24,234 nucleotides of DNA. It comes from a virus. The stretch lies in the UHGV virus genome UHGV-0124819. One strand, 5' to 3'. Position numbers and translations under genes: made by a program. This document shows positions 1 to 24,234 of the stretch, one piece after another. The notes under the pieces are model-generated. The model saw only the letters and a list, made by a program, of their open reading frames with translations, was not told the DNA's origin and made no database searches. Every line of letters begins with the position of its first letter. The first letter of the stretch is position 1.

Positions 1-38
1 GCTGGCGGGAGTTGAACCCGCGTCCGAAATTCCTACAT
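1..38 (-). other. ssrA: Prophage attachment-site core: 3'-terminal segment of the tmRNA gene ssrA (partial, continues off the left edge)
   Basis: Reverse complement of 1-38 is ATGTAGGAATTTCGGACGCGGGTTCAACTCCCGCCAGC, which matches from memory the tRNA-like 3' end of enterobacterial tmRNA (T-arm GGGTTCAACTCCC, acceptor GCCAGCTCCACCA). The match breaks at position 39, where AT-rich phage DNA begins, as expected for an att duplication rather than the intact gene. Confidence 0.7.
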
Positions 39-154
39 ACCATTTTGACTATAATAAAAACATATATTTATGTTTTAAAACAGTACGTTAGTGTTATTTT
101 GTTTTTGTCGGTTTTACACATTTTTAATGCTCTGCCGCCAAGTTGTCGCCATTG

Positions 155-1138
155 CTAATTCCTATCAGCAGGTAGAATTGCTGGGTAGAGCTTAGAGCAA
201 TCATTGCCATAGTCAGGGATAAAGTCCCATAGCCCTTTTGGCGTTTGGAAGACCTCAGGGCTTAAGCCAATCAGCATATAAACATGAACTAACAGCTCGC
301 GCAATCCAGTGACCATTTGCTTTATTTGTTTTTCATCAGAGAAAGAAGTGGTGAAGGGTTTTTCTTCAATGGAGTCAAAAAGAATAAACTCATGTTTTTC
401 ATATCGATAGTCGATCCCTAATTCTCTGCAAAGTTGGATAATATTGATTTCGAGCATTTGAAGGGAAATCACTTGGATATCATAAGAAGTCTCTTTGTTG
501 TAACAGCTTTTAATAGCTTTGTTGATATTCTTATAATAATCTTGAACTCTACCCATAAATAATGAACTTATTTCTTTGCTATAGCCTTCTTCAATAGAGG
601 ATTTTGTAAAAATATTCATGTAAAGAATATAAGGGTGAGAAATGGAAGGTTCTATATATTTTTTTCCATCATCGTGTTCGGTAAACTCTCTACTAACGAT
701 AAATGAAGGGACAGTTTTAAAAATATCGGCATAACTCTTCTGGTGGGCATAAAATGAATCAGATTTATTTTTTGCTTTTACCAGCTCTATTTGATGCTCT
801 GTCCTTGAAAGCTGCGTCTCTGTTTGAATGGTCCTGTGAATATTCTTAACTATAGCTCCAAGAGGTACTGAACTGGCTAGCAGCATTAGAGGGAATTTAC
901 TGATTTCGTAAAAGCGAGTATAGCCGTGGGCACTTAACACCGGGACCTTGCCCCACCATGCGAAAATCCCAAAATAAAAGAATGATAATACTGGTATTCC
1001 GATTGATAACCAGAATAATTTCTGTTTTATAAGGTTTTGTTCATTTAATAAATACCACTTGTATTTATATGTTAAATACAATATGTATATTAACATTACA
1101 ACATAGAACATAATGCCAATTGATGAATAAAGGGTCAT
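155..1138 (-). CDS. Hypothetical membrane-anchored protein: N-terminal 2-3 transmembrane helices plus a ~230-aa soluble domain; AT-rich cargo (moron) gene between int and att
   Basis: 327-aa ORF. Hydrophobic N-terminal segments IGIMFYVVMLIYILYLTY and LFWLSIGIPVLSFFYFGIFAWW, with a possible third, FPLMLLASSVPLGAIV. Start ATG at 1136-1138 overlaps the int stop codon in an ATGA arrangement. Composition is strongly AT-biased and Lys/Ile/Tyr/Asn-rich, unlike the neighbouring int. No recognisable catalytic motif. Confidence 0.65.
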   Translation of the reverse strand: MTLYSSIGIMFYVVMLIYILYLTYKYKWYLLNEQNLIKQKLFWLSIGIPVLSFFYFGIFAWWGKVPVLSAHGYTRFYEISKFPLMLLASSVPLGAIVKNIHRTIQTETQLSRTEHQIELVKAKNKSDSFYAHQKSYADIFKTVPSFIVSREFTEHDDGKKYIEPSISHPYILYMNIFTKSSIEEGYSKEISSLFMGRVQDYYKNINKAIKSCYNKETSYDIQVISLQMLEINIIQLCRELGIDYRYEKHEFILFDSIEEKPFTTSFSDEKQIKQMVTGLRELLVHVYMLIGLSPEVFQTPKGLWDFIPDYGNDCSKLYPAILPADRN

Positions 1139-2163
1139 GCTTTTTTCCAGTCTAATTTGTAAAGTGGATTTTTTGTTACAGCATCTTCCAAGTGATCAGG
1201 GGCAAAGTGAGCGTAAACCATCGTCATTTTTATATCAGCATGGCCCAGAATATCGCGCAGTACCAGTATATTTCCGCCGTTCATCATAAAATGGCTGGCG
1301 AATGTATGGCGCAGTACGTGGGTGCACTGGCCCTCTGGCAGTTCGATACCGGCTCGCTTTACTGCACGCTCAAAGGATTTTCTGCATGGGGTAAATAATC
1401 TCCCCCTGTTTTTAGGTAGTTCGTCATACAGTTCTTGAGATATTGGAACGGTTCGGTTTTTTTTACCTTTGGTCTTGGTATAAGTAATGCGATATTTTGA
1501 TAACTGATGCCCTTGCAGGTTTTCTGCTTCACTCCATCGGGCACCAGTTGCTAGGCATATTTTTGCAATCATCAACAGACTGGGACTCTGAGAATCAGCA
1601 CAGGCATCCAGTAGGCGTTTAATTTCTTCCGGGGTCAGGAATGCTAGTTCACCCTCAGCGATTTTAAATGTTGGCAGCCCGACGAGAGGATTTGGTGCTG
1701 ACCAGTGGCCTAGTTTTTTCAATGTGCCGAAAACCGATGATAGGTTACGTTGCTCAAGATTCACCGTGCGTGGTTTTACTGGCGACATTAGTGTGCCGTC
1801 TTCGTTACGAAGGTCACCTTTTAACCGTGCTTCGCGGTATTTCGTAAAGTCTCCGGCTGTCAGTTCTGAGGCGATGGGGTCGCCTAGACCATTACAGATA
1901 ATTCTAAGTTTCGCCATGAGGCGCTTGGGGTCTGCGAGTGTCTGACCATACAGGGAATACCAAAGCTCAATTAACTCTGATAGGCGTCGCCGATCATCCT
2001 TTTCACCCAACCACGGTTTTTTATTCACTTCTTCCATTGTGAAGCTTTCAAACGCAATGGCTTCGCCTTTCGTGGCAAATTGCTTACGCACGCGCTTGCC
2101 ATTGCGTCCATTGGGATAGCACTCACACAACCATTTTCCGTTCGGCTGTTTTCTGATGGTCAT
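1135..2163 (-). CDS. int: Tyrosine recombinase, P2/186-type phage integrase
   Basis: 342 aa. C-terminal catalytic signature ARWSEAE ... HVLRHTFASH ... LGHADIKMTMVYAH (R..H-x-x-R..Y). Position immediately downstream of cI and next to att. Confidence 0.95.
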   Translation of the reverse strand: MTIRKQPNGKWLCECYPNGRNGKRVRKQFATKGEAIAFESFTMEEVNKKPWLGEKDDRRRLSELIELWYSLYGQTLADPKRLMAKLRIICNGLGDPIASELTAGDFTKYREARLKGDLRNEDGTLMSPVKPRTVNLEQRNLSSVFGTLKKLGHWSAPNPLVGLPTFKIAEGELAFLTPEEIKRLLDACADSQSPSLLMIAKICLATGARWSEAENLQGHQLSKYRITYTKTKGKKNRTVPISQELYDELPKNRGRLFTPCRKSFERAVKRAGIELPEGQCTHVLRHTFASHFMMNGGNILVLRDILGHADIKMTMVYAHFAPDHLEDAVTKNPLYKLDWKKA

Positions 2164-2164
2164 A

Positions 2165-2797
2165 TCAAAGGCTCTTAATGATTTTCAGTGCGCGGCCTAC
2201 TACCTCAATGTCATCCAGGCCGCACTCAAACGATGAATCATCCTGATGCACTACTAATTTGTTTCCCGGGAGTCGAGTCAATTTAACAATGCTTTTTATC
2301 CCGTCGATATCGACTAACCACATACCATTTACTAGTGGTGTTTGGTTGCGATCTATTAAATAAGAATCACCAGAAGTAGTCACCAGCAGTAGGTTGCTTG
2401 AGTTTGAGGGGAGTATGCTGCTATCAATGATTGCTTTTCCAGCATCGATCAATAAACCACCGTTGAGAGTCGCCTTGTCAATTTCAGGAGATACTAGTTC
2501 AGAAAGAGGTATAACCTTGCTGGAGTTCACGGAATTGATATTTTTTTTGGGTTCAATGTTTGAACCTGGCTCCCCCTGTCCGGTGGTTAGCCACAGTAAA
2601 GAAACTCCTGTTTCCAAGGCGCACTGAATCACCCACTCTGCAGGAAAACTATCTCTTAAGTATCTGTTTGCCATGGTACTTTTTGATGCGCCTAAGTGAT
2701 CGCAAAGTTGCTGTCTGGACTTGAAATCATAGGCTGCCATTAGTCTATGGATAGCCTCTCTTCCCCCTGTATTCTCTCCAGCCTTTACCTGTATCAT
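2165..2797 (-). CDS. cI: CI-type immunity repressor
   Basis: 210 aa. N-terminal HTH-like segment KSTMANRYLRDSFPAEWVIQCALETGVSLLWLTTG. Sits divergent to the early operon, with its stop 1 nt from the int start, matching the 186 cI-int lysogenic operon layout. Confidence 0.8.
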   Translation of the reverse strand: MIQVKAGENTGGREAIHRLMAAYDFKSRQQLCDHLGASKSTMANRYLRDSFPAEWVIQCALETGVSLLWLTTGQGEPGSNIEPKKNINSVNSSKVIPLSELVSPEIDKATLNGGLLIDAGKAIIDSSILPSNSSNLLLVTTSGDSYLIDRNQTPLVNGMWLVDIDGIKSIVKLTRLPGNKLVVHQDDSSFECGLDDIEVVGRALKIIKSL

Positions 2798-2809
2798 TTT
2801 TTAATCCTG

Positions 2810-2861
2810 TTGACGTATCAAATATTTGATCGTAGTATCTAGATGTATCAAATATTGAATC
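2810..2861 (+). promoter_or_regulatory. Lytic promoter (pR-like) with embedded palindromic operator and a second operator-like repeat in the cI/apl switch region
   Basis: -35 TTGACG (2810-2815), 17-nt spacer, -10 TAGTAT (2833-2838). The spacer contains the perfect 14-bp palindrome ATCAAATATTTGAT (2817-2830). A near-repeat GTATCAAATATTGAATC lies at 2845-2861. Confidence 0.5.
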
Positions 2862-2916
2862 AAGTAAAACGAGATAAAACGACGTAAACCAAACCTTAAT
2901 CGGGAGATACTGCACT

Positions 2917-3159
2917 ATGAGCACTGATATTTCAATTCGTGTACCAAAAGAGATGGCTACGCCTGCAGAGTTCGCGGAATGGGAAGGTATCTCCCGCGGC
3001 TCCGTGTATCAAAAAATTCACCATGGTCAGCTTGCTAAATACATGGTCAAGAAAGAAAAAAACAAAGGCCGCGTAAGCCTGCGTTATTTAATGTACAAAA
3101 CCGATCAGGTCCGTGAATCCCTCGGTCATTCCAACTTCCGCGTCATTGTTGGTAAGTAA
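2917..3159 (+). CDS. Apl/Cox-type small HTH excisionase-regulator, first gene of the early lytic operon
   Basis: 80 aa. SD GGGAGA upstream. HTH-like segment ATPAEFAEWEGISRGSVYQKIHHGQL. Size and position are equivalent to 186 apl and P2 cox. Confidence 0.6.
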   Translation: MSTDISIRVPKEMATPAEFAEWEGISRGSVYQKIHHGQLAKYMVKKEKNKGRVSLRYLMYKTDQVRESLGHSNFRVIVGK

Positions 3160-3191
3160 GTTCAATTATGAGAACTTTCTAAGGGGGTAGC

Positions 3192-3701
3192 ATGTTTGAT
3201 TATAAGATTTCCAAACACCCGCATTTTGATGAAGCCTGTAGAGCTTTTGCACTTCGTCACAATATGGCGAAGCTGGCAGAACGTGCAGGAATGAATGTCC
3301 AGACTTTGCGAAACAAACTCAACCCAGATCAACCGCATCAGCTAAATGCGCCAGAAATCTGGCTGCTTACCGATCTGACTGAAGATTCAACGCTGATAGA
3401 TGGTTTTCTGGCACAGATTCACTGCCTGCCATGTGTACCGATTAATGAGGTAGCAAAAGAGAAACTGCCGCATTACGTCATGAGTGCAACCGCAGAGATC
3501 GGGCGTGTTGCTGCAGGTGCGGTATCTGGAGATGTAAAAACCAGTGCAGGTCGTCGTGATGCTATCAGCAGCATTAACTCTGTAACACGACTGATGGCGC
3601 TGGCTGCTGTTTCATTGCAGGCCCGTTTACAGGCTAACCCTGCGATGGTGAGTGCAGTTGATACCGTGACTGGCCTCGGTGCTTCATTCGGTTTGCTGTG
3701 A
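3192..3701 (+). CDS. cII: CII-like lysogeny establishment regulator (186 CII family)
   Basis: 169 aa, the length I recall for 186 CII. Position directly after apl. SD AAGGGGG. Assignment is by synteny and size, not by a motif. Confidence 0.7.
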   Translation: MFDYKISKHPHFDEACRAFALRHNMAKLAERAGMNVQTLRNKLNPDQPHQLNAPEIWLLTDLTEDSTLIDGFLAQIHCLPCVPINEVAKEKLPHYVMSATAEIGRVAAGAVSGDVKTSAGRRDAISSINSVTRLMALAAVSLQARLQANPAMVSAVDTVTGLGASFGLL

Positions 3702-3708
3702 GGTGCTT

Positions 3709-4005
3709 ATGCTGAAGAAAGAACCATCATTTGCATCGCTGCTGGTAAAACAAAGCCCGGCAATGCACTACGGTCACGGCTGGATCATGGGTGAGGATGG
3801 GAAACGCTGGCATCCATGTCATTCACAAGATGAATTGCTGTCTGAATTGACCACGAGGAAACGGAGAAAGTCAAAATGTATGCAGCGGAAAGTGAAGTGG
3901 TTTATCAGTTTCGTTACAGAGGGGAGAGTTATTCAGTACCTGAAGATGATTTGCTCTGTTGTTATCCGTCGTTGTCGGGCGATGGCAGTTACTTTTTCAC
4001 GCTAA
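3709..4005 (+). CDS. Hypothetical small early protein (fil/dhr-region ORF); the 3' portion overlaps the next ORF in another frame
   Basis: ATG at 3709 preceded by GAGGTG. The first ~55 codons look protein-like; the remainder overlaps 3876-4100 and looks compositionally odd (Arg/Lys/Cys-rich). Confidence 0.3.
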   Translation: MLKKEPSFASLLVKQSPAMHYGHGWIMGEDGKRWHPCHSQDELLSELTTRKRRKSKCMQRKVKWFISFVTEGRVIQYLKMICSVVIRRCRAMAVTFSR

Positions 4006-4100
4006 GGGATGGGACGTTTTTACGGGGAGAGCAGGTTAAAGAGACGATACGAAAAAATGTATCTCCTCTTGAACGTTACCGTAAGAACAAAGAACGATAG
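3876..4100 (+). CDS. Hypothetical small early protein
   Basis: 74-aa ORF with a strong SD (GGAGAAAG) 7 nt upstream of the ATG. Confidence 0.45.
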   Translation: MYAAESEVVYQFRYRGESYSVPEDDLLCCYPSLSGDGSYFFTLRDGTFLRGEQVKETIRKNVSPLERYRKNKER

Positions 4101-4122
4101 TTGCGTTTTGGGAATATGAATT

Positions 4123-4464
4123 ATGGCAATTAATGGCGCTGCAGCAACTGTTCCATTAAGCCCCGGTGAACGCCTGAATGGACTTAATCATATTGCGGAG
4201 TTAAGGGCGAAAGTTTTTGGCCTGAATATTGAGTCAGAGCTTGAGCGGTTTATTAAAGATATGCGTGATCCACGGGATATCAATAGCGAACAAAATAAAC
4301 GGGCACTGGCTGCCATATTCTTTATGGCAAAAATTCCAGCTGAACGTCACAGCATCAGCATTAATGAGCTGACCACTGACGAAAAGCGGGAGTTGATTAA
4401 AGCAATGAATCATTTTCGTGCAGTAGTGAGCTTATTCCCCAGACGACTAACCATGCCGAATTAA
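4123..4464 (+). CDS. Hypothetical early-region protein
   Basis: 113-aa ORF, co-oriented within the early operon, typical host-like codon usage. Confidence 0.6.
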   Translation: MAINGAAATVPLSPGERLNGLNHIAELRAKVFGLNIESELERFIKDMRDPRDINSEQNKRALAAIFFMAKIPAERHSISINELTTDEKRELIKAMNHFRAVVSLFPRRLTMPN

Positions 4465-4531
4465 CAAACTAATGAACTTCATGGCGTAAACACGCCGGGT
4501 ATCCCTTTACCTAAATTCAGGAGAATTGATT

Positions 4532-4765
4532 ATGCGTAATATTGAAACCCTCACGACTAAAACCGGACCGGATGATGCAGGGCTTAATATTTTACTGACA
4601 GAGGCTCGTCTGGAAGAACGCCGGGCAAGAGCTGAAGCAATGGCAGCTCGCCTTGATAGCCTTGCGTGCCATATCACATCCCGCCAGCTAAACCACGTTG
4701 AAGCGGCTGAACTGCTGCGTGTGGCAGCTGAAGCAATCCAGAACGAAGCGCAGGAGATCCACTAA
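4532..4765 (+). CDS. Hypothetical early-region protein
   Basis: ATG at 4532 preceded by AGGAG. Stop overlaps the start of the next gene by 1 nt. Confidence 0.55.
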   Translation: MRNIETLTTKTGPDDAGLNILLTEARLEERRARAEAMAARLDSLACHITSRQLNHVEAAELLRVAAEAIQNEAQEIH

Positions 4766-4992
4766 TGGCTGATGCAATGGATCTCGTACAGCAGCGCGTT
4801 GAAGAAGAACGCCAGCGTCATATCCGTACTGCCCGTGCCAAAACGCCGGGCGTGTCCCGCGTGCTTTGCATTGAGTGTGAAGCGCCAATTCCGCCAGCAC
4901 GCCGCCGTGCCATTCCGGGTGTGCAGCTTTGCATTACCTGTCAGGAAATCGCAGGGCTGAAAGGCAAACATTACAACGGAGGTGCTGTATGA
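4765..4992 (+). CDS. TraR/DksA-family C4 zinc-finger protein
   Basis: 75 aa. Cys pairs CIECEAP ... CITCQE form a C4 finger. Common in P2-like early operons. Confidence 0.8.
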   Translation: MADAMDLVQQRVEEERQRHIRTARAKTPGVSRVLCIECEAPIPPARRRAIPGVQLCITCQEIAGLKGKHYNGGAV

Positions 4993-5846
4993 GCACCATC
5001 CTGAAATGGGCGGGAAATAAAACCGCCATTATGTCCGAACTGAAAAAGCATCTTCCTGCTGGCCCGCGACTGGTTGAACCTTTCGCGGGTTCCTGTGCAG
5101 TGATGATGGAGACGGAGTACCCCAGCTATCTTGTTGCGGATATTAATCCTGATTTAATCAACCTCTATAAAAAGGTTGCTGCTGATTGTGAATCATTTAT
5201 ATCTCGCGCCAGAGTTTTATTTGAGATCGCAAACAGGGAGGTAGCTTATTACAACATAAGGCAGGAGTTTAATTACTCAACTGAAATTACTGATTTCATG
5301 AAAGCGGTATATTTCCTGTATCTCAATCGTCACGGTTACCGTGGTTTATGTCGCTATAACAAGAGCGGGCATTTCAACATTCCCTACGGTAATTATAAAA
5401 ATCCGTATTTCCCTGAAAAAGAAATTCGCGCATTTGCAGAAAAAGCCCAGCGAGCAACGTTTATCTGCGCCAGCTTTGATGAAACGCTGGCGATGTTGAA
5501 GGCGGGGGATGTGGTGTATTGCGATCCGCCGTATGACGGTACGTTTTCCGGCTATCACACTGATGGTTTCACTGAAGATGACCAGTATCACCTGGCATCC
5601 GTTCTTGAACATCGGTCATCAGAAGGACATCCGGTCATTGTTTCTAACAGTGACACATCCCTGATCCGTTCGCTGTATCGCAATTTTACTCACCACTATA
5701 TCAAGGTAAAACGCAGCATCGGTGTGGCAGCTGGCGAGGGTAAATCAGCAACAGAAATCATTGCTGTTTCCGGGCCGCGCTGCTGGTTGGGATTTGATTA
5801 TTCGCGTGGCGTGGATAGTTCTGCCGTGTACGGAGTGCGTGCATGA
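4989..5846 (+). CDS. dam: DNA N6-adenine methyltransferase (Dam-like)
   Basis: Start ATG at 4989 overlaps the TraR stop (ATGA). Motifs KWAGNK, SAM-binding EPFAGSCAV, and catalytic DPPY (CDPPYDG). Confidence 0.9.
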
Positions 5847-8257
5847 GCCATGCTGATATGAACAACTGCAGCGGCTTTAACGAGGCCGCCGCAGCATTCT
5901 CATGGAACAGCCCGAAAAAGGCTATTAACCCTTATCTGGACCCGGCGGAAGTTGCGCCGGTTTCTGCGCTTTCAAACCTGATCACTCTGTACGCTGCCGA
6001 TAACGAGCAGGAACAACTGCGCCGCGAGGCACTGAGTGATCAGGTCTGGGAGCGTTATTTCTTTAATGAATCCCGTGATCCTGTCCAACGCGAAATGGAG
6101 CAGGATAAGCTCATTAGCCGGGCAAAGCTGGCGCATGAGCAGCAGCGTTTTAATCCGGACATGGTCATACTGGCGGACGTTAAAGCCCAGCCCTCCCATA
6201 TCAGCAAGCCGCTGATGCAACGTATTGAATACTTCAGCAGCCTGGGCAGGCCAAAGGCTTATTCCCGCTATTTGCGTGAGACGATTAAGCCATGTCTGGA
6301 ACGACTGGAGCATGTACGCGACAGTCAGCTATCCACTTCTTTTCGCTTTATGGCAAGCCATGAAGGGCTGGACGGCCTGCTGATCCTGCCTGAAATGAGT
6401 CAGGATCAGGTGAAACGCCTGTCTACTCTTGTCGCTGCGCATATGAGCATGTGTCTTGATGCCGCTTGTGGTGATTTGTACGCCACCGATGATGTTAAGC
6501 CAGAAGAAATCCGCAAGACATGGGAAAAGGTGGCAGCAGAAACCCTGCGACTGGATGTCATACCGCCTGCGTTTGAGCAACTCCGCCGGAAAAGAAACCG
6601 CCGTAAACCCGTACCCTATGAACTCATTCCGGGTTCGCTGGCGCGTATGTTGTGCGCCGACTGGTGGTATCGGAAATTATGGAAGATGCGTTGCGAATGG
6701 CGGGAAGAGCAGTTGCGTGCTGTTTGCCTGGTCAGCAAAAAAGCATCTCCCTATGTCAGCTATGAAGCCGTGATGCATAAACGTGAGCAGCGCCGTAAGT
6801 CGCTGGAGTTTTTCCGTTCTCATGAACTGGTGAACGAAGACGGCGACACGCTGGATATGGAGGACGTGGTAAACGCCAGTAGTAGCAACCCGGCGCATCG
6901 CCGCAATGAGATGATGGCATGTGTTAAAGGTCTGGAGCTTATCGCGGAAATGCGCGGTGACTGCGCCGTTTTCTACACCATCACCTGTCCGTCACGTTTC
7001 CATTCCACGCTAAATAACGGCAGGCCCAACCCAACCTGGACAAATGCGACGGTAAGACAAAGCAGTGATTATCTGGTCGGCATGTTTGCTGCATTTCGTA
7101 AGGCGATGTACAAAGCCGGATTGCGCTGGTATGGCGTGCGGGTGGCTGAGCCGCATCATGACGGTACAGTTCACTGGCACCTGTTGTGTTTTATGCGCAA
7201 AAAAGATCGCCGCGCCATTACTGCTTTGTTGCGTAAGTTTGCCATCCGTGAAGACCGCGAGGAGCTGGGTAATAACACAGGACCACGCTTTAAGTCTGAG
7301 CTGATAAACCCGCGCAAAGGTACGCCAACAAGCTACATCGCGAAATACATCAGTAAGAACATTGACGGGCGTGGTCTGGCTGGCGAGATCAGCAAGGAAA
7401 CGGGTAAATCCCTGCGTGATAACGCTGAATACGTTAATGCCTGGGCGTCTCTTCATCGTGTTCAGCAATTCCGCTTCTTTGGCATTCCGGGGCGTCAGGC
7501 TTACCGTGAACTGCGATTGCTGGCTGGTCAGGCGGCAAGGCAACAGGGGGACAAAAAAGCAGGTGCGGCGGTACTGGATAACCCACGCCTTGATGCCATC
7601 CTGGCTGCTGCTGATGCTGGTTGTTTTGCCACCTACATCATGAAGCAGGGCGGCGTACTGGTTCCCCGCAAATATCACCTCATCAGAACCGCTTATGAAA
7701 TCAACGAAGAGCCGACCGCCTATGGCGATCACGGCATTCGTATTTATGGCATCTGGTCACCCATTGCAGAGGGCAAGATCTGCACTCATGCAGTGAAGTG
7801 GAAAATGGTTCGTAAGGCCGTTGACGTTCAGGAGGCGGCAGCCGACCAGGGCGCTTGCGCCCCTTGGACTCGTGGCAATAACTGTCCCCTTGCTGAAAAT
7901 TTGAACCAACAGGAGAAAGATAAATCAGCTGATGGGGACCCCAGAACGGACATTACCCGCATGGATGACAAGGTGTTGCACGATTACCTGCACAGTATGA
8001 ACAAAAAGGAGCGCCGGGAATTGGCTGCAAGGTTACGTCTGGTGAAACCGAAACGGCGTAGAGACTACAAACAGCGAATTACAGACCATCAACGACAGCA
8101 GCTCGTCTATGAACTGAAATCCAGAGGATTTGATGGCAGCGAGAAAGAGGTCGATTTACTCCTTCGCGGCGGCAGTATTCCGTCAGGAGCAGGCCTGCGT
8201 ATCTTCTATCGGAACCAGCGTTTGCAGGAAGATGATAAGTGGCGGAACCTGTATTAA
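5843..8257 (+). CDS. A: Rolling-circle replication initiation endonuclease (P2 gpA family)
   Basis: 804 aa. HUH-type motif VHWHLLCF and tandem catalytic tyrosines YIAKYISKN. Start overlaps the dam stop (ATGA). Confidence 0.9.
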
Positions 8258-8349
8258 TTACGCTGGTTAACAATTCGTGCTCTTAATAATACCAGGCATA
8301 TCAGGCTGATAAGCGTAAATAAACGTTTTACATCAGTAAGATTATTATA

Positions 8350-8369
8350 TACTGTAAATATAAACAGTG
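8350..8369 (+). promoter_or_regulatory. LexA operator (SOS box) overlapping a candidate promoter for the tum-like/DinI-like genes
   Basis: TACTGTAAATATAAACAGTG has the CTGT-N8-ACAG core (CTGT 8352-8355, ACAG 8364-8367) and is close to the consensus TACTGTATATATATACAGTA. -35-like TTTACA at 8327-8332. Confidence 0.7.
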
Positions 8370-8410
8370 GTTATACATACAGTATTGCGTGTGGTGTCAT
8401 AGGAGGAAAG

Positions 8411-8599
8411 ATGCAGGACTATTTTTTGGAGTCTTTGAAGCTCCAGCGCATTGATTTTTTTCTTAAGCTTGTAGCGGCTAGTGAGTGTAGTGATGAAGAG
8501 AAGGGGCTGGCTCTGCAGTGGGTTTCTGAATTGACTGATGAACTCATGGCAAAAATCAGAAGCCACGAATACAACCGCTCAATGGATGTCATCAACTGA
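8411..8599 (+). CDS. Hypothetical small protein in the position of the 186 tum (SOS-inducible antirepressor) region
   Basis: 62-aa ORF, ATG at 8411 with SD AGGAGG at 8401-8406. Lies directly downstream of the LexA box. Confidence 0.5.
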   Translation: MQDYFLESLKLQRIDFFLKLVAASECSDEEKGLALQWVSELTDELMAKIRSHEYNRSMDVIN

Positions 8600-8609
8600 G
8601 GTGACTTTT

Positions 8610-8843
8610 ATGTGCATTGAAATAATGATCGATAAAGAGCAGAAGATTAGCCAGTCTACCCTGGACGCCCTTGAATCCGAGCTTTACCGCAATCTGCGCC
8701 CCCTGTATCCCAAAACGGTAATCCGTATCCGTAAAGGTAGCTCTAACGGTGTGGAACTGACCGGACTGCAACTGGACGAAGAAAGAAAACAAGTGATGAA
8801 AATTATGCAGAAGGTGTGGGAAGACGACAGCTGGCTGCATTGA
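8610..8843 (+). CDS. DinI-family protein (DNA-damage-inducible protein I-like)
   Basis: 77 aa, MCIEIMIDKEQ...LDALESEL...QKVWEDDSWLH. Aligns by eye over its full length with E. coli DinI (MRIEVTIAK...IDALAGEL...QETWESADDW). SD GAGGTG upstream. Confidence 0.8.
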   Translation: MCIEIMIDKEQKISQSTLDALESELYRNLRPLYPKTVIRIRKGSSNGVELTGLQLDEERKQVMKIMQKVWEDDSWLH

Positions 8844-8897
8844 TTTTGTCAATAGACGCTTGTTTTTACTAATCAAAAAGGGTTACATATGAGTGAG

Positions 8898-8931
8898 AGG
8901 CGATGTCAATCAGATATCGCCTTGTTTTTTG
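8898..8931 (+). terminator. Intrinsic terminator after the DinI-like gene
   Basis: Stem AGGCGAT / ATCGCCT (8898-8904 / 8916-8922) followed by TGTTTTTTG. Confidence 0.55.
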
Positions 8932-8956
8932 TCAAGAAAAGAATAATAGGCTAAAA

Positions 8957-9634
8957 ATGAAAATTAATAACGTAGCGTTACCAATATCTCTTGCTGTAAT
9001 CCTAACTGGTTGCGTGCCACATGCTTCTAACCGAAATATCACTGCTATTGAAGTGGTGAAGCCTGCTATTGGGCAAAGTGCTACCGCCTACATGGGCGAT
9101 CCCATTATCACATCTGCTACTGGATTTAAAACGGACGTACTAGAACTTGGTGCGGCTAATGGTGCATTGTCTTCTATCGCTGCTGGTACATATTGCAGTG
9201 AGGGGAATGGAATTTACCGCAATTATCATAACCCTCAAGCTGTTGCGTTAAAAAATCTCTATGGGCAAATCGGTAACTATGTTGATTATGTTAGTTACGA
9301 TGCTGCAAAAAATGAGATATCACCGCCAAATGGTACTTCTTATACTGCATCAGAAATTTCTATCAAACGTGTTCCTGATGGGCTGTGTCGAGTTAGTAAC
9401 TCATTGGTTAAGACTATCGAATACAATGGAAATGCAGGCGGTGTAATGAAGTTCACCTATCGTGAATTTGCAAACGATATGGCTCGTGCAGCATTTACAA
9501 CAGATTTTTCTGTAGATTCTAAGGGAAGTGACGTTATCGCTTACAAAGGTGCCAAGTTCAAAGTGAACAAGGCTGATAACTCGTCTATTTCTTATACAAT
9601 TATTTCTGGCTTTGACAAGGCTGTCACGTTCTAG
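8957..9634 (+). CDS. Lipoprotein of unknown function (moron)
   Basis: Signal peptide MKINNVALPISLAVILTGC with lipobox LTGC. 225-aa Gly/Ser/Thr/Asn-rich mature part. AT-biased. Bracketed by terminators at 8898-8931 and 9739-9765. Confidence 0.75.
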   Translation: MKINNVALPISLAVILTGCVPHASNRNITAIEVVKPAIGQSATAYMGDPIITSATGFKTDVLELGAANGALSSIAAGTYCSEGNGIYRNYHNPQAVALKNLYGQIGNYVDYVSYDAAKNEISPPNGTSYTASEISIKRVPDGLCRVSNSLVKTIEYNGNAGGVMKFTYREFANDMARAAFTTDFSVDSKGSDVIAYKGAKFKVNKADNSSISYTIISGFDKAVTF

Positions 9635-9738
9635 GTTTCACGCTTGCTGAGTATGTTACGATTTTGCACATTCTGCATAAACGCGCATGTCTATGCTGCA
9701 TGAGATCGCATGATCGTTTGAGGATCTTTTGTGTTAAG

Positions 9739-9765
9739 GCCCGCCAGTTCTGGCGGGCTTTTGCG
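9739..9765 (+). terminator. Intrinsic terminator
   Basis: Perfect 8-bp stem GCCCGCCA / TGGCGGGC (9739-9746 / 9751-9758), loop GTTC, then TTTTGCG. Confidence 0.7.
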
Positions 9766-9807
9766 TAGATCATGCAGGTGCATGAAAACCACTACATAAA
9801 GCGGGCA

Positions 9808-9826
9808 GGCGTGGCGGGGATACGAG
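9808..9826. other. Candidate cos site (19-nt cohesive-end region)
   Basis: GGCGTGGCGGGGATACGAG begins with GGCGTGGCGGGGA, matching the first 13 nt of the 186-type cohesive end as I recall it (GGCGTGGCGGGGAAAGCAT). GC-rich element in a non-coding gap between the replication and portal gene blocks. Confidence 0.45.
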
Positions 9827-9973
9827 CGCGCGCAAGGTATAGAAACAGTCGTTTGTTTACAAACAGATACTATGATTTTCAATGTTCTTTCAAATTGTTG
9901 CTTTAAGATAGCAGGTAGATGTTTGTAGTTGTTGCGTGAACTGATAAGCTTCTACAACTATCGAGGAAAGGAT

Positions 9974-11041
9974 ATGAAGCGGCTAACTGAAGAACAAATT
10001 GAACATTCTTTGATCAGAGCAAGGAAGATTGCGAAGCGGGAGTCAAGAAAGCTTTCTGGTGGAAGACGGATGCTACAGCCCATGCGGGTATTCTCTCGTG
10101 TGAGAATACCCGCGCCTGCGTCATTGGACTTATTTAATACTAAAAATTACAAACTATTTATAGAGTTTATCACTTTAATAAGAGATTACATCAATGATGG
10201 TGAGAAAATTTTAATAGATTTCAGAAATACAAAATCTCTGAAAGCATGTGCAGTAATCGTATTGTATGCACATATTGACTTTTTACAAAGGCAAACAAAA
10301 GATAAAAATATAATTTCTATTACTACGTGCGGTTCATCCAGGGCAAATAACTGGTTTAAAATATGTGGTATTTGGGGGATTACAGGGTTTCAGCGTATAG
10401 CTGCAGATAAGCTTAATTCAATGGAAATTGTTTCCGCTGTTGCAGGCAAAACTAGAGATGATCATGAAAGTGCCGAAGCAAGACAAAAAATTAAAAATAT
10501 TCTACGTTATATAAAAGATACCATTTATGAAGGTAAGATTTCCGCTTCGGATGGTGTGAAATTATATGCAGCCTTAACTGAATCTATTAGCAATGTTGGT
10601 CTACATGCGTATTCAAATGAAGAACAGTTCTCTGAATTTATTGAGGACATTGGTAAAAGATGGTGGATATTGGCACACAAAGTCGAAGAACAACTATTTT
10701 TGATGGTGTATGATATGGGAGAAGGTATCCCAGTTACATTGGTTAAAAAAGACTTTTTCACATTTATCGCTCAGATATTTAATCCTAAGACGGATTCTGA
10801 TAAAATATTCGCGGCTGTACAGTATGGTGAGACAAGAATGAATAGTCAGAAGCATGGTAAAGGATTACCTGATATGAAAAGGTATGTTGTAGATAACCCT
10901 GAGGGGCAGTTACATATTTTTAGTGGAATGGGACGATATTCTTATGATGCTGAAAATAATGTTGAAGATAAATTTGATCTGCCATACTCCATAGGTGGAA
11001 CCCTTATTCAATGGAATGTAAGTTTGAGAGGTGCTGAATGA
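9974..11041 (+). CDS. Cassette gene 1: protein with a C-terminal GHKL-superfamily ATPase/kinase domain (RsbW/SpoIIAB-like) and an N-terminal domain of unknown function
   Basis: 355 aa from ATG 9974 (SD GAGGAAAGG). N-box-like LTESISNVGLHAY (10580-10612; compare SpoIIAB SEAVTNAIIHGY), G1-box-like YDMGEGIP (10709-10732), G2-like HGKGLPD (10853-10873). AT-rich. Confidence 0.6.
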   Translation: MKRLTEEQIEHSLIRARKIAKRESRKLSGGRRMLQPMRVFSRVRIPAPASLDLFNTKNYKLFIEFITLIRDYINDGEKILIDFRNTKSLKACAVIVLYAHIDFLQRQTKDKNIISITTCGSSRANNWFKICGIWGITGFQRIAADKLNSMEIVSAVAGKTRDDHESAEARQKIKNILRYIKDTIYEGKISASDGVKLYAALTESISNVGLHAYSNEEQFSEFIEDIGKRWWILAHKVEEQLFLMVYDMGEGIPVTLVKKDFFTFIAQIFNPKTDSDKIFAAVQYGETRMNSQKHGKGLPDMKRYVVDNPEGQLHIFSGMGRYSYDAENNVEDKFDLPYSIGGTLIQWNVSLRGAE

Positions 11042-11358
11042 AAATCAAAGAGATACATGTTGCTGAAGATTTTTCAGATGTTCCCTATGGCCGCTATGAT
11101 GAGGATGGTCCTGATAATGGACAACGTTTCCGTGAAAAGTATCTTTTGAAAGCCATCCAAGATTATGATGAGGTGCACGTGTACCTTGATGGTGCTATGG
11201 GTTATGGTTCTTCATTCTTGGAAGAGGCGTTTGGTGGACTTTATAGAACAAATAATATAGATAAAGCTATAATTAGGAAAAAATTAAAAATATTTACTGA
11301 TTTGGATTTCCTCAAGGATAGTATATGGGGATATATTTCTGATGCTAAAAAGGAGTGA
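11038..11358 (+). CDS. Cassette gene 2: small acidic protein, possibly STAS-like (anti-sigma-factor-antagonist-like, DUF4325-type)
   Basis: 106 aa. ATG overlaps the gene 1 stop (ATGA at 11038-11041). Segment VHVYLDGAMGYGSSFLEEAFGG (around 11200-11235) resembles the SpoIIAA/RsbV pattern h-h-D-x-S/G-x-h-x-h-DSSGLG. Confidence 0.5.
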   Translation: MKIKEIHVAEDFSDVPYGRYDEDGPDNGQRFREKYLLKAIQDYDEVHVYLDGAMGYGSSFLEEAFGGLYRTNNIDKAIIRKKLKIFTDLDFLKDSIWGYISDAKKE

Positions 11359-11363
11359 TGTTC

Positions 11364-11852
11364 ATGGATGAACTTCCGGTTTATCTGCGGTTATTACAAT
11401 ACCTTGCTAGTTCAGGTGTGATTGCAATTCTAACAGCCTTGATTGGTTGGGTTTTTGTTTATAGAAACTCCCGTGCGTTGCAAAAGAGGAGTGAAACATG
11501 GTCAATTGTAAAAAATGTTTCAGATAATTTAAAGGAAATTGAATCTGCATCAAGAAAGTTTTGGATACCGGGAGATTCAAAAGAAATTGATGCAATGTCA
11601 TTTCAAAATGAGATAACAGCACTTCTTGCGGAGACCGAGCGGTGGTTGAATCATCTAAAACAACGCATTAATATCGAAGGTGACTATAAACCTTTGATTG
11701 CTGATTTATTCAAAGATGCTACATCTAATATTGAAAAAGCACAGGAGTATGATAAAAGTCAAAGGACAAGAATTAGTGTATTAGTGTCAAAAAGGGCGAA
11801 AATAATTAAATCTCTAATTGATGAGTCTTATCAGAAAAAATTCTTAAAGTGA
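11364..11852 (+). CDS. Cassette gene 3: single-pass membrane protein with a C-terminal coiled-coil-like region
   Basis: Likely ATG at 11364, 9 nt after SD AAGGAG and 5 nt after the gene 2 stop. TM helix VIAILTALIGWVFVY, then a charged heptad-like Lys/Glu-rich region. AT-rich. Confidence 0.6.
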   Translation: MDELPVYLRLLQYLASSGVIAILTALIGWVFVYRNSRALQKRSETWSIVKNVSDNLKEIESASRKFWIPGDSKEIDAMSFQNEITALLAETERWLNHLKQRINIEGDYKPLIADLFKDATSNIEKAQEYDKSQRTRISVLVSKRAKIIKSLIDESYQKKFLK

Positions 11853-11862
11853 TAATTTGTTA

Positions 11863-11891
11863 CGGCACGGTAGTGCCGTAGTTTTTTTTCT
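11863..11891 (+). terminator. Intrinsic terminator closing the three-gene cassette
   Basis: Stem ACGGCAC / GTGCCGT (11863-11869 / 11874-11880), loop GGTA, then a T8 run. Confidence 0.75.
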
Positions 11892-11937
11892 TATTATGTG
11901 TTGAGCGATGGATGTCCTATTAAGTGATGTAAATGTA

Positions 11938-12963
11938 TCAGAATGAATATATTTCAAATTCTATTATTTTTTTATCAAGCCATTCATTTATCTCTCCTAA
12001 GCGTTTTTGTAATGGTATAAGTTCGTTTCGTACAAACACTTTACTTGCTTTCTCCACATCCCCAAACCCCCCAACATTATTAGGCATAATCCCCATCATC
12101 TGAGGCGGCACGCGGTGCGCTGCCATCATGTCATCCCGACTCACGTTCTTGATATTAAGAAATTCATCCTTCGCCGCGACTTCTGACAATGGGATGATCT
12201 GAAGCCCGTCCTTTTTGCCGTTAGGCGAGTACATAAACAGGTTGCGGAAGTTGCCTGGACCTTTGGCGCTTTTCATCGCGTTGCGGAGGTTGTTCACATC
12301 CTCCTGGTTTTGTGCGGCATCGGTCATGTACATGATAAAGCCCGCATGGCTGCCGTTAATGTAATACTTGCGACGGAACAGCGTGGCGGACTCGTTGAGC
12401 AGGGCTGACGGAATGGCAGAAAGATAACCGGGCAGGCCGTAGATCTCCTGGTTGATGTCCGGTTCCATCAGATGAAAGATGCTGCCTTTCGTGAACTGAT
12501 ATGGCTGCGTGGTCATACCGTATTGCACAAACCAGTAGGTATCCAGGTCTAACCCGCGTCGGGTGTATTTTGCCAGGGCAGGTTCAAGGGCGATAACTTC
12601 ACCGAAGCGGTTCGTGCGTTTCTCCAGGTAGGCGTTACCAAATACCAGATAGTCCTGCACAAAACGCGAAAAAGCCTGCTGGCTGAGCAGCGGGTGAGGG
12701 ATGTAGGTGCTGGTCAGAATGTTGCACTTTACTGCAATCGGGGAACTATGATGCACGGCAGCGCGGAAGGTGCGCGCCAGTCCGTCAAAGCTGACGGGCG
12801 GCTCATACCAGCGGTCCATCTGTACGCATTCCACATAATCCAGCAGTTCTCGGCGGTCCAGAACAGGAACGGGATCGCCGAAGCTGAATGCTTCGGCTGT
12901 AGTTTGACTTTTAAGCTGGATCTGTTTCGTCGCCGCAGTGCGGTTCTTCTTACTCTTTCCCAT
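11938..12963 (-). CDS. Q: Portal protein (P2 gpQ family)
   Basis: 341 aa, the size and position of P2 gpQ. Convergent with the cassette and immediately followed (upstream on the minus strand) by the terminase gene. Assigned by synteny and length. Confidence 0.9.
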   Translation of the reverse strand: MGKSKKNRTAATKQIQLKSQTTAEAFSFGDPVPVLDRRELLDYVECVQMDRWYEPPVSFDGLARTFRAAVHHSSPIAVKCNILTSTYIPHPLLSQQAFSRFVQDYLVFGNAYLEKRTNRFGEVIALEPALAKYTRRGLDLDTYWFVQYGMTTQPYQFTKGSIFHLMEPDINQEIYGLPGYLSAIPSALLNESATLFRRKYYINGSHAGFIMYMTDAAQNQEDVNNLRNAMKSAKGPGNFRNLFMYSPNGKKDGLQIIPLSEVAAKDEFLNIKNVSRDDMMAAHRVPPQMMGIMPNNVGGFGDVEKASKVFVRNELIPLQKRLGEINEWLDKKIIEFEIYSF

Positions 12964-14729
12964 CAAAAAATCTCCACAATATTGCTGGTATTGGCGGATT
13001 CGCCCTGCAGCGGTTCGTTAAACAGTGCGTGCATCGTTGCCCAGGCCAGATCGGCGTGGCTGGCTTCTTCGCTGCGGCTGGCTTCATAGGTCGGGCGGTT
13101 GCCACTGGCGGTGGTGGCGCGACGGATTGCCATGAATGACTGCGCAATGTCGGTGTGCCCGGCGTCAAACTCAAGACGGCGGTGGCTGATAATGTCGTAG
13201 GCCTTGAGTACCAGGGCGTTTTTAACGTTGGGGTTGTAGACAAACTCCCGGACGGCAGGAAAAAACGCTTTCACGTTCTCGTAAACCCCGTGACCAACGC
13301 CGGTTGAGTCGATGCCGATATAGGTCACGTTGTACCGTTCGGTCAGTTTTTTGATGGCGTCAGCCTGGGCGCGAAAGTCCATTCCGCGCCACTGGTGACG
13401 CTCAAGAATGCGGAACTTACCGCCCGGCACGGCTGGCGGTGCCACCACCACGCATCCGGCGCTGTCGCCGTTTTGCGTACCTTTTGCCGGGTCATAACCG
13501 ATCCACACTTCGCGCCAGCCAAACGGGCGCAGAGCCAGTGCATGAAAGTCGGTCCAGACTTCCCAGCTGTCCACCATGCACGCCTGCAGCTCGCTGAGCG
13601 GGAACACGGACGCGAGATCGTCCACGAACTCACACATCAGCAGGTTCTGGTATTCGTCCGGGCTGTATTCCATGCGTAACTGGTCGAGGTCGAACAGGTT
13701 ACATCCGCCGCGCACCGCATCTTCTACGGTGACTATCTGGCGGTATTGCCCGTCTGCGCACAGCAGGCCGGGGGCCAGATTGCTGTGGGACAGGTCGATG
13801 TCCACCTTATCGGCTTTGTTGCGCCCACGGTTGAACAGCGCACCGGACCAGAACGGATAAGCACTGTGTGTCAGACTGGATGGCGTGGAAAAATAGGTCT
13901 GTCGCCATTTCTTGTGAATAGCCATACCGGAAGCCACTTTGCGCAGCTCCTGGAATTTCGGTATCCAGAAATATTCATCCAGATACAGGTTGCCGTGATA
14001 ACTCTGGGCCGTGCGGGCATTGGTGCCGAGGAAGTAAAGCGTGGCCCCGTTGGGAAGCACCATCGGATCACCTTTCAGCTCCACCTCCACTTCTTTGGCG
14101 AAGTCGATGATGTACTGCTTAAAGACGTGGGCCTGTGCCTTGCTGGCGGAAAGGAAAATCTGGTTACGTCCGGTCAGCAGAGCGTCAATCAGGGCTTCAC
14201 GGGCAAAATAGAAGGTCGCGCCGATCTGGCGTGACTTCAACAGGTTGCGGATGCGGTTGGTTTTTCCGGCTTCCCACCAGTGGCGCTGGTAGTTGAACAT
14301 GGAGGAATGGAAGATTTCCTCCAGCTTTTCAATCTGTTCATCGGTGAAAACGTTCTTTTCCGGCTGACGACGCGGGCCTTTGTTGCGGTTGGCGACGTTA
14401 GGGTTTAAGTCGGCTTCGTTGCCGCCATTGTTAAACTTGCCGATCCGCGCGTGGCGCTCAGACTGGCGCGCCAGCAGGTCAATCTCTTTGAAATCTTTCC
14501 CTTCTTTGTGCTCCTTCATAATGAGCTGGCAGTAGCGGGCGGCGGTGGTGAGCTGCATCTGATCCAGCGGCCCATAGTCACCCCACTTGTCGCGTTTTTT
14601 CCAGCTGTGAACGGTTGCAACTTTCTCGCCCAGCATTTCAGCAATGCGGGCTACGCGGTATCCCTGAAAGTACAGCAGCATGGCCTGCCGACGGGGATCG
14701 AGATCTGCGGGTGTCAGTGTGGTGTTCAT
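12963..14729 (-). CDS. P: Terminase large (ATPase) subunit (P2 gpP family)
   Basis: 588 aa, the size and position of P2 gpP, in the Q-P operon divergent from O. Confidence 0.95.
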   Translation of the reverse strand: MNTTLTPADLDPRRQAMLLYFQGYRVARIAEMLGEKVATVHSWKKRDKWGDYGPLDQMQLTTAARYCQLIMKEHKEGKDFKEIDLLARQSERHARIGKFNNGGNEADLNPNVANRNKGPRRQPEKNVFTDEQIEKLEEIFHSSMFNYQRHWWEAGKTNRIRNLLKSRQIGATFYFAREALIDALLTGRNQIFLSASKAQAHVFKQYIIDFAKEVEVELKGDPMVLPNGATLYFLGTNARTAQSYHGNLYLDEYFWIPKFQELRKVASGMAIHKKWRQTYFSTPSSLTHSAYPFWSGALFNRGRNKADKVDIDLSHSNLAPGLLCADGQYRQIVTVEDAVRGGCNLFDLDQLRMEYSPDEYQNLLMCEFVDDLASVFPLSELQACMVDSWEVWTDFHALALRPFGWREVWIGYDPAKGTQNGDSAGCVVVAPPAVPGGKFRILERHQWRGMDFRAQADAIKKLTERYNVTYIGIDSTGVGHGVYENVKAFFPAVREFVYNPNVKNALVLKAYDIISHRRLEFDAGHTDIAQSFMAIRRATTASGNRPTYEASRSEEASHADLAWATMHALFNEPLQGESANTSNIVEIF

Positions 14730-14775
14730 GGCACAAACCTACAGCCTTGAATGAAGGCTTTCCCCGCCTGCGGTT

Positions 14776-14793
14776 TGTGTGGTTGTCGGTACA
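14776..14793. promoter_or_regulatory. P2-type late-promoter activator (Ogr/Delta/B) binding element upstream of O, in the P/O divergent region
   Basis: TGT-N12-ACA (TGTgtggttgtcggtACA), about 80 nt upstream of the O start codon. Confidence 0.45.
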
Positions 14794-14871
14794 AATACCG
14801 CGCATTGTTTCACTGCCCCCATCACCGCAACCATAAGGCTCCAGTAAGTTTTTTCTAACGGAGCACGGCTC

Positions 14872-15705
14872 ATGACAGTGAAAGCAAAGCGTTTTCGCAT
14901 CGGGGTGGAAGGTGCCACCACCGACGGACGCGAAATCCAGCGTGAATGGCTGGAACAGATGGCAGCCAGCTACAACCCGGCGGTGTATACCGCGCTGATT
15001 AACCTTGAGCACATCAAGTCTTATCTGCCGGACAGCACCTTTAACCGCTACGGCAAGGTGACGGCGCTGTTTGCTGAAGAAATCACGGAAGGTCCGCTGG
15101 CAGGAAAGATGGCGCTGTATGCCGACGTTGAGCCAACGGAGTCCCTGGTGGAGCTGGTGAAAAAAGGCCAGAAATTATTCACATCTATGGAAGTCAGTCC
15201 GAAGTTCGCTGATACGGGCAAAGCCTACCTGGTTGGCCTGGCTGCCACTGATGACCCTGCCAGTCTGGGTACGGAAATGCTGACATTCAGCGCCAGTGCA
15301 GCCCATAACCCGCTGGCAAACCGCAAGCAGAATCCCGCCAATCTTTTTACCGCTGCTGAGGAAACGGTGATCGAACTGGAAGAAATCCAGGAGGACAAGC
15401 CGTCCCTGTTTACCCGTGTCACGGCGCTGTTCACCAAAAAAGAGCAGTCCGACGATGCCCGGTTCTCTGATGTGCATAAGGCCGTGGAGCTGGTCGCCAC
15501 TGAGCAGCAGAACCTGAGCGCACGCACCGAAAAATCCCTGTCTGAGCAGGAAGAACGCCTGTCTGAGCTGGAGACTGCTCTGCAGGAGCAGAAAACCGCC
15601 TTTAACGAACTGGTGAATAAGCTGAGTCATGAAGACAGCCGCCAGGACTACCGCCAGCGTGCAACAGGCGGTAACGCCCCCGCTGACACTCTGACCAATT
15701 GCTGA
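14872..15705 (+). CDS. O: Capsid scaffolding protein (P2 gpO family)
   Basis: 277 aa, first gene of the rightward late operon. Coiled-coil-like Glu/Leu/Gln-rich C-terminal region. Confidence 0.9.
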   Translation: MTVKAKRFRIGVEGATTDGREIQREWLEQMAASYNPAVYTALINLEHIKSYLPDSTFNRYGKVTALFAEEITEGPLAGKMALYADVEPTESLVELVKKGQKLFTSMEVSPKFADTGKAYLVGLAATDDPASLGTEMLTFSASAAHNPLANRKQNPANLFTAAEETVIELEEIQEDKPSLFTRVTALFTKKEQSDDARFSDVHKAVELVATEQQNLSARTEKSLSEQEERLSELETALQEQKTAFNELVNKLSHEDSRQDYRQRATGGNAPADTLTNC

Positions 15706-15721
15706 TGGAGCACAAAACCCG

Positions 15722-16780
15722 ATGAAGAAGAATACCCGCTTTGCTTTTAACGCTTACCTGCAGCAGCTGGCGCGTCTGAACGGTGTGGCAGTTGAAGAAC
15801 TGTCCAGCAAGTTCACCGTGGAGCCGTCTGTGCAGCAGACATTGGAAGACCAGATCCAGCAGTCCGCCGCTTTCCTGACGCTGATTAACGTCACGCCAGT
15901 GACTGAGCAGTCCGGTCAGCTGCTGGGGTTGGGAGTTGGCAGCACCATTGCCGGAACCACTGATACCACCGCGAAAGAGCGTGAACCTGTCGATCCGACG
16001 CTGATGGTCGATGTGGAATATAAATGCGAGCAGACCAACTTTGACACGGTGCTGACCTACGCGAAGCTGGACCTGTGGGCGAAGTTTCAGGATTTTCAGG
16101 TGCGTATCCGTGACGCCATCGTGAAACGTCAGGCACTGGACCGCATCATGATCGGCTTTAACGGCGTGAAGCGTGCGAAAACCTCCAACCGTAGCGAAAA
16201 CCCGCTGCTGCAGGATGTGAATAAAGGCTGGCTGCAGAAAATCCGTGAGGATGCACCGGATCACGTCATGGGCAGCACCACCACGGGCGGTGAAACCACA
16301 CCGGGCGCGGTGAAAGTCGGTAAAGGTGGCGAATATGCCAACCTGGACGCCGTGGTGATGGATGCCGTTAATGAGCTTATCGACGTGGTCTACCAGGACG
16401 ATGACGATCTGGTGGTGATTTGCGGTCGTGAACTGTTGTCTGATAAGTATTTCCCGCTGGTCAACAAAGAGCAGGAAAACAGTGAAAAACTGGCTGCCGA
16501 TATGATCATCAGCCAGAAACGCATGGGTGGCCTGCAGGCCGTGCGTGCGCCGTTCTTCCCGCCGAATGCGCTGCTGATCACCCGTCTGGATAACTTGTCC
16601 ATCTACTGGCAGGAAGACACCCGCCGCCGTTCAGTTATCGACAACCCGAAACGTGACCGGATTGAAAACTTTGAATCTGTTAACGAAGCCTATGTGGTTG
16701 AGGACTACCGCTGCGCTGCACTGGTGGAAAACATCCAGATTGGCGATTTCAGCGCCGCCGCAGCAGAAGCCGGAGCGTAA
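15722..16780 (+). CDS. N: Major capsid protein (P2 gpN family)
   Basis: 352 aa. N-terminal region TRFAFNAYLQQLARLNGV...KFTVEPSVQQTL resembles the P2 gpN N-terminus as I recall it. Confidence 0.95.
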   Translation: MKKNTRFAFNAYLQQLARLNGVAVEELSSKFTVEPSVQQTLEDQIQQSAAFLTLINVTPVTEQSGQLLGLGVGSTIAGTTDTTAKEREPVDPTLMVDVEYKCEQTNFDTVLTYAKLDLWAKFQDFQVRIRDAIVKRQALDRIMIGFNGVKRAKTSNRSENPLLQDVNKGWLQKIREDAPDHVMGSTTTGGETTPGAVKVGKGGEYANLDAVVMDAVNELIDVVYQDDDDLVVICGRELLSDKYFPLVNKEQENSEKLAADMIISQKRMGGLQAVRAPFFPPNALLITRLDNLSIYWQEDTRRRSVIDNPKRDRIENFESVNEAYVVEDYRCAALVENIQIGDFSAAAAEAGA

Positions 16781-16783
16781 CCC

Positions 16784-17434
16784 ATGAGCCTGAGTCCCGC
16801 ACGGCAGCATCGCCTGCGCGTTCAGGCTGAACAGGCCGCCCGTGAGGGCGGCAGCGTTCGCCACGCGTCGGGCTATGACCTGATGCTGCTGCAACTGGCG
16901 GAAGACCGCCGCCGTCTCAAGGGCGTTCAGTCCACGGTCAAAAAAGCGGAAATCAAAGTGGAGCTGCTGCCGAAGTACGCCGCCTGGGCGGAGGGTGTCC
17001 TGGCTGCCGGAGGCGCTCAACAGGATGACGTGCTGATGTACGTGATGCTGTGGCGCATTGATGCCGGAGATTATGCCGGGGCGCTGGAGATCGGGCGTCA
17101 TGCCCTGCGTCATGGCTGGGTGATGCCGCTGGGTAACCGCAACGTGCAGACCGTGCTGGCAGAGGAAATGGCAGACGCCGCACAGAGCGCAATGCTTGCC
17201 GCCACCGGCTTTGATGTCGATCTGTTGCTGCAGACGCTGGAGCTGACAGACGGTCTGGATATGCCGGACCAGTCACGGGCGCGTCTGCATAAAGCGATTG
17301 GCGCGGTCTTGAGTGAAAGCAATCCGGCTTCCGCCCTTAATCATCTCAACCATGCGTTACAGCTCGATCCCCGCTGTGGCGTGAAAAAAGACAAACAGCA
17401 GCTGGAGCGCAGACTGCGCAATGACAGACGCTGA
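16784..17434 (+). CDS. M: Terminase small (endonuclease) subunit (P2 gpM family)
   Basis: 216 aa. Segments DDVLMYVMLWRIDAGDYAGALEIGRHAL and TLELTDGLDMPDQSRARLHK match P2 gpM as I recall it. Confidence 0.85.
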   Translation: MSLSPARQHRLRVQAEQAAREGGSVRHASGYDLMLLQLAEDRRRLKGVQSTVKKAEIKVELLPKYAAWAEGVLAAGGAQQDDVLMYVMLWRIDAGDYAGALEIGRHALRHGWVMPLGNRNVQTVLAEEMADAAQSAMLAATGFDVDLLLQTLELTDGLDMPDQSRARLHKAIGAVLSESNPASALNHLNHALQLDPRCGVKKDKQQLERRLRNDRR

Positions 17435-17529
17435 CAGAACGTGCCCCCGCGCACGGGCGGCACGGGGTGGCGAAAGGCACAGCCACATCAAAACCCCGTC
17501 CACCGCCCTCTATTTCAGGAGAAAGCAGC

Positions 17530-17994
17530 ATGAAGTTTGTTGCGCCAGAACAGGCACCGGAACAGGCGGAAATCATCAGGAATACGCCGTTCTGGCCTGA
17601 TGTGGACCTGTCGGAGTTTCGCAGTGTCATGCGCACTGACGGCACGGTGACGCAGCCGCGTTTAAAGCAGGTTGCGCTGTCGGCAATTTCGGAGGTCAAC
17701 GCAGAGCTGTATGAGTTTCGCAGACGTCAGCAGATGCTGGGGTATGTGTCGCTGGCTGAGGTTCCGGCGGAACAGCTGGACGGCAAAAGTGAGCGCATTC
17801 AGCACTATTTCAACGCGGTTTACTGCTGGGCACGCGCCATGCTCAACGAACGATACCAGGACTATGACGCCACGGCATCCGGTGTGAAGCGAGGCGAGGA
17901 ACTGGCGGAAGCCAGCGGTGATTTGTGGCGTGACGCCCGCTGGGCCATCAGCCGGGTGCAGGATGCGCCGCACTGCACAGTGGAGCTTATCTGA
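17530..17994 (+). CDS. L: Head completion/stabilisation protein (P2 gpL family)
   Basis: Start at ATG 17530 (SD AGGAGAAAG). 154 aa. Position between M and X. Confidence 0.85.
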   Translation: MKFVAPEQAPEQAEIIRNTPFWPDVDLSEFRSVMRTDGTVTQPRLKQVALSAISEVNAELYEFRRRQQMLGYVSLAEVPAEQLDGKSERIQHYFNAVYCWARAMLNERYQDYDATASGVKRGEELAEASGDLWRDARWAISRVQDAPHCTVELI

Positions 17995-18197
17995 TGAAAG
18001 TGTGTGCGCATCAGTATGACACGGTGGACGCGCTTTGCTGGCGTCATTACGGGCGCACGCAGGGTGTCACGGAGCAGGTACTGAAGGCAAATCCGGGGCT
18101 TGCCGAATATGGCCCCTTTTTACCTCACGGGCTGCAGGTGGAGCTGCCGGACATTCCGACCACCACCACCGTGCAGACCGTCCAGCTATGGGACTGA
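17994..18197 (+). CDS. X: Tail protein X (P2 gpX family)
   Basis: 67 aa, the same length as P2 gpX. Position after L. Confidence 0.85.
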   Translation: MKVCAHQYDTVDALCWRHYGRTQGVTEQVLKANPGLAEYGPFLPHGLQVELPDIPTTTTVQTVQLWD

Positions 18198-18200
18198 ATT

Positions 18201-18416
18201 ATGACGCTTGAGCGAATCAGCGCCTTTATCACGTACTGCATCGCCGTTGTGCTGGCCTGGCTGGGCGATTTGTCCATCAAGGATGCCTCAACGCTGGGCG
18301 GCCTGATGATTGGTGTGCTGATGCTGGCTATCAACTGGTACTACAAACACAAAGCCTACCAGCTTCTGCGCGACGGGCAGATCTCGCGGGAGGACTATGA
18401 ATCCATCAATCGTTAA
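18201..18416 (+). CDS. Class II holin / pinholin-like protein
   Basis: 71 aa. Two TM segments (ISAFITYCIAVVLAWL and LGGLMIGVLMLAINWYY) and a charged C-terminus. Overlaps the start of the endolysin gene. Confidence 0.7.
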   Translation: MTLERISAFITYCIAVVLAWLGDLSIKDASTLGGLMIGVLMLAINWYYKHKAYQLLRDGQISREDYESINR

Positions 18417-18909
18417 ACGCTGCCTTGTCGGGGCCGTGCTGGCTATTGCTGCCACGCTGCCGGGTTTTCAGCAGCTTCACACCTCCGTGGAGGGGCTGAA
18501 ACTGATTGCCGATTACGAAGGCTGTCGTCTGCAGCCGTATCAGTGCAGCGCGGGTGTCTGGACCGACGGCATTGGTAATACATCGGGCGTCATTCCCGGC
18601 AAAACAATCACGGAACGACAGGCAGCAGAAGGGCTGCTCTCCAACGTGCTGCGTGTGGAGCGGGCACTGGAAAGGTGTGTGAAGCAACAGCCACCACAGA
18701 AGGTGTATGACGCTACGGTGTCGTTTGCCTTCAACGTGGGGACGGGCAATGCCTGTAGTTCCACGCTGGTGAAATTGCTCAATCAGCGGCGCTGGGCGGA
18801 TGCGTGCCGACAGTTGCCGCGCTGGGTTTATGTAAAAGGTGTGTTTAATCAGGGGCTGGATAACCGCCGTGCGCGGGAGATGGCCTGGTGTTTACAGGGA
18901 GCAAACTGA
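18397..18909 (+). CDS. SAR (signal-anchor-release) endolysin, GH24 lysozyme
   Basis: 170 aa. N-terminal hydrophobic SAR-like segment CLVGAVLAIAATLPG. Catalytic region EGLKLIADYEG...GVWTDGIGNT and FAFNVGTGN...STLVKLLNQ...CRQLPRWVY, similar to phage 21 R21-type lysozymes. Confidence 0.9.
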   Translation: MNPSIVKRCLVGAVLAIAATLPGFQQLHTSVEGLKLIADYEGCRLQPYQCSAGVWTDGIGNTSGVIPGKTITERQAAEGLLSNVLRVERALERCVKQQPPQKVYDATVSFAFNVGTGNACSSTLVKLLNQRRWADACRQLPRWVYVKGVFNQGLDNRRAREMAWCLQGAN

Positions 18910-18910
18910 A

Positions 18911-19288
18911 ATGAAAAAGAAATTAATCAGCGGACTATTTCTGATGTTATGGGTGGCGCTGTTAATCGCAGCAATGGTGTATCCGCAGGGGATTTTTCCG
19001 GTACTGGCAGCGTCCGGCGTTTGGGTAGCCTGTTTGCTGACATGGGCGGTAATTCCGGTAGCACTGGCTGCGTTAATTAAGAATGGCCCGCTCTGGCAGG
19101 AGTTAAGGGCATCTTTGCTGAAGACAATTACCCGAAAAGAAAACGTATTTATCACCTGGGTGATGCGATTGCTGATTGTTGTAAGTCTCGCCTGGACGGG
19201 GTGGGCTATTACCCTGGTCTTTTATCTGCTGACCGTTATTGCCTTCTGGATCACCCGTAATCAGATGGCGCAACAGGTAGCAGCATGA
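18911..19288 (+). CDS. lysA: LysA-like multi-pass membrane protein (lysis timing)
   Basis: 125 aa with about four hydrophobic helices. Position between endolysin and lysB. Confidence 0.7.
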   Translation: MKKKLISGLFLMLWVALLIAAMVYPQGIFPVLAASGVWVACLLTWAVIPVALAALIKNGPLWQELRASLLKTITRKENVFITWVMRLLIVVSLAWTGWAITLVFYLLTVIAFWITRNQMAQQVAA

Positions 19289-19713
19289 ACCGGTTGCTGC
19301 TGGTTGTGCTGGCGTTATTACTGGCGGCGCTGGGCTGGCAGACGTGGCGGCTGGCTAATGCCAGCCAGACCATCAGCACGCAGGCAGACGAACTGCAGAG
19401 CAAAAGCCAGGCGCTGGCAAAGAGCAACAGCCAGCTTATCAGCCTGTCCATTCTGACTGAAACCAATAACCGGGAGCAGGCGCGGCTCTATGCCGAAGCA
19501 GAACAGACCATTGCACTGCTGAGACAACGACAACGCCGGATTGAGGAACTGAAACGTGAGAACGAGGATTTACGCCGCTGGGCTGATACTCCTTTGCCTG
19601 CTGACATTATCCGGCTGCGGAAACGTCCGGCATTTACCGGAGGTGCAGCTTACCGTCAGTGGTTGTCCGCGGATGACGCCGTGTCGACTGGATCAGGCAG
19701 CGCCGCGCACTAA
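19285..19713 (+). CDS. lysB: LysB, Rz-like inner-membrane spanin
   Basis: 142 aa. N-terminal TM LLLVVLALLLAALGW, then a coiled-coil-like region. Confidence 0.75.
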   Translation: MNRLLLVVLALLLAALGWQTWRLANASQTISTQADELQSKSQALAKSNSQLISLSILTETNNREQARLYAEAEQTIALLRQRQRRIEELKRENEDLRRWADTPLPADIIRLRKRPAFTGGAAYRQWLSADDAVSTGSGSAAH

Positions 19714-19846
19714 CGGTGATCTGAACGCGTTGCTGGATGAAACGGAGGCCGCCTGGGCGGTCTGTGCAGACAAAGTGGACATGATTATTGCATGTCAGGA
19801 GCGAAACAGTGAACAAACCACAATCCCTGCGCCACGCCCTCAATAA
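19556..19846 (+). CDS. lysC: LysC, Rz1-like outer-membrane lipoprotein spanin; starts inside lysB in another frame
   Basis: GTG start with SD GAGGAA. Signal peptide with lipobox LSGC. Pro-rich mature region. Confidence 0.7.
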   Translation: MRTRIYAAGLILLCLLTLSGCGNVRHLPEVQLTVSGCPRMTPCRLDQAAPRTNGDLNALLDETEAAWAVCADKVDMIIACQERNSEQTTIPAPRPQ

Positions 19847-20240
19847 AGCAGTGCCTTATGTCCGTAATAACCCGGACAAACTGCATCTGTTTGTGGATAA
19901 CGGTTCGCTGGTTGCCACGGGGGCCAACTCCATGTCATGGGAGTACCGCTACACCCTGAACGTGGTGATTGAGGATTTCAGCGGCGACCAGAATCTGCTG
20001 ATGGCCCCGGTTTTGCTGTGGCTGCGGGATAACCAGCCCGATGCCATCAATAACCCGGCGTTACGGGAAAAGCTATTCACCTTTGAGGTGGATATTCTGC
20101 GCAACGATGTCTGTGATATCAGCCTTAACCTGCAACTGACGGAGCGTGTGCTGGTCAGCACTGACGGCAGTGTGTCGAACGTTGAAGCGGTAGCGGAACC
20201 CGATGAACCTGAAGAAATGTGGACGGTGAAACGTGGCTGA
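19809..20240 (+). CDS. R: Tail completion protein (P2 gpR family)
   Basis: GTG start at 19809, 7 nt after SD AGGAG. N-terminal region PQSLRHALNKAV...LHLFVDNGSL and internal EYRYTLNVV match P2 gpR as I recall it. Confidence 0.85.
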   Translation: MNKPQSLRHALNKAVPYVRNNPDKLHLFVDNGSLVATGANSMSWEYRYTLNVVIEDFSGDQNLLMAPVLLWLRDNQPDAINNPALREKLFTFEVDILRNDVCDISLNLQLTERVLVSTDGSVSNVEAVAEPDEPEEMWTVKRG

Positions 20241-20679
20241 ATTGCAGAAGGTGGACGACTGGCTGAGTGCCTTGCTGGCGAATCTGGAGCCAGCTGCAAG
20301 AAGCCGCATGATGCGTCAGCTGGCGCAGGAACTGCGCCGGACACAGCAGCAGAATATCAGGATGCAGCGCAACCCTGACGGCAGCAGCTATGAACCGCGA
20401 CGGGTAACAGCACGCAGTAAAAAAGGCCGCATCAAACGTCAGATGTTTGCGAAGCTGCGCACCACAAAATACCTGAAAACTGCCGCCAGCGCCGACTCTG
20501 CCAGCGTGCAGTTTGAAGGCAAGGTGCAGCGCATTGCCCGCGTTCATCACTACGGCCTGCGTGATCGCGTCAGCCGCAAAGGACCGGAGGTCCGTTACGC
20601 AGAGCGTCGCCTTCTGGGCGTAAATGATGATGTTGAGGCAATGACCCGCGACATGATTCTGCAATGGCTGGCGGGGTGA
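20233..20679 (+). CDS. S: Tail completion protein (P2 gpS family)
   Basis: 148 aa. GTG start overlapping the end of R. Position before V. Confidence 0.85.
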   Translation: MAELQKVDDWLSALLANLEPAARSRMMRQLAQELRRTQQQNIRMQRNPDGSSYEPRRVTARSKKGRIKRQMFAKLRTTKYLKTAASADSASVQFEGKVQRIARVHHYGLRDRVSRKGPEVRYAERRLLGVNDDVEAMTRDMILQWLAG

Positions 20680-20683
20680 TCTT

Positions 20684-20701
20684 TGTATCAGCTCTGATAC
20701 A
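20684..20701. promoter_or_regulatory. P2-type late-promoter activator binding element upstream of V
   Basis: Palindromic TGTATCAGCTCTGATACA (TGT-N12-ACA), centred about 56 nt upstream of the V start codon. Confidence 0.55.
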
Positions 20702-20747
20702 AGTTGCAGCACTGCCGCCTTTCTTCCCCTGATGGCAACCTTTCCCT

Positions 20748-21326
20748 ATGAACGCACAATTAACCGAAATCATGCGCCTTATCACCAACCTGATCCGCAC
20801 AGGTGTAGTCACCGAAGTGGACAGGGCAAACTGGCTGTGTCGGGTGAAAACGGGCGAGCTTGAAACCAACTGGATTAGCTGGCTGACGCTGCGTGCCGGG
20901 AGTGCCCGCACATGGTGGCGACCATCGGAAGGTGAGCAGGTGGTGCTGCTGAGTCTGGGCGGCAATCTGGAAACCGCCTTTGCGCTGCCCGCTGTCTATT
21001 CGAATCAGTTCGCACCACCGTCGACGTCGGCGGACGCCTGCGTGACAGAACATCCTGACGGTGGCTGGTTTGAATACGAACCCGCCACCGGGCGCTGGTA
21101 TGTCAGGGGCATCAAATCAATGGTCATTGAGGCCGCTGACAACATCACCCTGAGAACCAGTGAGTTTGTACTGGAGGCTGACCGCACGCGCATTAACAGC
21201 GAAGTGGTGATCAATGGTGGCGTTACCCAGGGCGGCGGAGCGATGAGTTCTAACGGGATCGTGGTTGATGCGCATCAGCATACTGGCGTCCTGAAAGGCG
21301 GCGACACAACCGGAGGCCCGGTATGA
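20748..21326 (+). CDS. V: Baseplate spike/assembly protein (P2 gpV family)
   Basis: 192 aa, first gene after the V late promoter. Confidence 0.9.
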   Translation: MNAQLTEIMRLITNLIRTGVVTEVDRANWLCRVKTGELETNWISWLTLRAGSARTWWRPSEGEQVVLLSLGGNLETAFALPAVYSNQFAPPSTSADACVTEHPDGGWFEYEPATGRWYVRGIKSMVIEAADNITLRTSEFVLEADRTRINSEVVINGGVTQGGGAMSSNGIVVDAHQHTGVLKGGDTTGGPV

Positions 21327-21682
21327 CGCTTTATAGCGGGATGAACAATACCAGCGGTAAAGCCATTACTGATATTGACCATCTGCGCCAGTCGGTGCGG
21401 GACATTCTGCTGACGCCGCAGGGTAGTCGCATTGCCCGTCGTGAATATGGTTCCCTGCTGTCGGCACTGATAGACCAGCCACAAAATCCGGCGTTACGCC
21501 TGCAGGTCATGTCGGCAGTGTATGTGGCGCTGAGTCGCTGGGAGCCACGGCTGACGCTGGATTCCATCACCATCAACAGCAACTTTGACGGTTCTATGGT
21601 GGTGGAGCTGACCGGGCGGCGGAATAACGGTGTGCCTGTTTCCCTTTCCGTATCAACAGGAGCAGAGAATGGCAGTGATTGA
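21323..21682 (+). CDS. W: Baseplate wedge protein (P2 gpW / gp25-like)
   Basis: 119 aa. ATGA overlap with the V stop. Confidence 0.9.
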   Translation: MTLYSGMNNTSGKAITDIDHLRQSVRDILLTPQGSRIARREYGSLLSALIDQPQNPALRLQVMSAVYVALSRWEPRLTLDSITINSNFDGSMVVELTGRRNNGVPVSLSVSTGAENGSD

Positions 21683-22577
21683 CCTTTCGCAGTTGCCTGC
21701 CCCGCAGATTGTGGATGTGCCGGACTTTGAGACGCTGCTTGCCGAACGCAAGGCAGAATTTGTGGCGCTTCATCCGAAAGATGAGCAGGAAGCAGTGATC
21801 CGCACGCTGGAACTGGAATCTGAACCCGTCACCAAATTGTTGCAGGAGAACGCTTACCGTGAGTTGCTTCTGCGCCAGCGCATTAACGAAGCCGCGCTGG
21901 CGGTGATGGTGGCTTACGCGATGGGCGGCGATCTTGACCAGCTCGCTGCCAACTACAACGTGAAACGCCTGACGGTGACGCCGGCTGATAATGACGCTGT
22001 GCCGCCCGTTGCAGCTGTGATGGAAAGCGATGAAGCGTTACGCCTGCGTGTGCCTGCAGCCTTTGAAGGGCTTTCTGTTGCGGGGCCAACAGCAGCTTAT
22101 GAATTTCATGCCCGAAGCGCCGACGGTCGGGTGGCGGATGCCAGTGCAACCAGTCCGGCACCTGCAGAGGTGGTGCTGACTGTCCTTAGCCGCGAAGGCG
22201 ACGGAACAGCAGAAAAAGACTTGCTGGATGTGGTGGAGAAAGCCCTGAACAGTGAGAACGTCCGCCCGGTGGCTGACCGTCTGACGGTTCGCAGTGCAGA
22301 AATCATCCCGTACCGCGTGGAAGCTACCATTTTTCTCTATCCGGGACCGGAAGCAGAGCCGGTAATGGCAGCGGCAAAAGCCAGCCTGCAGAGGTACATC
22401 GCCAGTCAGACTCGGCTTGGTCGGGATATTCGCCGTAGTGCCATTTTTGCCGCCCTGCATGTTGAGGGTGTGCAGCGTGTGGAACTGGCTTCGCCGCTGG
22501 CGGATGTGGTCCTGAACAAAATGCAGGCGGCATCATGTACGCAGTGGAGCGTGACCAACGGGGGAACGGATGAATAG
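21669..22577 (+). CDS. J: Baseplate assembly protein J (P2 gpJ family)
   Basis: ATG at 21669, overlapping the end of W. 302 aa, the same as P2 gpJ. Confidence 0.9.
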   Translation: MAVIDLSQLPAPQIVDVPDFETLLAERKAEFVALHPKDEQEAVIRTLELESEPVTKLLQENAYRELLLRQRINEAALAVMVAYAMGGDLDQLAANYNVKRLTVTPADNDAVPPVAAVMESDEALRLRVPAAFEGLSVAGPTAAYEFHARSADGRVADASATSPAPAEVVLTVLSREGDGTAEKDLLDVVEKALNSENVRPVADRLTVRSAEIIPYRVEATIFLYPGPEAEPVMAAAKASLQRYIASQTRLGRDIRRSAIFAALHVEGVQRVELASPLADVVLNKMQAASCTQWSVTNGGTDE

Positions 22578-23175
22578 TTTGCTGCCACCGGGTTCAACGC
22601 CACTGGAGCGCCGACTGGCGCAAACCTGCAGCGGGATTTCTGATCTGCAGGTGCCGCTGCGTGACTTGTGGAATCCGGCAACCTGTCCGGTCAGCTTCCT
22701 GCCTTATCTCGCCTGGGCGTTCTCTGTGGATCGCTGGGACGAAGGCTGGACAGAAAGCGTCAAACGCCAGGTAGTGAAGGATGCTTTTTATATTCATCAG
22801 CATAAAGGGACCACCAGTGCCGTGCGGCGGGTGGTGGAGCCGTTCGGCTTTCTGATCCGCATTATTGAGTGGTGGCAGACCGGAGAAACACCGGGCACGT
22901 TTCGCCTGGACATCGGCGTGCAGGACCAGGGCATCACTGAAGATACCTATCTGGAACTTGAGCGGCTGATAAGCGATGCCAAACCATGTAGCCGTCACAT
23001 GATCGGCATGTCCATCAATCTGCAGACCAGCGGTCCGCATTGGGTGGGGGCCGCCAGCTATCTTGGCGAAGAAATCACGATCTATCCGTATATCAACGAA
23101 ACAATTATTTCCGGCGGCACCGCACATGAAGGTGGGGCGGTCCATGTTATTGACACAATGAGAGTGAATCCATGA
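22570..23175 (+). CDS. I: Tail/baseplate protein I (P2 gpI family)
   Basis: 201 aa. Segment LWNPATCPVSFLPYLAWAFSVDRWDEGW matches the P2 gpI core as I recall it. Confidence 0.85.
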   Translation: MNSLLPPGSTPLERRLAQTCSGISDLQVPLRDLWNPATCPVSFLPYLAWAFSVDRWDEGWTESVKRQVVKDAFYIHQHKGTTSAVRRVVEPFGFLIRIIEWWQTGETPGTFRLDIGVQDQGITEDTYLELERLISDAKPCSRHMIGMSINLQTSGPHWVGAASYLGEEITIYPYINETIISGGTAHEGGAVHVIDTMRVNP

Positions 23176-24234
23176 GCACAAAATTTTATACCCTGCTGAC
23201 GGATATTGGCGCGGCGAAACTTGCCAGCGCCGCCGCGCTCGGTGTGCCTTTAAAAATTACCCATATGGCGGTCGGCGATGGCGGCGGAACATTGCCAACG
23301 CCGGACGCAAAGCAGACAGCATTAGTAAATGAGAAACGCCGGGCTGCGTTGAATATGCTCTATATCGACCCGCAGAACAGCAGCCAGATTATTGCTGAAC
23401 AGGTGATCCCTGAAAACGAGGGCGGTTGGTGGATACGTGAAGTGGGCCTGTTTGATGAGTCCGGGGCATTGATTGCCGTGGGCAACTGCCCGGAAAGCTA
23501 TAAGCCGCAACTGGCTGAAGGCAGCGGGCGCACCCAGACCGTGCGCATGGTGCTGATTACCAGCAGCACGGACAATATCACCCTGAAAATCGACCCTGCC
23601 GTCGTGCTGGCAACCCGCAAGTATGTGGATGACAAGGTACTGGAGCTGAAGGTGTTCGTGGATGATAAGATGGCAAAACATCTTGCCGCACCGGACCCGC
23701 ATTCACAGTATGCACAGAAAGAAAGTCCTACGTTTACCGGAACCCCCAAAGCGCCAACGCCAGCGGCGGGGAATAATACCACTCAGCTTGCGACCACCGC
23801 ATTTGTTCAGGCGGCACTGACGGCCCTGATTAATGGTGCGCCAGCCACGCTGGACACGCTGAAAGAAATAGCCGCAGCCATTAACAATGACCCGAAATTC
23901 AGTACCACCATTAACAATGCGCTGGCACTGAAAGCGCCGCTGTCGAGTCCGGCACTCACCGGAACGCCAACAGCCCCCACGGCGGCGCAGTCGGTCAACA
24001 ATACACAGATTGCCACTACGGCTTTTGTGAAATCGGCGATTGCGGCAATGGTGGGTTCTGCACCTGCGGCACTGGATACACTGAACGAACTGGCGGCGGC
24101 ACTGGGGAATGATCCGAACTTTGCCACGACAATGCTTAATGCGCTGGCAGGTAAACAACCGCTGGACAATACGCTGACTAATTTGAGTGGAAAGGATGTA
24201 GCTGGTCTTCTCACATACCTTGGTTTGGGAGAAG
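23172..24234 (+). CDS. H: Tail fibre protein H, N-terminal part (ORF continues past the end of the window)
   Basis: ATG at 23172 overlaps the I stop (ATGA). Open frame to the window end. N-terminus MSTKFYTLLTDIGAAKLA...MAVGDGGG and the later TGTPTAPTA...NTQIATTAFV...LDTLNELAAALGNDPNFATTM match P2 gpH as I recall it. Not listed in the ORF track because it has no stop in the window. Confidence 0.85.
   Translation, partial: MSTKFYTLLTDIGAAKLASAAALGVPLKITHMAVGDGGGTLPTPDAKQTALVNEKRRAALNMLYIDPQNSSQIIAEQVIPENEGGWWIREVGLFDESGALIAVGNCPESYKPQLAEGSGRTQTVRMVLITSSTDNITLKIDPAVVLATRKYVDDKVLELKVFVDDKMAKHLAAPDPHSQYAQKESPTFTGTPKAPTPAAGNNTTQLATTAFVQAALTALINGAPATLDTLKEIAAAINNDPKFSTTINNALALKAPLSSPALTGTPTAPTAAQSVNNTQIATTAFVKSAIAAMVGSAPAALDTLNELAAALGNDPNFATTMLNALAGKQPLDNTLTNLSGKDVAGLLTYLGLGE

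Follow-up and report, generated by a model that had tools for sequence, protein, structure and literature searches.

A VapKSC-like kinase/STAS cassette of a P2-like prophage with a candidate membrane effector in the toxin position

Introduction

Partner switching, as described for SpoIIAA/SpoIIAB and RsbV/RsbW, is the founding mechanism of pairs composed of a STAS protein and a GHKL kinase. Small transmembrane (TM) effectors of abortive infection are in turn known from CBASS, Pycsar and retrons and include RexB, to which the viroporin-like HIV-1 Vpu may be added. The described system that most closely resembles the locus under study is VapKSC (Chambers et al., EMBO J 2026, PMC13373217), in which the STAS-GHKL kinase VapK is proposed to be activated by single-stranded DNA (ssDNA), the small STAS antitoxin VapS binds and neutralises the toxin, and the third gene encodes this toxin, the PIN protein VapC; the S48E phosphomimetic of VapS abolishes both binding and neutralisation. 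The assignment of VapK as an ssDNA sensor is a proposal backed by structure prediction and by an F54A mutant, F54 of VapK and W68 of CapK being the aromatic residues reported to contact ssDNA at the STAS/GHKL interface (PMC13373217). Protection by VapKSC was obtained against one phage only (Bas42), and its authors stress the response of such modules to general DNA damage (PMC13373217).

In this study, a three-gene cassette of a P2-like prophage was compared with these systems. The cassette as such has already been catalogued; what is new here is the combination of a VapKSC-type switch with a membrane protein of an undescribed family in the position that is occupied by the toxin in VapKSC.

Results

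A three-gene cargo cassette in a P2/Fels-2-like prophage

The window, by which the whole stretch of DNA analysed (24,234 nt) is meant, was identified as a P2/Fels-2-like prophage, with the landmark genes listed in Table 1 and, as further landmarks, terminase and capsid genes. This prophage carries an AT-rich cassette of three genes, flanked by a conserved 136-nt segment on one side and by portal gene Q on the other, and the position of the cassette is that of the cos-proximal P2 hotspot, which represents a reservoir of anti-phage cargo (Rousset et al. 2022, PMC9122126). A P2 cos sequence was unmatched at <=3 mismatches. A survey of 5,426 complete E. coli genomes gave 20 with the full cassette and 1,277 with the 136-nt flank; genes 1 and 2 on the one hand, and gene 3 on the other, were retrieved from an identical set of 20 of these genomes.

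The three genes of the cassette are co-directional and are followed by a terminator-like hairpin. Genes 1 and 2 overlap by 4 nt (ATGA, in which the start codon of gene 2 lies over the stop codon of gene 1), and genes 2 and 3 are separated by a gap of 5 nt, the Shine-Dalgarno sequence of gene 3 being located inside gene 2. The resulting operon is compact and follows the order of VapKSC, i.e. kinase, STAS protein and putative output. No open reading frame for a phosphatase or a sigma factor was found in the cassette or adjoining it, and the lack of a phosphatase gene that would reset the switch fits a one-shot response.

Table 1 Features of the window and of the cassette, with positions in nucleotides from the first letter of the window
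Feature	Position	Strand	Remarks
Replication gene A	5843-8257		Prophage landmark
DinI-like gene	8538-8843		Prophage landmark
AT-rich three-gene cargo cassette	9836-11900	+	GC content 36.6% vs 50.3% for the whole window
Gene 1	9974-11041	+	355 aa; basic N-terminal helix, STAS-like domain, GHKL domain
Gene 2	11038-11358	+	106 aa; STAS-like DUF4325
Ser58-Ser59 codons of gene 2	11209-11214	+	Candidate phospho-acceptor; opens the SSF(L/I/M)(D/E)E(A/S)F(G/A)G helix
Shine-Dalgarno sequence AAGGAG of gene 3	11350-11355	+	Within the end of gene 2; 8 nt before ATG 11364
Gene 3	11364-11852	+	162 aa; predicted single-pass membrane protein with a predicted cytoplasmic four-helix bundle
TM helix of gene 3	11403-11462	+	Residues ~14-33 (LASSGVIAILTALIGWVFVY); from hydropathy
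Most conserved stretch of gene 3	11445-11543	+	Residues 28-60, GW.F(V/I)Y.NSR.LQ.RSETW.IVKN.SD.LK.IE
Cytoplasmic helical domain of gene 3 (predicted)	11463-11849	+	Residues 34-162; up-down four-helix bundle in the AlphaFold2 model
Intrinsic-terminator-like hairpin and T-run	11859-11882	+	Operon end
Portal gene Q	11938-12966	-	Prophage landmark

Genes 1 and 2 resemble the kinase/STAS pair of VapKSC

The protein specified by gene 1 combines, after a basic N-terminal helix, a STAS-like alpha/beta domain (residues ~37-156) with a GHKL ATPase/kinase domain at its C-terminus (residues ~190-355). The N, G1, G2 and G3 boxes typical of the latter are represented by invariant residues (E203/N207/H211, D247-G249, G295-G297 and G342-T343), with G251 and G341 being conserved at a level of at least 90%, and the Pfam families HATPase_c and HATPase_c_2 match 8 and 5, respectively, of the 21 members of the gene 1 family. 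In a Foldseek search with the AlphaFold2 model of the protein (pLDDT 83.6), the best target coverage for the C-terminal half was obtained with the anti-sigma serine kinase SpoIIAB (TMt 0.69-0.72), while CheA P4 and GyrB were also among the matches.

For the comparison with VapKSC, the sequences of VapK and VapS were taken from the appendix of PMC13373217, a machine-read PDF. When the gene 1 family was aligned with VapK by hhalign, a probability of 93.7% (E 3e-8) was obtained over 274 columns encompassing both domains, residues 39-355 of gene 1 being placed against residues 1-286 of VapK; judged from this alignment, gene 1 is a homologue of VapK. The STAS label of its N-terminal domain derives from the VapK alignment and from the pattern of secondary structure only, and hhalign detected no similarity between this domain and gene 2. 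The region IDFRNTKSLKACAV of gene 1 contains no conserved aromatic residue opposite the phenylalanines of VapK, a comparison in which the numbering of VapK, being read from the PDF, is uncertain.

Gene 2 is matched by PF14213 (DUF4325) at E 3.5e-12, and VapS by the same family at E 2.7e-17. Among 11-13 divergent homologues of gene 2, S59 is invariant and S58 is conserved at a level of at least 90% (in all but one variant); hhalign sets S58 opposite S48 of VapS, with S59 adjoining it, the direct comparison of the two proteins having an E value of 0.036. Gene 2 is, like VapS, a small DUF4325 STAS protein with a conserved Ser/Thr residue. The kinase/antagonist context to which the first-pass annotation had referred is thus borne out, in that gene 1 specifies a SpoIIAB/VapK-type GHKL protein and gene 2 a STAS protein. 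None of the three genes has a significant sequence relative among solved structures, and with PADLOC-DB 2.0.0 no family reached E <= 0.1 for any of the three.

Gene 3 encodes a predicted single-pass membrane protein of an uncurated family

The first-pass annotation had considered three start codons for gene 3 and had favoured the ATG at position 11364, a choice that agrees with the 8-nt spacing of this codon from AAGGAG, the other two candidates (11355 and 11358) overlapping or directly adjoining the Shine-Dalgarno sequence. The start assigned by PGAP (NCBI) in E. coli D3 is the same; a 164-aa form, present in some records, would fit a start at 11358. Gene 3 is a real gene under purifying selection, with dN values of 0.11-0.35, saturated dS and an omega of <= 0.07 where computable. 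A search of 5.8 billion proteins retrieved 53 relatives at E <= 1e-37, and a profile applied to 1.84 billion cluster representatives retrieved 107 proteins at E <= 1e-3, nearly all of which are 140-260 aa long, with an alignment that runs from the TM helix through to the C-terminus. The family comprises ~100 clusters at 50% identity and is uncurated, with neither a Pfam model nor a solved structure. Pfam gave no match for gene 3 of the window and none that is consistent among 48 diverse family members, three of which are matched by the Pfam family Vpu. DUF2489, the name that UniRef attaches to one homologue (P0046), was discarded, as it yielded 0 matches to the window protein and the 48 members.

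A single hydrophobic segment was detected (residues ~14-33, Kyte-Doolittle mean 2.19), and the best five 19-residue hydropathy intervals all fall within residues 10-34, in agreement with the single N-terminal TM helix proposed earlier. One face of this helix bears a stripe of small residues (G18, A21, A25 and G28), of which the two glycines are invariant and the two alanines nearly invariant in close homologues; such a face is compatible with self-association. The net charge of the flanks is about -1 on the N-terminal and +4 on the C-terminal side of the helix. Among 97 superfamily representatives, K+R are more numerous on the C-terminal side in 94, the mean number of K+R being 3.5 in the 15 residues after it vs 0.27 before, and in the superfamily the N-terminal tail is usually shorter than 15 residues, with the TM helix starting at about residue 9 (median). 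From this charge bias (positive-inside rule), an N-out/C-in topology is predicted, with the bulk of the protein in the cytoplasm, an orientation that would place the bundle within reach of the soluble partners encoded by genes 1 and 2.

The remainder of the protein had been described in the first-pass annotation as about 120 residues of heptad-like coiled coil, in place of which AlphaFold2, supplied with 17 homologues, returned a compact four-helix bundle (pLDDT 87.9, pTM 0.72). The modelled helices encompass residues 19-67, 77-99, 109-128 and 131-160, the TM helix being continuous with the first of these, and between the helices lie the invariant P69 and the G106..P110 stretch. The best heptad register shifts between segments, and a long uninterrupted coiled coil was rejected in favour of the modelled bundle. 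The most conserved stretch (Table 1) covers the boundary between membrane and cytoplasm and the first half of helix 1. Among 48 superfamily members (~20% identity), G28, W29, N35, E44, W67 and T120 are conserved at a level of at least 90%, W67 and T120 falling outside that stretch.

A fold search of the PDB with the gene 3 model retrieved generic bundles only, with sensor domains of histidine kinases and chemoreceptor domains matching equally. The best match in BFVD is an unnamed viral protein of 159 aa, a length that equals that of the Marinobacter phage protein AS1_39. The second BFVD match, HP1 orf1, was rejected as a fold analogue, having no sequence relation to gene 3 and no kinase/STAS neighbours.

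Gene 3 recurs as the third member of a three-gene unit

When HMMs of the three proteins were used, the order 1-2-3 was found in the window and in 25 of the 25 fetched loci with enough upstream sequence, among them one in Ignatzschineria that lies at a non-prophage site and one in a P2 hotspot of Gibbsiella. In nine distant lineages (~20-35% identity), which derive from marine and other metagenomes and several of which adjoin integrases, a DUF4325 gene and a gene for a protein of ~300-350 aa are located upstream where the contig extends. The triplet of Marinobacter phage AS1 adjoins a cI-like gene, and elsewhere the cassette adjoins repressor or integrase genes of unrelated prophages. Species-representative genomes contain one locus only. 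Genes 1, 2 and 3 diverge in parallel, gene 3 slightly faster, and all three are under purifying selection. Throughout the loci examined, gene 3 is the obligate third component of a three-gene unit.

The switch is therefore conserved, as the homology of gene 1 to VapK and the shared Pfam family of gene 2 and VapS indicate, and the third slot is variable, being occupied by a PIN nuclease, by the gene 3 family or by another membrane protein. The last of these is exemplified by the Vibrio plasmid pVS127, in which clear homologues of genes 1 and 2 precede a different small membrane protein, one whose hydrophobic segment is C-terminal. A PIN.4 group has been described as 'coupled to DUF4325' (PMC5499597).

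Comparison with described systems

The cassette shares with VapKSC the format of a ~2-kb three-gene operon with the same gene order and no phosphatase gene, as well as the association with mobile elements and defence islands. Homology of gene 1 to VapK extends over both domains, and gene 2 belongs to the Pfam family of VapS and has a serine near S48. The cassette differs from VapKSC in gene 3, a predicted TM helix plus four-helix bundle without any relation in sequence or fold to VapC, so that its third position is not that of a PIN protein; in gene 2, which, apart from belonging to the same Pfam family, has no direct similarity to VapS; and in gene 1, which has an extra and very basic N-terminal helix of ~38 residues.

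CapK/CapS (PMC13373217) is similar in that a STAS-bearing GHKL kinase phosphorylates a serine on a STAS partner. However, CapS contains a wHTH domain and CapK an HTH domain, neither of which is present in gene 2 (STAS only) or gene 1; the hhalign comparison of the gene 1 family with CapK is weak (23.5%); and the cassette ends at the terminator, with no downstream immune operon. With SpoIIAB/SpoIIAA and RsbW/RsbV, the cassette has in common the GHKL fold of gene 1 and a STAS partner whose serine is located where a helix begins. It does not constitute a full module of this type, as it contains neither a sigma factor nor a PP2C phosphatase, and gene 1 differs from SpoIIAB and RsbW by its additional STAS-like domain and by a sequence similarity that is marginal (RsbW E 0.44).

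The likeness of gene 3 to the TM effectors of abortive infection concerns only the manner of working, namely that of a small membrane protein whose gene closes a defence operon, and HIV-1 Vpu presents, as gene 3 does, an N-terminal TM helix followed by a basic juxtamembrane helix. Gene 3 is, in contrast, not homologous to these proteins and has no nucleotide-binding domain, and its activation would consist of release by a partner rather than of a small-molecule signal. As a separate observation, the TM-bundle family of gene 3 was seen only together with the kinase/STAS switch and is not known as an effector of any other system.

Earlier catalogue entries

The excerpted Tables S5B and S1B of Rousset et al. 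2022 (PMC9122126) list no. 61, 'DUF4325', from the P2 hotspot with 68 occurrences, and no. 69, a combination of HATPase_c and DUF4325 from the P4 hotspot with 9 occurrences; a '1 TM' note accompanies both rows, reading '1 TM in protein 3' in row 61. Row 61 corresponds to the window's own gene 1 (S121P being the sole substitution in the excerpt) and gene 2, and in Table S5A WP_042005405 (gene 1) and WP_119743262 (gene 3) occur in the listed arrangements. The third protein printed in the excerpt of row 61 is a different one, of 214 aa and weakly related to gene 3, and no match to it was present among phage records; unlike in this row, genes 1 and 2 are always paired with the window's gene 3 in complete genomes. 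For no. 69, a P4-satellite system, all three proteins of the excerpted entry are homologous to genes 1-3.

Both entries remain, in the excerpted tables, at the level of a catalogue, with no domain beyond Pfam and no mechanism. DUF4325 appears in catalogue tables only, and no sign of an experimental test of the cassette was found in these tables. Identity of the cassette with the validated three-gene system of that study was rejected, as the description 'no clear predicted domain' does not fit the clear DUF4325 match.

A cloned E. coli operon of 1,871 bp, designated VPUS in DefensePredictor and annotated as 'hypothetical + STAS-like + hypothetical' (PMC13092281), is a probable member of the family of the cassette. 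In a phage-panel screen it was scored as defensive = FALSE, its defence-like log-odds being 5.75 (PMC13092281, Table S6). The accession numbers of VPUS (WP_000060412.1, WP_001244589.1 and WP_000154254.1) were absent from the cluster look-ups.

Discussion

We consider gene 3 to be a membrane effector that would act as the output of a VapKSC-like prophage switch composed of a kinase and a STAS protein, a reading to which we assign a probability of about 0.5. It is suggested by where gene 3 lies, by the homology of its partners and by the variation in the third slot, since effectors usually show this pattern of a conserved switch with exchangeable third genes. It is further favoured because VapKSC has such a kinase/STAS pair in control of a toxin that is encoded third (PMC13373217), and because the P2/P4 hotspots in which the cassette resides abound in anti-phage systems (PMC9122126). 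The first-pass annotation had seen in gene 3 a candidate effector or sensor with a coiled coil; of this interpretation, the kinase/STAS context and the obligate presence of gene 3 hold, while the coiled coil gives way to the modelled four-helix bundle.

According to the model that we propose, the three proteins would be co-produced in an uninfected lysogen from the translationally coupled operon, and the STAS protein encoded by gene 2 would keep the cytoplasmic four-helix bundle of gene 3 inactive. A trigger associated with infection or with damage to DNA would then activate the STAS-GHKL kinase encoded by gene 1, which would phosphorylate the invariant serine of gene 2 and thereby cause gene 2 to release gene 3. 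Once freed, gene 3 would self-associate through the small-residue face of its TM helix and damage the inner membrane, which would stop both cell and phage by abortive infection or exclusion. The binding of gene 2 to gene 3, its release by phosphorylation, the toxicity of gene 3, the nature of the trigger and the outcome in phage defence are what we infer from this comparison; membrane damage through self-association of the TM helix is suggested by the small-residue stripe and by the small TM effectors found elsewhere.

If gene 3 were instead the input of the switch, it would be a membrane sensor or scaffold that anchors the kinase/STAS pair and reports phage DNA entry, depolarisation or holin action, with the output provided by the phosphorylation of other targets by gene 1. 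That the most conserved part of gene 3 is a polar juxtamembrane motif, as would suit a signalling interface, and that the family was never encountered apart from the switch in the loci examined are both in line with such a role, to which the extra basic N-terminal helix of gene 1 could contribute by touching membrane or nucleic acid. The generic four-helix bundle also resembles the sensor domains of histidine kinases and chemoreceptors, but these look-alikes are periplasmic whereas the bundle of gene 3 is predicted to be cytoplasmic, and the periplasmic part of gene 3 is tiny, with nothing exposed that would sense the outside. In VapKSC, moreover, the kinase is the proposed sensor and the third gene is the toxin (PMC13373217), and the occurrence of unrelated third-slot proteins in sister systems would be unusual for a sensor acting on a fixed kinase, which makes a role as input unlikely. 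In a more unusual variant, gene 3 may be a membrane-anchored sensor that tells the kinase of phage DNA crossing the inner membrane.

An effector role of gene 3 could also be governed by wiring of the SpoIIAB type, in which gene 1 itself would bind and silence gene 3 in the manner of an anti-sigma factor with its sigma factor, unphosphorylated gene 2 would displace gene 1, and phosphorylation of gene 2 would represent the off state. The C-terminal domain of gene 1 is indeed closest to SpoIIAB (TMt as given above) and is accompanied by HATPase_c_2 matches, and the founding mechanism of STAS/GHKL pairs is partner switching of this kind; we nevertheless regard such wiring as improbable, as in the closest characterised relative, VapK/VapS, it is the STAS protein that binds the toxin and S48E that blocks this binding (PMC13373217), and as no PP2C phosphatase is available to regenerate the unphosphorylated STAS protein. 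Little probability is likewise given to the view that the cassette is not anti-phage, being instead an addiction (toxin-antitoxin) module, a stress switch or a regulator of prophage induction with gene 3 as its membrane component. The probable relative VPUS gave no protection in the phage-panel screen (PMC13092281), the authors of VapKSC emphasise general DNA damage (PMC13373217), and P2 hotspots also hold partition systems and toxins (PMC9122126). Protection by VapKSC was, however, limited to Bas42, so that negative screens constitute weak evidence; the log-odds of 5.75 mark the VPUS operon as defence-like (PMC13092281); and the gene 3 family recurs in P2/P4 defence hotspots and beside repressor or integrase genes of unrelated prophages.

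Should the membrane-effector reading of gene 3 be correct, the kinase/STAS switch described in 2026 would be a modular trigger that drives a membrane effector besides a nuclease toxin, and gene 3 would found a protein family present in enterobacterial P2 prophages, P4 satellites, a Marinobacter phage and marine metagenomes. The cassette would then offer a clonable three-gene system in which STAS phosphorylation would lead to membrane damage, and a function would be given to a recurrent unannotated cargo of the P2/P4 hotspots. A further-reaching possibility, which we put forward tentatively and would not expect to hold, is that gene 3 represents a new class of membrane effector, released by a kinase-controlled STAS partner with no second messenger, the switch being a plug-in trigger to which prophages would join interchangeable killers such as a PIN nuclease, gene 3 or other membrane proteins. 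If the model is wrong, the cassette is still a clean, obligate three-gene unit. A similar trio, composed of a 293-aa protein, a DUF4325 protein and a 125-aa TM protein, is present in Francisella phage KIRK (PMC7924643).

Variation in the third gene of the cassette

The proposed output slot of the cassette, filled in the window by gene 3 (11364-11852), was compared among the relatives of the cassette on two other replicons and the P2-hotspot entry of an earlier catalogue. Plasmid pVS127 of Vibrio scophthalmi carries clear homologues of gene 1 (E 7e-52) and gene 2 (E 2e-26) followed by a third protein of a different kind. The N-terminus of this protein is hydrophobic, as is a C-terminal, TM-like segment, and it matches the gene 3 family only marginally; this plasmid exemplifies an output slot that has been exchanged for another membrane protein. 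The full triplet is found in Marinobacter phage AS1, an isolated temperate phage (AS1_41, E 1e-56; AS1_40, E 4e-26; AS1_39, E 1e-16), where it lies immediately downstream of AS1_42 on the same strand, with the Cro/CI-family regulator AS1_43 adjoining. AS1_42, annotated as hypothetical, is read here as a cI-like gene, and the position of the triplet beside it suggests expression in the lysogen.

The catalogue entry 'DUF4325' (row 61 of Table S5B in Rousset et al. 2022) combines gene 1 and gene 2 of the window with another third protein, a single-TM protein of 214 aa (MEPNYN...) that is present on about 153 Escherichia contigs, whereas in all 20 complete E. coli genomes that carry the cassette genes 1 and 2 are followed by the gene 3 of the window. 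Either representatives have been mixed in this row, or cassettes with an exchanged third gene exist.

Features of the hotspot and of the comparison loci
Replicon	Position	Feature
Window	8903-9634	ORF of 243 aa with a lipoprotein-like N-terminus
Window, within the 136-nt segment	about 9740-9768	Terminator-like hairpin, GCCCGCCAG..CTGGCGGGC, with a T-run
Window, within the 136-nt segment	about 9809-9827	GC-rich run, GGCGTGGCGGGGATACGAG
V. scophthalmi plasmid pVS127	2279-4208	Gene 1 and gene 2 homologues, then a 158-aa protein
Marinobacter phage AS1	2389-4315	Full triplet AS1_41, AS1_40, AS1_39

Mosaic structure of the hotspot upstream of the cassette

A segment of 136 nt (window 9700-9835) is kept in 1,277 of the 5,426 complete E. 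coli genomes, whatever cargo comes after it. The GC-rich run that it contains looks like a P2/186-type cos end; a search with a P2 cos 19-mer returned 0 matches with up to 3 mismatches allowed. Further upstream, the 243-aa ORF had no match in Pfam or PADLOC, and its DNA is ~99% identical to that of Fels-2, Salmonella RE2010 and many Klebsiella P2-like phages. Since this ORF is missing from the majority of cassette-bearing E. coli, in which the match begins at 9685, the hotspot is a mosaic of pieces that move independently. Among complete genomes, the match also spans the ORF in two NCTC strains only, both of which harbor an IS1A element inside the matched region.

N-terminus of gene 1 and clustering of the gene 2 and gene 3 products

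Residues 1-35 of the gene 1 product (window 9974-10078) are predicted to form a helix with 11 K/R in 34 residues, the basic character of which is maintained throughout the family. VapK, the kinase of VapKSC, lacks such a helix. This helix could bind nucleic acid or acidic lipid, and might be the part that senses the trigger or touches the membrane. In a protein collection clustered at 90% identity, the proteins encoded by gene 2 (106 aa) and gene 3 (162 aa), which together span window 11038-11852, share cluster 5 although they are unrelated; this may be a clustering artefact.
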